Origin: a phage
Direction: 5' to 3' (one strand)
Sequence record: PV467749.1
Length of the DNA stretch: 64,000 nucleotides
In this document: positions 1 through 64,000 of the stretch, one piece after another
How positions within the stretch are numbered: position 1 is the stretch's first letter
Layout: each line of letters starts with the position of its first letter
Translations under genes and position numbers: made by a program
Notes under the pieces: model-generated
What the model was told of the DNA's origin: nothing
The model's database searches: none
The model's input: the letters and a program-made list of their open reading frames with translations, nothing else

Positions 1-36
1 AACAAGAACAGGAATCCTTTTACGGATTCCTATAAT

Positions 37-330
37 TTAGTCCTTTAATGTACCATTGTGTAAACGATTATACACATCATTGCGACGCAATTCAACAATA
101 TCTTCAGCGTACTTCATTGTAAACGCCCATGCTTTTGGATGCACATTAAGCTTCATACGAATGCGATTCTTCATCAATTCACCGCTTAGGCGAACAAACT
201 CATGAACACCACGACTTCCGTACTCTGAAATCAAATCATTGATGTACATGTTGCGAAGGGTTTCGTCTGTACATTCTTTAACCATTTCTACGTCTGCCAC
301 GATGCTTGCATTTACTGAAGTACTGATCAT
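37..330 (-). CDS. hypothetical protein
   Basis: 97-aa ORF in co-directional minus-strand array; no recognisable motif. Confidence 0.45.
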   Translation of the reverse strand: MISTSVNASIVADVEMVKECTDETLRNMYINDLISEYGSRGVHEFVRLSGELMKNRIRMKLNVHPKAWAFTMKYAEDIVELRRNDVYNRLHNGTLKD

Positions 331-341
331 TTTAAGTTACC

Positions 342-608
342 TTATTTGAATTGGACTGTAATTTTATCACCTTCAACTACGAACTTACAGTCGTAGCGAC
401 GGGCCATATCCATATACATATGCTCAGAATACCACGGAACATCAATAACTGGATGCTCTGCGTATTGTAGCACTTCACGGTCACCAACAGTAGTGATGAC
501 GAAAGGAATGTTCATCTCTCGCAAAAACAACTCAGCACCTGGTGAACGATTGACAAACTCAGTGTCGTTACGCAAAGTAAAACCATTGTATTGTAATTTA
601 AGCTTCAT
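342..608 (-). CDS. hypothetical protein
   Basis: 88-aa ORF, tightly spaced after upstream gene. Confidence 0.45.
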   Translation of the reverse strand: MKLKLQYNGFTLRNDTEFVNRSPGAELFLREMNIPFVITTVGDREVLQYAEHPVIDVPWYSEHMYMDMARRYDCKFVVEGDKITVQFK

Positions 609-622
609 GATTATCCTCTAAG

Positions 623-979
623 TTAATACCATTCTTTTAAACCATCAAGTTCGGCTATGTGAGTAATTATAACACAGATAACACTCAGGTCAAGCATTAT
701 TTGCTCATAATTTAATTTTATTCTATCATCATTGTATGCTCGAAAAACAACATCAAAGTCAAAGTAGTTATCGTTTTCATCATTCATTGGAATGATTCTA
801 TATCTACGTCTACCATCATCATTGAATACAGTCAAACACTGTTTGAATTTCTTCATTAACTGTGTAGTCAATGCATTGTAATATGCAACATCATATTGTG
901 TACAACGTGGGTCATTGGGTAGATAAAACGATACAAATTTTTTTAATTCTATTTGAGTCTTATCCATATACAGCCTCAT
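623..979 (-). CDS. hypothetical protein
   Basis: 118-aa ORF. Confidence 0.45.
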   Translation of the reverse strand: MRLYMDKTQIELKKFVSFYLPNDPRCTQYDVAYYNALTTQLMKKFKQCLTVFNDDGRRRYRIIPMNDENDNYFDFDVVFRAYNDDRIKLNYEQIMLDLSVICVIITHIAELDGLKEWY

Positions 980-1400
980 GTATTACTCTTTTACTTTGGC
1001 GGTACTCATCCTTTGCTTCTCTCACTGACATGATACGAACCAGATTGGCACTACCACAATAGTACTGAACCTGACTACGACCAATGTCAACATGATTATC
1101 AGGAACTTCATATACTGATACAGCAAACCCTGCACGATGTAATTTACCCAAGTCCATAGTAAAGAACTTAAACAAATCATTCAAACTCTGACAGCCAAAT
1201 GCCCAGCCACGTTTGATTGAATAGATTCCATCTTCAGTTGGTTCTGGTTGGAATTGCGAAGGCGTGGTCATGCACAAACGGTCAAATCCATTTTTAGTAC
1301 TGTATCGTGAAGAGTACCGTGCGAACGGACCTACTGTTTTTGCTGGATCTAAGTTAGGTTCAATATAACTGAATTTAAGTTCAAAACGATATACGTACAT
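960..1400 (-). CDS. hypothetical protein
   Basis: 146-aa ORF. Confidence 0.5.
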   Translation of the reverse strand: MYVYRFELKFSYIEPNLDPAKTVGPFARYSSRYSTKNGFDRLCMTTPSQFQPEPTEDGIYSIKRGWAFGCQSLNDLFKFFTMDLGKLHRAGFAVSVYEVPDNHVDIGRSQVQYYCGSANLVRIMSVREAKDEYRQSKRVIHEAVYG

Positions 1401-1433
1401 AATTAAAATCCCCAGTATTTGATGAAATAATTA

Positions 1434-1462
1434 TAACAAAAAAGGCTGACCGAAGTCAACCT
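1434..1462 (-). terminator. rho-independent terminator (hairpin GGTTGAC-TTCG-GTCAGCC + T-run on minus strand)
   Basis: Perfect 7-bp stem with UUCG-type tetraloop followed by T-run; identical hairpin recurs at 9568..9585. Confidence 0.6.
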
Positions 1463-1677
1463 TTATTTTGAAGTTCTTGAACTAATTGTCGTACTTCTTT
1501 GATGTTATGACACTGCTTTACAGTGAAGTAATCATACTTACGACCATAGGTTCTTGGGTCATCACCTTCCATATACTGCTGCACATCAAAGATTTGTAAG
1601 TAGGGATGCTGCATAACACGAATGTTATCACATTGGTAAATCAACATATGTTTAGTCCTCATATTTACACAAGCCAC
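1456..1677 (-). CDS. hypothetical protein
   Basis: 73-aa ORF; stop codon lies inside terminator stem. Confidence 0.4.
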   Translation of the reverse strand: MACVNMRTKHMLIYQCDNIRVMQHPYLQIFDVQQYMEGDDPRTYGRKYDYFTVKQCHNIKEVRQLVQELQNKG

Positions 1678-2002
1678 CGAATGTTGCCTGTTTTGCTGCC
1701 TTACGCATCATCACAAGTTTAACATACTGTTCACCATTACTTTCTTCATATACATCAACTTGAAGAAATGCAAGCATATTGGGATCAGTATCATTCGAGT
1801 ACTGCGTAAAACTAATGTCACCTACAGTATGTTCTTTAACAAAATTATACACTTCACCATCGATATAAACGATAGTATGGTCATCGCTATCACCTTGGTA
1901 AATGTGTTTAATATCACCTTCAGTACAGACTAGTCCAGGTAATGGTTCTGCATAAGACATACCACATATAATCATACAAACAAAAAACAAAATTACTTTC
2001 AT
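1652..2002 (-). CDS. secreted protein (signal peptide)
   Basis: Hydrophobic N-terminus MKVILFFVCMIICGMSYA then polar domain. Confidence 0.5.
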   Translation of the reverse strand: MKVILFFVCMIICGMSYAEPLPGLVCTEGDIKHIYQGDSDDHTIVYIDGEVYNFVKEHTVGDISFTQYSNDTDPNMLAFLQVDVYEESNGEQYVKLVMMRKAAKQATFGGLCKYED

Positions 2003-2382
2003 GATTTGTTTCCTTTGGATAAAATGGATTTCTTCACTTTGTACTGCTTGTAGTTATTATACCAAACATCGATTACATAAATCAAGTACCAAAGTGATGG
2101 ATATAATGATAGACCAATAAAAACTGAAAAAATACTTGTATTAATAAAACCAATACAGTGCAGTGTAAATGCAACGATTAGAATACCAATCGTAATCATA
2201 CTAGCTGAATATGGTACACTATCAGATGCGAACCATGAATCAACCTTACTAATTAAAGTATACTTCCCAGTACTAACAGCATAAACAATTGCTACTATAC
2301 CAAATAATGCCATTGAAATAGTTATTACTGAGTTAATAAGAATCGGAGTAATTAATACATAAAGCATTACATCGTTTATCAT
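1999..2382 (-). CDS. integral membrane protein
   Basis: 127 aa, multiple hydrophobic segments. Confidence 0.5.
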   Translation of the reverse strand: MINDVMLYVLITPILINSVITISMALFGIVAIVYAVSTGKYTLISKVDSWFASDSVPYSASMITIGILIVAFTLHCIGFINTSIFSVFIGLSLYPSLWYLIYVIDVWYNNYKQYKVKKSILSKGNKS

Positions 2383-2392
2383 TTGTTATACC

Positions 2393-2788
2393 TTAAAGTT
2401 CACAATGAATATTCAATTTATCAATATCCTGATCTCGTTTGTTCGACGAATCTTGATAAATGACTATGTAAATATCCCCATCCTTTGTCTTGGGGTCCAC
2501 TATCAATATTACATTTGCTATTATACCAGCATCTGATTTATATGTCGATACCTTTTTATTCCCAATCAAACTCTCGGCCCTGAAACGGTAAACCTCATTA
2601 TCTACGACAATATTGTTTCCATTTTGTGGGTCATTAGAAAGTACATGCCATGTTCCATCGTTTCCCATACAATCAAGGTAAGCAGGTACGGCTGTACTGA
2701 ACCTTGAATAAAGCATGAATACTACAAACACCATTATCATTCTTATATATTTTTTCATTATAACCTCTAACGAGCAATACTTCTGCAC
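2393..2788 (-). CDS. secreted or membrane-anchored protein
   Basis: N-terminal hydrophobic segment MIMVFVVFMLY. Confidence 0.5.
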   Translation of the reverse strand: MQKYCSLEVIMKKYIRMIMVFVVFMLYSRFSTAVPAYLDCMGNDGTWHVLSNDPQNGNNIVVDNEVYRFRAESLIGNKKVSTYKSDAGIIANVILIVDPKTKDGDIYIVIYQDSSNKRDQDIDKLNIHCEL

Positions 2789-2836
2789 ATATTATTTGTA
2801 CAGAAGTATTTAATACTATTAGAGACTTTTTGAACG

Positions 2837-3163
2837 TTACTTCTTACTAGTTAGTTTATCTTTCAAGATATCAAACCAAATGGAAACTTTACCAGCAAAC
2901 AATGCATTAGTAAACCACACAATACCAACAATATTCTCAACTAAATTCATAATTGAAACAAATGGTCCAATTGGTAATACAAAACTTACTAACCATGACA
3001 GTACTGAAATAAGTACTACAACGAAGAAGATTCGTGCAATGGGTGAGTCTAACATAAACAACTCACGAAACTCATCACGCTCGGTTTCGTCTTTAATGAA
3101 GAATTCGAAAACCATAACCCATAAAAGAATTAGAGCAGGAATTGAAATTAGAACTGATAACAT
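2837..3163 (-). CDS. membrane protein
   Basis: 108 aa with several hydrophobic helices. Confidence 0.45.
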   Translation of the reverse strand: MLSVLISIPALILLWVMVFEFFIKDETERDEFRELFMLDSPIARIFFVVVLISVLSWLVSFVLPIGPFVSIMNLVENIVGIVWFTNALFAGKVSIWFDILKDKLTSKK

Positions 3164-3221
3164 GTTTTATATCCTCAAGTTTAAGTATTAAGTTTCAGAC
3201 TACAAGAACCATTATACAGTA

Positions 3222-3464
3222 CTACAAACGTTTGTCAACAGGTTTTTCTTCAATAAGCATAAGATAACTGAAGACGAATAGTAATACAGATGCCATATCA
3301 ATAACCGTAAAGCTCACGGGAATGATAATAGACACTAGAACGAGTGCCACGTTTAGCAAGAATACAGTAGTGATATCCACCAGCTTTCGTTTAGTGGCTA
3401 CTGCTACTAGTGTAGGGTAGAACATAAACAATAATGCAACTACAAAACTCAATACTAGATACAT
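3222..3464 (-). CDS. small membrane protein
   Basis: 80 aa, two hydrophobic helices. Confidence 0.45.
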   Translation of the reverse strand: MYLVLSFVVALLFMFYPTLVAVATKRKLVDITTVFLLNVALVLVSIIIPVSFTVIDMASVLLFVFSYLMLIEEKPVDKRL

Positions 3465-4117
3465 TTCTTTTTCACCTTAAGAAAATTATAACATAAAACA
3501 ACCTCAACATCTGGCTCATCATACAAGTACTCAAAGCGTTCTTTACTACGCTTAGTACCGATGTACTCACCATTCTTATGCCAACGCCACCCACCACTCT
3601 CTGGTTGGTCAGACTTCAGTACTGGATGATAGCACATGACAATTTCTTCTGGACCTTCAATAAGGTTCTTGTACTTCGTCAAAATCTGTTCAAGCGTATC
3701 TGCTACACCATAAGACGGGTGCATAAGATAAGACTCAGGGCGTGGACGACCACTTGGTAGAATGTCATCAGTACTATTAAAGATAGCACGGAAGTCTTCT
3801 GACGTGTATAAACTTCCATCTTCATGGATCATTGGATACTCATCTACTACATCATAATCAGTGAAGTGTTCAATCGCATGTCCTGGTCTGTAACCTGCGA
3901 GGATACCTGTATGTTTCGTCTGTACAATAGTCATAACAGATGTACTATTGTTTACATTAGGATCATGAATTTCAGCCCAAAAAGGATGATGAGGATCAAA
4001 TTTAGCATTAACTAAAGTACAATCACCAATGTAGTCGAAATTAGTTTCTTTAAAGTTCAAAGAAACACCACGCAATGCCCAATCAGGAGAAGTGATGAAA
4101 TTAAGATTAACTAACAT
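3455..4117 (-). CDS. hypothetical protein
   Basis: 220-aa ORF. Confidence 0.55.
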   Translation of the reverse strand: MLVNLNFITSPDWALRGVSLNFKETNFDYIGDCTLVNAKFDPHHPFWAEIHDPNVNNSTSVMTIVQTKHTGILAGYRPGHAIEHFTDYDVVDEYPMIHEDGSLYTSEDFRAIFNSTDDILPSGRPRPESYLMHPSYGVADTLEQILTKYKNLIEGPEEIVMCYHPVLKSDQPESGGWRWHKNGEYIGTKRSKERFEYLYDEPDVEVVLCYNFLKVKKKCI

Positions 4118-4150
4118 AGTATCCTCAGTTGCAGTTGTTTTTTGATGTAG

Positions 4151-4474
4151 TTATTGTATCAAAGACGTGTCAATTTGTACAACATTTATTGTAACTATTT
4201 CGTACATATATTCAATTGCATTGAACTCTGCATACCACTCTACAATCTCACAAGCAGCATCAACTTGGGTTTTCGCATTAACACGTCTGGCATAGGTACT
4301 GCTCATTTTGAATCTACCATATTCATAGACATTGTAGACACCATGACACCACCACATCTTAGTCATTAATGCTAGGCCATACAGTGAATTGTAAGTCTTG
4401 GTATTCAAATTTACCAATATCATTCTTCTTACGGAATGATTCTTCAACCTGAATTTCTGCGTCGTACTGACCAT
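4151..4474 (-). CDS. hypothetical protein
   Basis: 107-aa ORF; overlaps upstream ORF 4359..4577, so true start may be internal Met near 4366. Confidence 0.4.
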   Translation of the reverse strand: MVSTTQKFRLKNHSVRRMILVNLNTKTYNSLYGLALMTKMWWCHGVYNVYEYGRFKMSSTYARRVNAKTQVDAACEIVEWYAEFNAIEYMYEIVTINVVQIDTSLIQ

Positions 4475-4577
4475 CGGCCTTTACTACGTACTTAAAATAT
4501 TCTACATGTGAAAAACGATACCCTTCTCCGTCTTGCTTGGATACTTGTACTGACCCTTCAACTAGATATAAATTCAT
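4359..4577 (-). CDS. hypothetical protein
   Basis: 72-aa ORF. Confidence 0.35.
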   Translation of the reverse strand: MNLYLVEGSVQVSKQDGEGYRFSHVEYFKYVVKADGQYDAEIQVEESFRKKNDIGKFEYQDLQFTVWPSIND

Positions 4578-4580
4578 TTG

Positions 4581-4802
4581 TCATTCTCCATCATATTCAG
4601 TGAGTATTACACTATGTACGGTTTCAATATAGCGTTGTGTTTTTGATGTGTTGTACTTAGTTACTTCATCAAACAATTTAAATAGTGCATGTGTTGGACT
4701 TAATGCACGAACAAATACATCAATCTTCTGTACTTCTTTCTTATAACCACGTACATTATTAAACTCAGATACATGCTCATACACAATGTAGTAACGATTC
4801 AT
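4581..4802 (-). CDS. hypothetical protein
   Basis: 73-aa ORF. Confidence 0.4.
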   Translation of the reverse strand: MNRYYIVYEHVSEFNNVRGYKKEVQKIDVFVRALSPTHALFKLFDEVTKYNTSKTQRYIETVHSVILTEYDGE

Positions 4803-5314
4803 ATATTAAGTAGTTCCATAAATTCATCGATCAAGGAAGTTCTAATGCACATAACAAATTCAAAATCAACATCGATAGTATCGAGTAGTTTGAACAACTT
4901 TGGTACATTTGGATCATTCAACTGGAAGTTATGAATCAAGCTCTGTTGAAACACACTTTCTTCAGTACTGTAATCAATAACAAAATATTCAGCTACACCT
5001 GGAGGTGAATAAACATCATATAATATCTGACGTTTATTGTGTGTTTCTGAACCAGGACAATATATAAGTTCTATTTCATATGAACCTGCCGAGGATCTAT
5101 CATAAAACACAATTTCAGTACTGATTATTTCACTACCATCACTTCGTTCATGAAAACATACATCGGCATATCGTTTGCCATTTGGCTTCAAAATCTCATG
5201 AGTTGTTTTACCATAACATTTATCAGTTTCAATGTGAATTTTGTCTTGATATTCAGAACGTCTTACATCATTTCCACGATTAAACAATAAGATCAACAAC
5301 TCATTAATATCCAT
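4799..5314 (-). CDS. FQxS-motif paralog family protein
   Basis: 171 aa; C-terminal STEESVFQQSLIHN matches family motif [DE][DE]x2FQxSx[VI]. Confidence 0.55.
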   Translation of the reverse strand: MDINELLILLFNRGNDVRRSEYQDKIHIETDKCYGKTTHEILKPNGKRYADVCFHERSDGSEIISTEIVFYDRSSAGSYEIELIYCPGSETHNKRQILYDVYSPPGVAEYFVIDYSTEESVFQQSLIHNFQLNDPNVPKLFKLLDTIDVDFEFVMCIRTSLIDEFMELLNI

Positions 5315-5571
5315 TATTTCGCCTCGATAACCTTAAGGTTAACAAAATCACCTTTTACTTTCATGCATTTGAATTCAGTGCGAGTTTCATCCCCACTATC
5401 GCGAGGCCAATGAGTAGCAGAGTAGCACTGGTCTGGTGTTTTATATACACCTTCACCAATAGTACGAGTGATTTCACCATTGGTGAGAACTACTGCGAGA
5501 TATAAAGTAAACATGATATTCGCCTTAGAATAATTTATTAATAATAATAGCACCCAACGCAAGAACTGCAA
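5314..5571 (-). CDS. small secreted protein
   Basis: 85 aa, hydrophobic N-terminus. Confidence 0.45.
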   Translation of the reverse strand: MQFLRWVLLLLINYSKANIMFTLYLAVVLTNGEITRTIGEGVYKTPDQCYSATHWPRDSGDETRTEFKCMKVKGDFVNLKVIEAK

Positions 5572-5667
5572 TAATTACAGATACCCACATTACTGCATTC
5601 ACTGTACCAGTTAGTTCTTTATCAAACTCCCTGCACTTCTTACGGTACTCTTCCCACTCTTTGTTAT

Positions 5668-5883
5668 TCACACTGCCGCTCCTAATAGGTCGGTAGCTTT
5701 CTTCAGTACTACGTCAATTGTTTCCAGTACTGCACCTTTGTGTTCAATTGATACAATATTATTATAAGTATCAAGGTCCAAGTACTCCATGTATTCAGTT
5801 TTGAATACACGAACATCAGTACTAGTGATTTTAATATCACAACCTTTATCCCAAATAACCTGCATCATTTCATTGGTAGTCAT
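5668..5883 (-). CDS. hypothetical protein
   Basis: 71-aa ORF. Confidence 0.4.
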   Translation of the reverse strand: MTTNEMMQVIWDKGCDIKITSTDVRVFKTEYMEYLDLDTYNNIVSIEHKGAVLETIDVVLKKATDLLGAAV

Positions 5884-6158
5884 TATTCAACCTTATCATA
5901 AACAAGTTTGTGTGTGCTTAGTACTTTGTTGAGATGTCCAGGGCATTCATATACATACAATCTCTCCTGACGTTTTTCCCAACCACCACAGATACGACCT
6001 GATTGTGTACATACCTCATACTCGTTAATAAAAGACTTACCTGTGAATGTACAATCCTGACGAACTAAGTCTTTTGCACTAAACCTGCCGTCATCATTAC
6101 ATGCTGTAAGAAACATTGTACAGAATACAAAGACAACTGTCAATAGTTTTTTAATCAT
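5883..6158 (-). CDS. putative lipoprotein
   Basis: Signal peptide ending in lipobox-like LTAC. Confidence 0.5.
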   Translation of the reverse strand: MIKKLLTVVFVFCTMFLTACNDDGRFSAKDLVRQDCTFTGKSFINEYEVCTQSGRICGGWEKRQERLYVYECPGHLNKVLSTHKLVYDKVE

Positions 6159-6523
6159 TGAACATCACCCCAACGGAAACCTTTCATATAATTCAAATTC
6201 ACCTCAACGAGTTCATGTGTTTTTGTGCACCAAATGGAGAGAGTTTTTGTAACATCACCAGGTTCAGATTCATAATTCACACAATAACCTTCAATGCGTA
6301 GAGTTTTGTTAGTCCAATGTTCCCACTCAATCCAAATTTCATTTGGATAATAAACCATATCTTCTTTGAACGTATGGAATTGATCCATTGGTAAATGACC
6401 TTTAACTTCAATTACTTCAGCACTTCGAGCCAGTTTTTCAAGCTTGTACTTTATTTCAGCAAGATATTCTTCATCATTCAGACGAGTTAATAAATCTGTT
6501 GCACGGGTTGTATCAAGGCTCAT
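6155..6523 (-). CDS. hypothetical protein
   Basis: 122-aa ORF. Confidence 0.5.
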   Translation of the reverse strand: MSLDTTRATDLLTRLNDEEYLAEIKYKLEKLARSAEVIEVKGHLPMDQFHTFKEDMVYYPNEIWIEWEHWTNKTLRIEGYCVNYESEPGDVTKTLSIWCTKTHELVEVNLNYMKGFRWGDVQ

Positions 6524-6771
6524 TGTTGTACTCCATTAATCACTGAAGTATTGATTCGTGTTTTACCGCTGCTGTATCCAGTACTGGTATTTGCATTAGG
6601 GCAATAAACTGTATACAAGGTTACACCAGCACCGTCCTTTTGCATACGATAAATCTTACATCCTGCTTCTTGTAATTCAATAGGGAGAATAAAATCACTT
6701 GTGCGTTCTTTTGTTGAAGCGTCACATGCAGTGAGTAAAAATGCAACGAGTACTGCTACGATATATTTCAT
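6520..6771 (-). CDS. putative lipoprotein
   Basis: MKYIVAVLVAFLLTAC signal peptide with lipobox. Confidence 0.5.
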   Translation of the reverse strand: MKYIVAVLVAFLLTACDASTKERTSDFILPIELQEAGCKIYRMQKDGAGVTLYTVYCPNANTSTGYSSGKTRINTSVINGVQQ

Positions 6772-7079
6772 TAACGAACCTCCACTTCTTGAGAAAGAGC
6801 ATGAGTCAGTGCATTTGAATTCGAACTATTCATTTCACGCTGACATACAAACATAATGGCATCTTGTACTGAACCTGCGATTTCATACTCACGACCTTCT
6901 GGATCAGTTACCAGATGTTCAACGATACAACCACCACGCAGTACAGAAGCACCAGTACTTACACTAATCCTGTAACCTAAAAAATCAAACTGCATACATG
7001 CGTCAGTAGGTTTCATCCAATAACCGCTGTTTTGATTCAAATCGATGATTACAAAACCTTGAGTGTTAGTTTGAAACAT
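6771..7079 (-). CDS. hypothetical protein
   Basis: 102-aa ORF. Confidence 0.5.
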   Translation of the reverse strand: MFQTNTQGFVIIDLNQNSGYWMKPTDACMQFDFLGYRISVSTGASVLRGGCIVEHLVTDPEGREYEIAGSVQDAIMFVCQREMNSSNSNALTHALSQEVEVR

Positions 7080-7172
7080 AGTTAATTCCTCATTTAATTT
7101 AAAAGGGTGGAAACGCAGTGACGAGTACGATTATGCTGTCTTTCCTTTCACTGCATTCCCTTTGATATAAAC

Positions 7173-7200
7173 ATTATACAGTACTGATATCTTATGTCAA
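7173..7200 (-). promoter_or_regulatory. sigma-70-like promoter (TTGACA-16-TATAAT)
   Basis: Minus strand reads TTGACA TAAGATATCAGTACTG TATAAT; spacer ends with palindrome CAGTACTG. Confidence 0.6.
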
Positions 7201-7296
7201 GTATTAATCACCAAAAATCATCAGATACCCAAACCAACCCACACAGACGACTAAGCTAACAATACCAAAGACAATCTCTAAAGTCATGTTGCATCC

Positions 7297-7497
7297 TTAA
7301 TCAATGATTTTATATTCACGATGACCATAGAATCCAGCCTCAAGGATGCGATTACCATCAGCATCTTCCAAATCCCACCCACGGGATGTTTCGGCAATAA
7401 TAGTCATGATGTGACCTCTTGGGAAAATTCCACTCATGGTGGATACATCTTCAAGTAATTGAACCTTCTTACCAACATTTGTATTTGATTTAAACAT
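7297..7497 (-). CDS. hypothetical protein
   Basis: 66-aa ORF. Confidence 0.4.
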   Translation of the reverse strand: MFKSNTNVGKKVQLLEDVSTMSGIFPRGHIMTIIAETSRGWDLEDADGNRILEAGFYGHREYKIID

Positions 7498-7506
7498 ACT
7501 TTACCC

Positions 7507-7689
7507 TTATTCGTTGATTACGTCAAGTACTTTGTCCAGTTTCTTACCAATACTATCCTTTGGTTTCTCACCATTCTGGAATACATTAGTACTGCAATAC
7601 TCAGGACGGGTATTAGGGAACTTCTCGTTCATCCAGGAGTGACCATATACACCAAGAATGATACCTACGATAAGAATGATGATTTGCAT
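7507..7689 (-). CDS. small membrane protein
   Basis: 60 aa with N-terminal hydrophobic helix. Confidence 0.4.
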   Translation of the reverse strand: MQIIILIVGIILGVYGHSWMNEKFPNTRPEYCSTNVFQNGEKPKDSIGKKLDKVLDVINE

Positions 7690-7703
7690 GATATATCCTC
7701 TAA

Positions 7704-8588
7704 TTAAATTACATATGGTTTATAGTAATGAATCTCGTTTGATATTGCAGCGAAGACTTTGTTATTAAATCTTTCACCATAATCACGAAGAGATTCACCT
7801 TCTTCGCTTTCAATAAAGTAATTATATACTGGTAGACGTGCGGTGTCAACACCTATAAATGATTTCATGTAAATTTGTACTAAACGATTCATTCCTTCAT
7901 TTAAGCATTGCACCTCAAAGTGCTTGATACCTTTGTCTAAATGTTTGAATGCATTAATGATACCACGTTTAAAATCACGCTGCATAGTACTGAATAGATT
8001 CTCAGGGAACACTGTAATAGGTGACATTGATTTAAGAATGTATGTATCTTTAGCATTCTTAATATACTCAATGAAGCAGTAGTTAACGTCAGGCTCGATA
8101 GAACGATCAGCGTTATGATACCAGTACTTAAACTCACTGTACTCAGCAAACTTATGCTGGCGTAATGCGTTACAATCCTCACACAGTGCAGTCATGTTCT
8201 CTTTATCATTGCCACCCTGGAGACAGTCCAGTACATTATGGTCTAACGTCATGCGTACAAGGCGTTTACCTTTAAGTACATAAGGTCTGAATTTATAACG
8301 GTCTTTAGTACTGTGCTTATGTAAAGTGAATACCACATTGGATTCACCACAACAATCACATTTAAAGCCATCGCGTGACATTACATGAATGAGTTTTCGA
8401 GTATTTGGGCCGAACTCAGATTTAGTAATGTTGCCAACAATTTCTGATGGGTCGTAGTATTTTGAATTCCGGCGAATCAATTCATCTATAGTGCTCATTT
8501 TATATTTCTCCAGCAAGACACTCAAAAGTGACTTTTTTAACTTCGATAACTCGTACCAAATAGTATCCATGAAAGAAATTAAAACCAA
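7704..8588 (-). CDS. HNH endonuclease (probable homing endonuclease)
   Basis: Cys cluster CDCCGESN and LDHNVLDCLQGGNDKENMTALCEDCN, HNH-type motif; true start may be internal Met. Confidence 0.6.
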   Translation of the reverse strand: MVLISFMDTIWYELSKLKKSLLSVLLEKYKMSTIDELIRRNSKYYDPSEIVGNITKSEFGPNTRKLIHVMSRDGFKCDCCGESNVVFTLHKHSTKDRYKFRPYVLKGKRLVRMTLDHNVLDCLQGGNDKENMTALCEDCNALRQHKFAEYSEFKYWYHNADRSIEPDVNYCFIEYIKNAKDTYILKSMSPITVFPENLFSTMQRDFKRGIINAFKHLDKGIKHFEVQCLNEGMNRLVQIYMKSFIGVDTARLPVYNYFIESEEGESLRDYGERFNNKVFAAISNEIHYYKPYVI

Positions 8589-8727
8589 TCATTTGTGATA
8601 ATGCATCTGCTTCAGATTTTGCACGGATACATGATAGATATAGTTCTCGTATATCGCCATCCAACGATGCTTGTTTCTCGTCATTGATAACAATAGAACG
8701 AATCTCAAAACGAACACCATAACTCAT
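8500..8727 (-). CDS. hypothetical protein
   Basis: 75-aa ORF overlapping HNH gene 5' end. Confidence 0.3.
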   Translation of the reverse strand: MSYGVRFEIRSIVINDEKQASLDGDIRELYLSCIRAKSEADALSQMIGFNFFHGYYLVRVIEVKKVTFECLAGEI

Positions 8728-8933
8728 TCTGTTTGTCCAACAATTAGTTTCTCTTTAGTATTACTATTATAACACCACATTAATTCTTCACCAACTGTTC
8801 TAAGTGAAACGCTGTTTACTTGTTCATATGTACTGTCACGTACTGCAATACATTGATTCATTGAATTCATTGGGGTGATTTGTACACCAGATTGTGGTGA
8901 AAGAGCAATAATTAAAAAGATTACTGAATTCAT
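8724..8933 (-). CDS. small secreted protein
   Basis: 69 aa with hydrophobic N-terminus. Confidence 0.4.
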   Translation of the reverse strand: MNSVIFLIIALSPQSGVQITPMNSMNQCIAVRDSTYEQVNSVSLRTVGEELMWCYNSNTKEKLIVGQTE

Positions 8934-8997
8934 TAGATATTCCTCGATGGTTAATCATCCATCTCTTCGAGATGTCTGTTCGCTTCTAATACTACGT

Positions 8998-9026
8998 ATT
9001 CTACGCGAATGAATCATAACTGTCAA
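8998..9026 (-). promoter_or_regulatory. sigma-70-like promoter (TTGACA-17-TAGAAT)
   Basis: Minus strand TTGACA GTTATGATTCATTCGCG TAGAAT about 60 nt upstream of gene starting at 8933. Confidence 0.55.
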
Positions 9027-9559
9027 GGACTTTTAATATTGACGGGATTTGAGGAAGGGATTTTTCTTCCCCCCGCACGGAGGGAAATTTGACGCTGATG
9101 GTATCAGAGCTATTGCATTGAAGATTACTCATAACGAGTGCGAAAGCGGGTCATCCTGTTTCTCTCTACTTCAGTTTCATATGACGGTCTACACTTTTAA
9201 ACATAGTGTATCTTCATTAAGTATCTATGCAATCAAATACTTAATGTGAGTACTCAAATTTTGGACGCAACTTTCCTGTACAAAATTCGATAACTCTCCC
9301 TTAGATAATTCGTAAGGTGTTATCCTTATATGTCTATCGAGGAACCACCAGCTATCCTAACGTGGTTCTTTATACAGCCGCATTGCCGTGAGGGGTTCAA
9401 ACTATGCCCACATCTAACGGGTTTCTTTTGCTGTTCGCTACAATGAAAAGCTCATCTATCCTTTACATTTTCAAGTGAAGTAGGGGAAGATTGTCAGTAC
9501 CAGTACTGTCATTGTGATTGTACATAGATCATTGTATCACCATTAATAAATTTGTCCCA

Positions 9560-9586
9560 TAAAAAAAGGCTGACCGAAGTCAACCC
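9560..9586 (-). terminator. rho-independent terminator
   Basis: Same GGTTGAC-TTCG-GTCAGCC hairpin plus T7 run immediately after sigma-factor stop. Confidence 0.65.
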
Positions 9587-9593
9587 TTTAATC

Positions 9594-10559
9594 TTAAAAA
9601 TCTTCGAACTCATAACCTTTTGTCTTAACCATCTTACGCAGTCGTTCCATTGCTTCAGAGTACTTACGGTGCAATGAAGAACGAGCAGTCATGACCTTAC
9701 CCTTCTCATCTTCAAAACCACTCTCAATGATTTCTCGTAGCGTTTCTGGTTCAGAATAAGAACCAATACCATGTACACGTTCAATCAATTCACGGTCTTT
9801 GGCAGATAGGTTACTCATCATTTCTGCAATACTTTGTACCAGTGGGGTACTGACAGTTTCTACGCCTAAGTTGTAATCAGGTTCAACTGAAGTAACAATG
9901 TCAGATAATGTACTTTCTGAATCATTACTCATTTTCATATTCAATGCTACATAAGTGTTATTGTAAGTTAGACAATTCTTAACGTGTTGAATCTCAATAC
10001 CAGTCTCTTTTGACACCATCTCAGGAGTTGGGTATTTACCATGTTTCCTTTGATACTCTTCTACACAACGTTTCACATAAATGTTATTAACACTCATATA
10101 ACGTGGGAAATGCACTAGATAATTAGCATCCGCACTTTCGTTATAGATTGTCATGTACACAGTTGTTGTTGCATATGTAATGAACTTAACATTTTTGGTA
10201 GTGTCGAACGTATGAATTGCTCGCATTAAACCTTCAACACCATAAGAAATCTTATCTTCAAATGGGATAAAACATGTACACTTACGTGCAACACTTACTA
10301 CCATTGGATAGTTGTAGCGAACCAAAAGGTCAATGTTCTTTTCAACGTCAATACCATCACGCACTGCTTGGATGAGCATTTCATTCGTTATCCCTTTAGG
10401 GCGAGTTAAGCTGATACCTGTTTTTGGTTTCTCAAACTTGTGACCGTCATGTTCTTCTTCTTCGACGGAATCAAGAGCCTCTAATACGTTGACTTCTTCA
10501 CTAGCAAAACACTCATCCAGTACTTCTTCAGAAATTGCATTTAAATCAAGCTTTTTCAC
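9594..10559 (-). CDS. RNA polymerase sigma factor, sigma-70 family
   Basis: Region 2-like PMVVSVARK...EDKISYGVEGLMRAIHTFD...KFITYATTTVYMTI and region 4-like LSAKDRELIERVHGI...ETLREI...RKYSEAMERLRK. Confidence 0.65.
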   Translation of the reverse strand: MKKLDLNAISEEVLDECFASEEVNVLEALDSVEEEEHDGHKFEKPKTGISLTRPKGITNEMLIQAVRDGIDVEKNIDLLVRYNYPMVVSVARKCTCFIPFEDKISYGVEGLMRAIHTFDTTKNVKFITYATTTVYMTIYNESADANYLVHFPRYMSVNNIYVKRCVEEYQRKHGKYPTPEMVSKETGIEIQHVKNCLTYNNTYVALNMKMSNDSESTLSDIVTSVEPDYNLGVETVSTPLVQSIAEMMSNLSAKDRELIERVHGIGSYSEPETLREIIESGFEDEKGKVMTARSSLHRKYSEAMERLRKMVKTKGYEFEDF

Positions 10560-10581
10560 TTACTTCTCCTAATGAATGAAA

Positions 10582-11079
10582 TCAAAAACGGTATACATTA
10601 ATATTATCATCGGTATAGATATCATGGTTATGAACATCCATGAAGGTATCAAATACCTTATCAAGAAGAGTATTATACTCTTCATGTACTGCTGCATCAA
10701 GCATGTATTCACCACCACTACCCATAAAGAATGTATAATCATTATGGAGATAATCAATCTTCTTGGTAAACTTACCCTTATTAACGATTAAGTGAATGAT
10801 GTAATCTTTTGACACAAGAACACAGTGACAACTCGCCTTGCGGTCTGGTATCACAGTCTCTTGTGAAATCAAGTATCTCAGTACTTTGTTAATTTCACTA
10901 ACTTCACCGCAAGCACTAAACAGTCGGTCGTGTACATACAATGTTTTTTGTGAAACTACACCATAACTAAGTTTTGGTTTCAACGGGAATAGGTTCAAAA
11001 ATGAACGTTGCTCAGTTGATGTCACTTTTGAATCAGTAAGTAATACTCCCAAGCGTTTATCAATATAAACAGTCGTCAT
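10582..11079 (-). CDS. putative Ntn-hydrolase peptidase (HslV/proteasome-beta-like)
   Basis: N-terminal MTTVYID (Thr after Met) and GSGGEYMLDAAV resembling HslV GSGGxYAxAAA. Confidence 0.4.
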   Translation of the reverse strand: MTTVYIDKRLGVLLTDSKVTSTEQRSFLNLFPLKPKLSYGVVSQKTLYVHDRLFSACGEVSEINKVLRYLISQETVIPDRKASCHCVLVSKDYIIHLIVNKGKFTKKIDYLHNDYTFFMGSGGEYMLDAAVHEEYNTLLDKVFDTFMDVHNHDIYTDDNINVYRF

Positions 11080-11080
11080 A

Positions 11081-11500
11081 TTAAACCTTATCTAAAAATT
11101 TATCATAGATATAAAATTCTTTATCGTTGAATACATTAATTCTAGTATCGAAGCGTTGTAGTGTATTCATGTATAATGTTCTTTTTAAATAAAAATACAA
11201 TGCAACAAATTCAGATATATGCATATTCTTTTTATTATTACATAAATTCTTTAGCATTTCAATGCTATCAAAATCATCTTTATCATACCTATACTGGTAA
11301 AAATTATATCTATTGAACTGACACTCATAGATACGAAGTGCCATTATGTCAATACATGCTTTAGATTTACAGTACTTATTCAATACGTCATAATCACCCA
11401 CACATAATGCTACGAAGATTTTATGTGCAAGTGTTGCTTTGCCTTCAATCGTATAATAGCCAAAAAATTTAATGATTAAGTAATGTATAAATCTAAGCAT
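11081..11500 (-). CDS. hypothetical protein
   Basis: 139-aa ORF. Confidence 0.45.
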   Translation of the reverse strand: MLRFIHYLIIKFFGYYTIEGKATLAHKIFVALCVGDYDVLNKYCKSKACIDIMALRIYECQFNRYNFYQYRYDKDDFDSIEMLKNLCNNKKNMHISEFVALYFYLKRTLYMNTLQRFDTRINVFNDKEFYIYDKFLDKV

Positions 11501-11505
11501 TGGAT

Positions 11506-11766
11506 TTAGAATTTCTCCGAAATTACAAGTGTATCATCATAGTCATCAGCAACGGAGTTCAGTACTTCCAAATTACTTTCACCAGAAATACTTTGTACTT
11601 CGTTCAAAAGATAGTTTAGATCAACTTTAGTTACTTTTTCTGAATCAAACACACAGAAAGTCAATTCAGCGTTTGGACAGATCTTCTTCAGATTATCAGC
11701 AACAACTTGTTTGAAGTTAAAAGATGGGGAAGCAACCAGGTTAACTGCAACGAGAATAGATTTCAT
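11506..11766 (-). CDS. hypothetical protein
   Basis: 86-aa ORF. Confidence 0.4.
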   Translation of the reverse strand: MKSILVAVNLVASPSFNFKQVVADNLKKICPNAELTFCVFDSEKVTKVDLNYLLNEVQSISGESNLEVLNSVADDYDDTLVISEKF

Positions 11767-11840
11767 AATGTTTTCCTTTTTAGCTGATAATTAAATTAGG
11801 AGCACATTGTACTCCATGTTATTGGTTAAGTCAAATACTT

Positions 11841-12092
11841 TTAGATACCGAGTACTGAATTCAATTCTTTACGCTTGTTATATGAATCAGATTCAAACTT
11901 ACTTTTCTTATTGAAAAGGGATTCGATATCCTTATAGATAGCTTCGATGGATTTAGTTACAACCCATTCGGATTCCTGAAGCATAGCTTGAAGACGTGCG
12001 TACTCAACTTTGATAGTACTGCGAAGTTCTTCACAAGCTTCTTCGTTCTTAATTAGTGCTTCACTAAGTTCTTTGACCTTATCGATGTTCAT
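11841..12092 (-). CDS. hypothetical protein
   Basis: 83-aa ORF, coiled-coil-like. Confidence 0.4.
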   Translation of the reverse strand: MNIDKVKELSEALIKNEEACEELRSTIKVEYARLQAMLQESEWVVTKSIEAIYKDIESLFNKKSKFESDSYNKRKELNSVLGI

Positions 12093-12151
12093 AAGTTCCT
12101 TACCATTTCCCAGTTTTGATGTAATAATTATATATGACTCAATAACTCACG

Positions 12152-12577
12152 TCAACTGTTTTCCGTACCTTTCTCTGCCATTTTGGTGATGTGCCATTTG
12201 AGTACTGATTTGTGTACCATAAAAAATGTGAATGCAAAGACTGTAATGGCTGCTGAAGTAACACTATTAGATAAAGACCCAAGTTGGATGTTAGTACCTA
12301 AAATAACAATAAATGGATACAACACAATCAATCTACTGTAAGGTTCGTCTCCAGTATCACGGATAAATCCCAGCCTTTCATGATCAGTATCCATAGTGAC
12401 AATTGGACAGAACATAAGTGCAGACATAACAGCAATACCAATTTGTGCTACATTGGCAATTGTAAACCACAAAGGATTTAAACCATATGAAATGTTGTTT
12501 TCAGTACAGTAATATCCAAATGTATTGATTGCACAAACTAAAAATACAAAAATACAAATCTTATTGTATCCCCTCAT
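12152..12577 (-). CDS. integral membrane protein
   Basis: 141 aa, multiple hydrophobic helices. Confidence 0.5.
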   Translation of the reverse strand: MRGYNKICIFVFLVCAINTFGYYCTENNISYGLNPLWFTIANVAQIGIAVMSALMFCPIVTMDTDHERLGFIRDTGDEPYSRLIVLYPFIVILGTNIQLGSLSNSVTSAAITVFAFTFFMVHKSVLKWHITKMAEKGTENS

Positions 12578-13011
12578 TTGTTTAGCTCCGTTAATTTTCG
12601 TTTAACTTCAAGATCATAATACTCATCAGCATATGAGTTTTGAACAGTTCTTGTATATTCCAACATAACAAACATAGAACCACACACCCACAGATAAGTA
12701 TAGTAATCAAATACAAAAGCATAGATAATACATGGTATTAAAATAAATGTAAACACAAAACTATATCTCTTAGTACCGAATACTTTAACAAAAAGCTGAC
12801 GGCGGCAATCACGTGCAAATGTATGAATACATATAGAAAATATAATCAATGAATACCATGAAATGCCCTGGATTACACCTGAAACATTTACAAGTTTATG
12901 TCCGTCTGGAAACCCCAGTGCATTAAGCACTGGAGCCATCACCCAACCAATAATAGCAATAAGAAATAGATACTTTGCATTGCTAAGTGTGAACATTATT
13001 TCAGTCCCCAT
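12574..13011 (-). CDS. integral membrane protein
   Basis: 145 aa, multiple hydrophobic helices. Confidence 0.5.
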   Translation of the reverse strand: MGTEIMFTLSNAKYLFLIAIIGWVMAPVLNALGFPDGHKLVNVSGVIQGISWYSLIIFSICIHTFARDCRRQLFVKVFGTKRYSFVFTFILIPCIIYAFVFDYYTYLWVCGSMFVMLEYTRTVQNSYADEYYDLEVKRKLTELNK

Positions 13012-13454
13012 GCCTTTTTAATAGCATCCACTGCGTTCTGGTCTACGACTTCCTGTTTAGTAGCACTGGTTTGTAGTTTATCAATTACATAGTTCTTAGC
13101 ATCTTTTTCAATCATAAACTTACCATCAACTAAACACCCAAATACTTTAGAGTTACGTGCTGGGTATGTCCCGATTTCATCAAGAGTACGAACTTTCTTA
13201 TCAACTACAATTGCTTTGATGTAACCAGTTTCCAGTACTGTAGTGATGACAGTCATTTCGATTGCAATTGGTGACTCTTCCCAGAATGCAATCCACTTGG
13301 TGAAGCTGCGGTCCGGTGAATCTTTTGTTGGCTTCAGTTTAATTGCACTGTTGAAAATGTACTGCTTGAATCCATCTTCAACCACTTCACTGATACTTAG
13401 GTAACCTTCGCGTTCTTCTGCGTTGCGTTTGAATTGAGTAGCTAATACGTCCAT
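12996..13454 (-). CDS. hypothetical protein
   Basis: 152-aa ORF. Confidence 0.5.
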   Translation of the reverse strand: MDVLATQFKRNAEEREGYLSISEVVEDGFKQYIFNSAIKLKPTKDSPDRSFTKWIAFWEESPIAIEMTVITTVLETGYIKAIVVDKKVRTLDEIGTYPARNSKVFGCLVDGKFMIEKDAKNYVIDKLQTSATKQEVVDQNAVDAIKKAWGLK

Positions 13455-13507
13455 CGTTAATTCCTCTTGTCAGTTATTGCGGTACGAAGCTATTATACTG
13501 CCATTTA

Positions 13508-13951
13508 CTATTTGGAGTCAACACATTTCAACAAGTATTTTTCTATGTATCTTATATGTGATGGTGGTAACAGTAAGTTTTCGTATCTAACCCTGTACAC
13601 ACTACAATCGCCTAGATGAAAGTGACTGGTAGGATACAAGTCAGTTCTAATACTAACACGTTTACGATTATCAGTAAAGTTAATTAATGATTTTGGATTG
13701 TTATTAGCATGAGTTCTTACAAAGTATTCAATTTCATTGAGTGCTTTTTCGTCGTATACATACTTGTCAAACACACCTAGTGTAAAGTACCTTGGATGGT
13801 ACATATATGAGAATAACAATGCAGGAATATACTTCTTTATCCCTTCGTGTTTTGCAATAGCTGAAGCATATGCAAAATGTGATGCATCAGAGAAGATGTT
13901 AAGAAAAATGAAATATGACACTAATAAACCTAGAATCAGCAAAAGTGTCAT
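13508..13951 (-). CDS. membrane-anchored protein
   Basis: 147 aa, N-terminal TM helix. Confidence 0.5.
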   Translation of the reverse strand: MTLLLILGLLVSYFIFLNIFSDASHFAYASAIAKHEGIKKYIPALLFSYMYHPRYFTLGVFDKYVYDEKALNEIEYFVRTHANNNPKSLINFTDNRKRVSIRTDLYPTSHFHLGDCSVYRVRYENLLLPPSHIRYIEKYLLKCVDSK

Positions 13952-14412
13952 TCAAAACCTCTGTATTTTTCATATACTTCAACACATTCCATGATCTTGT
14001 CATCATCGGTCATGTCATAACCCTGAAGAAATTCTTCTTTATCAACCTTAGCAGCCATCATGTCATCATCCGAGATCCTCGAATCATAGAATGTGTACAT
14101 ATCTTTATAGTACTGCTTGTTGTGCTGTTCATCCTTAACCTTAGCATACCCAGCACAAAACGATGGCGATTTGACTACATTCCATTTATGCTTTTTGATA
14201 GGCTTATCATTAGCATGTTTTTCACGGTATTGCTGGCGGTAACGTTCACGCATCTCAGGCATGTATTCTTCAGCAGTACGTTTTGGTTGGGCTTTCCCTG
14301 TTCCAATCGTCTTGATTGTTTGACGCTGGTCTTCCGCATGTACTGGTGCAACAAAGCAGGAAGTACTGAATACAACAGCAGTGATTACTAGAAAGTGTTT
14401 AAACATAATCAA
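13948..14412 (-). CDS. secreted protein
   Basis: 154 aa, signal peptide MFKHFLVITAVVFSTSCFVAPVHA. Confidence 0.5.
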   Translation of the reverse strand: MIMFKHFLVITAVVFSTSCFVAPVHAEDQRQTIKTIGTGKAQPKRTAEEYMPEMRERYRQQYREKHANDKPIKKHKWNVVKSPSFCAGYAKVKDEQHNKQYYKDMYTFYDSRISDDDMMAAKVDKEEFLQGYDMTDDDKIMECVEVYEKYRGFE

Positions 14413-14636
14413 ACCTCTTTTACAATAATGTCGATTTGCACAGGAATAGCAATCTCACTGTTGCATGAATAAACATCTGCACAGTACTCAATATCTAGTA
14501 CTTCATAGTATTTTTCAAAGCCACAGATTGTAAGATTCAACGTAGCACCAATAGCTGGCAATACGGGAAAGGATAAAAATGCAATTTTAGAATTAAATTC
14601 TTCATTAATATCTTGATATACAGTGGCAGTAATCAT
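14409..14636 (-). CDS. hypothetical protein
   Basis: 75-aa ORF. Confidence 0.4.
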   Translation of the reverse strand: MITATVYQDINEEFNSKIAFLSFPVLPAIGATLNLTICGFEKYYEVLDIEYCADVYSCNSEIAIPVQIDIIVKEV

Positions 14637-15217
14637 AATGGTAACTCCTGAAGTGGTTTAATAATACTCAGTACTGGGTGATTTTCAATCATTGGTCGCC
14701 CTGGTACACCTGTTAGCACAACTGGAATCGAACTAATGTCTTTTACATAGTTGAATCCCTCAAATGTGAATTCTTGCTTTTTCTCATTATACAATACCCA
14801 CAGAATAACGTCAGCTTTTTTCTGTATATTTTTTAACTGTCGAGTACTAACACATGGACCAAAGTCTGTCCACGATTTGTACTTGATGCCTTTCACTTCA
14901 ATTCTTAAGTTGTTTACTTTGATATCACATTCACCATCACGACCATCACTTTGGAACGCTGGATCGATGTTAAGTGCAATACCTGAATAGTTTTCAATTT
15001 CATTAAAAAGTACAAATGAAGCATGTTCACATACCATACCAACAAAATGACTGTGAGCGTGATTAAACCCATACGGCGATTTACTTGCAGGTGCAAGAAT
15101 TTTATATCGTTCGGATTTCTCAATTGCTTTAGCCATAAAAGAATCAGCTTCATCTTTGTATAGCTTAACAGTCATTTTACCATTTTTCAGTACTAAACGT
15201 TTTTCTACAACACTCAT
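14633..15217 (-). CDS. hypothetical protein
   Basis: 194-aa ORF; D...E-x-K pattern (DGECDIKV) might indicate PD-(D/E)xK nuclease fold, unverified. Confidence 0.5.
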   Translation of the reverse strand: MSVVEKRLVLKNGKMTVKLYKDEADSFMAKAIEKSERYKILAPASKSPYGFNHAHSHFVGMVCEHASFVLFNEIENYSGIALNIDPAFQSDGRDGECDIKVNNLRIEVKGIKYKSWTDFGPCVSTRQLKNIQKKADVILWVLYNEKKQEFTFEGFNYVKDISSIPVVLTGVPGRPMIENHPVLSIIKPLQELPL

Positions 15218-15333
15218 AAAATCCCCTTATTGATATTCCATTTAAGTATACGTCAAAAACACAACTCAGTCAAGGTGCTTTTTTACCTATCTAGAATAAA
15301 TACGTTATAATAATTATACCAATGGAGGGATGA

Positions 15334-16491
15334 ATGTCAAGATCGATTGCTGCTGCTGGACAATATAAGTTCGGTGAATGTGGATATGTAGTCGATGGTG
15401 CAATTCTCAACGATGGGACTAAACTCAAAAATGTTCGAATCTATCGTCAGAGAAGCCATAGATTATATGATTTACTTGATCCTGTAAGTAATGTAATTTA
15501 TCGTAAAGTACAAATTACAACAAAGGATATACAAGGATATCAATTAAACTACAACAAAACTAATGACCAAATCCTAAGTGAAATAAGAAAGAACTCTTTT
15601 TTCGTAAGAGGATACTCAGATGCTAAACTTGAATCAGATCCTACTGGGTTTGTTTATAAGTTTCTTTTGCACAAAACAATTCTAGGTAGTTCACAAACAC
15701 TATATAATATGTACACCCCTGAATGCGGGATTATAGATAGAGATATAGACAACATCCTTATGTTCCCAACGTTCGTAGGTGATGATTTGGTAGGTGGTCG
15801 CCTATTCAACGCAGGTTCAGCCATTGATACAACTGGAATGCGTATTACCGTTATACTTCCTGACGGAACCGAGTACTTCACAACTGAAATAATTGATGAT
15901 GTTTTTAGTATTCCAGTTGATCCAATTACTCAATCCGGTAAAGGAGCCATCATACTCACATCTGACATATATAATACCAAAACTATTGAATTTGATATAC
16001 TAGAAAGCGGCGAAGATATTGACTTCGTTACTTCAGTACTTCTATCTCAGTTTGAGTACACGTCCGATGGTATGTACATGGCAACTGTACCAGCTACTGT
16101 GCATGAGCGTGGTGAGTATCTTGCTCTACAAGCATACAGTGGTGATTTATTCCAAATTGGAGTAGACCTCATTGTAGATCCTAGCGGTAATATTACTGTG
16201 TACCAAACTGATGATGCTCCAATCTCATTGAGTATTATTGGTAAAACCTTACACACCACTCCATATCACAACACGTATACTGATAGTGATTGGGTAGATG
16301 ATGGTGATTCTATGTACACACTGTCCATTCCTGCCAGTGAACATGGTAAAATCCTCCCACAAGTTCAAGTCTATGCTGAAGACAATCACGTTGTACTAAG
16401 TGAAGTTGAACTCGATGCAGATGATAATGTTGTATTAAAAGTTGTTGAACCATTTGGCTGTACTGTAGTCATTGTTGGTTATAACGCATAA
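15334..16491 (+). CDS. hypothetical protein (only substantial plus-strand gene)
   Basis: 385-aa ORF with RBS GGAGGG upstream, followed by bidirectional terminator. Confidence 0.6.
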   Translation: MSRSIAAAGQYKFGECGYVVDGAILNDGTKLKNVRIYRQRSHRLYDLLDPVSNVIYRKVQITTKDIQGYQLNYNKTNDQILSEIRKNSFFVRGYSDAKLESDPTGFVYKFLLHKTILGSSQTLYNMYTPECGIIDRDIDNILMFPTFVGDDLVGGRLFNAGSAIDTTGMRITVILPDGTEYFTTEIIDDVFSIPVDPITQSGKGAIILTSDIYNTKTIEFDILESGEDIDFVTSVLLSQFEYTSDGMYMATVPATVHERGEYLALQAYSGDLFQIGVDLIVDPSGNITVYQTDDAPISLSIIGKTLHTTPYHNTYTDSDWVDDGDSMYTLSIPASEHGKILPQVQVYAEDNHVVLSEVELDADDNVVLKVVEPFGCTVVIVGYNA

Positions 16492-16492
16492 C

Positions 16493-16528
16493 AAAAAAGC
16501 CACTACATTGTAGTGGCTTTTCTTTTAT
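16493..16528. terminator. bidirectional rho-independent terminator
   Basis: Hairpin AGCCACTACA-TTG-TAGTGGCT flanked by A-run and T-run between convergent genes. Confidence 0.65.
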
Positions 16529-16535
16529 CTATATC

Positions 16536-17351
16536 TTATTTGAAGTTTTTACGTAGAACTTCTTCCAGTGTTTGTTCTGGATTAGCAATTGCAACAGTGT
16601 AAATCAAATCTTTGAATGCCTGTACTGCTTGCTCAGTTGCTTCTTTGCCGAAGTTTGCTGAAATACTGCTAAACATATTTTCAGCACGTTCAGAACTAAT
16701 TAGTTCATTAACAAAGGTATCAATCTCTTTTTTGAGTTGACCAGTGGTCATGTCACCAATTAGCATTTCATCAACTTCTGGCTTTTCATCAGTACTAACA
16801 CGTACATTTGTAAAACCAAATACATCATCCAGTGAACCAAAACTATGTTTAACTTTAGTAACAATAGATGGCTTGGTGCGTTCTACTGGTTCTTCTTGTT
16901 TCTCTTCAGAATCAGTACTTGATTCATATGGCTTGGTGAACATATGAGTGAGAACGTCATCAATGTTTTTAATCATACCTTCAACACGTTCTTCAGTTTT
17001 CTTAGTAACTTCTTTGAATGCTTGCTCAAGTAGACGATCTTGAACTGTAGTGCGTACATCACCAACAACACCACGTAATTTTTCATTACACTGGTCTAGA
17101 ATTGATAATAGTTCACCACTTTTAATTTTGTCAACCAATAAATCAAGGTCAGATTTAACTTCAGGTTTCTTCTCAATACCATTTAGTAAGCTGTTAAGCT
17201 CTTGAGCACCCTCAATCGCTTCTTGATGACTGGTAAATTGAACAGGCACATCAACACCATCTAGAACGATATTGAGTACTTTACCATCTACATAAGCGTA
17301 AGAGTAAGATTCTTTTTTGAAGGAAATGGTTTTGAAGAAAATGTTGCTCAT
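16536..17351 (-). CDS. hypothetical protein
   Basis: 271-aa ORF, acidic/coiled-coil rich. Confidence 0.5.
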   Translation of the reverse strand: MSNIFFKTISFKKESYSYAYVDGKVLNIVLDGVDVPVQFTSHQEAIEGAQELNSLLNGIEKKPEVKSDLDLLVDKIKSGELLSILDQCNEKLRGVVGDVRTTVQDRLLEQAFKEVTKKTEERVEGMIKNIDDVLTHMFTKPYESSTDSEEKQEEPVERTKPSIVTKVKHSFGSLDDVFGFTNVRVSTDEKPEVDEMLIGDMTTGQLKKEIDTFVNELISSERAENMFSSISANFGKEATEQAVQAFKDLIYTVAIANPEQTLEEVLRKNFK

Positions 17352-17362
17352 ATTGTTACTCC

Positions 17363-17704
17363 TTATTTCCCAGATGCTGGGTATGTTTTAAACATATAGT
17401 GACATTGTACTAAATCATTGAATTTCAATCCAAAATCTTTAGTACCCATCAGTGTGTGATAAAAATAATGTGAAATCTCATTGGTTTCTGCATCTTTAAT
17501 ATAGATACCGAACTCGGTACAGCAGAACTGAACGACTTCATTATAACCTACTAATTTCGAAACAACAAGTACTTGATCATAAGAATTTGCATCAAAACGA
17601 ATGATATACATATCTTCAGTTTCAGGATGCACAATCATACCACCACGTGAAATGATTTTGACAAAATTCTCGCTCAAGTACTGAATTGTTGAACTCATGT
17701 CCAT
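17363..17704 (-). CDS. hypothetical protein
   Basis: 113-aa ORF. Confidence 0.45.
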   Translation of the reverse strand: MDMSSTIQYLSENFVKIISRGGMIVHPETEDMYIIRFDANSYDQVLVVSKLVGYNEVVQFCCTEFGIYIKDAETNEISHYFYHTLMGTKDFGLKFNDLVQCHYMFKTYPASGK

Positions 17705-17914
17705 CTACGACTCCTTGCGTATAACACGTCCTGTTAAGTGCTCGTCTGCACAGAACTTCATTATAAATGCCTTAAGATAGAAGTTGTCTAAGATGCGATA
17801 TGCTTGCTTCTTCATAACAACTTCCTTCTTTTCTACATCTATAATTATATCATGTTCTTCATGAAGTTCCTGGATCATTTTGTAAGTTTGGAAATTTAGT
17901 ACGCTCATAACCAC
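17705..17914 (-). CDS. hypothetical protein
   Basis: 69-aa ORF. Confidence 0.4.
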   Translation of the reverse strand: MVMSVLNFQTYKMIQELHEEHDIIIDVEKKEVVMKKQAYRILDNFYLKAFIMKFCADEHLTGRVIRKES

Positions 17915-18224
17915 CTATATCCTCCATTTCCCATAAAATTCCAATCGCAACTGAAAGATCATAGTGAATTTGAAAATAGCCATTTGCAGCAGTGTGGATA
18001 TAACCATGCTTGGTTATTGCATAACCCCACTTCTTACTCACCGAATGCATCTCACGCTTCAATGCATATGGTGAGCGGGGTAGCTTCTCTGGCTCTGGCT
18101 CACGGTTTTCGTTGTAAATCTCTTGTTCGATTCTCAACGCTTTATGATATGAGTATACATGAATTAGACGACAAAGTACAATAGTAATGCAACAAATAAT
18201 TGTAAAATATATCAGATTAATCAT
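17859..18224 (-). CDS. membrane-anchored protein
   Basis: 121 aa, N-terminal TM helix. Confidence 0.4.
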   Translation of the reverse strand: MINLIYFTIICCITIVLCRLIHVYSYHKALRIEQEIYNENREPEPEKLPRSPYALKREMHSVSKKWGYAITKHGYIHTAANGYFQIHYDLSVAIGILWEMEDIGGYERTKFPNLQNDPGTS

Positions 18225-18640
18225 TTCAACCTCTGCATAGAAACGTACTCGTTGATTGCATCAACTAAATCATATCCAGACATCACCGTATCATTGATGG
18301 TCACATTGTACTTTTTACTAACTTGTGTACCATCTGTTTTACTGTATAGTGATCCATCTGGTTGAATTGCTAAAGTATTGTTTAGAATAAAATCAAACAT
18401 TTCTTCTTTTGATAGATTTACAGTACAGGTGTCAATATGATCAGTACTTACCAATTCACGAGTATGTTTAACACCGTACTCGGTGTGTTCACCTACACTA
18501 CGATGCAATACCTTTAACTGCTCCGCTGCTGTCTCTTCGTCATAGACATGAATAGTTTCAGTACTGTATAAAATATCTTGAATATTACCAGTACTTACTT
18601 CTGTCCACGTGTCTTTGAAATGTGTTTTGATTGTTTTCAT
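18221..18640 (-). CDS. hypothetical protein
   Basis: 139-aa ORF. Confidence 0.45.
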   Translation of the reverse strand: MKTIKTHFKDTWTEVSTGNIQDILYSTETIHVYDEETAAEQLKVLHRSVGEHTEYGVKHTRELVSTDHIDTCTVNLSKEEMFDFILNNTLAIQPDGSLYSKTDGTQVSKKYNVTINDTVMSGYDLVDAINEYVSMQRLK

Positions 18641-18651
18641 AGAAGCTCGTA

Positions 18652-19104
18652 TTAGTTATATGAAGTGAATAGATCGATACTTTCATCATCTACACTGATT
18701 AATTTACCAGTTGAACTAACAAACACAATATTACCACCAGGGGTGAGTTGAACACGCTGATTTACTGAATATTGATCACTAAGGTTATAATTAGCCCATT
18801 CAACTACATAACGCTGTTCAACACCATTAGTATCATAAAGATAAACGTGTGTAACATCACGCATTTTTAAACGTTCTAGCAGTGTTGAGTTATCCATGAA
18901 ATCAGATGGTGTGTCACTACGTAATGCGATACCAAACTCACCAATACCAGTACTAATAGTTAGACCGTTGGAAAAACGACTACAAAGAGTTTTCTCGTCA
19001 GCAATATGCATCCATAAAACATTCTTTACATCAATCTCAATGAACTCACAATTTTCAAACACTAACCCTACTTTAGAAACCTTACCATTAAATTGCATCA
19101 TCAA
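18652..19104 (-). CDS. hypothetical protein (possible degenerate FQxS-family member)
   Basis: 150 aa ending DDESIDLFTSYN, partial family motif. Confidence 0.45.
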   Translation of the reverse strand: MMMQFNGKVSKVGLVFENCEFIEIDVKNVLWMHIADEKTLCSRFSNGLTISTGIGEFGIALRSDTPSDFMDNSTLLERLKMRDVTHVYLYDTNGVEQRYVVEWANYNLSDQYSVNQRVQLTPGGNIVFVSSTGKLISVDDESIDLFTSYN

Positions 19105-19537
19105 CTCCTATTTTTTTGTATTTTAAAATAAAATCTCTTGCTGCTTTCATAAGTTTAAATGGAATAGCTAATTCTTTGACAGTACTATCCATGAAATGTT
19201 CTTCTTCTGTATCATAGAATGTTGACGTGTAGTGTTCACAATCATCAATTCTATCCCAGATACTTGGCGTGTCAGCAATAACAGTGATTTGTTTATCAGT
19301 TTTGGTATGTGCCGCATGGACCGTAAATCCAATATCACCCGTTTCAACACGAATTACAAACGATTTATCAGATATATAGCTCAACCAGCAATCTTTACCG
19401 AAGTATACAGTACTGTGTTTCTTCTCAAATGTATTACTGTTTTCAAGTACATCAATGACAATATCAACCTCATTATCACTTAAAATTTTATTCATATCAT
19501 CTTCCTCGTAGGTTTCTGGCAATTTCAAAGATACCAT
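19088..19537 (-). CDS. FQxS-motif paralog family protein
   Basis: C-terminal TEEEHFMDSTVKE. Confidence 0.5.
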   Translation of the reverse strand: MVSLKLPETYEEDDMNKILSDNEVDIVIDVLENSNTFEKKHSTVYFGKDCWLSYISDKSFVIRVETGDIGFTVHAAHTKTDKQITVIADTPSIWDRIDDCEHYTSTFYDTEEEHFMDSTVKELAIPFKLMKAARDFILKYKKIGVDDAI

Positions 19538-19901
19538 TTATGTTGTCAACTGACAATCCACACATATCGTATAATGTAGATAGCTGAAAGAACATATCTT
19601 CATCTATAGTAACATGTTCAATCTGCATTTGCAAGAGCACTTCACCAAGAAAATGATCGTATGTTTGTATCTTAAAAGAATCATAATATATATCAATGAA
19701 GAATTTTGGCACACCATAGAACGAAACGACAAGTACAATGTTGTCAGAAGCTTCACATGGAACACTCAATGTATTTTTAAATGAACGGTATTCAAATGTG
19801 TACGGGTCTACGTCACATGTATAGAATGAACTACACCCTTCAGAAAATATTACACCATTTTCAATTAGCATAGATAGTGTATGTGGTGGAATTTTCAACA
19901 T
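19497..19901 (-). CDS. FQxS-motif paralog family protein
   Basis: C-terminal DEDMFFQLSTLYD. Confidence 0.5.
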   Translation of the reverse strand: MLKIPPHTLSMLIENGVIFSEGCSSFYTCDVDPYTFEYRSFKNTLSVPCEASDNIVLVVSFYGVPKFFIDIYYDSFKIQTYDHFLGEVLLQMQIEHVTIDEDMFFQLSTLYDMCGLSVDNINGIFEIARNLRGR

Positions 19902-19909
19902 TTAAATGT

Positions 19910-20326
19910 TTATCCTTTATTTTGTTGTACGTTTTTATGTAGTACACCACAAATATAAAATAATTTACTTAGATTAGAATAACTTATGTTAGTTAGATCG
20001 TATACGAAATTTAGTTGCATGTACATATCTTCAGTTAAATCATACAACGATTCATCCACATCAATTACGATTTTGTGCGTGGTATCAATCTCTACTTTAT
20101 TAGGCCACATATCAATAACATAATCATTACCATGTTTTTCAGATATGGAAATGAACACATTATCGCTTTGTTCTAAAAACTCCATGTATCCGTTAAGAAA
20201 TGATCCAGTTATTATCTCATATTCACCAGAATAATACGTTGTTCTGGACTCAAATGCATTAAAAAATATAAAACGATATGTTTGGTTGATATACTCATCC
20301 ATTAAACTAATAACTTCTTTATTCAT
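19910..20326 (-). CDS. FQxS-motif paralog family protein (variant)
   Basis: C-terminal TEDMYMQLNFVYD; start placed at Met21 (20326) with RBS GGGGA because ORF-track start 20386 overlaps a terminator hairpin. Confidence 0.45.
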   Translation of the reverse strand: MNKEVISLMDEYINQTYRFIFFNAFESRTTYYSGEYEIITGSFLNGYMEFLEQSDNVFISISEKHGNDYVIDMWPNKVEIDTTHKIVIDVDESLYDLTEDMYMQLNFVYDLTNISYSNLSKLFYICGVLHKNVQQNKG

Positions 20327-20343
20327 TACATTAATCCCCACAA

Positions 20344-20373
20344 GAAAAAAGGCCGATTCATTATGAATCAGCC
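20344..20373 (-). terminator. rho-independent terminator
   Basis: Hairpin GGCTGATTCAT-A-ATGAATCGGCC followed by T-run on minus strand. Confidence 0.5.
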
Positions 20374-20566
20374 TTAAGTATAACACAGTAGAAGTAAAAA
20401 TGTCAACTTCTAAAATACAGTATCAAAGAGGAATAAAAAAGATACTGTTAGAGGGTAACGAATATAATGAACCATGAGGGTGATATCATTATACTTTAAA
20501 AGAGTGATAGCTTCTAGACAAAAGGAGGAATTCAGTACCGACTAGAAGCTATCCGGTTAAACGATT

Positions 20567-20851
20567 TCAGTACTGAATGTTTAGTTTAGGATGAGTATGT
20601 CCATCTTCGATTTGCTTTAGAATCGAGTCGCGGATCTCCACTGCACCCTGATAACTGTATTTATCGTTCGGAACTACCCATGTATATTCACCATCAGTGG
20701 TTTTAAAATCAATACATGGATTGTCTCTGTATTCAGATGCAATGATTGAAATAACATGCAATGAATTCAATGAATGATTTATATAAGGATAATTGTTATT
20801 GTCTCGGAACGTGAATGTTTTTAGTTCATCAGGTGCAACAATAAATTCCAT
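20567..20851 (-). CDS. hypothetical protein
   Basis: 94-aa ORF. Confidence 0.45.
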   Translation of the reverse strand: MEFIVAPDELKTFTFRDNNNYPYINHSLNSLHVISIIASEYRDNPCIDFKTTDGEYTWVVPNDKYSYQGAVEIRDSILKQIEDGHTHPKLNIQY

Positions 20852-21042
20852 TATTCATCCTCGTACTTCTTGAATGGTTGAACATCTCCATTGAAGTCTT
20901 TGCACATCTTAGTTACACGAACTTCAGTGTTGTTGTGGTAATTTTTCTTAAATTCATAAGAAACATAATTACGAATACCAGGTGTATGAATAATAGCAAG
21001 AACCAATGTACGACCAAATAAGCATAACAAATTCAAAAACAT
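20851..21042 (-). CDS. hypothetical protein
   Basis: 63-aa ORF. Confidence 0.35.
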   Translation of the reverse strand: MFLNLLCLFGRTLVLAIIHTPGIRNYVSYEFKKNYHNNTEVRVTKMCKDFNGDVQPFKKYEDE

Positions 21043-21055
21043 ATTAAGCTCCGAG

Positions 21056-21415
21056 TTATGGATTAATCAAACGACACATACCAACTATAACATTTATCTC
21101 TTCTAATGTCAAGTCACCAATGTCATTTATCATTGAGTACTGGAATAATGACTCTTCTGTGTACTCAAAATCATGTACTGCTATAAAAAATGGCTCCTTA
21201 GAAACATCTAATGTTATCTTAGCCATTGTACTATATAAATCAAATTGATACAAAATATTAGGAGAAGTATATGCTATGTATATATTATTAGATTCTGATG
21301 GGTGTACCAGTGTGAATACATCATAACATAATATTTTTATGTTAGGATCATCAAAATTACCAGTATAAAGATTCTTACGAACATCTTGCATTATACGAGT
21401 TATTAAACTAGTCAT
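21056..21415 (-). CDS. FQxS-motif paralog family protein
   Basis: C-terminal TEESLFQYSMIND. Confidence 0.5.
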   Translation of the reverse strand: MTSLITRIMQDVRKNLYTGNFDDPNIKILCYDVFTLVHPSESNNIYIAYTSPNILYQFDLYSTMAKITLDVSKEPFFIAVHDFEYTEESLFQYSMINDIGDLTLEEINVIVGMCRLINP

Positions 21416-21824
21416 TAAACGGATTTGTAACCTCTTCTGGAATCAATCTTTTAACTTTAAGGATAGCACTAATGTCCTCAAATGTCAATCCATTTAGATC
21501 GTTTACGAGACAGTACTGAAAGAATTTTTCTTCAGTATCAATATCGTCAAAATTCAATTCAATCCTAGTGTCATAATAATCACTATTTACATTAGCAATT
21601 CTGATTTTAACTCGTTCAAAATACACATCAAATGAATAAAAATGATTATTGATTTCATAACCAAGAAAAATATTAAAACATTTACTCAAATCAGTGGTTT
21701 CGTTCAAATCGTCATCATAGCAAAAAACTCTAACTTCACCAATATCTTCTAATTGTACATCATGCAGTGACCATGCGTTGTTTTTTAATACGTAGTTCAC
21801 CATTTTAACAATGTTGTATGTCAT
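21408..21824 (-). CDS. FQxS-motif paralog family protein
   Basis: C-terminal TEEKFFQYCLVND. Confidence 0.5.
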   Translation of the reverse strand: MTYNIVKMVNYVLKNNAWSLHDVQLEDIGEVRVFCYDDDLNETTDLSKCFNIFLGYEINNHFYSFDVYFERVKIRIANVNSDYYDTRIELNFDDIDTEEKFFQYCLVNDLNGLTFEDISAILKVKRLIPEEVTNPFND

Positions 21825-21840
21825 ATTGTACCTTAAAAAA

Positions 21841-22248
21841 TTATTTACGATTCCTTGCGGAGTTCTTGTTCCTTGCTCTGAATGTTGGTGTCATCGAATG
21901 ACAATTAGGGCAAAGGATTTTTAAATTTGGTAGGTCATTATTTGTAGCATCACCATCAATGTGCTCAACTTCTGTCAGTACTGCACCATCTATTGGATGA
22001 CGTTTATCCCATCCACACTCTTCACATGCAGTTCCGCGTGTTTCATGTAGATATCTTCTCACAAATGGACATAACTGTATAGTAATACCTTTATATCCTG
22101 GATGTTCACCGTTAAGCCATTTATCAACTTTCTGTTGATATTGTAGCTCTTGTTGACATGCAACACTACAATATTTTGTTTGACCCTTTCGAACCAATTC
22201 AATTTTACAACATGCACAATAACGTTTTTCTTTCATATAGTTCTCCAT
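21841..22248 (-). CDS. HNH endonuclease
   Basis: CxxC...CxxC zinc pairs and EVEHIDGDATNNDLPNLKILCPNCH; start set at Met21 because the longer ORF overlaps tRNA-Thr. Confidence 0.6.
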   Translation of the reverse strand: MENYMKEKRYCACCKIELVRKGQTKYCSVACQQELQYQQKVDKWLNGEHPGYKGITIQLCPFVRRYLHETRGTACEECGWDKRHPIDGAVLTEVEHIDGDATNNDLPNLKILCPNCHSMTPTFRARNKNSARNRK

Positions 22249-22301
22249 ATAGTATGGAGTATTTATTTTCAAGAAAAATGTTATTTCTAAGAATATATTT
22301 G

Positions 22302-22372
22302 TGGTCAATATTAGAATCGAACTAATGACTCAGACTTACAAGATCCGTGTTATACCATTTAACTAATCAACC
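22302..22372 (-). tRNA. tRNA-Thr (anticodon TGT)
   Basis: Hand-folded cloverleaf: acceptor GGTTGAT/ATTGACC, D-stem GTTA/TAAC, anticodon stem CGGAT/GTCTG with loop CTTGTAA, T-arm ATTAG-TTCGATT-CTAAT. Confidence 0.65.
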
Positions 22373-22376
22373 AGAT

Positions 22377-22424
<48 letters not shown>

Positions 22425-22425
22425 C

Positions 22426-22467
<42 letters not shown>

Positions 22468-22544
22468 TACGCATCAACTTGATTAAGCCAAGTGTCGGCA
22501 TAGGTGCAGCACTACAAAGTACTTCAAGCTGTTTAGCAGTTTCT

Positions 22545-22813
<269 letters not shown>

Positions 22814-22832
22814 AACTGAATACTTACATCCC

Positions 22833-22867
<35 letters not shown>

Positions 22868-22912
22868 ATAGGCACACACGGAACTGCTTTATAAGCTACT
22901 GAATCGGGAATC

Positions 22913-23180
<268 letters not shown>

Positions 23181-23189
23181 TAATACCCG

Positions 23190-23591
23190 CTAGTAGTTTA
23201 AGTCTGCGGCGTTGAAGACACCAAGTGAAGTCTTACCACGTAGTTTAGGTGAAATGACATATTTTGTCAATTTCTTTTTACCGTACCAGTGATTGAATTC
23301 GTCTTCAGTAACATGTGGGTTCTGGAAATCGTATTCACGTTTCTTATGAAGTTTTTTAGCTTGTTCTGCAATCTTAGTTCGTTGATCTTCTGGAATGTCG
23401 AATGTATTGTTACGTTTGCACCATTCGTGCACTAATGCTTCCAGAAGGAACTGTTCAGTTTCTTTGACTAGAGTGATTTTAGTCAAGCCTTTTTCGATGT
23501 TCATATAATCATCGACATATCCATTCCAAATAACAATCTCTGGATTGCCGTCAATCTCTTGAAGCATTTTGATCAAGTCATTCTTTTTCAT
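23190..23591 (-). CDS. hypothetical protein (paralog of 22962..23177)
   Basis: 133-aa ORF sharing N-terminal segment with neighbour. Confidence 0.5.
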   Translation of the reverse strand: MKKNDLIKMLQEIDGNPEIVIWNGYVDDYMNIEKGLTKITLVKETEQFLLEALVHEWCKRNNTFDIPEDQRTKIAEQAKKLHKKREYDFQNPHVTEDEFNHWYGKKKLTKYVISPKLRGKTSLGVFNAADLNY

Positions 23592-23599
23592 TTAAATTC

Positions 23600-23857
<258 letters not shown>

Positions 23858-23866
23858 ATTTGTTTC

Positions 23867-24052
23867 CTATGAAATGAATGTAGCGTCAATTCCCATTATA
23901 AATGCAAATATACCAAACAATATCAACCCGATTGGTACAAAGATCATAGATCTATTTCCATGTTTCGATAAAAATCGCTCAACTGTAATTAAACGTATTG
24001 ATATCGGAACCATTATGATAATATACAATATTGAAAGAATTAAAAGTTGCAT
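23867..24052 (-). CDS. small membrane protein
   Basis: 61 aa, two hydrophobic helices. Confidence 0.4.
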   Translation of the reverse strand: MQLLILSILYIIIMVPISIRLITVERFLSKHGNRSMIFVPIGLILFGIFAFIMGIDATFIS

Positions 24053-24080
24053 TTTAATTTCCTATTGTAATTTCGTTTTG

Positions 24081-24153
24081 CGACTCTGGAGGAACTCGAA
24101 TCCCCAACCAATTAATTAACAGTTAATCGCACCACCTATTGTGCTACAGAGTC
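24081..24153 (-). tRNA. tRNA-Asn (anticodon GTT)
   Basis: Acceptor GACTCTG/CAGAGTC, D-stem GCAC/GTGC, anticodon stem ATTAA/TTAAT with loop CTGTTAA, T-arm GGGGA-TTCGAGT-TCCTC. Confidence 0.7.
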
Positions 24154-24161
24154 ATAATTAT

Positions 24162-24368
24162 TTATAAGCCATGTCTTTTCAAAAATCTAGCAAACACATT
24201 TTTGGAAGCACCATAACTTTCATATATACTAACTTTTTTCTCACCATTATTCAAACGTTTTTTGATATCTTCTATGTTATCTTCTAAACGTTTTACGTTT
24301 GCAAATTTCTTAGATGGTATATTATTTTTGGTTCTATAATTCAGTACTGAACCTGAACTAATATTCAT
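24162..24368 (-). CDS. small putative DNA-binding protein
   Basis: 68 aa; C-terminal KVSIYESYGASKNVFARFLKR resembles homing-endonuclease-associated HTH (NUMOD-like), unverified. Confidence 0.35.
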   Translation of the reverse strand: MNISSGSVLNYRTKNNIPSKKFANVKRLEDNIEDIKKRLNNGEKKVSIYESYGASKNVFARFLKRHGL

Positions 24369-24389
24369 TATTTTATTTCAAAGTTTGTG

Positions 24390-24694
24390 AGCCATCTGTG
24401 AGTCGAACACAGTACCTAACGATTCGTATAATCTATAGTTTTCACTATAGTACGGACTATATCATCATCCCATAGGGATGCCGGACGCTAATGATGTATT
24501 ACACAGTAAGATCGTACTGTACCATCTAGTCTCTGCACCTTCCCAATACGCTTATTGGGCTTGGCTCAGGATTGTCATCACCATTACGTGTTAAGATTTC
24601 CCTGAATTCATCCAGTTTTTCAATCACCATTACTGATGAAAGTCACCATTGTCGATGAGTCGTTTGCTCTAACCACCGTGAGCTAATGGCCCGA
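24390..24694 (-). tRNA. tRNA-Met/Ile (anticodon CAT) interrupted by group I intron
   Basis: 5' exon 24657..24694 (GGGCCAT TA GCTC..GAGC A AACGA CTCAT) and 3' exon 24390..24426 (AA TCGTT AGGTA CTGTG-TTCGACT-CACAG ATGGCTC A) join into a 75-nt cloverleaf. Confidence 0.7.
24427..24656 (-). other. group I intron (IC3-like) in tRNA anticodon loop
   Basis: Insertion after anticodon U36, last intron nt G; contains GAAGGTGCAGAGACTAGATGGTAC, near-identical to the P7/J8-7 core of known tRNA group I introns as I recall it. Confidence 0.65.
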
Positions 24695-24699
24695 TTTAG

Positions 24700-24938
<239 letters not shown>

Positions 24939-24961
24939 ATTAATTATATCAGTACTTAATC

Positions 24962-25339
<378 letters not shown>

Positions 25340-25416
25340 ATCACCAACTTTAATTAAAAAAATGGATGGTGACGCTTTTAAACGCCGCTGTTAATTCAGC
25401 TTTATAACCACCCGTT

Positions 25417-25626
25417 TTAACTTGCCTTTCGGCTACCTTGACGTGGGGCGTACAGGCTACTAAAAGCAACTACTGTAAACATATTTCCACGCCTTACCCT
25501 TTTAAATAAAAGTCCATCCGGTTTTCCAGTTTGGTGAAGGATAGTCACCTCTAGTTTAAACCTGCTAGTCAAGTAATAATTGCCTATCGTCCAATTATCA
25601 AACCCGTCTAGGTTAACATTCACCAC
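25417..25626 (-). CDS. hypothetical small protein
   Basis: 69-aa ORF with good RBS (AGGAAG) but located in tRNA region; could instead be structured RNA. Confidence 0.3.
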   Translation of the reverse strand: MVNVNLDGFDNWTIGNYYLTSRFKLEVTILHQTGKPDGLLFKRVRRGNMFTVVAFSSLYAPRQGSRKAS

Positions 25627-25700
25627 TTCCTAGAGTACCAGAGATCTTGTTCTGGATTGCATCGACGTAGCTTACACCATATACGTCTGATTGTGGAATT

Positions 25701-25726
25701 CATTATATCAGTACTGAACTATTTAG

Positions 25727-25731
<5 letters not shown>
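25701..25731 (-). promoter_or_regulatory. sigma-70-like promoter (TTGACT-17-TATAAT), copy of repeat
   Basis: Minus strand TTGACT AAATAGTTCAGTACTGA TATAAT; about 30-bp element repeated at 26123..26152. Confidence 0.5.
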
Positions 25732-26152
<421 letters not shown>

Positions 26153-26160
26153 CTTTTTAT

Positions 26161-26321
<161 letters not shown>

Positions 26322-26325
<4 letters not shown>

Positions 26326-26482
26326 ATTCGTACCAGTAGTTCAATTAAGTACATTTCATATGCTGGATCGTTGATAAGTTTATCATACAGATGTGGCTCT
26401 GAAATGAATTCCCAATGATACTTTAGCCATTTACCGATACCCGAATATCTAAAATTAATATCATTCATCCATTCTTCATGTG

Positions 26483-26486
<4 letters not shown>
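26322..26486 (-). CDS. MTHEEW small-protein family, copy 2 (54 aa)
   Basis: MTHEEWMNDINFRYSGIGKWLKYHWEFISEPHLYDKLINDPAYEMYLIELLVRI; ATGA overlap with neighbours. Confidence 0.45.
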
Positions 26487-26647
<161 letters not shown>

Positions 26648-26649
26648 GG

Positions 26650-26750
<101 letters not shown>

Positions 26751-26754
26751 ATTT

Positions 26755-26870
<116 letters not shown>

Positions 26871-26887
26871 ATAGTCTGTTCCAATAT

Positions 26888-27178
26888 TTATGATTCGGTT
26901 TCGGGATTAAATTTTATAAATTCATCTTTATGTTCATCTTCAATTGCAATATCTTCTACGTCTTCAGGCCAGATTGTGGTGTCCCCTTGGTAGAAGCGAT
27001 AGTTATCGAATTCTGCACTACGTGTTCTTCCCTGTTCCCAACCAATAGTACAGTCATGATATACATCACCACTACGTGTACGAATGCTTATTGAGTCTTG
27101 TGTTTCATAAAGAACGTCAATGCGTGTGTTACGATTTGTATTGAATTTTTCAAAATGCATAGTAATCCCCAATAACAA
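26888..27178 (-). CDS. hypothetical protein
   Basis: 96-aa ORF. Confidence 0.45.
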   Translation of the reverse strand: MLLGITMHFEKFNTNRNTRIDVLYETQDSISIRTRSGDVYHDCTIGWEQGRTRSAEFDNYRFYQGDTTIWPEDVEDIAIEDEHKDEFIKFNPETES

Positions 27179-27181
27179 TTG

Positions 27182-27400
27182 TTATTCTTGTGGTTTAGTT
27201 ACACCAACACCAATAATACTTTTAATATCAATATGGATATTAGCAAGTTCATTACTGTCAAACGGGTTAGTTTCAGTTACAACAACAGTGGTGTCATTAA
27301 CTAAAACTACTGAACCTTTTACACGGTATCCCTGAAGGAGTACTTGTACATTGTCACCAGCGTTTAATGAGTTAATAACTTCTAATAGAGTAGATTCCAT
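27182..27400 (-). CDS. hypothetical protein
   Basis: 72-aa ORF. Confidence 0.4.
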   Translation of the reverse strand: MESTLLEVINSLNAGDNVQVLLQGYRVKGSVVLVNDTTVVVTETNPFDSNELANIHIDIKSIIGVGVTKPQE

Positions 27401-27410
27401 TTTATTTTCC

Positions 27411-27608
27411 TTACGGTTTACTATTTTTACGTTTTTCTGATTCGGGTACAGTTTTCATTTCACCAATACATAGTTCCATGATGAGTACACCTTTGTCATT
27501 ATAACGTACTACATCTTCAATGTCAAAATGTCTCGCACTATGAACAACTTCAATACATGCATCATCGGGATATGATTCCAATAATGCTACAAGTTCTGCT
27601 TTAGTCAC
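27411..27608 (-). CDS. hypothetical protein
   Basis: 65-aa ORF. Confidence 0.4.
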   Translation of the reverse strand: MTKAELVALLESYPDDACIEVVHSARHFDIEDVVRYNDKGVLIMELCIGEMKTVPESEKRKNSKP

Positions 27609-27621
27609 TTTGGATTCCTCG

Positions 27622-27970
<349 letters not shown>

Positions 27971-27980
27971 ACTATATCTT

Positions 27981-28151
27981 CTATTTCCTAATTGCAAGCT
28001 CATAGATGAACCAGTGATTACTATCCTCATCAAGTACAAATGATTTGAAAAGTTGTTTATCTTTTAACACATCATAATGACCTTGGCGTATACCAAAACC
28101 AAAAGGATTATGTTTAAATTTTAGTTCATCTAACCATTCTTTGTGTGTCAT
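27981..28151 (-). CDS. MTHEEW small-protein family, dispersed copy (56 aa)
   Basis: Hand-translated MTHKEWLDELKFKHNPFGFGIRQGHYDVLKDKQLFKSFVLDEDSNHWFIYELAIRK. Confidence 0.4.
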   Translation of the reverse strand: MTHKEWLDELKFKHNPFGFGIRQGHYDVLKDKQLFKSFVLDEDSNHWFIYELAIRK

Positions 28152-28333
28152 CTTATTTTGTCCATGACTGCTATACTAAAATATGTACCAAAATCATCAC
28201 AATTGATGATGTTGTTATAGTACTCGATTGGGTTACGCAATGATATATACAATTCAAGCTTAAAATAGTATATATCTGCTGCATTTATATTATAGTGTAG
28301 ATTAAACCACTCATCAAATGTCTTAGGCTGCAT
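28148..28333 (-). CDS. hypothetical protein
   Basis: 61-aa ORF. Confidence 0.35.
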   Translation of the reverse strand: MQPKTFDEWFNLHYNINAADIYYFKLELYISLRNPIEYYNNIINCDDFGTYFSIAVMDKIR

Positions 28334-28727
28334 TATATTTATCTTTATAAAAATCCATGATTTTAGTCAACAGTACTGCAATCGTATAATCTAAATCAGG
28401 ATAAAGTAAATTGTACTGAAATTCTTCCTCTACACTATAGTTTGTGGTGCAGTACTGATAGTCTTTATAACCAATGGAAAAATGGTTAGGATACAATGTA
28501 CAACGAAAACGATATGCTTCATCTGTCATATAATCATTGTATTCAACACAGAAGTATAGTGATTTGGCATTTAATTCAATAAGCTCAACGAAACCATCAG
28601 GTAATGAATGGTTATAAATTACTGAATCTTCATTAAACCATTCATAGTATTTTTCCAAAAAATCACTAATGGATACATCCAGACTTTGTATAGGTGGAGT
28701 AATGACAATTTGAACTTCGTTATTCAT
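28323..28727 (-). CDS. FQxS-motif paralog family protein (variant)
   Basis: C-terminal SVEEEFQYNLLYPD. Confidence 0.45.
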   Translation of the reverse strand: MNNEVQIVITPPIQSLDVSISDFLEKYYEWFNEDSVIYNHSLPDGFVELIELNAKSLYFCVEYNDYMTDEAYRFRCTLYPNHFSIGYKDYQYCTTNYSVEEEFQYNLLYPDLDYTIAVLLTKIMDFYKDKYNAA

Positions 28728-29230
28728 TTCGACCCCTTACTATATTTCACGTATGGGCTATCATACAGATCATAACTTTTTTGTGCACGTTCTTTTCGGC
28801 GTTCATACATGATTCTATCATACTCTTTAGCTTTCTGATTTGCTTCATTATACAATTTTAAAATTAGCAAAAATGCATCAAGATCGGGATAGTTTGCTGG
28901 ATTGATAGTACTCAGCATAAATCGTTCTTCTTCAGTTCTAGCTAAGTCAAATTCATACTTAATAGTTTTATACCCACTCCATTTATATATATGCGTTACT
29001 TTATTAGTAAGTACATTATATTCAACGAAGTCAGTACTACCATCAAGTACACGAGTAATCTTAATAGATGTACCAATGACAATCTGTACAGAACTCATTT
29101 CTGAAGTTTTAAAGTAAAAAATGTTATTACGGCGAAGATTAACTTCTCGATCTCCAATGCGAACATGCTTAATAACTTCCATTAATGGTTCTGGGACACC
29201 ACGAATCGGCATGTTAGTATTCCTCAACAA
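28724..29230 (-). CDS. hypothetical protein
   Basis: 168-aa ORF. Confidence 0.5.
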   Translation of the reverse strand: MLRNTNMPIRGVPEPLMEVIKHVRIGDREVNLRRNNIFYFKTSEMSSVQIVIGTSIKITRVLDGSTDFVEYNVLTNKVTHIYKWSGYKTIKYEFDLARTEEERFMLSTINPANYPDLDAFLLILKLYNEANQKAKEYDRIMYERRKERAQKSYDLYDSPYVKYSKGSK

Positions 29231-29783
29231 CGGTTAGGAATCTATCCCAACCAGTATAAGTGAAATGATCAAAGTATTGTTTTTCGCCACCTACCATATA
29301 TACTTCAATTAAACCGTGGTCGAAATAATTTTTTGGTTTTTTAACTTCAGTTACAATTGCTTTATGTCTGAAACCATTATAATCAGTATATGTTACAATA
29401 TCGTGAATTTTGATATTATCAGGTGTATAAGTGTTGGCGTTATTATTGAGAACATGAAGATGATGGTCTACGATTTCTTTACTGGAAATTACCCCAAATA
29501 TGTTACCAGAAAATACTTTATTACCATTACAGGTCAATGCCCAGCCATCACCAACTTCAATAGATTCAAATACATAATGTGTGCAAATTTTAGATACATC
29601 TGACGTATCCCAGTAATCACCATCAAGATTGGTGAATTTATAAACAGTTTTGAGTTTTTCGCCATCAAATGAAAGCAATGATACTCCGATAACAACCGTT
29701 CCGTCTTTAAGAATAATATTAAATTTATTATTTGTATTAAAGTATGCTTCTGACTCAGATGAGTTGAATTTAATAAAGTTCAT
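29214..29783 (-). CDS. hypothetical protein
   Basis: 189-aa ORF. Confidence 0.5.
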   Translation of the reverse strand: MNFIKFNSSESEAYFNTNNKFNIILKDGTVVIGVSLLSFDGEKLKTVYKFTNLDGDYWDTSDVSKICTHYVFESIEVGDGWALTCNGNKVFSGNIFGVISSKEIVDHHLHVLNNNANTYTPDNIKIHDIVTYTDYNGFRHKAIVTEVKKPKNYFDHGLIEVYMVGGEKQYFDHFTYTGWDRFLTVVEEY

Positions 29784-29830
29784 ATGTTCTCCTTAGTAAG
29801 TCATAGTATTATATCAGAGTTTCATTGCAC

Positions 29831-30223
29831 TTACCAGCATGTTTTCATAACTTCTGTGATGTAAATCATTTTATCTTTTAGTTCATAAGGGATGCAAATT
29901 TCACCTGGGCTTAACGTTGTGTTCTTTTGAAACTCATCCTCTTCGGAATCAGCCAGGTAAAATGGGTGCGTCACAAAGTTATCATCAACTGGACGATTAT
30001 GTGGTTTCATTAATGCATCATGATTGACAAAATAATAAGCATCAATATCAGGACGGAAATACAAACAATCAACCTTAATGCACGGGTGTAACCATAAGGA
30101 CAAAGAATATGTTATTTGGTTACCAATTTGTCTTGGACCAGATGCAATTGTATTGATGTTATTTTTATCTTGTACCATTTCATAAATGAAATCTATCATT
30201 TTACGTAGTTCAGATTCAGTCAT
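29831..30223 (-). CDS. FQxS-motif paralog family protein (variant)
   Basis: C-terminal SEEDEFQKNTTLSP. Confidence 0.45.
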   Translation of the reverse strand: MTESELRKMIDFIYEMVQDKNNINTIASGPRQIGNQITYSLSLWLHPCIKVDCLYFRPDIDAYYFVNHDALMKPHNRPVDDNFVTHPFYLADSEEDEFQKNTTLSPGEICIPYELKDKMIYITEVMKTCW

Positions 30224-30233
30224 TTTATTTCCT

Positions 30234-30260
30234 TAAAAAAATACCCAGTACTAGACTGGG
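30234..30260 (-). terminator. rho-independent terminator
   Basis: Hairpin CCCAGT-CTAGT-ACTGGG followed by T7 run on minus strand. Confidence 0.55.
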
Positions 30261-30273
30261 TATAAAGTAATGT

Positions 30274-30423
30274 TCAATCAGATTTCTTTTCGTAATCTGC
30301 AAAAACAGTCAGGATTGTTGCACACAGTGAATCAACTGCTGCTGCACGTTTTTCATCAAGGGATTTCGCTAGTTCTTGAATCTCTTGAAGTTTTACTACT
30401 AAGTCAATTTTTTGATTACTCAT
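30274..30423 (-). CDS. hypothetical small protein
   Basis: ORF-track 30274..30516 overlaps upstream gene; start likely internal Met (MSNQKIDL...). Confidence 0.35.
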   Translation of the reverse strand: MSNQKIDLVVKLQEIQELAKSLDEKRAAAVDSLCATILTVFADYEKKSD

Positions 30424-30445
30424 TACTTCTCCTATTGAATGTATT

Positions 30446-30751
30446 TTAGATGTTAATTTTGATACCAGATAGATCCAGTACTTTACGTATAGTAGGTTCT
30501 GGTTCAGGCTGAACAACCTCTTCAGGCTCTTGTACTGGAATCTTTGTGTTAATATTTAGACCATCTTGAAGAATTTCAGGGATAATTCCATGCTGCACAT
30601 CATTGTACATAGACACAACAGTTTCTGCACAAGATAACATTTCACGAACTTTAAACTGATATCCTTGTGGTAAATCTTTGATGATTTCCATAACATCTAA
30701 TAACTTCGTTTGTACATCAATAAGAATACTGTTTGATTTATCTGCGTCCAT
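30446..30751 (-). CDS. hypothetical protein
   Basis: 101-aa ORF. Confidence 0.4.
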   Translation of the reverse strand: MDADKSNSILIDVQTKLLDVMEIIKDLPQGYQFKVREMLSCAETVVSMYNDVQHGIIPEILQDGLNINTKIPVQEPEEVVQPEPEPTIRKVLDLSGIKINI

Positions 30752-31257
30752 TAATCCAACTCCACTACGTTATTTTTTTTCTTTGTATTTACTACAGTGG
30801 GTGAATCATTTTTTGTCACATCACCTCGTAATTTCTTTTCTAGTGCGATGATACGCTTTAATGTCTTAATTGACGGTCGTTTCTTTGTTAGCTCGGCTTT
30901 TGCTTCAGTATAATACTTTCGGATATATCCATATGCATAATACTTAGAACCAATAAAAATTTCAGCAACGGCTGGCTGGTTACTCATTTCGGCCCCATCA
31001 AGATCCACTGGTGATGCATAAAATACAATATTTGTATTACACGAAGAAATTTTAGCAACCAGTAAGTTAGCTTCAAGTTTATTCAAAATCAACGTAGTGG
31101 TTTCTTCTGCCTCGTCACTGTACTGCATTGCTGACATTAGAAGTTGAAATGACTTGAAGTAATTACTACCACTGATTACCGTATTGAAGATTAAGCCCAA
31201 TGTAATCAGTACTAGTGTACCAAGACATATAAACAAAAACCAATATTCAACACTCAT
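30751..31257 (-). CDS. membrane-anchored protein
   Basis: 168 aa, N-terminal TM helix. Confidence 0.5.
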   Translation of the reverse strand: MSVEYWFLFICLGTLVLITLGLIFNTVISGSNYFKSFQLLMSAMQYSDEAEETTTLILNKLEANLLVAKISSCNTNIVFYASPVDLDGAEMSNQPAVAEIFIGSKYYAYGYIRKYYTEAKAELTKKRPSIKTLKRIIALEKKLRGDVTKNDSPTVVNTKKKNNVVELD

Positions 31258-31322
31258 TAATATATCCTCAGTTTGTATTTTATTAAAAAAGCCCCATCAA
31301 CATTGATGAGGCGGGAAATCAA

Positions 31323-31532
31323 TTACTTACGGTTTGCTTTACGCAGTTCAGAAAGTTCTTCTTGTAGACTTTTCTTCCATGCAATTAGATGAGCAAAACG
31401 GATTGGCCTTGCACCAGTACCGTGGAATACTGCGAGAGCTTCTTCAGCTTGATGAATCTGGAACTGAATGTAGTTCACAGTGCGGTCGAAGTCGGTGATA
31501 TCTAGTACTTGTGCGTTAGTTTCTTTAGCCAT
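31323..31532 (-). CDS. hypothetical protein
   Basis: 69-aa ORF. Confidence 0.4.
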   Translation of the reverse strand: MAKETNAQVLDITDFDRTVNYIQFQIHQAEEALAVFHGTGARPIRFAHLIAWKKSLQEELSELRKANRK

Positions 31533-31649
31533 TTTTAATACCCTTTTATTTCTTTTTTATGAAAAACCCTCATCATTGAGGAATGGTTTGCATTTTTACA
31601 TCTGCCGATAATATACATTATATCATGCTTTTCAGCGTTGTCCCAAAAA

Positions 31650-32009
31650 TTAATTATTTTTTAGAACAAATTTCACAACTGGTAACTCTGTTTCGTTTGA
31701 TTCGGATTCATTATATCCGTTCTTCGTGAGAACGTCAATAACTTTTTTAGAATCGATTGTAAATTTATCAAGTTCAGTATAACGATAATAACCAATGGTC
31801 TGACTGAACTCATACTCACCTGGACGCTGACGGCAACATGTTTGTGTTTCTGACATAATTGCATTGATTAGATAATAAGATTCAGTACTATCATTGTTTG
31901 GTACATAAATCTTACCATCAAAATGAATCACTTCATGCTTATTCATACAGTGAGTTAATCTCCGATTGAAGAATTGAAATAATTTCCTTTTGAAGACCTG
32001 TAATTTCAC
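31650..32009 (-). CDS. hypothetical protein
   Basis: 119-aa ORF. Confidence 0.45.
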   Translation of the reverse strand: MKLQVFKRKLFQFFNRRLTHCMNKHEVIHFDGKIYVPNNDSTESYYLINAIMSETQTCCRQRPGEYEFSQTIGYYRYTELDKFTIDSKKVIDVLTKNGYNESESNETELPVVKFVLKNN

Positions 32010-32208
32010 TGTTCAGTGAGGATAAACGTTTGGTCAATGCCATAAACTGTTTAGCGTCTTCTTTGGAACGGTCGTTACGAACTTTATCGGAACTCCAGTT
32101 AGAATATGATTGCTCATCTTTTTTGTTAAGAATGTCCCAGTCCAAACGGACTAGTTTTCGTTCTTTCTTAAGTTCGCTTAGGCGAGATTTCATTTCTTCT
32201 TTAGTCAT
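31939..32208 (-). CDS. hypothetical coiled-coil protein
   Basis: 89-aa ORF, charged heptad-like sequence. Confidence 0.4.
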   Translation of the reverse strand: MTKEEMKSRLSELKKERKLVRLDWDILNKKDEQSYSNWSSDKVRNDRSKEDAKQFMALTKRLSSLNSEITGLQKEIISILQSEINSLYE

Positions 32209-32498
32209 TACAATGTTCCTTTCATAAAGTCAGGGATAACGATTACGATAGAAGGATTATACTCCACATATCCATTCTTTGTCAATAGACTTTTGATATC
32301 AGAAATAACATTATCATGTTGTTCCATATCTTTATCGCAGTGAATTTCCAATTCTTTTAGGAAAGGTTGTTTAACTGAAATTGATTGGGTCAGTGTTTGA
32401 ATACGCTGCATCATATCAATTGGATCAGGACTAAACTCATTACCAACATAAAGTGTACCAGATGCATCCTTTTCAAGTAAGACTTCTAAAATTTTCAT
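32208..32498 (-). CDS. hypothetical protein
   Basis: 96-aa ORF. Confidence 0.45.
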   Translation of the reverse strand: MKILEVLLEKDASGTLYVGNEFSPDPIDMMQRIQTLTQSISVKQPFLKELEIHCDKDMEQHDNVISDIKSLLTKNGYVEYNPSIVIVIPDFMKGTL

Positions 32499-33331
32499 TT
32501 TGTACCCTTTAATGTACCAAAATTACGTAGAGTAAATCCAGGAACTGGGAAATATACATCACAGTCAATGTCAGGATTAATTGTCACTACCTCATTACAC
32601 ATTATATCACGAATTCCACTTCCGTCTACGATTTTTTGCATTAAATCGTTCCATTCTTTTCGTTCAATAACATATGTGTTAATCAAACACAAGTCATGAC
32701 CACGTTTCGAAATATAACCAAGTACTACATCATTGTGGACAACACGTATAGTAACTTTTCCAATTCGAGTTCCTCGTACTGCATTAGTACTAGTATCGTC
32801 GTAAATCAGTTCTATCCTAAGTGAACCATTAGATATAAGAGTTGTGGTATATTTTGAAACCATATTCTCAATTTCTTGAGTTAAATCGTCTCGGTTAAGG
32901 TACTCAAACACCGAATATGTCAACTCATTTGCATCCAAATATTGGACTGTTGGAAGCTGGGCAACCATATCCAAAGATACAGGTTCTATGTATATTTTTT
33001 CAATATCAGATGTTTTGACGAATAGATACCCTTCTAGCGTCATTGAACTAACAATTTCCGCATAATAAGAGTACAGATAAAAAACATTCGTCTCATTCGA
33101 ATCAGTTTCTACCCAAACCTCTGGCTGTTTCATCTCATATTGTTGTAGAATTCGTTGTGTAAACCCAATGTAAAATCCAAGATTAACATCGGATTGAGTT
33201 TCAAATGGATTAAACATCAAATATGGATATTTGTCAAGATACTCATTGAACTTACGCTGGGTATCTCTATCACAATCAATGATGTACTTTCGGAATTCAG
33301 AAATAATTACTTTTTCCAATGACATAATCAA
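32495..33331 (-). CDS. hypothetical protein
   Basis: 278-aa ORF. Confidence 0.5.
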   Translation of the reverse strand: MIMSLEKVIISEFRKYIIDCDRDTQRKFNEYLDKYPYLMFNPFETQSDVNLGFYIGFTQRILQQYEMKQPEVWVETDSNETNVFYLYSYYAEIVSSMTLEGYLFVKTSDIEKIYIEPVSLDMVAQLPTVQYLDANELTYSVFEYLNRDDLTQEIENMVSKYTTTLISNGSLRIELIYDDTSTNAVRGTRIGKVTIRVVHNDVVLGYISKRGHDLCLINTYVIERKEWNDLMQKIVDGSGIRDIMCNEVVTINPDIDCDVYFPVPGFTLRNFGTLKGTK

Positions 33332-33525
33332 TCCTCACGATGCATATAGTACATAAACATCGCCAACCATATGCAGAATCCCACGCAACGAAGAAACAGA
33401 TCAACTGTTGGGTCTGTACCACCATTAACTTGGTAAACGATTACTGGGATTAAAGAAATAGCAATAGACACTGTACATAAGATGAATGCAACAAACACCT
33501 CAAACATAAACTTAATCGTTTCCAT
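33328..33525 (-). CDS. small membrane protein
   Basis: 65 aa, two hydrophobic helices. Confidence 0.4.
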   Translation of the reverse strand: METIKFMFEVFVAFILCTVSIAISLIPVIVYQVNGGTDPTVDLFLRCVGFCIWLAMFMYYMHRED

Positions 33526-34099
33526 TATTATCCTTCAATGTGTAGTGTAGTACATCTAAAAAGTTATACATTGATTCATTACGCATAACCTTGATTGTTA
33601 AATTACCACAACCCAACATACGTTTGAGGCGACGCTTCACAGCAGTTAAATCATGAGAACTATTTGTGTACAGACCATTAACCTGACCCGGAACAGTAGG
33701 AACATGAAGAATGTAATCATAATTCATTAGTAAGCGTTGATTATATTTCTTTAATGCTTGCTTGTATTCTGAAATATTTTCAAAGAATGTACAATAACGG
33801 TCGTAACGATTCATTTTATTCAAAATTGAAATACGAAAAGCGTTACCACTATTCCAATCATCTTCAGTTGGGTTTGGGTTGATATGTGCCATGTTAGCTG
33901 TACTATACCCACCACTTGTGAAAACTTCAGAATATCCATTCTCAAAAACATACAATGTTGCTTTGTGTCCTCGGAATTCTTTACGGTACTTTGACAGAAC
34001 TTGAATGTGATTACGCTTGGACTTGTACATTTCGTAACCTTCATAATCGCCACTGAATTCACAAATTTTATCAACACCAGCCATTTCGTATATCCTCAT
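33512..34099 (-). CDS. hypothetical protein
   Basis: 195-aa ORF. Confidence 0.5.
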   Translation of the reverse strand: MRIYEMAGVDKICEFSGDYEGYEMYKSKRNHIQVLSKYRKEFRGHKATLYVFENGYSEVFTSGGYSTANMAHINPNPTEDDWNSGNAFRISILNKMNRYDRYCTFFENISEYKQALKKYNQRLLMNYDYILHVPTVPGQVNGLYTNSSHDLTAVKRRLKRMLGCGNLTIKVMRNESMYNFLDVLHYTLKDNNGND

Positions 34100-34617
34100 T
34101 TGATTAATATAGGAGTATTATACATACTCCATTTTCATGTGTCAAGCTTTATAATACGGAAGACTTTTCACTAAAGATTCTGACGTATTATTTTTTACCC
34201 ATGTACTACCGTTGTCATTGGATACATATCCAGTACCATTAACAAACTTACGCATAATACCAGTAAAAATATTAGTATACACCATTACTCAGTATCCTTT
34301 GGTTTAGAATGTAAACCATACTTTTCATCATAACGATCATAGGTAGTGCCATTAGTACTAGCTTTGATGCTTTCGGTGCGATTGATTGGTTCGATTTTGA
34401 CACCACGATAACCAATCTCTTCTTTAAATTGTTCCCATGATTCACGTAGACTCATTTTAGTCCCCTTTTTGTTATTTCATACACTCACGTAGGTCAATCT
34501 TTTCAACTGAACCACCGAGTACTAGATAGTGAAAATTAGAATCTTTGTTTGCCATATTCAAAAGATCTGCTTTCTGTTGAAGCGTAAAGCGTGAAGTACT
34601 GTTACGTACTGGCATAG

Positions 34618-35061
34618 TTACTCCTTAAAGTAGATATCACGAATTTGCTTAATCATCTCTAACTCTTGAAGTCCTATCATACCAAAGTTTTCTTGAACTG
34701 TCAACTGTTGGAAGTACATTTCCTCTAAATTATTATAAGGAATATCCACTAATGATAAAGGTACTCGTTCTTCACTGAATGCCAGATCTTCAACTAAATG
34801 TTTTATAATCATAACAGTAAATGAATCTTTTTGTATATGAAATTTGTAAAACGTTTGGTTAGTAGTGAACATTGTGTTTGATGGATGGAAACCCATTTCG
34901 ACAAATACTGTATCTTTATCATTATGTGTGCAATATGTACATCTTGAATTCGCAAGAACTTTAGATTTTGGGTAATAAAAATCACCCAGCAACTTCTGTC
35001 GTTTCCAGTCCTCATATACAACTGGATGCTTAACCTTCTTCAATCGGTGCAGTACTGTCAT
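34618..35061 (-). CDS. FQxS-motif paralog family protein
   Basis: C-terminal LEEMYFQQLTVQE. Confidence 0.5.
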   Translation of the reverse strand: MTVLHRLKKVKHPVVYEDWKRQKLLGDFYYPKSKVLANSRCTYCTHNDKDTVFVEMGFHPSNTMFTTNQTFYKFHIQKDSFTVMIIKHLVEDLAFSEERVPLSLVDIPYNNLEEMYFQQLTVQENFGMIGLQELEMIKQIRDIYFKE

Positions 35062-35441
35062 AGTTTTTTCCAGTCCAATGAATCGAAATCGATTTGTTCA
35101 GGGTTATCAACAGCGACAACTCGTGCATTATGAAGAGTTTCAAAGTAGCCGTTCCACGGTGTTCGTAATGGAACTGTCACATCACCAACTTTAACCAAGA
35201 ATGAATATGCTGGTGATATTGGGTCAAACCACTCTTTTTGTTTAGCATTTTCGACGATGGTTTCGTGTTCTTTTGTATAGCAATTATCTTGCTTCATATA
35301 AAACACCCAATGCTCTTTTAGGCACTGTAAAGCAGCAACTGCTTCCTCTTTAGAAGACCATTGAATATCAATTGTATTAAGAACGTCATAACAATTTTCA
35401 GTATCACCTGTAGTGTAATGTACTTCAATGCAGTATTTCAT
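35058..35441 (-). CDS. hypothetical protein
   Basis: 127-aa ORF. Confidence 0.5.
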   Translation of the reverse strand: MKYCIEVHYTTGDTENCYDVLNTIDIQWSSKEEAVAALQCLKEHWVFYMKQDNCYTKEHETIVENAKQKEWFDPISPAYSFLVKVGDVTVPLRTPWNGYFETLHNARVVAVDNPEQIDFDSLDWKKL

Positions 35442-35896
35442 TATTCATCACCTTTTAGTAATTTACAAATTTCAATCATATGATAATAACATGTATTCCA
35501 AAATTGCCCATTAGTACTACCAACATCATGCACAGTACTTTGTTGGAAAACATATTCATCATTGAACAACTTTTTAATGTCATCAATGTAAAATTCTGGT
35601 TTTGAATCATTATTGTATTCAATACTCGTTTCACCATCTGGATCAAGTGAAATTGATGATATGTCGTGAATTCCTATCGGATTTGTTGGACAAATTCTCA
35701 ACGTAAGAGGATAGAAGTCTGGATCGGTTTCATATGTATATCCGATTATGTAATTACCATCTCCAGTGATTGAGTTATATTTAAATTTAGGTTCAAATAC
35801 ATTATGGACATTATAACCTAGTTTATTCATCTCGTTAAGATGTAATAATATTTTATGTAAAGTCCCTAAGACATGAATCAAATTATCAATTTTCAT
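35441..35896 (-). CDS. FQxS-motif paralog family protein
   Basis: C-terminal NDEYVFQQSTVHD. Confidence 0.5.
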   Translation of the reverse strand: MKIDNLIHVLGTLHKILLHLNEMNKLGYNVHNVFEPKFKYNSITGDGNYIIGYTYETDPDFYPLTLRICPTNPIGIHDISSISLDPDGETSIEYNNDSKPEFYIDDIKKLFNDEYVFQQSTVHDVGSTNGQFWNTCYYHMIEICKLLKGDE

Positions 35897-36435
35897 TTAC
35901 GATCCTTTGAAAAGTTCAGTTTAAAAGATTTACCAAATTCCATTGTAGCTTTACCCAGATTGTTAATATTTTCTTTCAACATTTCTTGCATTTTTCTCAC
36001 ACTTTCATTCCAGGCTTCCTCTTCTTTACGGAGGATTGGTCGCAATCGTTCCTGAATATCGTTAAAACGTGTATTGAGTTCAACCAATGATTCATATGTG
36101 AAATCTTTCATGTCGATGATAGTACTTCGTTGAAAGAATTCTTCTTCGGATAAATTACTCAAAATGATTTTATCACTACCAATAGATAATGTCAATTCAT
36201 CATCTTGATTTTTTTTAATTACAATACGTACAGGTGATTTTATAGTAATGTGAACATCATGATTATTAAAAGTTTCAGTTTTGTTTGACGTTCTGAATTG
36301 TAGTCTTCCGGTTAGTGCGTGTACTGGCATTGGGTTCTTTTTACCAGTAATAACATCTTCCCACGAATCAAGGATATTATTAATAATTTTAACATAAGGA
36401 ACTGTCATATATGCACCTATGAAAAATCCACGCAT
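35893..36435 (-). CDS. FQxS-motif paralog family protein
   Basis: C-terminal SEEEFFQRSTIID. Confidence 0.5.
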   Translation of the reverse strand: MRGFFIGAYMTVPYVKIINNILDSWEDVITGKKNPMPVHALTGRLQFRTSNKTETFNNHDVHITIKSPVRIVIKKNQDDELTLSIGSDKIILSNLSEEEFFQRSTIIDMKDFTYESLVELNTRFNDIQERLRPILRKEEEAWNESVRKMQEMLKENINNLGKATMEFGKSFKLNFSKDRK

Positions 36436-36450
36436 AGCGTGGATCTGTAA

Positions 36451-36981
36451 TTAATCGAGTATAGTAACTTCAATCAAACGAATTTCGATGAATTCGTTTT
36501 CAGTTTCCCATGATGAACCTAATTTCTTATTAAGTTCAGTTTTAACATCACTTTTAAATTTTCCCATAGTATTAGGAATAATTTGTTTGGTTAGTTTGTC
36601 ATAACCACAATAAAACATAGGTTTCTCCCTTCGAGATATTAGCTCAACAAAATCCTTTGGATATGCAGGTATATTATGCATCACTTCATGAATGCACTCA
36701 GTACTTGAATCTTGTACTTTGTACATTACATTAAGTTTACCTTTGAAAGTTCTAATCATATCAACAATAATACCTTTACCAGATTTAAGTAAAGTTCCAT
36801 TCTTTGTATGAGAACAATAGAATACCTCATCACCAATATTAGGATAGTACAAATTAAATTCTAATTCTTCCTTTGATGACTGACGTTGAAATTTCATTAC
36901 ACGTTCAGTATAGGTGGGGTAGTTCTTCATGTTCAAAAGAATATCTCTCTTAGTAAGTGTGATATAACTGGCATAGTCCAT
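36451..36981 (-). CDS. hypothetical protein
   Basis: 176-aa ORF directly downstream of methyltransferase; no Vsr-type motifs seen. Confidence 0.5.
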   Translation of the reverse strand: MDYASYITLTKRDILLNMKNYPTYTERVMKFQRQSSKEELEFNLYYPNIGDEVFYCSHTKNGTLLKSGKGIIVDMIRTFKGKLNVMYKVQDSSTECIHEVMHNIPAYPKDFVELISRREKPMFYCGYDKLTKQIIPNTMGKFKSDVKTELNKKLGSSWETENEFIEIRLIEVTILD

Positions 36982-38822
36982 CCATTCCCAAGCATTTTGT
37001 ATGCTTGTGTCTTACTAGACACTTTAAAGAAATCTACAGGAATACCCTGTAATTTACAACATTCTACTACACTTAAGTGTCTATAGTCAATATTTCTTTT
37101 ACCATTCTCCAATAGATATTGACGATTAATCGTTGGGTCACGAAACACCAACTGTCGTCTTGATTTATTAAAGTACTGGTTACAATCACCACCCTTAAAA
37201 TAGTTAGCATCTATACAGTACGAAGCGGTTCTGTCAGTGTACCAACCATCTTCAATGATATCTTGAAGTTTAGGGGCATTTGATAATGCAGGTGGTATAA
37301 AAAGCTTATCAGTACTGCACCAGTAGTATCTCTGCCTGAAGTGAGGCGTATAATGCTGGGAATTTATCAGTACTGGTGTCATCTCAAGAACACTATTAAT
37401 GTATTGCTTGAAATCTTCTTTCATCTTAACATTCTCAAAGAGAACTTTCAAGTTAGGATTTAAACTTTTTATGTGTTGGTAGATATCAACCATCGTGTGA
37501 AACAACATTCCACGTGGGTCATTTATACCACCCTGTTTACCAGCAACTGACCATGCTTGACAATTGTGAACAACTATATTATTTGCAGTGTACGTGTTAT
37601 CAACAGCAACTTCAAAATTATATACAGTTTTCCATTCTCCAGTATGAGTGCTAGTTTTTACACCTTTAACCCACGAATAATTTTTGTCATAAAAAGCTTC
37701 CTCTTTTTTCGGTTGGTCTTTTTTATATGACAAAACATAATAAGGTTTTTGGTTAACAACTCGATTTTCAATAACTTTGGTATTCTCTGGTTGAGTATAG
37801 CTTATATTGGAATGCCTTCCATATACGTTCATTATCAATTGTTGAATACCCAATACACAGTTTATTGATGTTGTAGTGAATTTATAACATCCACTATCAA
37901 TATGTCCATCAGCGTCAAAGTAACCATCAAGAAATGCTTTTTGGTTTTTTATGCATTCCGTGAATAGTTCTGGGTGTACTTGTTTGTTAGAAGCACCCTT
38001 TCCCATTTGTTCACAAAATTCAACCAGATCTTTTGAACATATATAAAATTTATATGAAGTTCTTTCTTTAACATAATTATATTTCATATTCATACCATCA
38101 AAACATGAAACTAATTCATTAAATTCGTCATGTGCACAACAGATGAAAACTCTATATTGGTAACTATTGGTTCTATTGTTACGTTTTACTTTATATGTCC
38201 ATCCATCACCCATAAAGCGACCCATAAAATACCAGAATTTTTCATCTTTCGTTGATTTGTTAGATTCAACTGATTTAACATTACACAGAAAATGGTCATA
38301 TGTCAAATCATGTGCCTCTACCCATTCTGGTTCAGAAAAATGACGTTCATATTGTCTAATGTTGTTATTCCACATAGACGTCATTTTTCTTGAATAAAAG
38401 GGATGATTATCGGTACATTCAATTGGAAGGTGACCTTGACCTGTAATAATACGAGTGGGAGCATTTTTAACACCAGTACTCAAAACTGGATGATATTTAC
38501 CAGTATGTGTCAGTACCATGTCACCAACTTGAATGTCTTTTATATCTTTATGACCTTTGTCTGTCATAATCATGGTTCCTGCTGGGAAGCATGGAAATCC
38601 ACCCATTAATAAATCTATTTTATCCCACTCAATATCCCATTCTCTCCATTTAGTTACATCACCCAATTGGGTGATATCAGGAAAGTTAGCTTGAGATTCA
38701 GCTATTGCGTACTTGTCAATTTCGGATGAATAATATTTTTCAACAGGGATACCAGCATCTTTTAATGCCATGTATCCAACACTCATCCCATTAAAAAGAG
38801 ATAGTACTCTGATAGGTTTCAT
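36933..38822 (-). CDS. DNA (cytosine-5)-methyltransferase, intein-containing
   Basis: Motif I LFNGMSVG; motif IV split as GGFP / CQAWSVAGK by a 343-aa insertion; motif VI LFENV downstream. Confidence 0.75.
   Translation of the reverse strand: MKPIRVLSLFNGMSVGYMALKDAGIPVEKYYSSEIDKYAIAESQANFPDITQLGDVTKWREWDIEWDKIDLLMGGFPCFPAGTMIMTDKGHKDIKDIQVGDMVLTHTGKYHPVLSTGVKNAPTRIITGQGHLPIECTDNHPFYSRKMTSMWNNNIRQYERHFSEPEWVEAHDLTYDHFLCNVKSVESNKSTKDEKFWYFMGRFMGDGWTYKVKRNNRTNSYQYRVFICCAHDEFNELVSCFDGMNMKYNYVKERTSYKFYICSKDLVEFCEQMGKGASNKQVHPELFTECIKNQKAFLDGYFDADGHIDSGCYKFTTTSINCVLGIQQLIMNVYGRHSNISYTQPENTKVIENRVVNQKPYYVLSYKKDQPKKEEAFYDKNYSWVKGVKTSTHTGEWKTVYNFEVAVDNTYTANNIVVHNCQAWSVAGKQGGINDPRGMLFHTMVDIYQHIKSLNPNLKVLFENVKMKEDFKQYINSVLEMTPVLINSQHYTPHFRQRYYWCSTDKLFIPPALSNAPKLQDIIEDGWYTDRTASYCIDANYFKGGDCNQYFNKSRRQLVFRDPTINRQYLLENGKRNIDYRHLSVVECCKLQGIPVDFFKVSSKTQAYKMLGNGWTMPVISHLLREIFF
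37563..38591 (-). mobile_element. intein with LAGLIDADG homing-endonuclease domain
   Basis: Starts CFPAGTMIMTDKG (block A), TDNHPF (block B), two LAGLIDADG-like motifs (FMGRFMGDGW, LDGYFDADGH), ends VVHN followed by Cys. Confidence 0.7.
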
Positions 38823-38874
38823 ATAAAATCCTTTTTATATTGTTAAGGTACTATAATACATTATAGCATCTTAT

Positions 38875-39165
38875 TTAGAAATCTTCCAGACTTTTTTCAT
38901 CGCACCATCGAGAAGTACAGATGATCGCAGATGCAAGAATTGAAGCACTGGCTCGACCACCACCAAGTAAGTACTGGCTAATGACACCAATCATATTGAA
39001 GACTTTATCATACTCAGCAAGGAGTTCAAAATCCTTCTTCCAACATTGATATTCTTCTTCAGTAACATTAAACTCATCACCAAGTTCATTTAAAATCTTT
39101 TTAAGTACTGCACGATGTTCACTCATCTGATTCCCCATATCGTTCGTCGTAAAAATCATCATCAC
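38875..39165 (-). CDS. hypothetical protein
   Basis: 96-aa ORF. Confidence 0.4.
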   Translation of the reverse strand: MMMIFTTNDMGNQMSEHRAVLKKILNELGDEFNVTEEEYQCWKKDFELLAEYDKVFNMIGVISQYLLGGGRASASILASAIICTSRWCDEKSLEDF

Positions 39166-39204
39166 GGTCCAATGGTTCTTTTGGTTTTTCTGCCATATAT
39201 TTCC

Positions 39205-39465
39205 TCACATGGTAAATGTATTATCACCATCCATATCTTCATCTGTAGCTTCAGCTAAGGTCTTAATCGTTAGCAATTCACGCTTCACGTACAACATGAA
39301 GACCTTTTCATAATTACCGAACATCATCTCAGGTGACATGTAATTCTCCGTTACAATGACGATTGGACGGCCCTGTGACAGCATACGAAACATAGTACGG
39401 TATTTGTCAAAGGTGCGAAATTCATCCATGTTCATCATGTGGCGTTTACGAACTACTTTAGTCAT
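39205..39465 (-). CDS. hypothetical protein
   Basis: 86-aa ORF. Confidence 0.4.
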   Translation of the reverse strand: MTKVVRKRHMMNMDEFRTFDKYRTMFRMLSQGRPIVIVTENYMSPEMMFGNYEKVFMLYVKRELLTIKTLAEATDEDMDGDNTFTM

Positions 39466-39479
39466 TTTGATACCTTTAG

Positions 39480-39935
39480 TTAATTGAACTCGATTTCTGG
39501 ATAATGATTATAGAACATCTCACGTACTGCGTCAAGCTGTTCTTTAAATTTCTCAATGTCATCAAGAGTTAGTACAGTGTTACTAACTGTACTCAACTGA
39601 AAAAGTGCCTCTTCAGTACTGTTTTCTGATAAATCAAATGTACATGATGAATCATCTGTTATAATATTATCACATATTTCAAATGTGTCAATATGAACAT
39701 CATTGAGTAGATCACCACTATAATCATTATATATGAACACAAAAATGTATGATGGTTTTTTTATCTCAGTTTCTGACTCATAGGCTACTAAATCATATGT
39801 TACGTAACATTTAAAGTCAGGTGAATCGTATTCCATAGATACAATTCCTATATCACGATATTGATTCGCTTCACTGATTAAATCCGGTATAGGTGTAATA
39901 CTAAGTAAATGGAAAAACTGTCCTGGATTTAGCAT
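39480..39935 (-). CDS. FQxS-motif paralog family protein
   Basis: C-terminal STEEALFQLSTVSN. Confidence 0.55.
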   Translation of the reverse strand: MLNPGQFFHLLSITPIPDLISEANQYRDIGIVSMEYDSPDFKCYVTYDLVAYESETEIKKPSYIFVFIYNDYSGDLLNDVHIDTFEICDNIITDDSSCTFDLSENSTEEALFQLSTVSNTVLTLDDIEKFKEQLDAVREMFYNHYPEIEFN

Positions 39936-40384
39936 TTGATTACCTTCGGGTTTTGCTCTGTGATATCAAACATAGATAGAACGAAATCATTTAGCTTTTC
40001 AACACAATTGATTATAGTGCTTAAATCAGAATAACTAACTGTTAAATTTTTAACAAGAGATTCCTGAAAGTATCCTTCTTCAGTTGAGCAATAACTCACA
40101 TTTGAGATAGTCTCATAATGTATATCTTTGCTTGTTTTACATGTTATAATTTCTATTATATCCGATGTTGTGTTATATAATAATATAAATGTTGTTGTTC
40201 GTGAATTCTTATTGTAAAATGCGAGTTCAGTGCTGTCATATGTTTTCTCAATAAGAACATTGTACTCTTCCGAAAACGATGTGGAAATTCTAATTATCTC
40301 TTCTGGATCAGGAACATAAGAGCCATCAAATTTACAAGACAATGCAATTTCAAAATGATTTTTTATTTCATCAATTTTCATCAT
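39929..40384 (-). CDS. FQxS-motif paralog family protein
   Basis: C-terminal STEEGYFQESLVKN. Confidence 0.55.
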   Translation of the reverse strand: MMKIDEIKNHFEIALSCKFDGSYVPDPEEIIRISTSFSEEYNVLIEKTYDSTELAFYNKNSRTTTFILLYNTTSDIIEIITCKTSKDIHYETISNVSYCSTEEGYFQESLVKNLTVSYSDLSTIINCVEKLNDFVLSMFDITEQNPKVIKC

Positions 40385-40776
40385 AGCTCACCATTTAATT
40401 TGCTATTTACATATTCTAATGCTTTTTTAACAATGCCAATTTCGGTAACTCCTATTACATTTTTCTCGATTAACGACAATTGAAATAGTTCATCTTCCTC
40501 AATATCAATACTATGGGTTCTTGACCAATAAACGTTGAAGTCATATGCATATCGTATTGTATTTTCTTTAATATCAAGTACCAATATAACCATACCATTG
40601 TGTAGGTATGTCAGTGTTTTTCCGTATATATTAAAAATTAACCTATCTGGTGTACCCAATGGAAGATGAATTATATTTTGTGTAGTTCCAACAATAACAA
40701 AATCATTATCTATATTTTTATTCAAGTCACCTAGAATGTCATATATAGTAGTCATGTTAATCTTGACCCTCAGCAT
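40381..40776 (-). CDS. FQxS-motif paralog family protein
   Basis: C-terminal EEDELFQLSLIEK. Confidence 0.55.
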   Translation of the reverse strand: MLRVKINMTTIYDILGDLNKNIDNDFVIVGTTQNIIHLPLGTPDRLIFNIYGKTLTYLHNGMVILVLDIKENTIRYAYDFNVYWSRTHSIDIEEDELFQLSLIEKNVIGVTEIGIVKKALEYVNSKLNGEL

Positions 40777-41176
40777 TTCTGATGATTCGCATTACTTCTC
40801 TGGATACGTTGTATACTTTTTTATAGTACTCAAATGTAACTGAACCAAAATCATTAACAGTACTATCCATGAAGAACGATTCTTCGGTGCAATACACACC
40901 TGTAATTGAAACATGCTCATGATGGAATTTAGCATCTTTCCAGTAACGGAATTCGAAAATAAATTGCCCGTCATGACCAACCCTACAACACTCAGCACGG
41001 TCACTGTCTACGCAGCTAATCACAATATCCCTTTCGGAGTCATACCAGATATTTCCAATATTTGTTTCAATAACTGCATAATCAATTTTTGTAGAATTGG
41101 GAATTACACCTTTTTTTACCAGTACTAGACTGGTATTATCAATATCAAGTAAACTTACCATATCAACTCCCCACAA
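40757..41176 (-). CDS. FQxS-motif paralog family protein
   Basis: C-terminal TEESFFMDSTVND. Confidence 0.55.
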   Translation of the reverse strand: MWGVDMVSLLDIDNTSLVLVKKGVIPNSTKIDYAVIETNIGNIWYDSERDIVISCVDSDRAECCRVGHDGQFIFEFRYWKDAKFHHEHVSITGVYCTEESFFMDSTVNDFGSVTFEYYKKVYNVSREVMRIIRNAEGQD

Positions 41177-41573
41177 TTACTGTGTTTTTGATTTCTAACA
41201 ATTCACTATACATCTTCTTCAATTGTACAATATCTTCATATAAAATACCACCCATATCATCAATCAAAGAACGTTGGAATAGTGATTCATCTGACTGTAT
41301 CGTGTCCAAATCAGAAATTTTCAATACTGTAACTGGGTTTAGGGTGTTTACAATAAGTTTGTTTGTGTATGGGATGTATGTGATCTTGATATTCATTTCC
41401 GAATCAAGGGCATACAACCTCAAAACAGACAAATCACCACAAAGTTGGATTTTTGGTTCATCAAACTCATCAGACCACCACATAGTACTAGTCATATAAT
41501 TGACGTGTTGGTTCAAATGTGATATATCCAAATCGAAATAATATTTTAGTTCATTGTGTAAATCTAAACTCAT
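41163..41573 (-). CDS. FQxS-motif paralog family protein
   Basis: C-terminal SDESLFQRSLIDD. Confidence 0.55.
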   Translation of the reverse strand: MSLDLHNELKYYFDLDISHLNQHVNYMTSTMWWSDEFDEPKIQLCGDLSVLRLYALDSEMNIKITYIPYTNKLIVNTLNPVTVLKISDLDTIQSDESLFQRSLIDDMGGILYEDIVQLKKMYSELLEIKNTVIVGS

Positions 41574-41628
41574 AAATTTATCCTCTATGCATCATTATCT
41601 TACAGTGTAGGATAAACCCACGATAATG

Positions 41629-42024
41629 TCAAGATGTGAATTGCTCATACCAGTGATACAGTTCTTTTAATTCTTCAGTACTGAATAGAACATCTTCAAT
41701 CGTTGTTTGTTGGAAGTGGTAATCTTCATTTAAGTACATTGAAATATTTTTATATACTTTTCGATTACATTTCCCAAGAAATGATGTTCTTTTGGATGTA
41801 TATTCAATAAATGTTAACTTATCTAATTCTACATCCAATGACAATTTCATACAGTATTCAGTATCATCTACGTACATAAGTTTATTTGAATAACAATCAA
41901 CTGTGATATATTCTTTATGTGAGAATTGGTATATACCATTAAATTTTTTACCATTTGTACTTCTGAATTTTTCAAGGTAATAAGAGAGTGGTTTAGATAT
42001 TGTACTACCAATAGTATTATTCAT
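41629..42024 (-). CDS. FQxS-motif paralog family protein
   Basis: C-terminal NEDYHFQQTTIED. Confidence 0.55.
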   Translation of the reverse strand: MNNTIGSTISKPLSYYLEKFRSTNGKKFNGIYQFSHKEYITVDCYSNKLMYVDDTEYCMKLSLDVELDKLTFIEYTSKRTSFLGKCNRKVYKNISMYLNEDYHFQQTTIEDVLFSTEELKELYHWYEQFTS

Positions 42025-42044
42025 AGAACCTCAAAATTTAGACA

Positions 42045-42069
42045 AGAAAAATGCCCCGAAGGTCGGGGC
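42045..42069 (-). terminator. rho-independent terminator
   Basis: Hairpin GCCCCGA-CCTT-CGGGGC followed by T-run on minus strand. Confidence 0.55.
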
Positions 42070-42181
42070 AGTACGAAAAAGATTTTGTACGAAAAAGGGG
42101 AATAATACAATAAAATAATAACGCATCATTATTATGTAAGGGAGGAAAGTAACATGATAATGTTAACCATTACTGGTATAA

Positions 42182-42733
42182 TTATTTATCATTTAATTCT
42201 TTTAATTGAGCTTGTATATCACCAGAAAGTTTACGGATTTTCTTGAAACAGTACACGCTATCATCAAGTTCAAGTTCTAGGCCGTGTGTGATTGCATAAA
42301 GCATTTCAGCAAGTACTAGATCCTGACGCATCCAGTTACCATTCTTATAGGTTGTCATTACACAATAAGGACAGTGGCTGTTTCCGGTTTGTTTACCCAA
42401 GAACACAGATTGGATTGTATCATGCTTGAAACCCACAAAAGATTGGTTGATCTTGTTGATTTCAGCTACTACGTCCATTTGTGCACCAGTGTTGATTGCA
42501 AACACTTGGTCACCGTTCTCGGTTTTGTTAATGTTTAGTTCAATATCACTACCAAGTTTACGAACAGCCAATGTATAAAGTAGGATTTCATACATATCAT
42601 AATTGGTTGTTTCGCCATTTGGTGCAGTTACATCGAGACTAACACCATGCATTTTAACTTCAGTACTGAATCCATCTTTATCTGCTAGAAAATCAGTGAT
42701 TTGTTCAGTTAGGATTTTAATTTGGTCAATCAT
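42182..42733 (-). CDS. hypothetical protein
   Basis: 183-aa ORF interrupting the paralog array. Confidence 0.5.
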   Translation of the reverse strand: MIDQIKILTEQITDFLADKDGFSTEVKMHGVSLDVTAPNGETTNYDMYEILLYTLAVRKLGSDIELNINKTENGDQVFAINTGAQMDVVAEINKINQSFVGFKHDTIQSVFLGKQTGNSHCPYCVMTTYKNGNWMRQDLVLAEMLYAITHGLELELDDSVYCFKKIRKLSGDIQAQLKELNDK

Positions 42734-42752
42734 TATTCATATCCTTATGTTG

Positions 42753-42780
42753 GAAAAAGCCCCCATTACGGAGGCTTTTG
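42753..42780. terminator. rho-independent terminator (bidirectional-like)
   Basis: Hairpin AGCCCCC-ATTAC-GGAGGCT flanked by A-run and T-run. Confidence 0.5.
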
Positions 42781-42789
42781 TTAATCTAA

Positions 42790-43218
42790 TTATAGGGAAG
42801 CTTCGTATTCAGCTACAATGTCAACCATCTCATTGACAAAGTTGATGTGGTCATGAGTTACGGTACGGAAATCATAAACCAGTGATTGTTGGAAGAATAC
42901 GTCTTCAGCCAGATTACCTTCAAAGTTCAGGTCGATGTTTTCTTCATCGTTGGTTGGAGCAACTTTGATATTTAGTTGATTTTCATCAACGACCAATTTC
43001 ACTACACAACCCAATGCAATCGCCAGTACATAGGCAGGTTTCTTAGCTGCTTCAGAACGGAATGGAGCACGTAGTGCACAAATGGTGCTGCTAATCTCAT
43101 CATTCAGTTCTTTATATTTAACGTTAATCATCAGTTCTTCAATTTTGACGCTCTCGATTACACGACCAGTTTCAGCAGCGAAGAAAGAGTGGTTACGGAT
43201 AGTTTGTTCGATATTCAT
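42790..43218 (-). CDS. FQxS-motif paralog family protein
   Basis: C-terminal AEDVFFQQSLVYD. Confidence 0.55.
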   Translation of the reverse strand: MNIEQTIRNHSFFAAETGRVIESVKIEELMINVKYKELNDEISSTICALRAPFRSEAAKKPAYVLAIALGCVVKLVVDENQLNIKVAPTNDEENIDLNFEGNLAEDVFFQQSLVYDFRTVTHDHINFVNEMVDIVAEYEASL

Positions 43219-43221
43219 GTG

Positions 43222-43416
43222 TTATTCCTTATATAGATTGCTAAAGTTACGAAGATTACGGTTTGCTTTAAACTGTTTTAAATCACCAAATCTATCATCA
43301 ACGATAAAAGTGGCAGACTGTTTTGATTGGCATATTGTACAAATCAACATACCCTGTATTGTATACTCGGTTGAACAATTTGTACAGTACTTTTTTTCAT
43401 AAAGTTCAGTACTCAT
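43222..43416 (-). CDS. small zinc-ribbon protein
   Basis: CTNC...CTIC Cys pairs in 64 aa. Confidence 0.4.
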   Translation of the reverse strand: MSTELYEKKYCTNCSTEYTIQGMLICTICQSKQSATFIVDDRFGDLKQFKANRNLRNFSNLYKE

Positions 43417-43748
43417 AAAACCTTCACATCACTACGTTTATCTCTTTCTTCTTTCTTTACCTCATCGGAGCGGGTATCTTCTAATTGTAACACAACTTCT
43501 TTCAGAATGTCAACATCAATCATTGCTTCTTTGTATTGAAAGTCGTTTACGCCGAAAATATACTTCAATGCAACCCATACACGTTTGTACCATTTTAAGA
43601 AAGGATTCAAACGCATACTCACCAGACATTGACCAAGTTTATCATCTCCATGTTCTTGTGTCAAGTCAAATTGTGAAATGTGAACACAATGTTCCGTATT
43701 ATCGCCACAACTACAACGCACTATAAATTCTTTGCTGTCTTTGCTCAT
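43413..43748 (-). CDS. hypothetical protein
   Basis: 111-aa ORF. Confidence 0.45.
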   Translation of the reverse strand: MSKDSKEFIVRCSCGDNTEHCVHISQFDLTQEHGDDKLGQCLVSMRLNPFLKWYKRVWVALKYIFGVNDFQYKEAMIDVDILKEVVLQLEDTRSDEVKKEERDKRSDVKVL

Positions 43749-44167
43749 ACTGGATAAGCCTTCATAAATTGTTTTAGAACTCCAAACTTAGAAGCACTGT
43801 AATCATACTGATAACTTAGCTCACGTTTATCATTCATTCGATAAACCATATGATTGTTTGGATAACCTATTCTAACAGGTTTGTTAGGATTTGCAAGCAA
43901 AATTGCCCATTCTTTTACAGGAAAAACGTTTTCAGATAACATCTTCACATCTTTACTGTAATACTTCATTGCTTGGGTACAGTGCTTGTAATCTTCAGCA
44001 CTCAGTTCTTCACACACAACACTGTGTGTTTCAGTACTGGATACCCATGACTCTTCTTCATAATATAAGTCAATTACATCTTCTACGGTATAGCTATCAG
44101 GTAAATCATAATATACCCAATTACTAAAACCAGAGCTTACACCAACTCGAATTCGATAGTACTTCAT
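43745..44167 (-). CDS. hypothetical protein
   Basis: 140-aa ORF. Confidence 0.5.
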   Translation of the reverse strand: MKYYRIRVGVSSGFSNWVYYDLPDSYTVEDVIDLYYEEESWVSSTETHSVVCEELSAEDYKHCTQAMKYYSKDVKMLSENVFPVKEWAILLANPNKPVRIGYPNNHMVYRMNDKRELSYQYDYSASKFGVLKQFMKAYPV

Positions 44168-44331
44168 ATTTTTTTATCATCCGATTTTACATAATAGTAA
44201 CATACAATGCAGTGAATTACAAGAAGAATAATTTCTACTACATTCAGTGCCACAACATGCCCTTGCGGGACCGTAAGTGACAATAACAACATTATAGTAG
44301 GTATTACGAATATTGTCAATGTTTTTTTCAT
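44164..44331 (-). CDS. small membrane protein
   Basis: Start placed at Met14 of ORF-track 44164..44370 (MKKTLTIFVIPTIMLLLSLTV...); upstream part is a degenerate tandem duplicate. Confidence 0.35.
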   Translation of the reverse strand: MKKTLTIFVIPTIMLLLSLTVPQGHVVALNVVEIILLVIHCIVCYYYVKSDDKKI

Positions 44332-44418
44332 TTTATTTCCTTGTGGGACCGTAAGTGACAATAACAACATTATAGTAGGTATTACGAATATTGTCCATGT
44401 TTTTTCATTTTATTTCCT
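44262..44418. repeat. tandem direct repeat, 2 x ~78 bp
   Basis: Two near-identical units differing at 2-3 positions; each contains RBS+ATG and a TTGACA/TGGACA-17-TATAAT motif on the minus strand. Confidence 0.7.
44291..44319 (-). promoter_or_regulatory. sigma-70 consensus promoter (TTGACA-17-TATAAT)
   Basis: Perfect -35 and -10 hexamers with 17-nt spacer on minus strand, inside repeat unit A. Confidence 0.5.
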
Positions 44419-44641
44419 TAATGTAGGCAAATGGTAAAAATACAACCTCTACCCCAGGAAATGCAGTTGCGAGTGCATCAACTATAGATTTGTTTTTATT
44501 ACATTGCCATACTTTTGTAACTTTGTGCTGGAATACCTTGCCATCTTTTACTAACCAATACATTTGCATTTTAACAGTACTGTTATCAGATGGTATTAGT
44601 AAATCTTCCATATCATATGAATTAAAGATTCTCTCGTTCAT
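44405..44641 (-). CDS. hypothetical protein
   Basis: 78-aa ORF. Confidence 0.4.
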   Translation of the reverse strand: MNERIFNSYDMEDLLIPSDNSTVKMQMYWLVKDGKVFQHKVTKVWQCNKNKSIVDALATAFPGVEVVFLPFAYIKEIK

Positions 44642-44900
44642 ATAATCTCCTAGTGAAAAAAGCCAGATTCTTTCTTATATATTCGGCGACACAATCAGTA
44701 GTTTGTGTATTTGTGAATGCAACAACTTCATTCGATACACCATTCCCATTACACAATGGACAAATCCCCATATACTTAGGTGTTGGAACTGTATCTAGTT
44801 TATATTTCCCTGAAGATATCATGTATTGTTGTGGTAATACATCCAAAGAAATAATATAATCTTCATCGAATTGCTTACAACATACCCAACATTTACTCAT
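44622..44900 (-). CDS. small zinc-binding protein
   Basis: CWVCC...CPLCNG Cys clusters. Confidence 0.45.
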   Translation of the reverse strand: MSKCWVCCKQFDEDYIISLDVLPQQYMISSGKYKLDTVPTPKYMGICPLCNGNGVSNEVVAFTNTQTTDCVAEYIRKNLAFFTRRLYERENL

Positions 44901-45384
44901 TGTGGTTCTCCTTCAAAACAATTCTTATATCTTCGAATGTTTTAACAAACCAGTCATGTTCATCAGATACATCAACCACCTTCCCACCATAAACATAGTA
45001 ATGGTAGAAGGGTAACTTACTTTTCCTCAATCGTTCAGCAAGTTCTGGGTTTTGAAATATCTTAGCACATATTGCATCCTGGATACGAGAAATGCATTCG
45101 GGTGTCATTTCAATACGGTCGTGCATATACTTGTTCGCCGCTGCTTTTGCAGCAGCACCCGACACTTTTCTAAGATCATCATGTTTCTGGCCTGTTAAAA
45201 ACCAAAAATAAAAAGTTTCTACCGATGGGAACCAACCGTATGGTTCTAAGGTAAAACTATGTGACGAAAAGTTAGATAGATCCCTACCTAACTTAGTTTT
45301 AGCTTTACTATAGATATTAATGTGTCTGTATCCGTCATCAGTAGGGTCAATATAGTTAAATGACTCTTCAGGAAATTCAAACAT
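44893..45384 (-). CDS. hypothetical protein
   Basis: 163-aa ORF. Confidence 0.5.
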   Translation of the reverse strand: MFEFPEESFNYIDPTDDGYRHINIYSKAKTKLGRDLSNFSSHSFTLEPYGWFPSVETFYFWFLTGQKHDDLRKVSGAAAKAAANKYMHDRIEMTPECISRIQDAICAKIFQNPELAERLRKSKLPFYHYYVYGGKVVDVSDEHDWFVKTFEDIRIVLKENHNE

Positions 45385-45386
45385 AA

Positions 45387-45740
45387 TTACTCTTCTTCAC
45401 CAGATGGTGTACCACGCAGTTTATCAAAATCAACCCAAATACCATGCTGGTTTTTGAAGCGACATTTCTCATAGTACCAGCTATAGTCGGTTTCAACACC
45501 CTGAGAAATTGAACGAACACTACAGTCATACATATTGTATAAATGTGTACGTACAATGAATGTTCCTATAAGAAGAACAAACACAACAATCCCAGTACAG
45601 ATCTTTGGATGATCCATAATTAGGTCCAACACAGAACTGGTTTCAGTACTATCAATTTTACTACGACCGATAGCAACAACTTTCAGTACTGCTAATGATA
45701 CCAGTAATGAAATAACAAGAACACTCAAATAAATTAGCAT
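45387..45740 (-). CDS. membrane protein
   Basis: 117 aa, two TM helices. Confidence 0.45.
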   Translation of the reverse strand: MLIYLSVLVISLLVSLAVLKVVAIGRSKIDSTETSSVLDLIMDHPKICTGIVVFVLLIGTFIVRTHLYNMYDCSVRSISQGVETDYSWYYEKCRFKNQHGIWVDFDKLRGTPSGEEE

Positions 45741-45742
45741 AT

Positions 45743-46327
45743 TTAGACTCCTACCCCAAAACGTAAAAGGATGTTATTAACAAACACAAAATCAAATGGA
45801 GACTTTGGTTCAGATACCGAGTACTGGAAAGTTTCAGTGGCAAAATTTTCCCTATTATGCCATGTTGATGAATCGATTAGTAATTGTTTATCACCAATTG
45901 ACGTTGAATGTAATGGGACGTGTGCTGATGAATTTATAGAATACGCATTTAGTTTTCCTTGTTCATCAAATGTAACACAAAGGTAATATCTCTTCTTAAC
46001 ATCAGGAGAACGCTCTTTAATATACGAATATATTGATTCATTCAAATCATCATCATTCCTTGTCTTAGCACCGAGAACTTGAGCAAAAGACAAATTACGT
46101 TTCGGTTGGATCGTTCCTGGTCTTTTTAGAATGAATTCTTTTGTTAAGTAAAAGTTATTGTGTTTTACCTCAATATTAACAGTTTTAAAGTTTGTGATTT
46201 TGTCATATACGTTCCTAAAAACTGTTATATCCCATGAACTAATTTCTTGCATCGTTACCGTAACTAGTTCTTCTAGTTCTTGGATAAATGGCAAATCGTC
46301 TTGATCAAATCTAATCACAGTTTTCAT
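45743..46327 (-). CDS. hypothetical protein
   Basis: 194-aa ORF. Confidence 0.5.
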   Translation of the reverse strand: MKTVIRFDQDDLPFIQELEELVTVTMQEISSWDITVFRNVYDKITNFKTVNIEVKHNNFYLTKEFILKRPGTIQPKRNLSFAQVLGAKTRNDDDLNESIYSYIKERSPDVKKRYYLCVTFDEQGKLNAYSINSSAHVPLHSTSIGDKQLLIDSSTWHNRENFATETFQYSVSEPKSPFDFVFVNNILLRFGVGV

Positions 46328-46898
46328 ATACCTTTTTTAAATTCATAATTTCAAGAAGACTATATTCTTTTTCACTAATCAAATCTTCAGTGAGTGCTTC
46401 TGGTTCGGTGTTACAATACAACTTCCCATTAATGATAACATAACCATTGCTAAGATACAACGCACTCATTATCTGTTGTCCTTCTTTTGCATTGACTGCT
46501 ATACCAGCATTTGTTACAACAAGCCCATTGTTTGCAAATGCTGATGTTAGTTCTGACCATTCAACTGATATTAAATCACGATAGTCTTTTGATACTTTTA
46601 TATTAACAATACAAGCAACTCTTGTAATAGATGGAGTACTAATCGTATACATCTGTGGGTGTTGGTAGTTTGAGTTATATGTTTGTGGTGTATTAACAGC
46701 AGTTCCTGAATTCGGAGTTGTTGGCATAATTACTTGATCTATATTTGGAACAGCCGTTCTTAGTGATGCAATACGCCCAGTTTCATCCAATTTCAAAACT
46801 AAACGATGAGTTTTATCCTCAGAGTGATACGGGAATAGACCACCGGAATTCATATTTTGAAGCATTTTAATTAATTCATAAGTATTTTTTAAAAACAT
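46311..46898 (-). CDS. hypothetical protein
   Basis: 195-aa ORF. Confidence 0.5.
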   Translation of the reverse strand: MFLKNTYELIKMLQNMNSGGLFPYHSEDKTHRLVLKLDETGRIASLRTAVPNIDQVIMPTTPNSGTAVNTPQTYNSNYQHPQMYTISTPSITRVACIVNIKVSKDYRDLISVEWSELTSAFANNGLVVTNAGIAVNAKEGQQIMSALYLSNGYVIINGKLYCNTEPEALTEDLISEKEYSLLEIMNLKKVYENCD

Positions 46899-46911
46899 AA
46901 TAAATCCTATA

Positions 46912-46936
46912 GAAAATGGGAGTACAATGTACTCCC
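46912..46936 (-). terminator. rho-independent terminator
   Basis: Hairpin GGGAGTAC-AAT-GTACTCCC followed by T-run on minus strand. Confidence 0.55.
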
Positions 46937-46945
46937 AGATTTAGA

Positions 46946-47500
46946 TTATAGTTTAATTACTTCTTGGATACCAGTATCCATTGCTTTCTTAGTGCGTGTA
47001 TCAGAAACTACTGTACATAAATGTTCAATATTTTCACTTGGGAATGTGTTAGTATCAAGAATTTTGGAGTTCCAGAAACCTTTACGGAACTTAGCATAAT
47101 CAGTACACTGGTCAATTTTCATTTTCTGAAGATTGTTGAACTGTGTACGTCCTGACTCGATAGTTACCATAAGTTCTTGATAAATCTTAGGATCGAGATT
47201 AGGAACCTGTTGTTGAATCTGTGACATCACAAACTTCTGGTCAACACCTTCACGACCTTTAAAGTATGTTTCGATGGTTTCTTTCAATGCATCCTTATAC
47301 TTATCAGAAACTTGTACTTTTTCTTGAATGACAAGAGTGTATTTACTTAGTTGACTTTCTGATGCATCATAGTACTTTTTAATATTACCTTCAAATTCAA
47401 CAGCACGGTCATGTGCATCTACATACATACTAACTGAACCAATTGCCATAAGACCGAATACAACAACAACACCAATCAATGCAATAATTTTACCATTCAT
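46946..47500 (-). CDS. membrane-anchored protein (possibly LemA-like)
   Basis: 184 aa, N-terminal TM helix then helical soluble domain; LemA similarity is only impressionistic. Confidence 0.45.
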   Translation of the reverse strand: MNGKIIALIGVVVVFGLMAIGSVSMYVDAHDRAVEFEGNIKKYYDASESQLSKYTLVIQEKVQVSDKYKDALKETIETYFKGREGVDQKFVMSQIQQQVPNLDPKIYQELMVTIESGRTQFNNLQKMKIDQCTDYAKFRKGFWNSKILDTNTFPSENIEHLCTVVSDTRTKKAMDTGIQEVIKL

Positions 47501-48591
47501 AACTTGTTATCCCTCATATAAAGGCCAATGAAAATAGATACAATCAGTAACAAAATAGAAGCACCGATGAGAACATCTTTACGTGGTTCCATTTTTACAG
47601 ACAAGTACTCGAACTCTTTATTAGAGAGTCTTTCAAACTTTGTGTCAATATTATGCACTTCTTTGCTCAACAAGTCAAGAGTTAATTTTTCATTTAATGC
47701 ATCCATTCGCATCTTAGCATGTAGTTCTTCGTTCTTCATGCCTTGTGCAAAGGAAGTGCTATCAAATTTAACAATCTTCCCATCATTATCAATTCCAAAG
47801 AACATAATAACATCATTCTTCTTACCACCACGCCACGAAGCGAGTGTTGCCTCAACAAAATCTACGTTTTTATAATCATAAACCAAAACTTGGATGTTGA
47901 CTTGTTTACGTGCACCCATAGTTTTTAGTTCTTCACGCAGATACTCATCATAACCATCTACATTATAATTAGTAGTGTTGATTACATGGTGTGTTTTATA
48001 ATAGTCTACCACACTTGGGTATTCTGGTAAAGTACTAAGATATTTCTCATCATACATTTCATGTAATTCACCAGGACTAAACAATGAGTTTTTATCAGCG
48101 AACAGATAGTTAATATAAGAACTTTCTGCGGCAGCATAATCCCCAATGTTAACCTGTTGCCAGCGTGGAGGGGTCATTGTACCCTGACGGTTTACTCGCT
48201 CAATCTCAAACTTCCCTACAGTACTTTTTACATACCAGTCAACTTCGTATGAATAATCAAATACCTTATAGGACTCACATTCACGATGGGATTTCCCCTT
48301 ACTATCATAACGAGTTCTGCATTTCTCGTGCCACGTGTAATGCTTACATGAGCTTGATTGTGTACAAAACTCCTTGTGATTATATTTGGATGTTACCTGC
48401 CCATTTAGAATCTCTACATCGTACAATTGGCTGTAGTTGATTGCATATGAGATACCAAGCACAAGAGCAGCACCAACTATACAACAACCAATATGAATCA
48501 ACAGTTCTTTAGTACTGATATGCTTATCATACATGTATTTCATAACAAATACAACGATAAGTGAAGGAATCAACAGAATAATAAAATTCAT
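47497..48591 (-). CDS. membrane protein
   Basis: 364 aa, N-terminal TM helices plus C-terminal TM helix. Confidence 0.5.
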   Translation of the reverse strand: MNFIILLIPSLIVVFVMKYMYDKHISTKELLIHIGCCIVGAALVLGISYAINYSQLYDVEILNGQVTSKYNHKEFCTQSSSCKHYTWHEKCRTRYDSKGKSHRECESYKVFDYSYEVDWYVKSTVGKFEIERVNRQGTMTPPRWQQVNIGDYAAAESSYINYLFADKNSLFSPGELHEMYDEKYLSTLPEYPSVVDYYKTHHVINTTNYNVDGYDEYLREELKTMGARKQVNIQVLVYDYKNVDFVEATLASWRGGKKNDVIMFFGIDNDGKIVKFDSTSFAQGMKNEELHAKMRMDALNEKLTLDLLSKEVHNIDTKFERLSNKEFEYLSVKMEPRKDVLIGASILLLIVSIFIGLYMRDNKL

Positions 48592-48594
48592 GTA

Positions 48595-49284
48595 TTAGTC
48601 CAGTTTAAGTTTATTGAGACAATAGGAGATTTGGATAGCTTCACGTGCTGCATCATACAGAGGGTGATGTAATTCCAAACCATTAATACCACATTTTTCT
48701 ACATACTTCACGAATTTAGCTAACTGCACTGACACAATCTCATCCATTTCGGTGCGAGCTTCTTCATTCAATAAACGCTTCAGGGTTCGTGCGTTTTCAG
48801 GAGCATCATATTTCCACAAATCACCAACATTCAATAGTTTTAAGTGATTAGCTTGTAAAATACTACAGTCGAAGTTGCAGCCATTTCCCCAAATTGAATG
48901 TTCAACCTCTTTACCATAACAATCAAAACGGATATCTTTCCAGAAATCGACAATACCATTAGAAGTAAAGATTTGTTTGGATTTACCATTAGGACCGTAC
49001 AATTCTGGTGCAACAAGTGCCATAGTACTGGCAACTTCAGCATATGCATTAGGATATTCCTTCTGACATGTATTCATCCAGAAATCCATTGCACCTGCAT
49101 CTGATTTCAGCCCAGCGTTGACTTGTGCTTGGTATGGTAACTTAACATATACAAATTGTCTGATATCATGTTCAGGTTTACTTGGAACAACTACTGCTGC
49201 ATAATTTGGAATAATAATATCATAACCAGAGTTTTCAGGAGTGCCGAGAGCTTCAATATCAACACTAACATGACGGCGTTTCAT
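48595..49284 (-). CDS. 3'-5' exonuclease, DEDDh family (T4 DexA-like)
   Basis: Exo I-like VSVDIEALG and Exo III-like HHPLYDAAREA; size close to T4 exonuclease A. Confidence 0.55.
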   Translation of the reverse strand: MKRRHVSVDIEALGTPENSGYDIIIPNYAAVVVPSKPEHDIRQFVYVKLPYQAQVNAGLKSDAGAMDFWMNTCQKEYPNAYAEVASTMALVAPELYGPNGKSKQIFTSNGIVDFWKDIRFDCYGKEVEHSIWGNGCNFDCSILQANHLKLLNVGDLWKYDAPENARTLKRLLNEEARTEMDEIVSVQLAKFVKYVEKCGINGLELHHPLYDAAREAIQISYCLNKLKLD

Positions 49285-49365
49285 ATTTCGTTCCTTATCT
49301 GTATATTAAAAAAGAGTGCGTTTCAATAAGAACATTATATTGAAAACGCACTCTTGTGTCAACTA

Positions 49366-50583
49366 TTACTTGTTAGCTTTTTCAGCAATTTCACGAAGAG
49401 TATCTTCAAGTTCATGAGAGAGTTTTGCGATTTCAATCTTAGCACGCTCACGCTCTTCTTTACCTTTCTTCTCTTCAATCAGTACTGCTTCGATGCTATC
49501 GATCATTGTTTTGTGTACATTACGCAATGTTTTAATATCCACGATACCACGATTATTTGCTTTAGCAGCATCCAACATGTTAGTTGCTACCATTTTAGAG
49601 TTTACTTCGAGTAAACGGTTAGTTTCATTGTCAATCAGATTACCCAACTCATTGTCTTTACGTTGACGTTCGGAAATCAACTGTTCAGCCAATTGTGATT
49701 TCCATGCTGGAATAACAACTGATTTCAAATCCTCAAACTTAGAAACAGTGTTGAGGTTTACTTTCTTCATACTCATCAGGCGAGGACCGCTCAGTTCACA
49801 CATCATGATAAGACGACGAATCTTATCTTCCTGTTTAGAAAGAGCTTCACAAATCATCTTTTGCTCCTGGATTGCAAAAGAATCAACGTCAGGGTTCGCT
49901 TGCATTGCTACCAATTCAGCATCTTGTGCTTTGGTAACTTCTTCCAACTCAACTAACGTATCACGCAATTCAAAGAGATAGTTTTTGTTTTCGTTGTAAG
50001 CAGTGTCTAGCCATGCACATTCCCCATGCTGGCGGTTAATACCAACCTGAAGAGTGTTCATGATTTCATCAATTTGTTCTTTACTGTTTTTGTACTGATC
50101 GCCAACTTTCTGTTTAGCATTAACAAAAAGTTTTTTGACCCATCCTACGATTGATTTATCATCCTGTAGACTATCAATATCAACTGCACGAGTCAATGTC
50201 AAGATAGTAGTAATAGACTTACCGAATTCGGTATTATCATCAGTGACGTTAACTTTTGACATGATTTCATCAGCCAAACGTCCTACACCTGCCCCAGCAG
50301 TGGTTCCGATGGTATTAATATTCTGCACAGTTAACGCCATACTGTTGCCTTTAGTATCTTTCAGTACTGGAAGTGACTTGGACTGTTGTTCGAAGATATC
50401 AGTTGCGTCAATTGTGTGTGCTGCTGTTTTGGTAGTACGTTTGGCAGTTTTGGTTGCTTTGGCTTGTTTAACTGTTGCTTTTTTCGGATTGATTTCTTTC
50501 TCGGACATTGTGTATTCCTCAGTTAATTTAAGATAGTGTTGCTCAGTGATAAACATTCTACAGGCAACACTCAGTACTGTCAA
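49366..50583 (-). CDS. hypothetical coiled-coil protein
   Basis: 405-aa ORF with Lys/Thr-rich N-terminal region; start may be Met26. Confidence 0.5.
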   Translation of the reverse strand: MTVLSVACRMFITEQHYLKLTEEYTMSEKEINPKKATVKQAKATKTAKRTTKTAAHTIDATDIFEQQSKSLPVLKDTKGNSMALTVQNINTIGTTAGAGVGRLADEIMSKVNVTDDNTEFGKSITTILTLTRAVDIDSLQDDKSIVGWVKKLFVNAKQKVGDQYKNSKEQIDEIMNTLQVGINRQHGECAWLDTAYNENKNYLFELRDTLVELEEVTKAQDAELVAMQANPDVDSFAIQEQKMICEALSKQEDKIRRLIMMCELSGPRLMSMKKVNLNTVSKFEDLKSVVIPAWKSQLAEQLISERQRKDNELGNLIDNETNRLLEVNSKMVATNMLDAAKANNRGIVDIKTLRNVHKTMIDSIEAVLIEEKKGKEERERAKIEIAKLSHELEDTLREIAEKANK

Positions 50584-50591
50584 CTACTTTT

Positions 50592-51719
50592 TTACTCTTT
50601 ATTTCCATACGCTAGGTTGCGAATGATATTGGCAGTATCTTCATCGACTGCTTTACCAGTTTGTGCTTGTAAACGACCTATAATCAATGGGATAGTGATA
50701 GTTTGAATATCAATCATTCGGCTCATATCAATCTGATACTGCTTACTAACACCAACAATACTAGTTTCAGTCATTGCTGTTGAAATACCCATTTTCATAA
50801 TACGTTCAAGCGTTAGTTCATATTCAAATGGATCTTCCAAACGACGAATTGCATATTCACACCCAATCTTACCATACTCAAGTTCATTTTTGATTTCACG
50901 AACTTCATCACGAATTTCAGTGAATAAAGACGTAATACCACTAAACTTGTTAGTATCGTACTTCACGGCCTCATTCAATGCTTTCATTACTTTTGGCAAA
51001 TCAGATGGTTGAACTTTGATATCTGCTTTCCCAAACAACTTCTGTGCAAAGGTAGGTTTCAACGGGAATAACTTTTCCAGTGCTGTTGTAAGGTTACCCA
51101 TTAATAAACGGATATAATCACTGTGTTGTTGTAGTGCTGCGTTCAAATCCAATTGTCGCTCAGAGATCTTCTGAATCTTCATACCAACTTCTTGTGCACA
51201 TACTGGGAGGTTAACATACCAATCCAGTACTTTTACCGAATCTTTTTTAATTGTATCTGGGAATTCCATCCAACGTTCAATGTCAGCAACCATATCACAT
51301 TCAGGATCGATAGGTTTCTTCTTAAGAACAATAGGAGCCGGAACTTCTGGTGAAGTAGCTACTGCTGCCATGTTTGGACGAAGTTTGCCTTCCTTCCAGT
51401 CTCGGTACTCCTTCTCTAACGGAGGAATTGGGAGATCTGGAACGATTCTCACATTTGAGAAATGAATTTTATCTTTCATCAAATCCATTACCTTCAAACG
51501 GCGATTATCAAAATAGATCTCGTCGAGTGAAAGTGAACGGGTGTCGAAATGTGGATTTCCCAATGAATCGTATGTTCTGTCCACAACAATGGTATACATA
51601 TATTTTCGATTCGATGAACGATCATACTGTTTTAACAGTGAGTTAAGAACGTAGTTGAAGTTAAATTCTTTGATTTCAACTTCTTTGCCGTTGTCAATGA
51701 AAAAATATTTTCCTTTCAT
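50592..51719 (-). CDS. hypothetical protein
   Basis: 375-aa ORF. Confidence 0.5.
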   Translation of the reverse strand: MKGKYFFIDNGKEVEIKEFNFNYVLNSLLKQYDRSSNRKYMYTIVVDRTYDSLGNPHFDTRSLSLDEIYFDNRRLKVMDLMKDKIHFSNVRIVPDLPIPPLEKEYRDWKEGKLRPNMAAVATSPEVPAPIVLKKKPIDPECDMVADIERWMEFPDTIKKDSVKVLDWYVNLPVCAQEVGMKIQKISERQLDLNAALQQHSDYIRLLMGNLTTALEKLFPLKPTFAQKLFGKADIKVQPSDLPKVMKALNEAVKYDTNKFSGITSLFTEIRDEVREIKNELEYGKIGCEYAIRRLEDPFEYELTLERIMKMGISTAMTETSIVGVSKQYQIDMSRMIDIQTITIPLIIGRLQAQTGKAVDEDTANIIRNLAYGNKE

Positions 51720-51818
51720 TACTAACCTCTTAATTAATTAAAATTGATACGATACGTACATTCTACATACACACGATGTATTTGTCAAACCATTTTTTAA
51801 AGAAAAAAAGGACGCACC

Positions 51819-52637
51819 TTAGTGCATCCTTTTGTTACTCTTGTCCTTGTACCACACAAATGTTTTTACTGGTGGGTACTTTTCATTCTTTGGTGGTTCC
51901 GGCATATCATACACAGTTGCATTTCTGAATTTTAAAATGTATGAATCCATTAAACGAATTATACAATAGTTCATGCACTTTTGTGCACGTTCTTTCCAAA
52001 AATGTTTATATGGTTCTGGACACCCAAGATAATCCAATTTGTACATACCCATAGCAGCTTGCATAAAGCGTTGAGCAGAGAACTTACGCTTGTCTACCTT
52101 ACTAGCTCGATGCTGGTCACATGTCCAACTAGAGATACCAGGGAGATGACAGAATAAATCAAAACTCACCATACTATCAAAGTACTTGTTATGACCGTTC
52201 AACTCTCCATAAAATACCGCTTCGGAAACAGTTTCATATAGTGAGTAATTTGTATGTATATGTTCATTGTCAAATATAGCTTTTAGATCTTTGTAAGTTT
52301 CTGGTACTGGTGGCTCTGGTAAAACTTCACCGAACGTCTCTAAGCACCAAATCTTCCACAAGCCTTTCGTAAATTTTACTTCAAGTTCTTTATCGCTGTC
52401 AATATAAAAAGTTTTCTCATTGATAAAAACTTTTCGTGCCATGTATGCTTTGAATACCGCATCAGGGTCGATATCTTCACGCTTGATATCGTCCCATCCT
52501 TTACCGATTCGAGAAATTTCGAATCGTCTCATATACATCCTACATGCCAAATCTTTAGTTGTACTACGATGATACTTGTCGTCTTGGTGAAGTTTGGTAG
52601 TCTCATGGAGAGATTTAAGCATGTTTAAAATTCTCAT
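51819..52637 (-). CDS. hypothetical protein
   Basis: 272-aa ORF. Confidence 0.5.
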   Translation of the reverse strand: MRILNMLKSLHETTKLHQDDKYHRSTTKDLACRMYMRRFEISRIGKGWDDIKREDIDPDAVFKAYMARKVFINEKTFYIDSDKELEVKFTKGLWKIWCLETFGEVLPEPPVPETYKDLKAIFDNEHIHTNYSLYETVSEAVFYGELNGHNKYFDSMVSFDLFCHLPGISSWTCDQHRASKVDKRKFSAQRFMQAAMGMYKLDYLGCPEPYKHFWKERAQKCMNYCIIRLMDSYILKFRNATVYDMPEPPKNEKYPPVKTFVWYKDKSNKRMH

Positions 52638-53314
52638 CGTAACACCAAATACTTCCCATCTTTGCCTACTACATACTGATTACCACTACGTAGGACGCTA
52701 TAACTTTCACCTAGTACCGAACTTAAGCGAGATGTATCTACCTGTGTATCGTTCGATAGAAGCTGTTTTACGTATGCTTCTGACACAAAGCCACTACCAG
52801 TACTGTAATGTAATTTACCATATGCAGTGTTTAGTGCAAGCATGTGACCTTCTTTAACAACTGATACACCAGCAAAGTCTAAAAATTCACTGATGGATTT
52901 AGGAATACCCAAATCGATACGTTGTTGAATTTCATCAAAATCAACATCAATCGGATCATTCACACCATAAAGCTGAATCTTCCAGCCAGGATTTGGGCAA
53001 ATGTTTTCAATAGTTTTGATAAGACGAAGTAGGTTTTCTGGAAATTCCGCATCACGTTCCATTTCAACGAATACCTGATAACGACCATCCAGGTTAGGTG
53101 TTTCAGCAGCTTCAGTATCAACTGCATCAATTGGAGACTTCTCAATAAAAGATGACAGGTCATATGCAGCATCAAAGTTGTTTAGTACTTGAAACATAAC
53201 AACGATATTACTATCTTCAATCTTAGGAGTATATTCATCTACACTAATAATAGGATGAATCAAATCCTTTAGTACTTGTGGACGTAAACCTTGTTCATTT
53301 AGTTTCTTTTTCAT
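52634..53314 (-). CDS. hypothetical acidic protein
   Basis: 226-aa ORF downstream of clamp-loader region; identity not determinable. Confidence 0.5.
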   Translation of the reverse strand: MKKKLNEQGLRPQVLKDLIHPIISVDEYTPKIEDSNIVVMFQVLNNFDAAYDLSSFIEKSPIDAVDTEAAETPNLDGRYQVFVEMERDAEFPENLLRLIKTIENICPNPGWKIQLYGVNDPIDVDFDEIQQRIDLGIPKSISEFLDFAGVSVVKEGHMLALNTAYGKLHYSTGSGFVSEAYVKQLLSNDTQVDTSRLSSVLGESYSVLRSGNQYVVGKDGKYLVLR

Positions 53315-53877
53315 TGCATACCACCTTGTTGTACATCATCAGATACTTCTACATCTAAATCAACATCTTCACCAGTAATTGGTTCATCTGATGGTTCTTG
53401 TGCATTCATAGGATTACTATTGAACTCGGAAGCCATTAGTTTGTATTCATCAAAACTTTCAGGGTTGATTAGGTTTCTAGGAATTTGTACACGAACCAAT
53501 AGAACTGGAATTCGTTCATTTTTTGGAATACGAACAGAACCAGATTGCGTTGCCACACTCTTCATATCAGCCTGACGGTTAGGATCTTGAATAGGTGTAA
53601 TTTCATAATCTGCTTTCACATATACCTTAGTCCCGTGCTTCTCAAGAATTGAGAATGCAGTAGGGTCAGGGAAATTCTCACGATAGTATTTGAATGTCAC
53701 AGTACACCAGTACTTACTAACAATCGGACCTTCAACAAGTTCACCTTCGATGATACCATGATATGCGTACAAATCATTATCATCAAAATATTTTTCAACA
53801 GCCAGAAGTATATCTAGCATACCGCTGTTATCATACAACTGCTGGACTGCATTATCTGTATAATCTAAATCATCCAT
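53311..53877 (-). CDS. hypothetical protein with acidic C-terminal tail
   Basis: 188 aa ending EPSDEPITGEDVDLDVEVSDDV. Confidence 0.5.
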   Translation of the reverse strand: MDDLDYTDNAVQQLYDNSGMLDILLAVEKYFDDNDLYAYHGIIEGELVEGPIVSKYWCTVTFKYYRENFPDPTAFSILEKHGTKVYVKADYEITPIQDPNRQADMKSVATQSGSVRIPKNERIPVLLVRVQIPRNLINPESFDEYKLMASEFNSNPMNAQEPSDEPITGEDVDLDVEVSDDVQQGGMQ

Positions 53878-53929
53878 GTTTTATATTATCCTTAAAAAAC
53901 TAGCACATATAATACTATTTACTACTTTT

Positions 53930-53961
53930 AAAAAACAATAAAAGGGGATTAAATAATCCCC
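53930..53961 (-). terminator. rho-independent terminator
   Basis: Hairpin GGGGATT-AAAT-AATCCCC flanked by A/T runs. Confidence 0.55.
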
Positions 53962-53976
53962 ATTGTTTTTACTATA

Positions 53977-54603
53977 TTATTGGTAATATTTCGACAGTAC
54001 TGAATAGATTTTTAAACGTAGTTCATCCCAGTTGTTAACATAGTCATACCCATAACCATTTTTATACATATGATTGTGGGACGCTCGCATCATAACTGAT
54101 GGGATACCCAATTCCATTGATGTTTCAATATTATTGATATAATCATCAATCATCAGTTTTACGTCATATCGTTCTTTTAATTCTACTAGTGCTTCATGCT
54201 TAGATTCATTCATTTCAACAATGATGATTTCATCAAAACATGTCTCACCAAATACATGCATAAGATTAGTATTGCGAAGTACCTCGCTATAACCTTTCTT
54301 ACCACACTTAGTCAGTACTATGAATTTTTCCTTGTAAAAACGATCACGCAGTTCATGCATAATACTTACAGTGTTAGTTTCTACAGGTTTTAGTAATCCA
54401 AACATATACGAACGTTGATTGAATTCAGTAATGATCTCTTGAACTTTTTCTCGTGAAACACCAAACCATTCAGATAAATCGTATGCGAGTGGGTATGGTG
54501 TTGTTGGGTTGATATCATATTGGAGTTTTGCGTATTCTCCTAATGAACCAATGTGATCTAGTAGTACTTCATCACAGTCGAATACAATACAACGGTCTTT
54601 CAT
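53977..54603 (-). CDS. HAD-superfamily hydrolase, probable 5'(3')-deoxyribonucleotidase
   Basis: N-terminal VFDCDEVLLD matches DxDxVLxD nucleotidase motif. Confidence 0.5.
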   Translation of the reverse strand: MKDRCIVFDCDEVLLDHIGSLGEYAKLQYDINPTTPYPLAYDLSEWFGVSREKVQEIITEFNQRSYMFGLLKPVETNTVSIMHELRDRFYKEKFIVLTKCGKKGYSEVLRNTNLMHVFGETCFDEIIIVEMNESKHEALVELKERYDVKLMIDDYINNIETSMELGIPSVMMRASHNHMYKNGYGYDYVNNWDELRLKIYSVLSKYYQ

Positions 54604-55556
54604 TACATGTTCCCCGAACAGATTAGGTCAATCTCACACAGTAATGCACTGAGATTCATTTCACGGTCAGACACGGTAGCTTGTTTAACAACAGCGTCAC
54701 GAATCTTAACCTTAATTTTCATTAGAGTAATTTCATCAGTACTGAACATTTCTGCATTACGATACAGATAAGAGAAGAATGCATCCATCTCATCATCAGG
54801 AATGTTTTGCACGATCTGCTCACGCATTTGACGAATGTTACCAGCTTTTAGTGCATCAATAATGGCAGTACGATACCCAGCAGAGTTCTCAATACTGTCT
54901 TCAAGCTTTACAAGTTTACCATCGACTACTGAACTTTGCAATACGTTTAGCGTTTTGCGGAAATCAGGATATGAAGCATTGATGTATTTTTGTACTTGTT
55001 CAATACTTTCATCAGTACTTAGATCTACTCCTTCTGCCAATAGTACGTTGTAGATGCGTGACATGAATTGTTCCATATCATGCTTCTCAATGGTGATGAC
55101 CTGAACACGAGAGATAATAGGTTTCTGAATCTTATGTGGTTCATTACTGGTAAGAATGAAACGAGCATTTTCATGGTAATCTTCCATGACACGTTTCAAG
55201 CTACCCTGTGCTTTGTGGTTCATTTGTTCCATTTCTTCCAGAACAAATACACGATAACGACCAAAACATGATAGTTTTGCTGCTGCATCAATTTTGTCAC
55301 GAACAGCATCGATACCTTCATCTGACATATTCAGTGTTGTTACATCACTAGGGTCAAGGTGTCCGTTAGCTTCCAGACCATTCAGTAGTACTTTGATTGC
55401 TGAAGTTTTTCCTGTCCCTGCTGGTCCAAAAAATCCAATATGTGGGATATCACCAGTGCGAATCCATTCTTCCATCTTCTGACGTAGGGCTTCGTTCTTA
55501 GATACATAATCTTCCATAGTTTGTGGGCGGTATTTTTCAGTCCATAATGTAGTCAT
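54603..55556 (-). CDS. 44: clamp-loader ATPase subunit (T4 gp44-like)
   Basis: WTEKYRP, Walker A GPAGTGKTS, YPDFRKT matching T4 gp44 FPDFRKT. Confidence 0.8.
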   Translation of the reverse strand: MTTLWTEKYRPQTMEDYVSKNEALRQKMEEWIRTGDIPHIGFFGPAGTGKTSAIKVLLNGLEANGHLDPSDVTTLNMSDEGIDAVRDKIDAAAKLSCFGRYRVFVLEEMEQMNHKAQGSLKRVMEDYHENARFILTSNEPHKIQKPIISRVQVITIEKHDMEQFMSRIYNVLLAEGVDLSTDESIEQVQKYINASYPDFRKTLNVLQSSVVDGKLVKLEDSIENSAGYRTAIIDALKAGNIRQMREQIVQNIPDDEMDAFFSYLYRNAEMFSTDEITLMKIKVKIRDAVVKQATVSDREMNLSALLCEIDLICSGNM

Positions 55557-55582
55557 GTTTTATTTCCTTGTATATTAGGTGT

Positions 55583-55852
55583 TTATGAAATCCAATCTGC
55601 ATAATCATACAACAATGCAGTGAATAAGTCTTCTGTCATTTCAAGTTGATTAAACAAAAAATTAAATGAGTTTGCTTTGTTCTTCACACCCATTGCTTCG
55701 GCCTGGGCTGATACGATAAGTAAGTACTTAAACATATCATGAGAAACTTCATATACGTACTTCGTGTTAGTTCTATCTTCAAACATAAATCGTCCATTTT
55801 TAGAAACTAACGTAACGTCAGAAAAACTATATTTTCCATCATCAGTTATCAT
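55583..55852 (-). CDS. hypothetical protein
   Basis: 89-aa ORF. Confidence 0.4.
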   Translation of the reverse strand: MITDDGKYSFSDVTLVSKNGRFMFEDRTNTKYVYEVSHDMFKYLLIVSAQAEAMGVKNKANSFNFLFNQLEMTEDLFTALLYDYADWIS

Positions 55853-55908
55853 GTATTTTCATCCAAATAAAAAGCCCAGATAATATATCCGAGCTTTAGA
55901 TTTATGTT

Positions 55909-56235
55909 TTAACGACCAAATGTTTGAGCAGAGATGCGTGGATCATTGTCAGATACCAAACTTACTGCTGCTGGATAATCCACGAGATTCATTTTAATAC
56001 CATCAATCTCAATAGTTCTCGACCAACGACCGTGGTCAATTAGAATCCATTGTCCTTCTTTGATATCGGTAATGTCTTCACCAACAGAATATACTTTAGC
56101 CCAACGACAACGAATACCACGTATCTTACCATCATCACTTGTCAGTACAATACCACCTGCGGTTTTACGCTCACCATGTTCTAGTTCAGTTACAATAACT
56201 TTACCTTTACAAGCTGTCATTACTTTATTGGTCAT
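55909..56235 (-). CDS. GroES-like co-chaperonin (Cpn10 family)
   Basis: KVIVTELEHGERKTAGGIVLT matches GroES signature around TAGGIVL. Confidence 0.7.
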   Translation of the reverse strand: MTNKVMTACKGKVIVTELEHGERKTAGGIVLTSDDGKIRGIRCRWAKVYSVGEDITDIKEGQWILIDHGRWSRTIEIDGIKMNLVDYPAAVSLVSDNDPRISAQTFGR

Positions 56236-56238
56236 GAA

Positions 56239-56583
56239 TTACTCCTGATCTTTAGTTTTTGCTCGGCGTGGAGCTTTCTTCTCTTCAGATACTTCAACTT
56301 CTGGTTCTTGTGGTTGAACTTCAAAGCTTTCATCATCCCATACTTCTTCAGTACTATATTCAGCACTGTGAAGTTGGTGTTCAGGAATGAAATCAGGAAT
56401 TTGCATTTCACGTTCTTTTTCTTGGATTAGTTCTTCACGGGTTTTAATGACCGTACCACCTGAACCAATCTTATCACCACGAGCATTTAGGTTTGCATTA
56501 CCTAGTGCTACTTGGTGCTGGTTTTGATACTTTAGCATATCCATATCAATGGTGGTTCCACGATAAGTTGTGTGTTTTGACAT
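56239..56583 (-). CDS. hypothetical protein
   Basis: 114-aa ORF with acidic tail. Confidence 0.45.
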   Translation of the reverse strand: MSKHTTYRGTTIDMDMLKYQNQHQVALGNANLNARGDKIGSGGTVIKTREELIQEKEREMQIPDFIPEHQLHSAEYSTEEVWDDESFEVQPQEPEVEVSEEKKAPRRAKTKDQE

Positions 56584-56646
56584 ATAAAAATCCTTTTTCT
56601 ATGTGAGTGATATAACGCCTCAAACAACATTATATCACATGTTTTT

Positions 56647-57165
56647 CTACCATTTCAAAAATTCATTTACATCTAGTTTATACTTCAAAGAATCAACCAT
56701 ATGCAAATCAATCAGGAACAAACAATACGAAGCCACTGAACTACCACGCCCAAGACCCCAAAAAATATTGTGCTCTTCCATATAATCAACTAACCAGATC
56801 ATACATCTTAAAAGCTTAGTCATGTTGTAATGTTCAAACAAATCAATCTCATACATTACACGTTCACGGGCTTCATCCGATGTACATTTCTGTAAAAAGT
56901 ACTCACGCAAGTTGATGTTATCGTACACTGGATCATAACGCCATAGCTCATGGTTTTTATCATGTTCTATTGTATAATCCAGCATACGCTGTTCTAAACC
57001 AAATTTTTTACAATTATCGTTAAATTTCAATCGTTCCGGTTCATCAATCTCCTGTAGCTGTAAGTACTGAATATCTGCACCACAGTTGATTGCATACACG
57101 ACTGCATTAAGGTTACATTTTACATCACCATTGGGACTTATAAATCTGTTTCCTTGTACTTTCAT
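56647..57165 (-). CDS. hypothetical protein with DnaE-like segment
   Basis: LLRCMIWLVDYMEEHNIFWGLGRGSSVASYCLFLIDLHMVDSLKYKLDVNEFL parallels Pol III alpha YFLIVWDFI...[25 protein letters not shown]...FERFL. Confidence 0.45.
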   Translation of the reverse strand: MKVQGNRFISPNGDVKCNLNAVVYAINCGADIQYLQLQEIDEPERLKFNDNCKKFGLEQRMLDYTIEHDKNHELWRYDPVYDNINLREYFLQKCTSDEARERVMYEIDLFEHYNMTKLLRCMIWLVDYMEEHNIFWGLGRGSSVASYCLFLIDLHMVDSLKYKLDVNEFLKW

Positions 57166-57436
57166 TTTTCTTCTTCTGATCCTCTTCGTTATCCGTTAAG
57201 TAAGAGTTCATGTCAAATATACATGGGTCTTGCTCATCATAGGAGGTTTTTTCTTTTTGTCCCTGACGAATCTCTAATTCAGCATAGCACTGATTCAGAA
57301 CGGTTTGCATGTTACCAACAATCATATCACTCATACCTGCTGCACGAGCAGACGTAATACGCATCGATTGTTCGTTAATTTTCAATTGTAACTCTTTCTC
57401 GGTCATGGTTGATGGATCAAAAAATGGATTGAACAT
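57125..57436 (-). CDS. hypothetical protein
   Basis: 103-aa ORF. Confidence 0.4.
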   Translation of the reverse strand: MFNPFFDPSTMTEKELQLKINEQSMRITSARAAGMSDMIVGNMQTVLNQCYAELEIRQGQKEKTSYDEQDPCIFDMNSYLTDNEEDQKKKNESTRKQIYKSQW

Positions 57437-57437
57437 A

Positions 57438-59861
57438 TCATCCTCCTAAATTGCTGTTTTGTAATGAAATCAAAAATGTATCATGAACGTAGTTTTCGAA
57501 TTCATGTGCAAAGAATCCAAACTCAACTCCTGTGATTTCAAACTCAACACCAACCATCTTACCATGTTCATTGTTCTGAAGTAAAGTGTTAAAGAATGCT
57601 TCACCCTTTCCTGGTGCACAATATGCAACTGGAATGATTGGCATAAATTTCTTTTCAACTCCATTTTCTTCGTATGGGTGATTCATGAAGCGAGGAACAG
57701 TGTCAAGCATCTCATCAGAAATTCCTGGTATAGCATCTACATACAAACCACGGTTTTGTAAATCAGTTGGGTCTTTCACAAGGTTAGTTGTGTCTTCGCC
57801 AATTGCTGCAAAAATATTTTGACGCAAGCCAAATATTTCACCGAGTGTTCCGTTATCAATTTGCGTGTAACTTCTTGGATTCTTAGAAACCGACACCAAT
57901 GAACCTGCGGGTAAAACTTCACGGTATAATATATCATACTGCAAGTTACCTTGGTTGTCAAGTGCTGACATTACTTTATAGTTGCCCATTACCATTCTAA
58001 ATTTTCCATCAGGTATAGTTGCACCAGATTGGTTTATGATATTTTCCCTAAGTACTTTTTTAATATCACTCAACGTAGTGTAAGTATAGTTCTGACTCAA
58101 AAAGTTTTCTTTTAATAGAATACGTGGTACTTTTTGTAACCCGTATCTATCATCTGATTGACGATGGAAAGCTTGTTTTGTAAATGATGGTGTACTAATA
58201 CACTTAAACCATTCACGTTCAAAATAAACAGAAGGTACAATATGTGCACTTAAGTAGTTTTGTCCAAAACCACGTACAATTTTCAGTTTAAATAACTTGG
58301 ACGCAACACCACCTTCAGTGTCATATGCTTTGATGTTGAATTCTAATTTTATATCATCATTTGCACTGAAATCTAAACTTTTTGCATATGCCGTCCCGAC
58401 CAAGAACCCATCTGCGGTGAGGTCCAAACCATATTTGCGAATATCATCAGGCCCACCATCTAATACATAAGATACCTGATTAGTACTGGTAGTTTGTATT
58501 TGTGGATAAGTACTGTGACCGAAATATTCACCCACATGAATACTACCTAAATCACTATCAGTTGTGAAGTCTATTGAGTTTCCTTCTTCTGCGTTCACTA
58601 GAACACGGAACATCTTCTCTTCACCTATAATATTCTCACCTAAGCTTGAATCATAATATCCTAAATCAATCCAATCTGAACTTTTAAACACTGGCTTTGT
58701 TTCACCTAGATCATATTCACCAGAGATTACATATGGATATACAACGTTATCTTTCAACTGATACAAATGATTAGGTAAAGGTTTATCACCATCAGCGTAT
58801 ATACCATCTACATTGTCTGGACATACCCACATTTGATATGCTTTGAAACGTTGGTTTATAGCGAAGCGGTCAGTGTCATAACTATATGTACTCAAAATAT
58901 CAACAATTTCAACTTTGAAATATGCATCACATGCATCAGAGTCATATAGGAATGTTTGCAGAAATTGTCCATTTGGGTTGAAAACCAATCCTGAATCTAG
59001 TAACTCCCCAGAGCTAGTTTGAATATTAACCTTAATTTCTTTATTAATACCAAATACAGGCCATATATTATCAATAGGACGTAGGATTGCATAATCATCA
59101 GTAATGTGGCGAGCAGGAACTTCTGCTGGGGTCATATCGAGTAGACGATACGCTGGATAAAATACTCTAGGAGATAGGTCAGTTGATGTATCCGTTCCTA
59201 AAATAAATGGACGACGACGACCAAATCCCTGTACAAATAAAGTACTGTTGGAACCGTATTCAATATCACCAATACAATATAATTTGTCATCATCACCGAT
59301 TTCGATTCCAGGAGTAACCCACACTTCCTGACTATCATATTCAATTGTTACTTCATTTGAACCAATTTCACCACTAGGGGAAATGTTACCATAGTACATA
59401 ACATTTACTGCTTGAAGATAGAAGTTAATCTGTTCAGAGTTGTTAAATGTACCATCATCTTTACAATGCAATTTAATAAAATAAACATCTTCGGTATTAG
59501 TGCTTGCCGATAGATCAAATTGAGTTTTATCAATTTTACATTTGTGCTTACCATTAATCAACTTGTTACCAGTAATACCTGATGATATAGGTGTGAGATT
59601 AGATTCATCATTACCAACATACACTGCGTAGTGATCTTCTGGTTGAAATACTGCATCAGAACTATCCAAACCCTGAATAGTTAGAATCATCTCTAAGTAT
59701 TCGTTTTCATTAAGTATATAACTATCATCCGTTGTGGTTTCTTTGTTGATACTCAAACGCACAAGAATGTCTTGTCCTTCTTGTATATATCGAGCATCGG
59801 CTTTTATATCCCATCTAGGGGTAAAAGTTGTCATTATAATTCTCCATAGCCAAGCTACCAT
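57438..59861 (-). CDS. large hypothetical protein (possibly virion structural)
   Basis: 807-aa ORF; no ATPase or nuclease motifs seen; likely start at Met10. Confidence 0.55.
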   Translation of the reverse strand: MVAWLWRIIMTTFTPRWDIKADARYIQEGQDILVRLSINKETTTDDSYILNENEYLEMILTIQGLDSSDAVFQPEDHYAVYVGNDESNLTPISSGITGNKLINGKHKCKIDKTQFDLSASTNTEDVYFIKLHCKDDGTFNNSEQINFYLQAVNVMYYGNISPSGEIGSNEVTIEYDSQEVWVTPGIEIGDDDKLYCIGDIEYGSNSTLFVQGFGRRRPFILGTDTSTDLSPRVFYPAYRLLDMTPAEVPARHITDDYAILRPIDNIWPVFGINKEIKVNIQTSSGELLDSGLVFNPNGQFLQTFLYDSDACDAYFKVEIVDILSTYSYDTDRFAINQRFKAYQMWVCPDNVDGIYADGDKPLPNHLYQLKDNVVYPYVISGEYDLGETKPVFKSSDWIDLGYYDSSLGENIIGEEKMFRVLVNAEEGNSIDFTTDSDLGSIHVGEYFGHSTYPQIQTTSTNQVSYVLDGGPDDIRKYGLDLTADGFLVGTAYAKSLDFSANDDIKLEFNIKAYDTEGGVASKLFKLKIVRGFGQNYLSAHIVPSVYFEREWFKCISTPSFTKQAFHRQSDDRYGLQKVPRILLKENFLSQNYTYTTLSDIKKVLRENIINQSGATIPDGKFRMVMGNYKVMSALDNQGNLQYDILYREVLPAGSLVSVSKNPRSYTQIDNGTLGEIFGLRQNIFAAIGEDTTNLVKDPTDLQNRGLYVDAIPGISDEMLDTVPRFMNHPYEENGVEKKFMPIIPVAYCAPGKGEAFFNTLLQNNEHGKMVGVEFEITGVEFGFFAHEFENYVHDTFLISLQNSNLGG

Positions 59862-59874
59862 TATCTATAGATTA

Positions 59875-59912
59875 TTTATATAAAGGACAAGGAAGACCCA
59901 TAAAGGTCTTCC
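59875..59912 (-). terminator. rho-independent terminator
   Basis: Hairpin GGAAGACC-TTTATG-GGTCTTCC then T-rich tract after gp52 stop. Confidence 0.5.
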
Positions 59913-59922
59913 CTGTTTATAA

Positions 59923-61335
59923 TCAATCTTCAGTTTTTGGCGTGAAGTCAATCTTACGTAGTTCTTTCAACTCATCTTTATAGATGTTCCAAATCAAATC
60001 ATGATTCGACAGGAGATTGTTATATTCATCCATTAAATCCAAGTTATGTTGAATATCAGCTAGTACTGATTGATAATTGTCTTGGGTCCAACGATATGAT
60101 GGGAAGTTTACGATGCTTTGAATATTCTCATCGGTTGCTTCGATTTCAGTGTTTAATGATTTAACAAACTCAACCATTTCTGAACGGTTAGCAAAACCCT
60201 TAACCTTAGCAATCATATCATTATCAAAACATTCTTTGATTAGAATCTTATAACGTACTTCAGCAGCACAATCATCAAGTTTCTTCTCATAGCGTTTCAC
60301 ATAGTATTTGAAACGGAATTCAACAAAGTCCTTAATCAAATCCATTGTGTTATCATAGACTTTAACCTTACCATTCTCACCTAGAACAGTTAGGATTTGT
60401 GTCATCTTCTTATGAATGCCAAAGTATTCAATTACATCTTTCTCCACCCATTTAGCAGATGTTCCGCGTGGCAATTTGATTGTAATATCAATAACATCAG
60501 TACTATCATTATCATAATCACGAATATCACCATCATCGCTCATCTTAATGAGTTTCTCGATGAATTTCTCAATACTGTAGTTAGGTGGTAGACCTGTTAC
60601 TTTAACAGTACTGGCATCAATTACTTGTGCTTTACCATAGAACTCATATTTGTTTTCATCAAGCTTAGTTACGATATCACTTGCACCACATGAAACATAG
60701 TATGGAGTCATTTCTTTTAATGGTTTTTTATCAATAGCACGAATACAGTTATCAATAACATCTTCAATCTTATGTGGTAGAATTGTACTCTTATAACCTA
60801 CTGACATACTATCGTTACCAAACAAAGATAGTGGGATAATAGGTAAAAAGAAACTTGGTTCCATTGTAGTACCATCATAGTTCTCTTTCATTGGAATAAT
60901 GTCAGAGTCACGCAGTACTAACATTTCAGTACTTTTATTCTTTTTAACATAAGTATAACGAGCAGAAGCTGGAGTACTGTTTACTTGTGTACCAAAACCA
61001 CCACGTTTACCAATGAGTGGGTAGTTGTTTACGACTGGTGATGCTAGGTTCTGAAGAGTACCAGATGCAGATGCATCACCGTGTAGATAGATACCATCAC
61101 TAATCATTTTACCAGCACATGATACAGTTTTGATTTCACCACTAACTTTTGAGAGGGTGAAGATTGCTTTACGCTGTGAACTCTTAAGGCCATCAATCCC
61201 AGGGATTGCACGGTCTAGTGTGTACATTGAATATTCTAGTGATGTGGTATTCACATAATCAGAACTGTTATAATCTAGTAGAGTTAGTGTTTGGTTATCG
61301 ATGCTTTGATTTTCGGTTTTTTTACTTTTAGCCAT
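59923..61335 (-). CDS. 52: DNA topoisomerase II medium subunit (T4 gp52-like)
   Basis: YSMYTLDRAIPGIDGLKSSQRK matches T4 gp52 AYAMYTVENRAIPNMIDGFKPVQR; KVKVYDNTMDLIKDFVEFR matches KLQVYDNVVDLIKDFVEVR. Confidence 0.85.
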   Translation of the reverse strand: MAKSKKTENQSIDNQTLTLLDYNSSDYVNTTSLEYSMYTLDRAIPGIDGLKSSQRKAIFTLSKVSGEIKTVSCAGKMISDGIYLHGDASASGTLQNLASPVVNNYPLIGKRGGFGTQVNSTPASARYTYVKKNKSTEMLVLRDSDIIPMKENYDGTTMEPSFFLPIIPLSLFGNDSMSVGYKSTILPHKIEDVIDNCIRAIDKKPLKEMTPYYVSCGASDIVTKLDENKYEFYGKAQVIDASTVKVTGLPPNYSIEKFIEKLIKMSDDGDIRDYDNDSTDVIDITIKLPRGTSAKWVEKDVIEYFGIHKKMTQILTVLGENGKVKVYDNTMDLIKDFVEFRFKYYVKRYEKKLDDCAAEVRYKILIKECFDNDMIAKVKGFANRSEMVEFVKSLNTEIEATDENIQSIVNFPSYRWTQDNYQSVLADIQHNLDLMDEYNNLLSNHDLIWNIYKDELKELRKIDFTPKTED

Positions 61336-61385
61336 TCCATTGTCTCTTTGTAAAAGGGGAACACCATGTTCCCCATTAATCTATA

Positions 61386-63350
61386 TTATTCCATCCAGTT
61401 CTTACGATCATCAGCACGTTTCTTGTTGAAAATCAAATCAAGAGTTTCACCAAGGCGACCATCATCTGTAATCGCTACTGCAACACTGTTAGTGAATGCA
61501 TCACGGAAGTTTGCTTTTTCTAACGTACCCAATCCTTTCGCACGGGTTGCTTTCCAACCTTTCCAATCATCTGGGTTGTATTCATGTACATCATGACCAT
61601 AGTAGTACTTGGATTCCTTACCTTTCTCTAGAATGATGAATGGTGTTTTGAATATATACACAAATGGATTCTCTGGGTCTTGGAATAGTTCAGGCCAGAA
61701 TTTGTATAGGAAGTTACATACTAAAGCACCAATGTTCTTTCCATCCTCATCTTCATCGGCACAGATATAAAGCTTACCATAGTTAAGGTCTGCTCTTTCC
61801 GCTTTTACACCAGGAATCAGGTTGATACTCGCCATTATATCATGCAATGCCATTGAATCCATTAATTCTTTGGTTTTCTCATTACCACTGACGTTCATAA
61901 TTTTACCACGCAATGGTAGAATACCATGAACTTTAGGATCACGAGCACTCGCCATGTTGGAAATAGCAGAATCACCCTCAGCAATTAGTAGGATGCATTT
62001 GGAACGATCCGTGCCTGTACTGTCCAGTAGTTTTGCAACTTTACCTTTCAGTAGTTTTTTAGCTAGACGGCGATCTTCTTCTGCATCTTTCTTGTTGGTA
62101 CGAGCAGCACAGCGTTCAAAAATTTCATCAATCCACTCTTTGTTCTTCTTGACTAATTCATCGAACCATTCAGAATTCATCGCTTGTTGAATTGGACGAA
62201 TAACGTTTTCGTTGGTTAGTTTTGATTTAATCTGTGAGTTGAATGATGGTGCTTTCATCGTTGTTACGTTATAAATCAACAGACCTTCTTCAATATCAGA
62301 GCGGTTAGGTTTCATCTTGCGTTTCTTTGATTCTTTCTCTAGAGCAGTTCCTACTCCTAATGAGAAGAATTTCTTGAATGTATCAAGATGTGTACCACCA
62401 TCAAATGCTGGGGCATTGTTAACCAAACCATGCATATGGAAGTTAGTGTTCATACCCGATACTGCATTAGGAACAATGTAGAAAGTACTGTTAAAGTTGA
62501 ATGATTCATCTTTAACGTTCAATTGCATCAGTTTAGATGCGTTGAATAGTGCTTTTTCAGTAGTTCCTTTAATTGCAATACGCTTACCGTTAAGGAAAAT
62601 CTTATAGGTAGGGTTAGCAGCAGACATTTCTTTCAAAATACTGTATAACAATTCGGTTGGCAGTTTACGGTTAGGAAATACCTCAGAACTCAGAGTGAAG
62701 CGAATTGTTGTTCCAGTCTTATCTGCTTGAACCTTACGAATAGTTGGTTCATGTACATGAAGTTCAGGAAACATAATAGTTCCTTCTTCGAACTTCTGAT
62801 TGAACTTATAAAAACCGTCATATCCGTCATTGCTACTTTGTGTTTTATACGGGCGACCTTGGCGATGGATTTCAAGTTCAGCTTTAGAACTTACAATCAT
62901 TGCAACTGAACCACCCAATCCATTCTGACCGATTGTTTCATCACGCTTCGAGTCATCAAAGTTGCGACCAGTTTTAGTTTCAGTCATTACCATTGTACAT
63001 AGATTTTTCTGATACTCAGGAACATAGTCAATTGGAATACCACGACCATTATCACTGATCTCAAAGGATAACTCTTCTTCATTGAAATCAACTTTGAGTA
63101 CTGGTTCTTTTGTGCCAGCTTTTTTAAATTCATCTAAGCTGTTATCGATAATTTCACGAGTAGCAGTTAGAATTGCAGGAACCCACTCAACGTTTTTAAC
63201 TTCATATCCAGACTCACCAAAGATCAGTACTTGACTTTCGTGAACAGAACGTGAACCCAGATACATCTCAGTACGTAAGCGAGCATGTTGATAATCGTTT
63301 AGACGTTGTACATCATGTTCCTGAAGAACAGCACTTTCTTTCTTAGCCAT
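61386..63350 (-). CDS. 39: DNA topoisomerase II large subunit (T4 gp39-like, with gp60-like C-terminal region)
   Basis: ATPase motifs EIIDNSLDE, DNGRGIP; toprim LLIAEGDSA; C-terminal DEDEDG...PELF...KGLGTLEK...DDRKNWM resembles T4 gp60. Confidence 0.85.
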   Translation of the reverse strand: MAKKESAVLQEHDVQRLNDYQHARLRTEMYLGSRSVHESQVLIFGESGYEVKNVEWVPAILTATREIIDNSLDEFKKAGTKEPVLKVDFNEEELSFEISDNGRGIPIDYVPEYQKNLCTMVMTETKTGRNFDDSKRDETIGQNGLGGSVAMIVSSKAELEIHRQGRPYKTQSSNDGYDGFYKFNQKFEEGTIMFPELHVHEPTIRKVQADKTGTTIRFTLSSEVFPNRKLPTELLYSILKEMSAANPTYKIFLNGKRIAIKGTTEKALFNASKLMQLNVKDESFNFNSTFYIVPNAVSGMNTNFHMHGLVNNAPAFDGGTHLDTFKKFFSLGVGTALEKESKKRKMKPNRSDIEEGLLIYNVTTMKAPSFNSQIKSKLTNENVIRPIQQAMNSEWFDELVKKNKEWIDEIFERCAARTNKKDAEEDRRLAKKLLKGKVAKLLDSTGTDRSKCILLIAEGDSAISNMASARDPKVHGILPLRGKIMNVSGNEKTKELMDSMALHDIMASINLIPGVKAERADLNYGKLYICADEDEDGKNIGALVCNFLYKFWPELFQDPENPFVYIFKTPFIILEKGKESKYYYGHDVHEYNPDDWKGWKATRAKGLGTLEKANFRDAFTNSVAVAITDDGRLGETLDLIFNKKRADDRKNWME

Positions 63351-63412
63351 TTGAATTCCTTTTTAATGTCTCTTTGTCATGCAACATTGTATCATCAATG
63401 CTTTGTTTGTCT

Positions 63413-63443
63413 CAAAAAAATATCGGGACATTAAATGCCCCGA
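63413..63443 (-). terminator. rho-independent terminator
   Basis: Hairpin TCGGGGCAT-TTA-ATGTCCCGA followed by T7 run on minus strand. Confidence 0.55.
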
Positions 63444-63449
63444 CAATTA

Positions 63450-63998
63450 TTATTTTACCAGAAGTAATTGTAATTCAGCACTAGGACTAAATTCATCATC
63501 ACTCCAGTACTTGTGAACCTTCTCTGGACTAGCCTTAGCCAATACTTCACCACCACCTACAATGTAGACTTGGTGTGAACCAATCAATCGGGTCCAGAAT
63601 TTAATTGCATCATCTGTGTGAAGACTGTCACTTAGTACTTTAATACCATGAGAAACCATATCCATAAAGATATTATAGATGATACCTTTAGTACCAGTTT
63701 TAGAGGCCGTAGCAGAAATCTCAAACACTTGTGGTACACCAACCACTGCATCATTCGACAAATGTCCACTAACGATAGCAAGCTGTTTACCCGCTTTATC
63801 ATAGGCAATAAACCCAGTACCATTCTTATTCATAAACACATCATAATCTTTGTGTTCTGCGAACTTAACCATGTTGTGCTTACCTGTCATCTCGGCAGTT
63901 TTGTCAACGAACTCGTCACGGTCTTGGCCTTGGAAACTATCGAAACGTTGTGGCATTTCTTCCAATTTCTCTTTATGGTCTTCTTCACATGAATCCAT
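63450..63998 (-). CDS. hypothetical protein (possibly 5'-truncated by window edge)
   Basis: 182-aa ORF reaching the window end. Confidence 0.45.
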   Translation of the reverse strand: MDSCEEDHKEKLEEMPQRFDSFQGQDRDEFVDKTAEMTGKHNMVKFAEHKDYDVFMNKNGTGFIAYDKAGKQLAIVSGHLSNDAVVGVPQVFEISATASKTGTKGIIYNIFMDMVSHGIKVLSDSLHTDDAIKFWTRLIGSHQVYIVGGGEVLAKASPEKVHKYWSDDEFSPSAELQLLLVK

Positions 63999-64000
63999 TA

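Follow-up and report, generated by a model that had tools for sequence, protein, structure and literature searches.

The interrupted methyltransferase gene

The window, which is the whole 64,000-nucleotide stretch of phage DNA that was analysed (PV467749.1), contains a 1890-bp open reading frame that encodes a C5 cytosine DNA methyltransferase divided by an intein (Table 1). The frame has no stops or frameshifts over its entire length. The insert consists of 343 stop-free minus-strand codons that run from CFPAGTMIMTDKG to NNIVVHN, while the plus-strand reading of 37563..38591 was rejected because it contains many stops, and the feature was therefore assigned to the minus strand, the initial annotation having named neither. 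The flanking residues in the 629-residue product are ...LLMGGFP before the insert and CQAWSVAGK... after it, with LFENV farther downstream, and the insertion point follows Pro77 and directly precedes the catalytic Cys of motif IV. The initial annotation had described a 343-residue insert in a 629-residue frame, starting with Cys and ending in VVHN, and the ORF list and translation showed its boundaries to be exact to the base.

Table 1. Positions in the window of the precursor gene, its intein and the adjoining divergent tracts
Feature	Position	Strand	Basis
Precursor gene, C5 cytosine DNA methyltransferase with intein (629 aa and stop)	36933..38822	-	ORF list, Pfam
N-extein, aa 1-77, from motif I (LFNGMSVG) to GGFP (first half of motif IV)	38592..38822	-	Alignment with intein-less alleles
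Intein, aa 78-420, 343 aa, class 1, nested homing endonuclease	37563..38591	-	Translation, intein-less alleles, Foldseek
Block A (CFPAGTMIMTDKG), Cys1 as first nucleophile	38553..38591	-	Cys78 invariant in alignment A2
Block B (IECTDNHPFY), TxxH motif at T137 and H140	38394..38423	-	Both invariant in A2
LAGLIDADG homing-endonuclease domain, about aa 191-370	37713..38252	-	PF14528, model, fold matches, dN/dS 0.07-0.09
LAGLIDADG motif 1 (FMGRFMGDG), acidic D206	38202..38228	-	Kept in 6/6 Asteriusvirus intein alleles; D/E in domain-retaining homologs
LAGLIDADG motif 2 (LDGYFDADG), acidic D305	37905..37931	-	D305 and G306 nearly invariant in A2
Blocks F and G (VYNFEVAVDNTYTANNIVVHN), penultimate His419, terminal Asn420	37563..37625	-	N420 invariant in A2
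Cys421 codon, extein +1 nucleophile and catalytic Cys of motif IV (PCQ)	37560..37562	-	DNMT3B alignment, junction survey
C-extein, aa 421-629 and stop: CQAWSVAGK, motif VI (LFENV), QRYYW, target-recognition region, motif X (GNGWTMPV)	36933..37562	-	ORF, allele alignment, PF00145, DNMT3B
C-extein-side tract diverging from intein-less EC.P1	37380..37562	-	41 mismatches at 37380-37554
N-extein-side tract diverging from EC.P1	38592..38802	-	32 mismatches at 38595-38802

The Pfam DNA_methylase profile (PF00145) matched the 629-residue frame with an E value of 6e-32, the match being broken into stretches. When residues 78-420 were removed in silico, the remaining 286-residue protein gave an E value of 4e-38 and the match was continuous through motif IV. 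Of the C5 methyltransferase motifs, I (LFNGMSVG), IV (GGFP/CQ, with the slash here and below marking the insertion point), VI (LFENV) and X (LGNGWTMPV) are present; the Dcm-type motifs named initially (LFNGMSVG, GGFP, CQAWSVAGK and LFENV) are among the sequences found in the PF00145-matching frame. DNMT3B aligned with the full length of the spliced sequence (E 1.4e-24), and its GGSPCN was paired with GGFPCQ of the spliced form. M.HhaI matched residues 4-151 of the query through its N-terminal half, motif IV region included (E 2.6e-18). The proposal that removal of the insert restores a canonical GGFPCQ motif is thus upheld by both the improved profile match and the DNMT3B alignment.

Because motif IV is split between its Pro and its Cys, the catalytic Cys of the methyltransferase doubles as the +1 nucleophile in splicing. 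This identity had been suggested at the outset, and the split 'PC' dipeptide and the DNMT3B alignment agree with it. It can soundly be inferred from this arrangement that methylation would depend on protein splicing, and the unspliced 629-residue precursor is expected to be catalytically inactive.

Anatomy of the intein and its endonuclease

The insert is a canonical intein of class 1, within which a LAGLIDADG homing endonuclease with two motifs is nested. The Hint_2 (PF13403) and LAGLIDADG_3 (PF14528) profiles scored 35.1 and 29.2 bits, respectively, above the Pfam cut-offs of 28.4 and 22.5. The class 1 residue set is complete, comprising Cys78, block B T137-D-N-H140 and VVH419-N420/C421, and C78, T137, H140, N420 and C421 were invariant in an alignment of 11 homologs (alignment A2). 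The acidic residues of both LAGLIDADG motifs are intact (FMGRFMGD206G and LDGYFDAD305G), and both motifs are kept in all six Asteriusvirus intein alleles. Intein blocks A and B and the two LAGLIDADG-like motifs, all named in the first reading of the sequence, were recovered with profile scores above threshold and conserved residues.

In the AlphaFold model, the block-mean pLDDT over the intein was mostly 80-93 and about 65 in places. The endonuclease was modeled with a pLDDT of 83-93 as two alpha-beta-beta-alpha-beta-beta-alpha halves that form a pseudo-dimeric fold. The best fold matches in the PDB were intein endonucleases (Foldseek: TliVMA, 6e-17; PI-SceI, 4e-16; PI-PfuI, 3e-11; I-DmoI, about 3e-7), with TM-scores, normalised to the target, of 0.58-0.68 for the I-DmoI matches. 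Model confidence was low at the catalytic loop (residues 422-438) and in the target-recognition region, so that the model is uninformative on folding of the precursor.

A non-intein domain insertion was rejected on the basis of the continuous reading frame, the Hint blocks at both ends, the codon-exact deletion in other alleles and the fold matches. The first three of these observations also led to the rejection of a group I intron with an in-frame endonuclease and of a free-standing endonuclease gene. The six-frame translation of the window contains 264 ORFs of 60 or more residues, and an intein-family profile run over every one of them, filters off, found no further inteins.

PI-SceI (yeast VMA1), TliVMA, PI-PfuI and PI-PkoII resemble the phage intein in the order of their parts, a Hint N-terminal half, a two-motif monomeric LAGLIDADG endonuclease and a Hint C-terminal half, as well as in the catalytic set of Cys1, TxxH, HN and Cys+1. 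However, their sequence identity to the phage intein is only 12-18% and their hosts are V-ATPase or RNR, rather than a C5 methyltransferase. The phage intein, with 343 residues, is more compact than PI-SceI (454 residues), and no separate DNA-recognition region was identified in it. The best PDB sequence match to the N-terminal splicing region (residues 5-67, E 1.8e-4) was the cyanophage-like mini-intein gp41-1 (6QAZ), which, unlike the phage intein, is naturally split, resides in a helicase and lacks an endonuclease.

Occupied and empty alleles of the insertion site

The gene was matched in 37 records of related Asteriusvirus phages. About 32 of these have an intein-less 861-bp allele that reads GGFP/CQAWS, and the intein is present at the methyltransferase site in 5. 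The allele lengths fit exactly (1890-1029 = 861 bp), and in the alignment with the G17, 121Q, PBECO4 and EC.P1 alleles the gap corresponds precisely to residues 78-420. Intein-less alleles in related phages, proposed initially as a way of checking the assignment, thus exist and lack exactly the insert. Since natural intein-less alleles of exactly 861 bp occur in many relatives, the observation is far beyond chance. The target sequence that flanks the junction is nearly identical across the intein-less alleles. Within the phage collection searched, no possible donor allele exceeded 90% identity to the intein.

The identical site is occupied by a homologous full-length intein (23-32% identity) in phages Nyseid (Lactobacillus), B22 (Propionibacterium), Y3 (Erwinia), Lana (Pseudomonas) and 587AP2 (Mannheimia), and in Dmt of the P1-like Escherichia phage RCS47. 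The junction is ...P/C...HN/C followed by Q, K or T in all of these but Lana, where it begins D/C. The exteins and hosts are distant, and the intein is annotated in none of the six records. The 587AP2 homolog is disrupted just after the intein.

The extent of the family was taken from an exhaustive HMMER search, a word-indexed protein search having returned only 11 relatives, a strong undercount. Among the best 150 representatives of clusters formed at 50% identity, at least 130 have a homologous intein at the P/C site, with a P/C...HN/C junction, and about 8 more have mini or degenerate inteins at the identical site, as a homing cycle predicts. In the 131 clean junctions, the first intein residue is Cys in 130, the penultimate residue is His in 126, and the terminal Asn and the +1 Cys are found in every one. 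For the cluster members, the sole product names given are 'DNA-cytosine methyltransferase' and 'hypothetical protein'.

For phage N6/N4 methylases, inteins were already on record in 2016 (PMC5050341). The methylase inteins of mycobacteriophages and actinophages (DNMT-1/2; Kelley et al. 2016, PMC5050341; Genes 2023, PMC9957025) are like the present one in that a LAGLIDADG intein with a patchy distribution resides in an orphan phage methylase, and the methylase intein of cluster-F mycobacteriophages is a full-length homolog of the phage intein (28% identity, E 1e-36). The search for homologs also brought up inteins of NrdD and thymidylate synthase, besides those of N6/N4 methylases. However, the actinophage methylases described in detail are N6/N4 enzymes (PF01555) with a different insertion site, as in phage Clifton (VQMHV/C...KN/CPLQFD). 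C-5 DNA methylases (IPR001525) are listed among the intein hosts of actinobacteriophages (bioRxiv 10.1101/2025.01.02.630785), as an entry only, the insertion site not being discussed in the searchable text of that preprint. A search of the full-text literature, with InBase, REBASE and InterPro outside its scope, found no paper that describes the motif IV site; many of the hits arose from intein purification tags. The novelty of the site implied by the initial annotation does not hold, since at least 130 of the best 150 cluster representatives and the deposited phages share it and C-5 methylases had already been listed as hosts. The Asteriusvirus intein represents a known kind in clean form, common in public data but unannotated, and knowledge of how inteins work is unchanged by it.

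Recombination at the intein and readings of the locus

The window was compared with the intein-less EC.P1 over positions 35433-40322, about 4.9 kb, which gave 92 mismatches in total. Seventy-three of these were within about 210 bp on either side of the intein, and the remaining 3.47 kb or so had 19 (about 0.55%). On the C-extein side there were 41 mismatches at 37380-37554 but only one at 36400-37379, and on the N-extein side 32 at 38595-38802 but only one at 38803-39400. Outside this patch the window is about 99.5% identical to EC.P1. The tract 37380..37562 has 84-89% identity to intein-bearing alleles and 78% to intein-less alleles. The mismatch pattern fits a gene-conversion (homing) footprint, and the intein seems to have been copied in recently. 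It would then be the genome of the window that gained the intein, rather than EC.P1 that lost it; the sequence pattern would also fit the opposite event, loss of the intein from the EC.P1 lineage through recombination with an empty allele. In the comparison with TH47, the backbones were almost identical and the mismatches were dense between 37401 and 38616, so that a different intein cassette is present in each of the two genomes.

The splicing parts of the intein had a dN/dS ratio of 0.05-0.12, and the endonuclease one of 0.07-0.09. Where the intein is present, the ratio for the exteins was mostly 0.03-0.10, reaching 0.19 in one pair, values low enough to suggest that the host enzyme is still needed.

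The best explanation, to which we assign a probability of about 0.88, is that the C5 methyltransferase gene of this jumbo coliphage, an Asteriusvirus of the 121Q/PBECO4 type, carries a genuine class 1 intein that probably remains mobile and has a LAGLIDADG homing endonuclease nested in it. Judged from its sequence, the intein is probably active, with splicing expected to take place and the endonuclease expected to cut DNA. Translation would yield the 629-residue precursor, in which the intein interrupts the motif IV catalytic loop after Pro77, just before the catalytic Cys. Cys78, residue 1 of the intein, would undergo an N-S acyl shift, the resulting thioester would be attacked by Cys421 (+1), and Asn420 would cyclise with the assistance of His419. 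An S-N shift would then leave a seamless 286-residue methyltransferase with GGFPCQ and release the 343-residue endonuclease, which has a mass of about 40 kDa. When intein-bearing and intein-less phages infect the same cell, this endonuclease would cleave the empty allele at GGFP/CQAWS, with the double-strand break predicted near GGATTCCCA/TGTCAAGC and in that allele only, and repair from the intein-bearing copy would introduce the intein together with a few hundred bp of flank.

Counting against this explanation, most sequenced Asteriusvirus genomes are intein-free despite a near-identical target, a situation that an efficient endonuclease might have changed. The failure to find a donor allele of more than 90% identity among the phages searched also speaks against it. 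The presence of the intein in only 5 of the 37 related records could be accounted for if the intein splices but its endonuclease is inactive, the element being maintained by vertical descent and by ordinary homologous recombination between co-infecting phages rather than by homing. Phage mosaicism is common without any endonuclease, and there are mini and degenerate inteins at the site, as well as a relative, P0002, that lacks LAGLIDADG motif 1. However, the acidic residues of both LAGLIDADG motifs and the conserved Lys280 are intact, the dN/dS of the endonuclease is as low as that of the splicing domain, when a dead domain should drift, and the recombination patch is tightly centred on the insertion site, with about 200 bp on each side. 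An inactive endonuclease is consequently considered unlikely.

Since both nucleophiles are Cys and Cys+1 is the catalytic thiol, splicing, and hence methylation, could be under the control of redox state or metal ions. The intein might then have been co-opted as a post-translational switch, in which, for example, a Cys1-Cys+1 disulfide or zinc times the modification of phage DNA. Conditional Cys-dependent splicing has been documented for other inteins; that of the mycobacterial DnaB intein is reported to be conditional on oxidative stress and zinc (PMC6195587, PMC7360933). The Cys1/Cys+1 geometry is found throughout the motif IV P/C intein family. The sporadic distribution, the intein-less majority, the homing-like footprint and the degenerating copies are nevertheless hallmarks of a selfish element, not of a retained regulator, and the sequence is silent on regulation, which makes a switch at this locus very unlikely.

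It is barely credible that the insertion is a degenerate, non-splicing Hint/LAGLIDADG element and the methyltransferase gene effectively a pseudogene, for although phage methyltransferases are accessory genes that are often lost and the 587AP2 homolog is broken just after its intein, all of the class 1 splicing residues are present and conserved here, the 1890 bp are uninterrupted by stops or frameshifts, and strong purifying selection acts on the exteins where the intein is present (dN/dS mostly 0.01-0.10), which is unexpected for a product that is never made.

A much broader proposal, speculative and unlikely when taken as a whole, is that the motif IV P/C intein is a very large, essentially undescribed allele across hundreds of clusters, from phages of Gram-negative, Gram-positive and actinobacterial hosts to P1-like plasmid prophages and bacterial genomes, in which one Cys would serve first in splicing and then in catalysis, with conditional splicing acting as a methylation switch. 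If this were true and splicing were redox- or zinc-conditional, the intein would post-translationally switch on phage DNA methylation and, through it, evasion of host restriction.

Comparison material exists naturally at this locus, in the form of near-identical phages that differ in having or lacking the intein, or in the intein cassette that they carry. Such pairs of alleles could help to measure how inteins home in lytic jumbo phages. The locus is also one of the uncommon cases in which a catalytic residue doubles as the +1 nucleophile. Enzyme activity would therefore report splicing in an all-or-none manner, and this could serve splicing assays and tests of whether inteins gate DNA modification.

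The intein is unannotated in the 5 Asteriusvirus records and in at least 6 other phage records, where it is contained in genes named 'methyltransferase' or 'hypothetical protein', and wrong product names elsewhere have seemingly been caused by similarity to the intein.

Organization of the interrupted methyltransferase gene

Translation of the minus strand gave 343 sense codons running from CFPAGTMIMTDKG to NNIVVHN, preceded in the precursor by ...IDLLMGGFP and followed by CQAWSVAGKQGG...LFENV. The plus-strand reading of the interval was ruled out, as it is full of stops. Pfam matched the precursor to PF00145 (C-5 cytosine DNA methylase) in separate stretches (E 6e-32), to Hint_2 (35.1 bits; cut-off 28.4) and to LAGLIDADG_3 (29.2 bits; cut-off 22.5). 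With NCBIfam, dcm TIGR00675 scored 99.3 bits, slightly short of the 100.65-bit cut-off, and a model of the intein C-terminal region matched weakly. When residues 78-420 were removed in silico, the resulting 286-aa product matched PF00145 continuously across motif IV (Pfam, E 4e-38). Over its whole length it could be aligned with the catalytic domain of DNMT3B (E 1.4e-24), where GGFPCQ falls on GGSPCN, and it also matched the N-terminal half of M.HhaI (E 2.6e-18). Translation, flanks, Pfam and in silico removal thus confirmed, to the base, the position and extent given for the insert in the initial annotation.

Among solved structures, the mammalian DNMT3A/3B catalytic domains were nearest to the spliced product over its full length (E about 1e-24), and the bacterial M.HhaI and M.HaeIII ranked behind (E about 1e-18). 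The last 49 nt of the methyltransferase gene are shared with a 176-aa downstream ORF read in a different frame, an overlap also annotated in the related phages G17, PBECO4 and EC.P1.

Features of the window, alignment segments, and the motif IV junction in other phages (insertion points marked /)
Feature	Position	Strand	Detail
Precursor ORF, 629 aa	36933..38822	minus	ORF list
Intein insert	37563..38591	minus	translation
Endonuclease core	37713..38252		compared with UE-S1, ph0011
Downstream ORF, 176 aa	36451..36981	minus	
Alignment to EC.P1, total	35433-40322		92 mismatches
C-extein side adjoining intein	37380-37554		41 mismatches
N-extein side adjoining intein	38595-38802		32 mismatches
Backbone	remaining ~3.47 kb		19 mismatches (about 0.55%)
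Dense TH47 mismatches	37401 to 38616		
Lactobacillus phage Nyseid			FGFP/C...HN/CQDISVAGK
Propionibacterium phage B22			GGSP/C...HN/CQDLSMAG
Erwinia phage Y3			GSPP/C...HN/CKGFSTAG
Pseudomonas phage Lana			junction read
Mannheimia phage 587AP2	locus 1264-3584		junction read
P1-like Escherichia phage RCS47, Dmt	locus 2270-5557, intein 2501-3523		GGTP/C...HN/CQAFSIAG

Anatomy, predicted splicing and selection

An alignment of the precursor and ten homologs showed no variation at C78 (intein residue 1), T137 and H140 (the block B TxxH), K280, N420 and C421 (the +1 residue), and almost none at D305/G306. The LAGLIDADG motifs FMGRFMGD206G and LDGYFDAD305G are kept in all six Asteriusvirus intein alleles. 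An AlphaFold2 model of the precursor, made from a shallow 11-sequence alignment, had block-mean pLDDT values for the intein of mostly 80-93, in places down to about 65, and placed two alpha-beta-beta-alpha-beta-beta-alpha units between beta-rich N- and C-terminal halves. The top Foldseek matches in the PDB were intein endonucleases (TliVMA 6e-17, PI-SceI 4e-16, PI-PfuI 3e-11, PI-PkoII 6e-9), followed by I-DmoI at about 3e-7. The best PDB sequence match to the N-terminal splicing region was the gp41-1 mini-intein. Given the residues, motifs, model fold and Foldseek matches, the insert is, by all sequence and fold criteria, a predicted class 1 intein with a monomeric two-motif LAGLIDADG endonuclease; the initial annotation, which had placed such an element in a methyltransferase, was right in its structural reading.

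By analogy with the established class 1 pathway (summarized in PMC8616854), splicing would proceed by 1) an N-S acyl shift by Cys78, 2) attack on the thioester by Cys421, 3) cyclization of Asn420 and 4) an S-N shift that restores GGFP-CQAWS. Cys421 would serve first as the splicing nucleophile and afterwards as that of the methyltransferase. With the insert standing between Pro and Cys in the catalytic loop, the unspliced precursor very probably has no methyltransferase activity. In a mixed infection, the freed endonuclease would cut empty alleles. What the analysis itself shows is the architecture, the catalytic residues and the fold, together with relatives that lack precisely the insert, a recombination patch and purifying selection.

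Two alternatives are that the endonuclease has decayed or that the whole insertion is dead. Nei-Gojobori dN/dS values among the window, TH47, JNE01 and A4, which are rough and include several pairs saturated at synonymous sites, were 0.07-0.09 for the endonuclease core, arguing against decay. A dead insertion is likewise disfavored by the low values in the N- and C-terminal splicing parts (0.05-0.21), the core and the exteins (0.03-0.10). Both intein activities and the host methyltransferase appear to be maintained.

Asteriusvirus alleles and the recombination footprint

The methyltransferase gene matched 37 phage records, all from E. coli or Salmonella jumbo phages, and every fetched record with a taxonomy line was Asteriusvirus (121Q, PBECO4, G17 and others). 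The intein-less alleles that the initial annotation had proposed to look for were present in about 32 of the 37, as a two-piece match spanning exactly 861 bp (1890 minus 1029) and lacking exactly the 1029 bp. The annotated gene in G17, 121Q, PBECO4 and EC.P1 encodes a 286-aa methyltransferase with the junction GGFP/CQAWS. The same intein was found in three records (amino acid identity to the window: TH47 88%, JNE01 88%, A4 77%). UE-S1 and ph0011 carry a same-site intein with splicing blocks nearly identical to those of the window and an endonuclease core of only 56% nucleotide identity, a pattern suggesting that the endonuclease domain was replaced or, alternatively, that the divergence is old and the ends were converted. 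Their endonuclease, of a second intein lineage at the Asteriusvirus site, has a 7-aa deletion following LAGLIDADG motif 1. Intein annotation was absent from the Asteriusvirus records that carry one.

The alignment to intein-less EC.P1 showed 100% identity in the distal C-extein (aa 484-629), and the proximal 189 nt of the C-extein were 78% identical to each intein-less allele and 84-89% to intein-bearing alleles. At the protein level, [I/V]NDPRGMLFHTMVDIY...LKV... is common to all six intein-bearing alleles and KQ...SVLEM also to the five most similar; the four intein-less alleles have instead LNDIRGQLFLVMV[E/D]IF...F...KE...SILGI. Because mismatches and allele-type identity concentrate beside the intein, the window genome is, judged from these alignments, an EC.P1-like backbone with a 1.42-kb patch (the intein and about 200 bp of flank per side). 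This is the footprint expected from double-strand-break repair after an endonuclease cut, with the flanks co-converted. The event could have been a gain in the window genome or a loss in EC.P1. Independently of EC.P1, the TH47 comparison supports the same mobility: its backbone shares 97-100% identity with the window and its mismatches are dense around the intein, so near-identical phages hold intein cassettes about 15% diverged.

Spread of the motif IV site

A word-indexed search returned 11 relatives, of which nine, complete or fragmentary C5 methyltransferases, had the intein at the same P/C junction; one of the nine was from Paenibacillus cisolokensis. HMMER, run exhaustively against 1.84 billion cluster representatives, produced 13,910 hits (E <= 0.001, ordinary intein-less methyltransferases included), and the intein was present in 146 of the best 150. 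Of those 146, 131 had clean junctions (130 reading ...P/C), with intein lengths of 311-380 aa, a terminal Asn and +1 Cys in all 131, a penultimate His in 126, and Gln (104) or Thr (23) at +2; about eight further same-site inteins were mini or degenerate (136-255 aa). The E value was still about 1e-69 at the end of the best 150, so the true number of carriers is larger. By tblastn, 82 deposited phage records had a homologous intein, and several had it at the same site (see table).

The novelty suggested in the initial annotation was not borne out, since a homologous same-site intein occurs in at least 130 of the best 150 HMMER hits and in several deposited phages. The predicted intein of the window adds a further unannotated example to an allele that is very widespread in C5 methyltransferases, and phage methylase inteins with a LAGLIDADG endonuclease are an established kind. 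Inteins are carried by mycobacteriophage N6/N4 methylases (PMC5050341), and an actinophage methylase intein has been analysed (PMC9957025). Among actinophage proteins invaded by inteins, a 2025 preprint (bioRxiv 10.1101/2025.01.02.630785) lists 'DNA methylase N-6/N-4 (PF01555) and C-5 (IPR001525)', and its searchable text has no discussion of the motif IV site. In papers on Rak2-like and jumbo phages, terminase and RNR genes were the only intein hosts mentioned. No account of the motif IV site turned up in the literature search, the scope of which excluded InBase, REBASE and InterPro, and we therefore do not claim the site as undescribed. The value of the present case is modest: clean natural allele pairs for homing studies in jumbo phages, a +1 position that is the catalytic residue, and an annotation correction.

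In RCS47, a P1-like plasmid prophage, the intein is unannotated and lies at the motif IV Cys in the C5 domain of the bifunctional Dmt; other P1-type records (OP279344.1, MH160767.1) were also among the tblastn hits. The 587AP2 methyltransferase looks broken, with a stop within about 20 codons past HN/CQS, and is annotated as a 'hypothetical protein' and a separate 'cytosine-specific DNA methyltransferase' fragment, with an HNH endonuclease gene downstream. A 551-aa metagenomic homolog (P0002), 55% identical to the Asteriusvirus methyltransferase over the whole protein and far closer in the exteins than in the intein, has a same-site intein that is missing LAGLIDADG motif 1 as well as a large part of the first half of the endonuclease and looks like a decaying copy.

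Other insertion sites also hold homologous inteins, in the N6/N4 methylases of cluster-F mycobacteriophages, in NrdD of 949-like phages of Lactococcus and in the thymidylate synthase of an Aeromonas phage. The cluster-F genes, 'DNA methylase' in their original GenBank entries, are misnamed 'anaerobic ribonucleoside reductase large subunit' in RefSeq and 'DNA helicase' in some GenBank records (for example NC_031262.1 Brocalys gp61, NC_011287.1 Pacc40 gp60 and MT553345.1 LastJedi gp60). The wrong names were probably transferred via the shared intein, a homolog of the Lactococcus phage NrdD inteins.

What the first reader, a model, noticed from the sequence alone, without database searches (positions are those of the whole stretch)
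44262..44418. Tandem 78-bp duplication carrying a perfect sigma-70 consensus promoter inside a small-gene start
Two adjacent repeat units differ at 2-3 positions. Unit A contains RBS + ATG of a small membrane-protein gene and, within its first codons, TTGACA-17-TATAAT on the minus strand. Unit B is a degenerate copy (TGGACA -35, frameshifted start). The duplication creates the artificial-looking N-terminal extension of ORF 44164..44370 and may provide tandem promoters for the operon beginning at 44167.
Basis: seen in the sequence. Interest (0 to 1): 0.5.

Follow-up and report, generated by a model that had tools for sequence, protein, structure and literature searches.

The report
Polymorphic 78-bp duplication of embedded promoter
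In a jumbo E. coli phage, a recent 78-base tandem duplication found in only some isolates has copied a small gene's start together with a conserved host-type promoter hidden in its first codons; this is a tidy but fairly ordinary example of phage micro-evolution.

Summary
The repeat is real: 44261-44419, units of 77 and 78 nt, differing by two substitutions and one 1-nt indel. The window comes from an Asteriusvirus jumbo coliphage with all genes on the minus strand.

The duplication varies between isolates. Five GenBank isolates and one metagenome contig have two copies. Six close relatives, 121Q and two Logan contigs have exactly one. The borders carry a 4-nt microhomology (AAGG).

The promoter reading is supported indirectly. 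TTGACA-16/18-TATAAT sites with at most one mismatch occur 37 times on the coding strand and never on the other. Non-canonical spacers give only about 0-2 sites each. The -10 inside the small gene is invariant in nine diverged homologues, and three diverged lineages have the perfect 12/12 match at the same codons. No transcription start has been mapped.

Unit B's TGGACA is the common single-copy allele, not decay. Unit A's TTGACA also exists as a single-copy allele, so the two units probably came from two alleles joined by unequal recombination. Only unit B's A7-to-A6 frameshift is decay.

A likely consequence is two tandem promoters, with the upstream one 37 nt before the intact small-gene start. 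Interest is modest.

The parts
44261..44419 (-). Whole tandem repeat: unit B (44419-44343, 77 nt), unit A (44342-44265, 78 nt), then the terminal AAGG (44264-44261)
   Evidence: TRF; the repeat finder; alignment; sequence
44343..44419 (-). Unit B, the upstream copy. It carries the common single-copy allele (TGGACA, CCA) but has lost one A (A6), so its start codon opens only an 8-codon mini-ORF.
44265..44342 (-). Unit A, the downstream copy. It holds the Shine-Dalgarno sequence, the ATG and the first 22 codons of the intact 55-aa gene, and carries allele 2 (TTGACA, CCG).
44369..44397 (-). Predicted promoter P_B: TGGACA (44397-44392), 17-nt spacer, TATAAT (44374-44369). The predicted start is near 44362, giving a leader of about 31 nt before the ATG at 44331.
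   Evidence: the start position is inferred from the usual 7-nt distance after the -10
44291..44319 (-). Predicted promoter P_A: TTGACA (44319-44314), 17-nt spacer, TATAAT (44296-44291), 12/12. It lies in codons 5-6 and 12-14 of the small gene. The predicted start is near 44284.
44382..44408 (-). Mini-ORF left in unit B after the A7-to-A6 frameshift (MKKHGQYS*). Its ATG overlaps the TGA stop of the upstream gene (ATGA).
   Evidence: sequence; comparison with single-copy relatives
44164..44331 (-). The real small gene: 55 aa with two hydrophobic segments (about residues 4-21 and 25-47). It was found only in Asteriusvirus records.
   Evidence: no PHROG or Pfam family
44405..44641 (-). Upstream 78-aa gene (phrog_13902, function unknown). 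Its last codons and stop lie inside unit B.
43745..44167 (-). Downstream 140-aa gene (phrog_15599, function unknown). It is the first complete gene that a transcript from P_A would contain, and its ATG overlaps the small gene's stop.
44416..44419 (-). AAGG microhomology at the duplication borders. The other two copies are at 44342-44339 and 44264-44261.
   Evidence: sequence; single-copy 'empty site' sequences
44400..44405 (-). A6 run in unit B. It is A7 in unit A (44328-44322), in the single-copy relatives apart from the error-prone CMSTMSU record (A6), and in unit B of Ecwhy_1.

Best explanation
The window comes from an Asteriusvirus (121Q/PBECO4-like) jumbo coliphage whose genes here all lie on the minus strand.

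The first codons of a 55-aa two-segment membrane-protein gene double as a host sigma-70 promoter that reads into the downstream genes. A recent illegitimate recombination at a 4-nt microhomology (AAGG) duplicated 78 nt, which is 26 codons. The duplicated piece runs from the stop/start junction and Shine-Dalgarno sequence to codon 24, so it includes the promoter. The two units match two alleles that both circulate as single copies. The event was therefore most likely an unequal crossover between two co-infecting genomes, not a duplication followed by divergence.

In most carriers the upstream unit then lost one A from its A7 run. That stops the unit from encoding a duplicated N-terminus and leaves it as a non-coding promoter copy.

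The net results are inferred, not shown:
- There are two tandem promoters 78 nt apart.
- The upstream promoter ends 37 nt before the intact small-gene start codon, a distance within the range seen for other predicted promoters in this window.
- The small gene is no longer translationally coupled to the upstream gene.

The duplication is probably neutral or mildly beneficial.
For: Repeat and anatomy.

Presence/absence between relatives:
- Two copies in BF17, EC.P1, fEgEco12, Ecwhy_1 and WPEC5.
- Exactly one copy, with a clean AAGG junction, in WPEC3, vB_Ec-M-J, Turkey3, CMSTMSU, TH47 and ph0011, and in 121Q.
- The two-copy form is also in ENA contig L019. A single-copy form carrying unit A's allele is in Logan contigs L017 and L018.

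Origin from two alleles: in 1.5 kb the only differences that separate duplicated from single-copy GenBank genomes are the two inside unit A. Flanking SNPs are mosaic, which indicates recombination.

Promoter class:
- 22 sites with at most one mismatch at spacer 17, all on the minus strand, against 1.9 expected.
- 37 sites on the minus strand and none on the plus strand for spacers 16-18.
- Spacers 8-15 and 19-28 give mostly 0-2 sites each, with 4 at spacer 22.
- About half of the sites lie 17-67 nt before the next ORF start.

Conservation at this site:
- TATAAT is invariant in 9 diverged sequences (6/6 columns), against 6/17 invariant spacer columns and 18/49 other columns.
- Codon 13 is always ATA, the rarest Ile codon in this window (16%).
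- Codon 12 changes amino acid (T/I/A/V/L) but always ends in T.
- A4, JNE01 and Turkey5, whose proteins are 53-70% identical to this one, have the perfect 12/12 match at the same codons.

Literature: RpoD-like promoters with UP-like elements were predicted to cluster in regions of short ORFs in the related jumbo phage CBB (PMC5259590).
Against: - No transcription start data exist for any Asteriusvirus, so promoter activity is inferred.
- A weight matrix built from the flanks of the other 35 sites does not separate this site from background. The site lacks the T/G-rich bases that many of the others have just before the -10.
- The conserved Ile-Met and the A-run (Lys-Lys) could be explained by protein constraint alone. 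In 121Q the -35 is only 4/6 and in UE-S1 3/6.
- The order of events cannot be settled. Unequal crossover between alleles is one route. Duplication, divergence and later collapse to a single copy is another.
- Nothing shows that the duplication changes expression or fitness.
Confidence: 0.65

Rival explanations
1. The duplication is neutral and the promoter look-alike is a coincidence. The slippage or recombination product is real, but the TTGACA-17-TATAAT match is a by-product of the codons for an N-terminal hydrophobic segment (Leu-Thr ... x-Ile-Met) and drives no transcription.
For: The site sits inside a coding sequence. Flank scores are no better than background. The -35 is weak in 121Q (4/6) and UE-S1 (3/6). 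About one site per spacer class is expected by chance on this strand.
Against: The background of about 1 site compares with 22 observed at spacer 17, so roughly 95% of such sites belong to the enriched class. The -10 is invariant, including at synonymous positions, and uses the rarest Ile codon. The perfect 12/12 match recurs in three diverged lineages although the spacer and the protein differ.
Confidence: 0.2
2. The duplication is an adaptive capture of a promoter that also splits two roles. The duplicated sequence both codes for protein and acts as a promoter. Duplication resolved that conflict: the upstream copy became promoter-only after the frameshift and now drives the small gene, which previously had no promoter of its own. 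The duplication was selected for higher or earlier expression of the small gene and the genes downstream.
For: P_B ends 37 nt before the intact start codon, within the 17-67 nt range seen at about half of the other sites. The frameshift is shared by the window and 5 of the 6 other sequenced two-copy genomes. In fEgEco12 unit B's -35 is also the perfect TTGACA. The two-copy form occurs in isolates from Poland, China, Finland and Thailand and on different flanking haplotypes.
Against: There are no expression or fitness data. The single-copy forms are at least as common. The difference between the units is explained by pre-existing alleles, without selection after the duplication. The changes seen in unit B are too few to test for constraint.
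Confidence: 0.2
3. The repeat encodes a longer protein. Translation would start in unit B and continue in frame, either directly as in Ecwhy_1 (81 aa) or through ribosomal slippage on the A-run. The product would have a duplicated N-terminal hydrophobic segment.
For: 78 nt is exactly 26 codons. Ecwhy_1 has A7 in both units and an uninterrupted 81-aa ORF. A-runs are slippage-prone.
Against: The window and five other two-copy genomes have A6, and the unit B ORF stops after 8 codons. G AAA AAA C is not a canonical X XXY YYZ heptamer, and no stimulatory RNA structure is present (z = -0.33). The Ecwhy_1 record is flagged UNVERIFIED.
Confidence: 0.03
4. The repeat is an assembly or sequencing artefact.
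For: Short tandem repeats and homopolymer runs are error-prone in assemblies.
Against: The same structure, with lineage-specific variants, is found in five independent GenBank genomes and one ENA metagenome contig.
Confidence: 0.01

Closest known systems
Sigma-70 (RpoD-like) early promoters of T4-like and Rak2-like jumbo phages (predicted for CBB and GAP32; PMC5259590)
   Same: Near-consensus TTGACA-17-TATAAT with an A-rich block just upstream. The sites point the same way as the genes and are dense in a region of short genes of unknown function.
   Different: This one lies in codons 5-14 of a gene rather than at the end of the preceding gene or between genes, and here it is present twice in tandem. 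No member of this class has been mapped experimentally in Asteriusvirus.
Microhomology-mediated tandem duplication or segmental amplification in phage genomes. An example is the T4 amplifications selected under toxIN pressure. PMC9391042 appeared in search; the details are from my own knowledge.
   Same: Head-to-tail copies bounded by a few bases of homology. They arise by recombination and vary within the phage population.
   Different: This duplication is only 78 nt. It covers a gene junction and a promoter rather than whole genes, and no selective agent is known.
Promoter-early stem-loop (PeSL) cassettes of T4-type phages (Arbiol et al. 2010; recalled from memory, not read here)
   Same: Repeated early-promoter sequences that take part in recombination and rearrangement of early regions.
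   Different: There is no stem-loop. The unit occurs nowhere else in the window. It is a local tandem copy inside coding sequence, not a dispersed intergenic cassette.
Tandem gene arrays in the same window (three 54-aa paralogues at 26161-26647)
   Same: Tandem duplication in the same phage genome, with units joined at overlapping stop/start codons.
   Different: Those units are whole genes, older, and only about 82% alike. The 78-nt repeat is a partial gene start, 96% alike.

Membership tests
Sigma-70-type phage early promoter | -35 TTGACA and -10 TATAAT hexamers separated by 16-18 nt | tested here: met
   Unit A scores 12/12 with spacer 17 and unit B 11/12 with spacer 17.
Sigma-70-type phage early promoter | Belongs to a site class enriched over chance, specific to the transcribed strand and to the spacer length | tested here: met
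   22 sites against 1.9 expected. 37 on the minus strand and 0 on the plus strand. Spacers 16, 17 and 18 give 7, 22 and 8 sites, against mostly 0-2 (maximum 4) for other spacers.
Sigma-70-type phage early promoter | Hexamers conserved in homologues beyond what surrounding sequence shows | tested here: met
   The -10 is invariant in 9 sequences, against 35-37% invariant columns elsewhere. The match is 12/12 in A4, JNE01 and Turkey5. The -35 is weaker in 121Q and UE-S1.
Sigma-70-type phage early promoter | Shares the flanking features of the family (upstream A-rich block, T/G before the -10) | tested here: inconclusive
   The site has A at the A-enriched upstream columns, but its overall flank score is within the null distribution.
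Sigma-70-type phage early promoter | A primary transcript 5' end mapped downstream of the -10 | not testable with these tools
   The searches found no transcription start mapping or transcriptome study of any Asteriusvirus; the two genome papers I opened (fEgEco12, Sharanji) do not mention promoters.
Microhomology-mediated tandem duplication | Head-to-tail copies with a short direct repeat at both borders and at the junction | tested here: met
   AAGG at 44419-44416, 44342-44339 and 44264-44261.
Microhomology-mediated tandem duplication | Close relatives carry the exact single-copy 'empty site' | tested here: met
   Six GenBank genomes, 121Q and two Logan contigs have one unit flanked by the same sequences.
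PeSL (promoter-early stem-loop) mobile cassette | A stable stem-loop next to the promoter | tested here: not met
   Fold energy is no better than shuffled sequence, z = -0.33.
PeSL (promoter-early stem-loop) mobile cassette | Dispersed copies at several intergenic sites | tested here: not met
   TRF over the whole window found this array only at 44261-44419 and the repeat finder over 43000-46000 found only the two adjacent copies. There is no exact match in IMG/VR or JGI metagenomes.
Programmed ribosomal frameshift site | An X XXY YYZ slippery heptamer with a downstream stimulatory structure | tested here: not met
   The zero-frame context is G AAA AAA C, and there is no significant structure.

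The most novel reading that the evidence does not exclude
A sequence that both codes for protein and acts as a promoter escaped that conflict by tandem duplication. One copy was stripped of coding function by a frameshift and now serves purely as a promoter for the very gene it was embedded in. The other copy keeps coding. The arrangement is maintained by selection in part of the natural phage population.
Probability: 0.2. Interest if true: 0.5.

Novelty: new member of a known kind. Interest (0 to 1): 0.3.

Why it matters
The direct importance is small. The case documents three states in natural isolates: two single-copy alleles and a two-copy form that joins them. It shows how microhomology recombination rewires promoter-gene arrangements in the tightly packed genes of jumbo phages.

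It also explains why the small gene is annotated inconsistently in GenBank, as 55, 68, 77 or 81 aa.

WPEC3 (one copy) and WPEC5 (two copies) came from the same wastewater source and host. They form a ready-made natural pair for measuring what a promoter duplication does to phage gene expression.

The analysis also gives the first statistical evidence, controlled for strand and spacer length, for a dense set of sigma-70 promoters in an Asteriusvirus.

Tried and rejected
- Exact-match scans for the repeat core found nothing in IMG/VR or JGI metagenome contigs, so they gave no further copy-number variants.
- I built a weight matrix from the flanks of the other 35 promoter-like sites to look for support beyond the hexamers. 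The repeat's sites scored within the null distribution, so this was uninformative.
- RNA folding of the repeat and of the predicted P_B leader showed no structure beyond shuffled controls. An attenuator, a terminator, a PeSL-like hairpin and a frameshift stimulator were all dropped for this reason.
- PHROG and Pfam searches gave no function for the small protein or its neighbours. The only hits were a weak RseC_MucC match for the small protein and a weak DUF6097 match for the 117-aa neighbour at 45387..45740, both below their cut-offs.
- Literature searches found no transcription start or transcriptome data for Asteriusvirus and no earlier mention of this duplication.
- I first read unit A's two substitutions as changes made after the duplication, possibly under selection, because they are the only fixed differences in 1.5 kb. 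I withdrew this once single-copy contigs with exactly that allele turned up.
- I first took the window to be BF17, which is 100% identical over 1156 nt. Over 3 kb the two differ at 13 positions. Over 22 kb no GenBank record exceeds about 99.3% identity.

Full report
**1. The observation**

Tandem Repeats Finder reports an array at 44261-44419 with period 78, 2.1 copies, 96% matches and score 295. It is one of only two arrays scoring above 100 in the window. The repeat finder and a pairwise alignment agree that the units differ by two substitutions and one 1-nt indel.

All sizeable ORFs lie on the minus strand, where they cover about 90% of the sequence. Read on that strand, the upstream unit B spans 44419-44343 (77 nt). 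It contains:
- the last codons and the TGA stop of a 78-aa gene;
- an ATG (44408-44406) overlapping that stop as ATGA;
- an A6 run;
- TGGACA (44397-44392), a 17-nt spacer and TATAAT (44374-44369).

The downstream unit A spans 44342-44265 (78 nt). It contains:
- the Shine-Dalgarno sequence AAGGAAAT;
- the ATG at 44331-44329;
- an A7 run;
- TTGACA (44319-44314), a 17-nt spacer and TATAAT (44296-44291).

Unit A continues into an intact 55-aa ORF ending at 44164. AAGG occurs at both borders and at the junction (44419-16, 44342-39, 44264-61). The 68-aa ORF 44164..44370 listed by the ORF finder starts at the ATG inside unit B's TATAATG and has no Shine-Dalgarno sequence.

**2. Source and relatives**

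The region matches Asteriusvirus jumbo coliphages of 350-385 kb (the 121Q/PBECO4 group). BF17 is 100% identical over 1156 nt. Over 3 kb the window differs from BF17 at 13 positions, and over 22 kb no record exceeds about 99.3% identity. The window is therefore from a close but distinct isolate.

I extracted the locus from eleven close relatives.
- Two copies: BF17, EC.P1, fEgEco12, Ecwhy_1 and WPEC5.
- Exactly one copy: WPEC3, vB_Ec-M-J, Turkey3, CMSTMSU, TH47 and ph0011.

In the annotated single-copy genomes (WPEC3, vB_Ec-M-J, Turkey3, ph0011) the 78-aa gene and the 55-aa gene overlap by ATGA. The more distant 121Q also has one copy.

WPEC3 and WPEC5 come from the same wastewater source and host, yet differ in copy number. 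An ENA metagenome contig (L019) carries the two-copy form, identical to the window across the 230-nt repeat locus. The repeat is therefore real, heritable and variable in nature.

**3. Polarity of the differences**

All six single-copy GenBank relatives have TGGACA (Trp codon) and CCA, which is unit B's state. Five of them also have A7; the error-prone CMSTMSU record has A6.

Unit A's state (TTGACA, giving Leu5, plus CCG) also exists on its own. Two Logan contigs, L017 and L018, carry a single copy with exactly that allele. These cannot be collapsed repeats. The contigs contain 31-mers that join the upstream flank to the A7/TTGACA sequence, and a two-copy genome has no such 31-mers. This argument assumes the assembler used k = 31, which I know from memory and did not check.

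Three states therefore coexist: single-copy allele 1, single-copy allele 2, and B(allele 1) + A(allele 2).

In 1.5 kb, the only differences that separate duplicated from single-copy GenBank genomes are the two inside unit A. Flanking SNPs are mosaic. The simplest reading is an unequal crossover at AAGG between co-infecting genomes carrying the two alleles. Duplication, then divergence, then collapse cannot be excluded.

The only clear decay is A7 to A6 in unit B. It is shared by the window, BF17, EC.P1, WPEC5, fEgEco12 and L019, and it cuts the unit B reading frame to MKKHGQYS*.

Ecwhy_1, an UNVERIFIED record, keeps A7. Because 78 nt is 26 codons, it has an uninterrupted 81-aa ORF with a third hydrophobic segment. 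fEgEco12 has TTGACA in both units.

**4. Is the consensus match a promoter?**

TTGACA-N17-TATAAT with at most one mismatch occurs 22 times in the window, all on the minus strand, against 1.9 expected from shuffles. Allowing spacers of 16-18 nt gives 37 minus-strand sites and no plus-strand sites, and 11 of them are perfect.

A spacer control shows the enrichment is confined to spacers 16, 17 and 18, with 7, 22 and 8 sites. Spacers 8-15 and 19-28 give mostly 0-2 each, with 4 at spacer 22. Base composition cannot explain the strand bias, because the motif has equal numbers of A and T and equal numbers of G and C.

Roughly half of the sites lie 17-67 nt upstream of the next ORF start. This matches the RpoD-like promoters with UP-like elements predicted in the related jumbo phage CBB, where they cluster in a region of short hypothetical genes thought to be early (PMC5259590).

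At this particular site I compared nine diverged homologous gene starts.
- The -10 is invariant (6/6 columns), against 6/17 invariant spacer columns and 18/49 other columns.
- Codon 13 is always ATA, the rarest Ile codon in this window (16%).
- Codon 12 changes amino acid (T/I/A/V/L) but always ends in T.
- A4, JNE01 and Turkey5, whose proteins are 53-70% identical to this one, have a perfect TTGACA-17-TATAAT at the same codons although their spacers differ.
- 121Q has TGGAAA and UE-S1 has TGGATT.

Against this, a weight matrix built from the flanks of the other 35 sites does not lift this site above background, and protein constraint could explain some of the conservation. No transcription start data exist for the genus. 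I put the probability that the element is a working promoter at about 0.7-0.75.

**5. Likely consequences (inferred)**

In single-copy phages the promoter starts transcription near codon 16 of the small gene. It can therefore serve only the 140-aa gene at 44167 and the genes after it. The small gene itself depends on read-through from upstream and on ATGA coupling to the 78-aa gene.

After the duplication there are two promoters 78 nt apart. P_B's -10 ends 37 nt before the intact ATG at 44331, with a predicted start near 44362 and a leader of about 31 nt that includes the Shine-Dalgarno sequence. This distance falls within the 17-67 nt range seen at about half of the other sites. The frameshift turns unit B into a non-coding promoter copy and breaks the coupling to the upstream gene. 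Whether any of this affects fitness is unknown.

**6. Other readings**

RNA folding shows no structure beyond shuffled controls. That argues against an attenuator, a terminator, a PeSL-type cassette and a frameshift stimulator. The unit occurs nowhere else in the window, in IMG/VR or in JGI metagenomes. The small protein was found only in Asteriusvirus records (37 records) and has no PHROG or Pfam family.

**7. Verdict**

This is a new instance of two known things: a microhomology-mediated tandem duplication and a sigma-70 phage promoter. It has one neat twist, because the promoter is embedded in coding sequence and the duplication separates the two roles. Interest is modest, at about 0.3. The adaptive promoter-capture reading has a probability of about 0.2 and would raise interest to about 0.5.

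Noticed in passing
window 26161-26647 (minus strand): There are three tandem paralogous 54-aa genes, each starting MTHEEWM. Each overlaps the next at its stop/start codons. TRF sees them as a 161-nt period array, 82% alike. This is an older, whole-gene tandem duplication in the same genome.
   Followed up: partly
window 26151-26124 and 25730-25702 (minus strand); also 7200, 3238 and 24971: Two predicted promoters 421 nt apart share an identical spacer (TTGACTaaatagttcagtactg(a)TATAAT). Several others share AGTACTG immediately before the -10. This suggests a promoter subfamily or copied promoter cassettes.
   Followed up: no
whole window: There are 37 near-consensus sigma-70 sites (at most one mismatch, spacer 16-18), all on the coding strand and 11 of them perfect. 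The set is denser than I expected, and it spans replication genes such as the clamp loader, Dcm methylase and exonuclease as well as short ORFs.
   Followed up: partly
window 46937-46917 and 42070-42052 (minus strand): Terminator-like GC-rich hairpins followed by T-runs bracket the gene block that contains the repeat. No strong promoter (at most one mismatch) lies between the first hairpin and unit B, so the six genes from 46898 to 44405 have no obvious promoter of their own.
   Followed up: no
loci L004-L007 versus L001 (GenBank annotations of the small gene): The same gene is annotated as 55 aa (BF17, WPEC5), 68 aa (EC.P1), 77 aa (fEgEco12) and 81 aa (Ecwhy_1) because of the repeat. The 92-aa neighbour is labelled 'DNA primase/helicase' in fEgEco12, with no family support found here.
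   Followed up: partly
L010 (CMSTMSU, MH494197): This record has many single-base indels relative to all relatives across 1.5 kb, including A6 in the single-copy small-gene start. These are probably homopolymer sequencing errors, and the record is flagged UNVERIFIED_ORG.
   Followed up: no
window 42831-45831 versus L001, L002, L017-L019: SNP patterns in the flanks are mosaic between isolates. For example, 45238-45334 groups the window with L017 only. This indicates frequent recombination among co-circulating Asteriusvirus genomes.
   Followed up: partly

What the first reader, a model, noticed from the sequence alone, without database searches (positions are those of the whole stretch)
56647..57165. 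Stand-alone 172-aa ORF resembling an internal segment of DNA polymerase III alpha (DnaE)
The C-terminal 60 residues parallel the conserved DnaE stretch around [24 protein letters not shown]...FERFL, including the preceding hydrophobic YFLIVWDF-like segment. A DnaE-derived fragment as a separate phage gene beside the topoisomerase and clamp-loader genes would be unusual. It could be a replisome-interacting decoy or regulator, or a domain remnant.
Basis: inference. Interest (0 to 1): 0.6.

Follow-up and report, generated by a model that had tools for sequence, protein, structure and literature searches.

The report
Half of split mini-DnaE polymerase
This 172-residue jumbo-phage gene really is DnaE-like, but it is the already described N-terminal half of a two-gene "minimal" DNA polymerase III alpha; in near-identical phages the catalytic half lies about 31 kb away, outside this window.

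Summary

The window comes from a RaK2/121Q-like jumbo coliphage. The protein belongs to a large stand-alone family: at least 468 clusters at 50% identity, listed members 156-196 aa, dN/dS about 0.06. All members end about 10 residues before the catalytic DxD motif.

Iyer et al. 2021 (Viruses 13:63) published exactly this as a "split minimal Pol III alpha" of group 2.2 jumbo phages. GenBank already labels the gene DNA polymerase III alpha.

The decoy and remnant readings are not supported. The finding is already known, though the enzyme has never been tested biochemically.

The parts
56647..57165 (-). N-terminal unit of the split minimal Pol III alpha (172 aa plus stop). It is a member of phrog_11127 and orthologous to 121Q gp56, CBB_328 and RaK2 ORF162.
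   Evidence: ORF. phrog_11127 matches full length with E=3.9e-85. The protein is 100% identical in TH47, EC.P1, Turkey3, vB_Ec-M-J, WPEC5 and WPEC3. dN/dS is 0.055-0.07.
56653..56898 (-). DnaE-homologous core, residues 90-171. It corresponds to the helices and GS loop of the Pol-beta-like nucleotidyltransferase palm (E. coli DnaE about 313-392). It ends about 10 residues before the position of the catalytic PDxDxDF motif.
56737..56751 (-). G139-R140-G141-S142-S143, the GRGS 'GS' motif. It is invariant in the family and matches DnaE R362-G363-S364.
   Evidence: Invariant columns in the 53-sequence alignment and in DnaE. The sequence was read directly. The AlphaFold pLDDT dips to 67 here when the protein is modelled alone.
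56899..57165 (-). Family-specific N-terminal region, residues 1-89. It has no PHP domain and no Pfam match. Part of it superposes on the DnaE palm in the fold comparison.
56239..56583 (-). Conserved 114-aa neighbour (phrog_14844) of unknown function, always immediately downstream of the N-unit. This is context and a possible further partner, not shown to be one.
   Evidence: Same gene order in 121Q, RaK2, MIJ3/PA5oct, XacN1 and Phosso. Present in 84 phage records of the same clade. No Pfam match.

Best explanation
The ORF encodes the N-terminal (nucleotide-binding) subunit of a two-gene, minimal C-family (Pol III alpha/DnaE-like) polymerase, typical of RaK2/121Q/PA5oct/XacN1/Atu_ph07-type jumbo phages.

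Shown here: the N-unit carries the helical part of the Pol-beta-like palm and the invariant GRGSS loop, and it stops just before the metal-binding strand. A separate 212-aa gene (fEgEco12 g381, 121Q gp16, phrog_11778) starts about 15 residues before an invariant D-I-D-I-D, which corresponds to E. coli D401/D403/D405. It continues with K-x-D (K553/D555), R-P (the RPG motif) and FKKxH (the H760 steric gate). It lacks the thumb and much of the fingers.

Inferred: the two proteins dock, with the GS strand of the N-unit pairing onto the beta-sheet of the C-unit. This would rebuild one active site of about 384 residues that adds dNTPs to a primer. It would work beside the phage's T4-like family-B replicase, for example in repair, gap filling or synthesis of one strand, as Iyer et al. 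proposed.

In phages 99% identical to the window, the C-unit lies about 31 kb from the N-unit. By collinearity that puts it about 24 kb beyond the right end of this window.
For: Homology of the N-unit to DnaE.

The stand-alone form is the rule. All 110 word-index homologues are about 170 aa. In the exhaustive search 468 clusters reach E<=1e-30, and the best 150 are 156-196 aa with the profile end at the protein end. Distant phages end at the same EFL[KNR].

Purifying selection: dN/dS is 0.055-0.07.

Partner found by scanning 290 kb of the 99.3%-identical phage fEgEco12 with a DnaE HMM. The only hits are the N-unit and g381, which scores E=8.7e-5 with collinear TDIDIDF, QKVDIL, IRPG and FKKPHAYAY motifs. 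hhalign of the C family against DnaE gives probability 96.5%, E=7.5e-10 over E. coli 507-641. A greedy alignment spans 436-785 and pairs H190 with H760. D16, D18, D20, K80, D82, R149, P150 and H190 are invariant in 42 sequences.

The roles of D401/D403/D555, D405 and H760 are taken from PMC3919608 and PMC8485763.

Co-occurrence: the N-unit is in 93 phage records and the C-unit in 96, with matching genus counts. The apparent exceptions, RsoM2USA and the Alishewanella phages, have both units when a closer query is used.

Both genes sit in conserved replication blocks, the clamp-loader block and the primase-helicase block.

A split in the same loop occurs naturally in the Cellulophaga phage phi19:2 DnaE.

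The same conclusion was published by Iyer et al. 2021.
Against: There is no direct evidence that the two proteins bind each other or polymerise anything. A complex could not be modelled with the tools available.

The genes were never adjacent or fused in any genome examined. They lie 4 to 224 kb apart, which is unusual for obligate partners.

The C-unit is barely recognised by Pfam (PF17657, E=0.04).

The DnaE-invariant R390 is replaced by a conserved Glu (E168) in the N family.

The C-unit lacks the thumb and the finger segment that holds the DnaE-invariant Q687/E688 and K715. Neither unit has PHP, clamp-binding, HhH or OB parts. Canonical processive DNA synthesis is therefore doubtful, and the chemistry could differ.

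The partner is outside the window. Its presence in this exact genome is inferred from relatives that are 99.0-99.5% identical.
Confidence: 0.7

Rival explanations
1. Same two-part enzyme, but not a templated DNA polymerase. The reconstituted Pol-beta-like nucleotidyltransferase would do other chemistry, for example template-independent tailing, primer or short-patch synthesis on a special substrate, or nucleotide or DNA modification.
For: The thumb and most of the fingers are missing, including the DnaE-invariant Q687/E688 and K715. R390 is replaced by Glu in the N-unit. No clamp-binding or DNA-binding HhH/OB domains are present. The phage already has a complete family-B replicase, a clamp and a clamp loader.
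Against: The His equivalent to the DnaE steric gate H760 is invariant. So are the DnaE-specific fourth Asp and the K-x-D motif. This argues for dNTP use in a DnaE-like active site.
Confidence: 0.15
2. Decoy or regulator. The fragment would bind a host Pol III holoenzyme component, or host DnaE itself, and so redirect or shut off host replication. It would act independently of the C-unit.
For: It is a DnaE-derived piece that cannot be catalytic on its own. The AlphaFold model of the protein alone is fairly confident, pLDDT 85.7, so it may fold autonomously.
Against: It co-occurs with the complementary catalytic half in every lineage checked. The catalytic-site GRGSS loop is its most conserved feature. 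The segment retained is palm core, not the beta-, tau- or epsilon-binding regions of DnaE (my own knowledge of E. coli Pol III). Hosts range from Enterobacteria to Rhizobia and Xanthomonads while the motif stays fixed.
Confidence: 0.06
3. Structural or adaptor subunit of the phage replisome that no longer needs catalysis, for example working with the neighbouring clamp loader or the conserved 114-aa protein. Under this reading the co-occurrence with the C-unit reflects only shared ancestry.
For: The order N-unit, 114-aa gene, GroES-like gene, clamp loader is deeply conserved.
Against: Much of the core gene order is conserved in this clade generally, so synteny is weak evidence. The invariant residues are the nucleotide-binding motif.
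Confidence: 0.07
4. Non-functional remnant of a degraded dnaE gene.
For: The ORF is short and lacks the catalytic aspartates.
Against: dN/dS is 0.055-0.07 with synonymous sites saturated. At least 468 clusters at 50% identity share the same length and the same end point. Invariant motifs persist at about 30% identity.
Confidence: 0.01

Closest known systems
Split minimal DNA polymerase III alpha of group 2.2 jumbo phages (Iyer, Anantharaman, Krishnan, Burroughs & Aravind 2021, Viruses 13:63, PMC7824862), N-terminal unit
   Same: It is the same protein family, the same phage clade (RaK2-like, Atu_ph07 and others) and the same architecture. There is an N-terminal NTP-binding unit and a distantly encoded C-terminal Mg2+/template-binding unit, alongside a family-B polymerase.
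   Different: Nothing essential differs. This window shows only the N-unit. The details added here are listed under 'why it matters'.
Bacterial DnaE / Pol III alpha palm domain (E. coli residues about 313-392; PDB 5fku, 2hpi, 5lew) and PolC (3f2b)
   Same: The sequence motif YFL..., GPGRGS..., FERFL is shared, and so is the fold. The GS loop is invariant.
   Different: The protein is 172 aa rather than about 1160 aa. It has no PHP, thumb, fingers, beta-binding, HhH, OB or tau-binding parts. The catalytic Asp residues are on another polypeptide. DnaE R390 is Glu here. The 89-residue N-terminal region is family-specific.
Two-ORF DnaE of Cellulophaga phage phi19:2 (gp044 525 aa and gp045 673 aa)
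   Same: The split falls in the same surface loop between FERFLN and PDxDxDF.
   Different: There the two genes are adjacent, the enzyme is otherwise full-length with a PHP domain, and the break lies inside an insertion. Here the halves are 4-224 kb apart and both are strongly reduced.
Split-intein DnaE of cyanobacteria (my own knowledge; not tested here)
   Same: The dnaE product is encoded by two distant genes.
   Different: The cyanobacterial halves are joined by protein trans-splicing at a different site in the protein. I saw no extra intein-sized sequence at the C-terminus of the N-unit or the N-terminus of the C-unit.

Membership tests
C-family DNA polymerase catalytic subunit (DnaE/PolC; Pfam PF07733) | Significant match to the PF07733 profile above the curated cut-off | tested here: met
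   36.4 bits against a cut-off of 23.9, E=5.8e-9, but only profile positions 15-95 of 260.
C-family DNA polymerase catalytic subunit (DnaE/PolC; Pfam PF07733) | Pol-beta-like GS motif (E. coli R362-G363-S364) | tested here: met
   G139-R140-G141-S142-S143 is invariant in 53 sequences and aligns to the DnaE GRGS motif.
C-family DNA polymerase catalytic subunit (DnaE/PolC; Pfam PF07733) | Three catalytic aspartates (E. coli D401, D403, D555) in the polypeptide | tested here: not met
   The ORF ends about 10 residues before the DxD position. These residues are found on the separate C-unit as D16, D18 and D82. Alone, this ORF is therefore not a polymerase.
C-family DNA polymerase catalytic subunit (DnaE/PolC; Pfam PF07733) | N-terminal PHP domain and C-terminal HhH, beta-binding and OB domains (nearly universal per PMC3919608) | tested here: not met
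   The ORF has no Pfam hit other than PF07733. A full-length DnaE HMM finds only the N- and C-units in the 354 kb scanned, made up of the window and fEgEco12 1-290 kb. fEgEco12 319-375 kb was not scanned.
C-family DNA polymerase catalytic subunit (DnaE/PolC; Pfam PF07733) | Palm fold similar to solved Pol III alpha and PolC structures | tested here: met
Split minimal Pol III alpha of group 2.2 jumbo phages, N-terminal unit (Iyer et al. 2021; phrog_11127) | Stand-alone protein of about 170 aa covering only the NTP-binding subdomain | tested here: met
   phrog_11127 matches full length with E=3.9e-85. Family lengths are 156-196 aa.
Split minimal Pol III alpha of group 2.2 jumbo phages, N-terminal unit (Iyer et al. 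2021; phrog_11127) | A separately encoded C-terminal unit with the Mg2+-binding motifs in the same genome | tested here: met
   Found in fEgEco12 (g381) and 100% identical in TH47, EC.P1, Turkey3, WPEC5 and BF17, all phages 99.0-99.3% identical to the window. It is not inside the window, so for this exact genome it is inferred.
Split minimal Pol III alpha of group 2.2 jumbo phages, N-terminal unit (Iyer et al. 2021; phrog_11127) | Host genome is a group 2.2 jumbo phage with a family-B polymerase, RFC-like clamp loader, phage sigma factor and gp23-type capsid | tested here: met
   The window is 99.5% identical to 354-384 kb coliphages. The fEgEco12 annotation lists DNA polymerase g356, clamp g359, clamp loader g425, sigma factor g336 and major capsid protein g350.
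Split minimal Pol III alpha of group 2.2 jumbo phages, N-terminal unit (Iyer et al. 2021; phrog_11127) | The two units assemble into an active enzyme | not testable with these tools
   This is proposed, not shown, in the paper. No multimer prediction or biochemistry was available here.

The most novel reading that the evidence does not exclude
The two-piece mini Pol III may not be a simple back-up polymerase. It could instead be a regulated, assembly-dependent nucleotidyltransferase. The N-unit (clamp-loader block, overlapping its upstream gene) and the C-unit (primase-helicase block) would be made or brought together only at a particular stage or site. The always-adjacent 114-aa protein might act as a third subunit replacing the missing thumb or DNA-binding parts. 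Alternatively, the N-unit may also dock onto host DnaE. None of this is excluded by the data, and none is supported beyond synteny.
Probability: 0.12. Interest if true: 0.7.

Novelty: already known. Interest (0 to 1): 0.3.

Why it matters
If the two halves really rebuild an active site, this is the smallest known C-family polymerase core (about 384 residues in two chains). It occurs in viruses that otherwise replicate with an archaeo-eukaryotic-type family-B enzyme. Iyer et al. argue that it models the ancestral state of the bacterial replicase.

The enzyme is still untested biochemically, so the locus is a good experimental target. As a discovery, however, it is already published and already annotated.

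This re-analysis adds the following:
- Independent confirmation of the published claim.
- The exact partner gene in the closest relatives.
- Conservation of the steric-gate His and of the DnaE-specific fourth Asp.
- A list of DnaE-invariant elements that are missing, which tempers the "polymerase" label.

Tried and rejected
1. The adjacent 114-aa ORF starts with ...TTIDMDML, which looked like the missing DxD strand. I rejected it. The motif is not conserved (VNMEEM in Phosso), there is no Pfam or HMM similarity to DnaE, and the true partner was found elsewhere.

2. A regex hit for K-x-D-x-L-G in the 272-aa ORF 51819-52637 turned out to be chance. It has no Pfam hit, it belongs to a PHROG of unknown function, and it has no HMM hit.

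3. A weak HMM hit at the window edge (63453-63998, E=0.03) corresponds to the structural protein g417. Its best aligned domain covers only 26 residues (against the cterm HMM), so I treated it as noise.

4. tblastn with E. coli DnaE 377-911 against the phage collection showed no RaK2-like C-units among the rows listed. A profile was needed to find them.

5. Pfam alone would have missed the C-unit (PF17657, E=0.04).

6. No supplementary accession list was available for Iyer et al., so I had to find the partner de novo by fetching 290 kb of fEgEco12.

7. A search for later experimental work on the split enzyme found none. Searches for 'split DNA polymerase III' and for PA5oct returned nothing relevant, and neither did the 2026 jumbo-phage review.

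8. A fused N+C model could not be submitted because of the input restrictions of the structure tool.

Full report

**Source genome.** The 2 kb around the gene is 99.0-99.5% identical to ten coliphage records, nine of 352-386 kb plus one not listed: Ecwhy_1, WPEC3, EC.P1, vB_Ec-M-J, fEgEco12, WPEC5, TH47, Turkey3, BF17 and CMSTMSU. It is about 82% identical to 121Q and PBECO4. The window is therefore from a RaK2/121Q-like jumbo myovirus. In fEgEco12 the gene is g421, "DNA-pol3-alpha domain-containing protein". It lies between a virion structural protein and a hypothetical gene, a GroES-like gene and the clamp loader, with the topoisomerase II subunits upstream.

**A conserved stand-alone family, not a remnant.**
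- tblastn finds the protein in 93 phage records. These include 121Q, RaK2, GAP32, CBB, BF, Erwinia, Yersinia and Salmonella phages, and more distantly PA5oct-like, XacN1, Xoo-sp13, CM1, Phosso, Atu_ph07, SCTP-2 and a Vibrio phage.
- In MIJ3, XacN1 and Phosso the gene is 169-182 aa and stops right after the same EFL[KNR].
- All 110 word-index homologues are about 170 aa and carry PF07733.
- An exhaustive HMMER search of 1.84 billion representatives gives 468 clusters at E<=1e-30. The best 150 are all 156-196 aa, and the end of the profile coincides with the end of the protein.
- Nei-Gojobori dN/dS is 0.055 (window versus RaK2) and 0.070 (121Q versus RaK2). Between the window and 121Q, pS=0.75 (saturated) and pN=0.033.
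- Invariant positions include W75, R102, E106 and G137-x-G139-R140-G141-S142-S143-V144.

**What is missing, and where it is.** The ORF ends about 10 residues before the position of the DnaE motif PDFDVDF, which holds catalytic D401 and D403. No second DnaE-like ORF is in the window.

Iyer et al. [quoted passage not shown] Their accession list was not available. I therefore fetched fEgEco12 positions 1-290,000 and scanned all ORFs with the DnaE HMMs. The only hits were g421 (the N-unit) and g381, a 212-aa "DNA polymerase" at 229,786-230,424 (E=8.7e-5). g381 gave three collinear matches: TDIDIDFKDSK to PDiDvDf...GYQKVDILS...MIRPG to the K-x-D...RPG region, and FKKPHAYAYSL to FnkSHsvayal.

g381 lies 31.2 kb from g421. 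By collinearity with the window it would sit about 24 kb beyond the window's right end. Pfam barely sees it (PF17657, E=0.04), whereas phrog_11778 "DNA polymerase" matches it full length.

**The C-unit is DnaE-like and keeps the active site.** The search returned 789 homologues, and the 120 listed are nearly all about 190-217 aa with no precomputed Pfam domain. In a 42-sequence alignment, D16, D18, D20, H48, K80, D82, R149, P150 and H190 are invariant. hhalign against DnaE gives 96.5% probability and E=7.5e-10 over E. coli 507-641. A greedy alignment spans 436-785 (E=8.6e-8) and pairs H48 with H511, K80/D82 with K553/D555, R149-P150 with the RPG motif, and H190 with H760.

All the palm beta-strands, including those bearing the aspartates, are in the C-unit. 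In the N-unit modelled alone, the stretch around the GS loop is coil with lowered confidence (pLDDT 67-79 for residues 131-150). This fits a strand that needs the partner's sheet, but that is inference.

**Co-occurrence.** The C-unit is in 96 phage records and the N-unit in 93. The genus counts match: Escherichia 34/34, Pseudomonas 11/11, Klebsiella 11/10, Salmonella 8/8, Erwinia 8/8, Xanthomonas 4/4, Yersinia 4/4, and Cronobacter, Pectobacterium and Serratia 2/2 each. Five of the phage records that are at least 99% identical to the window carry a 100%-identical C-unit, and a sixth is 99.5% identical.

RsoM2USA and the Alishewanella phages (141 kb) seemed to have only the C-unit. Both units appear when the XacN1 N-unit is used as the query.

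The distances between the two genes vary widely:

| Phage group | Distance between N- and C-unit genes |
|---|---|
| RsoM2USA | about 4 kb |
| Xoo-sp13 | 14 kb |
| CM1 | 14 kb |
| Asteriusvirus | 31 kb |
| RaK2 and CBB | 33-34 kb |
| PA5oct | 43 kb |
| Atu_ph07 | 182 kb |
| Phosso | 224 kb |

They were never adjacent or fused in the genomes seen. Each gene sits in its own conserved block. The N-unit block runs N-unit, 114-aa gene, GroES-like gene and on to the clamp loader. The C-unit block runs helicase, C-unit, small reverse ORF, virion protein, primase and helicase.

**Mechanism.** The most likely mechanism is a heterodimeric mini C-family polymerase. The N-unit would give the helical half and the GS loop. 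The C-unit would give the metal-binding sheet, the Lys, the steric-gate His and a reduced finger.

The following is shown: homology of each half, complementarity at the break point, conservation of catalytic residues, co-inheritance and purifying selection.

The following is inferred: physical association, polymerase activity and biological role.

Several observations call for caution:
- DnaE-invariant R390 aligns with a conserved Glu (E168) in the N family.
- The C-unit lacks the thumb and the finger segment that holds the DnaE-invariant Q687/E688 and K715.
- There is no PHP, clamp-binding, HhH or OB part.
- The phage already has a family-B polymerase, a clamp, a clamp loader and a DnaQ-like exonuclease.

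A non-canonical nucleotidyltransferase activity therefore remains a serious rival. A natural precedent shows that this loop tolerates a break: Cellulophaga phage phi19:2 encodes its otherwise full-length DnaE as adjacent gp044 and gp045, split between FERFLN and PDIDTDF.

**Comparison with what is known, and verdict.** The gene is annotated "DNA polymerase III alpha subunit" in many GenBank records. The CBB paper noted it as a truncated 172-aa Pol III alpha. The Atu_ph07 paper listed it. Iyer et al. 2021 explained it as one half of a split minimal enzyme. I found no later experimental study. The finding is therefore real and correctly recognised as DnaE-like. It is already known, and the decoy and remnant readings are not supported.

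Noticed in passing
window 57125-57165 (minus strand): The upstream 103-aa ORF (57125..57436, phrog_15348, not annotated in fEgEco12) overlaps the start of the N-unit by 41 nt. The same overlap exists in 121Q (genes 55/56) and RaK2 (ORF161/162). The first ~65 nt of the N-unit gene are almost invariant at the nucleotide level in all three phages, although synonymous sites elsewhere are saturated. This suggests dual-coding constraint or translational coupling.
   Followed up: partly
window 56629-56658 (minus strand): There is a near-consensus sigma-70-type promoter, TTGAAA-18 nt-TATAAT with an extended -10 TG (11 of 12 matches). Its -35 box lies in the last codons of the N-unit, and it points at the 114-aa gene. 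It is conserved in 121Q. RaK2 has an equivalent TTGAAC-17 nt-TATAAT a little further downstream. The -10 sits inside a 9-bp inverted repeat, GTGATATAA...TTATATCAC.
   Followed up: partly
window 56239-56583 (minus strand): A 114-aa protein of unknown function (phrog_14844, no Pfam hit) has a conserved N-terminal motif RG..VDMD.L..N...VA.GN.N.NARGD.LG.GG and a charged tail. It always lies directly downstream of the N-unit, even in PA5oct-like phages, XacN1 and Phosso. It could be a further partner, or this could simply be conserved gene order.
   Followed up: partly
window 55909-56235 (minus strand): A GroES/T4 gp31-like co-chaperonin (Pfam Cpn10 E=1e-4; phrog_931 'head morphogenesis') lies between the N-unit block and the clamp loader. 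fEgEco12 carries a second GroES-like gene (g361) next to the sliding clamp.
   Followed up: no
window 59873-59880 (minus strand): The T4-type late promoter box TATAAATA occurs only twice in the 64 kb window, against 9.4 expected. One copy lies 12 nt upstream of the ATG of the 807-aa virion structural protein (57438..59861).
   Followed up: no
L007 (Cellulophaga phage phi19:2) 871-4471: DnaE is encoded as two adjacent ORFs, gp044 (525 aa) and gp045 (673 aa). The break lies within an insertion in the same loop between FERFLN and PDIDTDF where the jumbo-phage enzyme is split.
   Followed up: partly
L017 (fEgEco12) 37786-38424, outside the window: The C-terminal unit (212 aa) has no Pfam family above threshold (PF17657 E=0.04) although it returned 789 homologues (E<=0.001). 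A Pfam or NCBIfam model for it appears to be missing. Several GenBank records call it 'putative membrane protein'.
   Followed up: yes
PHROG hits of the N-unit: phrog_11165 (profile length 782, 'DNA polymerase') matches the N-unit at profile positions 37-111. This suggests that some phages have a single-chain DnaE without a PHP domain. phrog_13169 (463 aa) matches at 339-409, suggesting other N-terminal DnaE halves that keep the PHP domain.
   Followed up: no

Follow-up and report, generated by a model that had tools for sequence, protein, structure and literature searches.

In bacteriophage T4 the large subunit of the type IIA topoisomerase is divided between genes 39 and 60, and gene 60 is interrupted by a 50-nt coding gap. 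The locus described here encodes a homologous protein of another phage in one uninterrupted gene. It lies on the minus strand of a 64,000-nt stretch of phage DNA (PV467749.1), referred to below as the window. The open reading frame (ORF) is very probably the intact large (ATPase and Toprim) subunit of a two-subunit phage type IIA topoisomerase, belonging to a lineage that was never invaded by the MobA/bypass cassette.

The ORF begins with ATG and comprises 654 codons with zero in-frame stops, and the following features were assigned to it.

61386..63350, minus strand: topoisomerase II large subunit CDS (GyrB/ParE/gp39-type, contiguous), from the 654-codon ORF and its Pfam and PDB matches
62907..63155, minus strand: GHKL ATPase motifs, namely the N-box EIIDNSLDE (aa 66-74), the G1 box DNGRGIP (aa 100-106) and the ATP lid GQNGLGGS (aa 141-148), from motif positions and the phmmer alignment to 6rks_B
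62217..62237, minus strand: transducer QTK loop SQIKSKL (Q373, K375), aligned to E. coli GyrB SQTKDKL
61965..61979, minus strand: Toprim EGDSA motif (E458), equivalent to GyrB E424; the split-intein site in relatives, intein-free here
61737..61757, minus strand: Toprim DxDxDG (D532-G537) followed by K538, with the DNA reading TGTGCCGATGAAGATGAGGATGGAAAGAAC..., equivalent to GyrB D498/500/502

Four Pfam domains, each above its gathering score, are arranged as is canonical for a type IIA B-type subunit: HATPase_c (aa 62-172; 36.6 bits against a cutoff of 26.4), the DNA_gyraseB transducer (aa 305-427; E 4.5e-17), Toprim (aa 454-549) and TOPRIM_C (aa 567-654; 32.2 bits against a cutoff of 29). The full-length E. 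coli GyrB chain 6rks_B, aligned by phmmer, supplied the residue equivalences. They place the catalytic base at E66 (GyrB E42), the Mg2+ ligand at N70 (N46), the adenine-binding aspartate at D100 (D73), the ATP lid at G141-G146 (G114-G119), the QTK loop at Q373 and K375 (Q335 and K337, the lysine being the one that contacts the ATP gamma-phosphate), the Toprim glutamate at E458 (E424), and the DxDxD aspartates at D532, D534 and D536 (D498, D500 and D502). The GHKL, transducer and Toprim hallmarks of a type IIA B-type subunit are all present in the 654-aa protein, with the Toprim domain in one chain. Judged by its sequence, the ORF is a real, ordinary, functional gene.

In solved structures, the large subunit finds its best match in T6 gp39 (8ylu_C; 1.4e-46), followed by E. 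coli GyrB (8e-44) and human TOP2A (2.5e-39) (phmmer). Because the protein is about as close to GyrB and TOP2A as it is to T6 gp39, the description "gp39+gp60-like" would therefore denote no more than an ordinary B-type subunit of a type IIA topoisomerase. The gp39 of T2, T6 and RB14 (in RB14 "gp60plus39"; structure 8ylu) shares with it the contiguous GHKL-transducer-Toprim-TOPRIM_C order and a short gp52-type partner without a wrapping domain, but it is only about 29% identical and has 605 residues against 654; the jumbo-phage protein, longer by roughly 50 residues, carries inserted stretches in its ATPase/transducer region, among them aa ~167-200. Residues ~155-301 are left unaligned to T6 gp39 by phmmer, yet they align to GyrB in one stretch. 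Bacterial GyrB and ParE and the N-terminal half of eukaryotic Topo II have the same domains, the same catalytic residues and a contiguous Toprim. E. coli GyrB differs in its insertion of about 170 aa in the Toprim, which is missing here, the alignment ending at GyrB 548, whereas eukaryotic Topo II differs in that the large subunit of the phage is unfused to an A-type module.

The affinities of the phage itself are with E. coli jumbo phages of 350-385 kb. By megablast, positions 59900-64000 are 99.0-99.7% identical to EC.P1, fEgEco12, BF17 and four others, and about 86.5% identical to PBECO4 (genus Asteriusvirus) and its relatives. The large-subunit gene is 99.6% identical in DNA to fEgEco12 g418, and the protein shows 97%, 84% and 72% amino-acid identity to the large subunits of PBECO4 (YP_009150767.1), RaK2 and GAP32. 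The PBECO4/121Q-type (Asteriusvirus) and RaK2/GAP32-type phages have a large subunit of equal length, the same medium-subunit neighbour and the same flanking structural genes, with no substantive difference. Both ORFs are annotated in fEgEco12 and PBECO4, as "topoisomerase II large subunit" and "topoisomerase II medium subunit"; a protein-database cluster at 100% identity, named DNA topoisomerase 2, comprises 54 sequences; and many jumbo-phage contigs carry orthologs at 47-100% identity under the large-subunit name. The text of the RaK2 genome paper says nothing on topoisomerase, introns or tRNA-Met. On these sequence relationships the phage is a PBECO4/RaK2-like E. coli jumbo phage and not T4-like, and its protein is distant from those of T4 (25-32% identity).

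The relation to the divided T4 gene was followed by BLASTP against T4 gp39 and a bypass-spliced gp60, both built from NC_000866. Residues 11-517 align with gp39 3-473 (25% identity, E 1.7e-22), and residues 520-653 with gp60 29-158 (32% identity, E 8.4e-17). The first-pass annotation had described a 654-aa protein with gp39-like ATPase and toprim motifs and a gp60-like C-terminus of about 140 residues, and the alignments bear this out, the gp60-like part amounting to 134 residues. The two T4 proteins are thus homologous to the phage protein and collinear with it, and they meet at codons 517-520.

61791..61802, minus strand: codons 517-520 (A-E-R-A), the equivalent of the T4 gene 39/gene 60 split (MobA insertion site), from BLASTP ends and alignment; uninterrupted

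In the multiple alignment, gp39 homology ends at "...LVLGEKA", which corresponds to ...IPGVKA (A517) in the 654-aa protein, and gp60 homology restarts at "...MNYANVAIMTDADHDG", which corresponds to ...LNYGKLYICADEDEDG. The alignment runs unbroken across this junction in RB14 "gp60plus39", RaK2, GAP32 and the 654-aa protein, as does the alignment with T6 gp39, and the junction is gapless save for two residues against RB14 and one against E. coli GyrB. The first-pass annotation had suggested a comparison with fused homologs in "other T4-like phages"; the collinearity held with RB14 and T6, while the implied membership of this phage among them did not. Residues 474-516 of T4 gp39 and 1-28 of gp60 have no counterpart in the 654-aa protein by either BLASTP or multiple alignment.

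The second T4 peculiarity, the coding gap, sits between gp60 Gly46 and Leu47. The equivalent point here is G537 (GGA)/K538 (AAG), at 61742..61737, where the DNA is continuous (...GAT GGA AAG AAC ATT GGT...) and the encoded KNIG aligns with the post-gap part of gp60. The take-off-equivalent glycine codon is GGA in both phages, which is probably coincidental. Sequence inspection of this point of the large-subunit gene found no coding gap, stop codon or hairpin. The gene differs from T4 genes 39 and 60 in the elements of the split: it is a single uninterrupted ORF without element-derived extensions (the C-terminal tail of about 43 aa and the N-terminal tail of about 28-46 aa), and mobA and 60.1 ORFs are absent. 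The earlier statement that neither split nor bypass element exists agrees with continuous DNA at both T4-equivalent points.

The published account of the T4 arrangement gives these observations their context. The ancestral large-subunit gene of T4 was split by a MobA homing-endonuclease element of about 1.1 kb carrying the bypass cassette, and the split is flanked by element-derived C- and N-terminal extensions, which are gp39 474-516 and gp60 1-28; homologs of the gene 60 bypass were found in 28 genomic cases in NCBI NR and were set against "parental" uninterrupted genes (bioRxiv 10.1101/2022.08.31.505936). The Topo II of T2 and T6 has two subunits, and T4 is the only case of a type IIA topoisomerase with three (cryo-EM 2024, PMC11461880). 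T4 39-mobA-60 DNA is matched by 528 phage records, just 42 of which cover at least 80% of it, and the remainder of these T4-close records have a contiguous 1,818-bp gene, in some annotated "60plus39". With the GAP32 ortholog as tblastn query, 1,856 of the 1,953 phage records holding a homolog (~95%) match at least 80% of the query's length in a single place. The undivided gene is plesiomorphic and much the commonest state, and in T4 the split and bypass are derived, having come with insertion of the MobA cassette. The proposal that the unsplit form may be ancestral is accordingly supported by the published account, yet what it describes is the textbook, default state. The unsplit arrangement and its evolutionary meaning are already known, the gene is already annotated in identical genomes, and the gene arrangement itself offers no novel reading.

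A contiguous gene could also be a derived one, if a MobA-type or intein-type element had once split it and the break had since been healed. Such re-fusion has precedent in a clade of Aeromonas phages, whose "hit and run" genes were re-fused (bioRxiv 10.1101/2022.08.31.505936), and relatives of the same lineage with a split intein in Toprim indicate that mobile elements do visit this gene. The known re-fused genes, however, keep insertions homologous to the C- and N-terminal extensions (bioRxiv 10.1101/2022.08.31.505936), whereas the junction here is gapless apart from the one or two residues mentioned. Remnants of the MobA element were also sought by BLASTP with the gp39 C-terminal and gp60 N-terminal tails, which returned chance-level matches elsewhere in the protein and none near aa 517-520. 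The EGDSA site is canonical, although precise loss of an intein would be traceless anyway, and a copy never invaded and a perfectly precise ancient excision would leave the same contiguous gene. Secondary re-fusion is considered very improbable. In the preferred reading, the MobA/bypass cassette that gave rise to T4 genes 39 and 60 never entered the copy of this lineage, which is why the gene is contiguous.

Relatives of the large-subunit gene show other architectures. Three metagenomic proteins of about 620 aa (P0081, P0085 and P0087) share 61-66% identity with the first 70-78% of the query; their similarity breaks off exactly at EGD|SA, where a stretch of about 160 aa beginning "C-L-x-E..." takes over. 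On contig L003 the next gene opens with a 46-aa segment ending in "...GIISHN", after which come "SAISNL..." and the remainder of Toprim and TOPRIM_C, this downstream part being 61% identical to residues 456-653 of the 654-aa protein. Such a break is the signature of a naturally split intein, and the large subunit would be rebuilt by trans-splicing. Three further metagenomic proteins of 1134-1143 aa (P0058, of 1143 aa, P0065 and P0075) have the large and medium subunits fused into a eukaryote-like chain, at 51-54% identity. The allele of the present phage is the plain two-gene form.

The partner subunit is encoded immediately downstream of the large-subunit gene.

59923..61335, minus strand: topoisomerase II medium subunit CDS (GyrA/ParC/gp52-type), 470 aa, from PF00521 and the T4/T6 gp52 PDB match

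Its sole Pfam domain is DNA_topoisoIV (PF00521; 2.5e-64 over aa 42-457), and its top PDB match is T4/T6 gp52 (8ylu_A; 2.9e-37), with eukaryotic Topo II next. The catalytic R126-Y127 aligns with the S-R-Y of gp52, and an HGD motif lies at aa 85-87. Pfam gave no DNA_gyraseA_C match, and the GyrA C-terminal wrapping domain is absent, the chain ending with the coiled-coil/C-gate region. A contiguous large subunit that ends in TOPRIM_C, together with a short medium subunit lacking a wrapping domain, is the two-subunit organisation of the T-even type.

Some GenBank records label the pair "gyrB"/"gyrA" or "DNA gyrase subunit B/A", and E. coli GyrB nearly equals T6 gp39 as a PDB match of the large subunit, so that a true DNA gyrase with negative supercoiling activity has to be weighed. 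The 470-aa medium subunit, however, has neither the GyrA C-terminal beta-pinwheel nor the GyrA box required for wrapping and supercoiling; the C-terminus of the large subunit matches TOPRIM_C, which is of the eukaryotic/T4 type; and among the A-subunit matches T4/T6 gp52 leads, ahead of eukaryotic Topo II. A gyrase is thus a very unlikely identity for this enzyme, slightly more so than a healed gene is for its history. Since the medium subunit is without a GyrA-type wrapping domain and the closest structures are those of T6/T4 Topo II, with eukaryotic Topo II second in the case of the medium subunit, the expected activity would be ATP-dependent relaxation and decatenation, as for Topo IV and for the Topo II of T4/T6 and of eukaryotes, and not negative supercoiling.

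Topoisomerase mutants of T4 show only a DNA-delay phenotype and are not lethal. A decaying or non-functional copy whose task is left to host gyrase and Topo IV is nevertheless the least credible of the alternatives and can be given hardly any weight, as all catalytic residues of the large subunit are intact and its gene is kept together with its partner across the clade. Comparison with the PBECO4 orthologs adds to this: because dN/dS is 0.024 for the large and 0.044 for the medium subunit at a dS of about 0.9, both genes are, by this measure, under strong purifying selection.

By analogy with the family mechanism and the T6/T4 cryo-EM structures, the intact two-subunit topoisomerase would be an A2B2 enzyme of two 654-aa large and two 470-aa medium subunits. 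It would bind the G-segment and cleave it through the medium subunit's Tyr127, while the large-subunit Toprim residues E458 and D532/D534/D536 would hold Mg2+. Passage of the T-segment through the break would be driven by ATP, bound and hydrolysed at the dimerised GHKL domains (E66, N70, D100, the lid G141-G146 and K375). The enzyme presumably serves the replication of a genome of about 350-380 kb.

The surroundings of the gene pair contain several short elements.

63421..63445, minus strand: terminator-like hairpin and T-run at the end of the upstream gene, from a sequence scan
63386..63415, minus strand: sigma-70-like promoter TTGAGA-18-(TG)TACAAT upstream of the large-subunit gene, by consensus match only (10/12 plus an extended -10 TG)
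63367..63377, minus strand: 11-mer ACAAAGAGACA, copy 1, 17 nt upstream of the large-subunit ATG, exact match
61341..61351, minus strand: 11-mer ACAAAGAGACA, copy 2, 6 nt upstream of the medium-subunit ATG, exact match
59887..59916, minus strand: terminator-like hairpin of 13 pairs directly after the medium-subunit stop codon, from a sequence scan

The terminator-like hairpins bracket the gene pair (63445..63421 and 59916..59887), and the first of them stands between the topoisomerase genes and the preceding structural gene. TTGAGA-18-(TG)TACAAT is the top-scoring site of the promoter scan, in a region where the total number of sites is not above chance, and is offered as a candidate promoter and a lead only.

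Copy 2 of the 11-mer follows just after a GGGGAACA-TGG-TGTTCCCC hairpin (61356-61374) and TTTT. The two copies are the only exact ones in the 64 kb, and none of 100 shuffles reached two. ACAAAGAGACA is conserved in PBECO4, and in L003, a relative with 65% protein identity, it occurs as GACAAAGAAAC before both topoisomerase genes amid otherwise unrelated intergenic sequence. A general phage promoter or ribosome-binding motif was considered and rejected: a degenerate pattern with one mismatch gave 8 matches against 3.3 expected, a number reached by 1 of 100 shuffles, and the motif is not widespread. Among the matches in the 64 kb only the two topoisomerase copies stand out. The sequence GACAAAGA(G/A)AC might be a dedicated operator at which a phage regulator or a processing enzyme acts on RNA or DNA, so as to balance subunit stoichiometry, although this idea is speculative and rather unlikely to be correct.

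A separate observation concerns the tRNA cluster of the window, in which Rfam detected a group I intron (RF00028; 24433-24747, minus strand; 99 bits against a gathering score of 50) and ARAGORN, with introns allowed, reported a tRNA at 24692..24387 with a 230-nt insert in the anticodon loop.

24388-24692, minus strand: interrupted tRNA(CAU) gene, from comparison with intronless relatives
24692..24655, minus strand: tRNA(CAU) exon 1
24654..24425, minus strand: tRNA(CAU) group I intron, 230 nt
24424..24388, minus strand: tRNA(CAU) exon 2

The insert is absent from the tRNA locus of A4, PBECO4 and SD-1_S14; the uninterrupted gene is annotated as tRNA-Met in A4 and SD-1_S14, the A4 copy lying between tRNA-Ser and tRNA-Asn. 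The comparison fixes the splice junctions as ...AACGACTCAT | CGACAATGG...ATTATACG | AATCGTT.... A U closes the 5' exon and a G closes the intron, matching the requirement for group I splicing, and GGUGA repeats near the 5' end of the intron can pair with UCAU as a putative P1. The tRNA-Arg(ACG) called by ARAGORN was rejected, since the CAU register alone yields the intronless tRNA-Met of A4 and obeys the rule of U before the 5' splice site and G at the intron end. At least 80% of the interrupted allele is present in only 7 phage records. A 68-aa ORF beside the intron-bearing tRNA gave nothing significant in Pfam. In an incomplete literature collection, group I introns in phage tRNA genes were nowhere described, and for jumbo-phage tRNA genes only an irrelevant mimivirus paper turned up.

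The tRNA intron, the shared 11-mer and the split-intein and fused relatives are of greater interest than the contiguity of the topoisomerase gene. The gene adds one normal, unsplit type IIA large subunit and bears out the annotation that GenBank already gives for this jumbo-phage group. As an outgroup it has some modest use, the T4 split and bypass appearing against it as a lineage-specific mobile-element scar, and within its own clade it supplies the unbroken allele with which the split-intein forms and the fusions of large and medium subunit can be compared.

The window is from an Escherichia coli jumbo phage. In three proteins of metagenomic relatives (P0058, P0065 and P0075, 1134-1143 aa), the large and medium topoisomerase subunits form one chain, which is likewise the arrangement of eukaryotic Topo II. 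These fused proteins, in which PF00521 is also present, are 51-54% identical to the large subunit of the window. In further uncultured relatives, namely L003, a contig with diverged topoisomerase genes, as well as P0081, P0083, P0087 and P0088, the large subunit is interrupted at the Toprim motif, EGD|SA. The locus in L003 is the following:

L003 (ENA ERZ27285371 k141_1553) 6001-8698, plus strand: split large-subunit locus

The final ~160 aa of the N-fragment begin with 'CLEE...', and the gene after it opens with a 46-aa C-intein ending in '...SHN', which is followed by 'SAISNL...' and the remaining Toprim. The interruption in these relatives looks like a naturally split intein. A gene that is broken in the annotation is also found in Escherichia phage CMSTMSU, which matches the 4.1-kb topoisomerase region of the window:

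MH494197.1 232687-236769: CMSTMSU, a 98.6%-identical genome

There, the annotation divides the region into several short pieces, among them 'DNA gyrase subunit B' and 'topoisomerase IV subunit B', the others being six hypothetical proteins. The matching stretch falls 18 nt short of the window query. Indel errors or frameshifts in the assembly are the likely cause, not a real gene split.

Both topoisomerase genes of the window are preceded by the same 11-mer, ACAAAGAGACA:

63367-63377, minus strand: copy 1, 17 nt upstream of the large-subunit ATG
61341-61351, minus strand: copy 2, 6 nt upstream of the medium-subunit ATG

These are its only copies in the whole window, and two copies were reached in none of 100 shuffles. 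The 11-mer is kept in PBECO4, a related phage, and a variant, GACAAAGAAAC, precedes both genes in the diverged L003; it may be a regulatory element common to the two subunit genes. The pair itself lies between two genes whose products are labelled virion structural proteins in the fEgEco12 and PBECO4 records. It is unusual for replication genes to be interleaved with structural ones in this way, and the Pfam search found no domains in either flanking ORF:

57438-59861, minus strand: downstream flanking gene, 807-aa ORF
63450-63998, minus strand: upstream flanking gene, structural protein

Elsewhere in the window, a tRNA(CAU) gene is interrupted by a group I intron, as found with Rfam (RF00028, 99 bits), the intron mode of ARAGORN and comparison with relatives:

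24388-24692, minus strand: intron-bearing tRNA(CAU) gene
24692..24655, minus strand: exon 1
24654..24425, minus strand: group I intron, 230 nt
24424..24388, minus strand: exon 2

The intron is inserted directly 3' of the anticodon, with U as the last nucleotide of the 5' exon and G as that of the intron. Unlike the window, the related phages A4, PBECO4 and SD-1_S14 have no insert at this locus, and the uninterrupted gene is labelled tRNA-Met in the annotations of A4 and SD-1_S14. Only seven phage records match the interrupted allele over 80% or more of its length, and we found no published account of a phage tRNA gene carrying a group I intron. The default run of ARAGORN did not detect the gene, and the intron-mode call, Arg(ACG), is a miscall. 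A borderline tRNA match adjoins tRNA-Ser(tga) (26755-26844) and was not called by ARAGORN:

26672-26750, minus strand: tRNA match, Rfam only, 29.3 bits against a gathering score of 29

Next to the interrupted gene, the ~234 nt separating it from tRNA-Asn are occupied by a short ORF, for which Pfam gave no significant match:

24162-24368, minus strand: 68-aa ORF

Since just 7 nt separate these tRNA genes in A4, this region represents an additional insertion adjoining the intron, and the ORF is possibly the remnant of a mobility gene.
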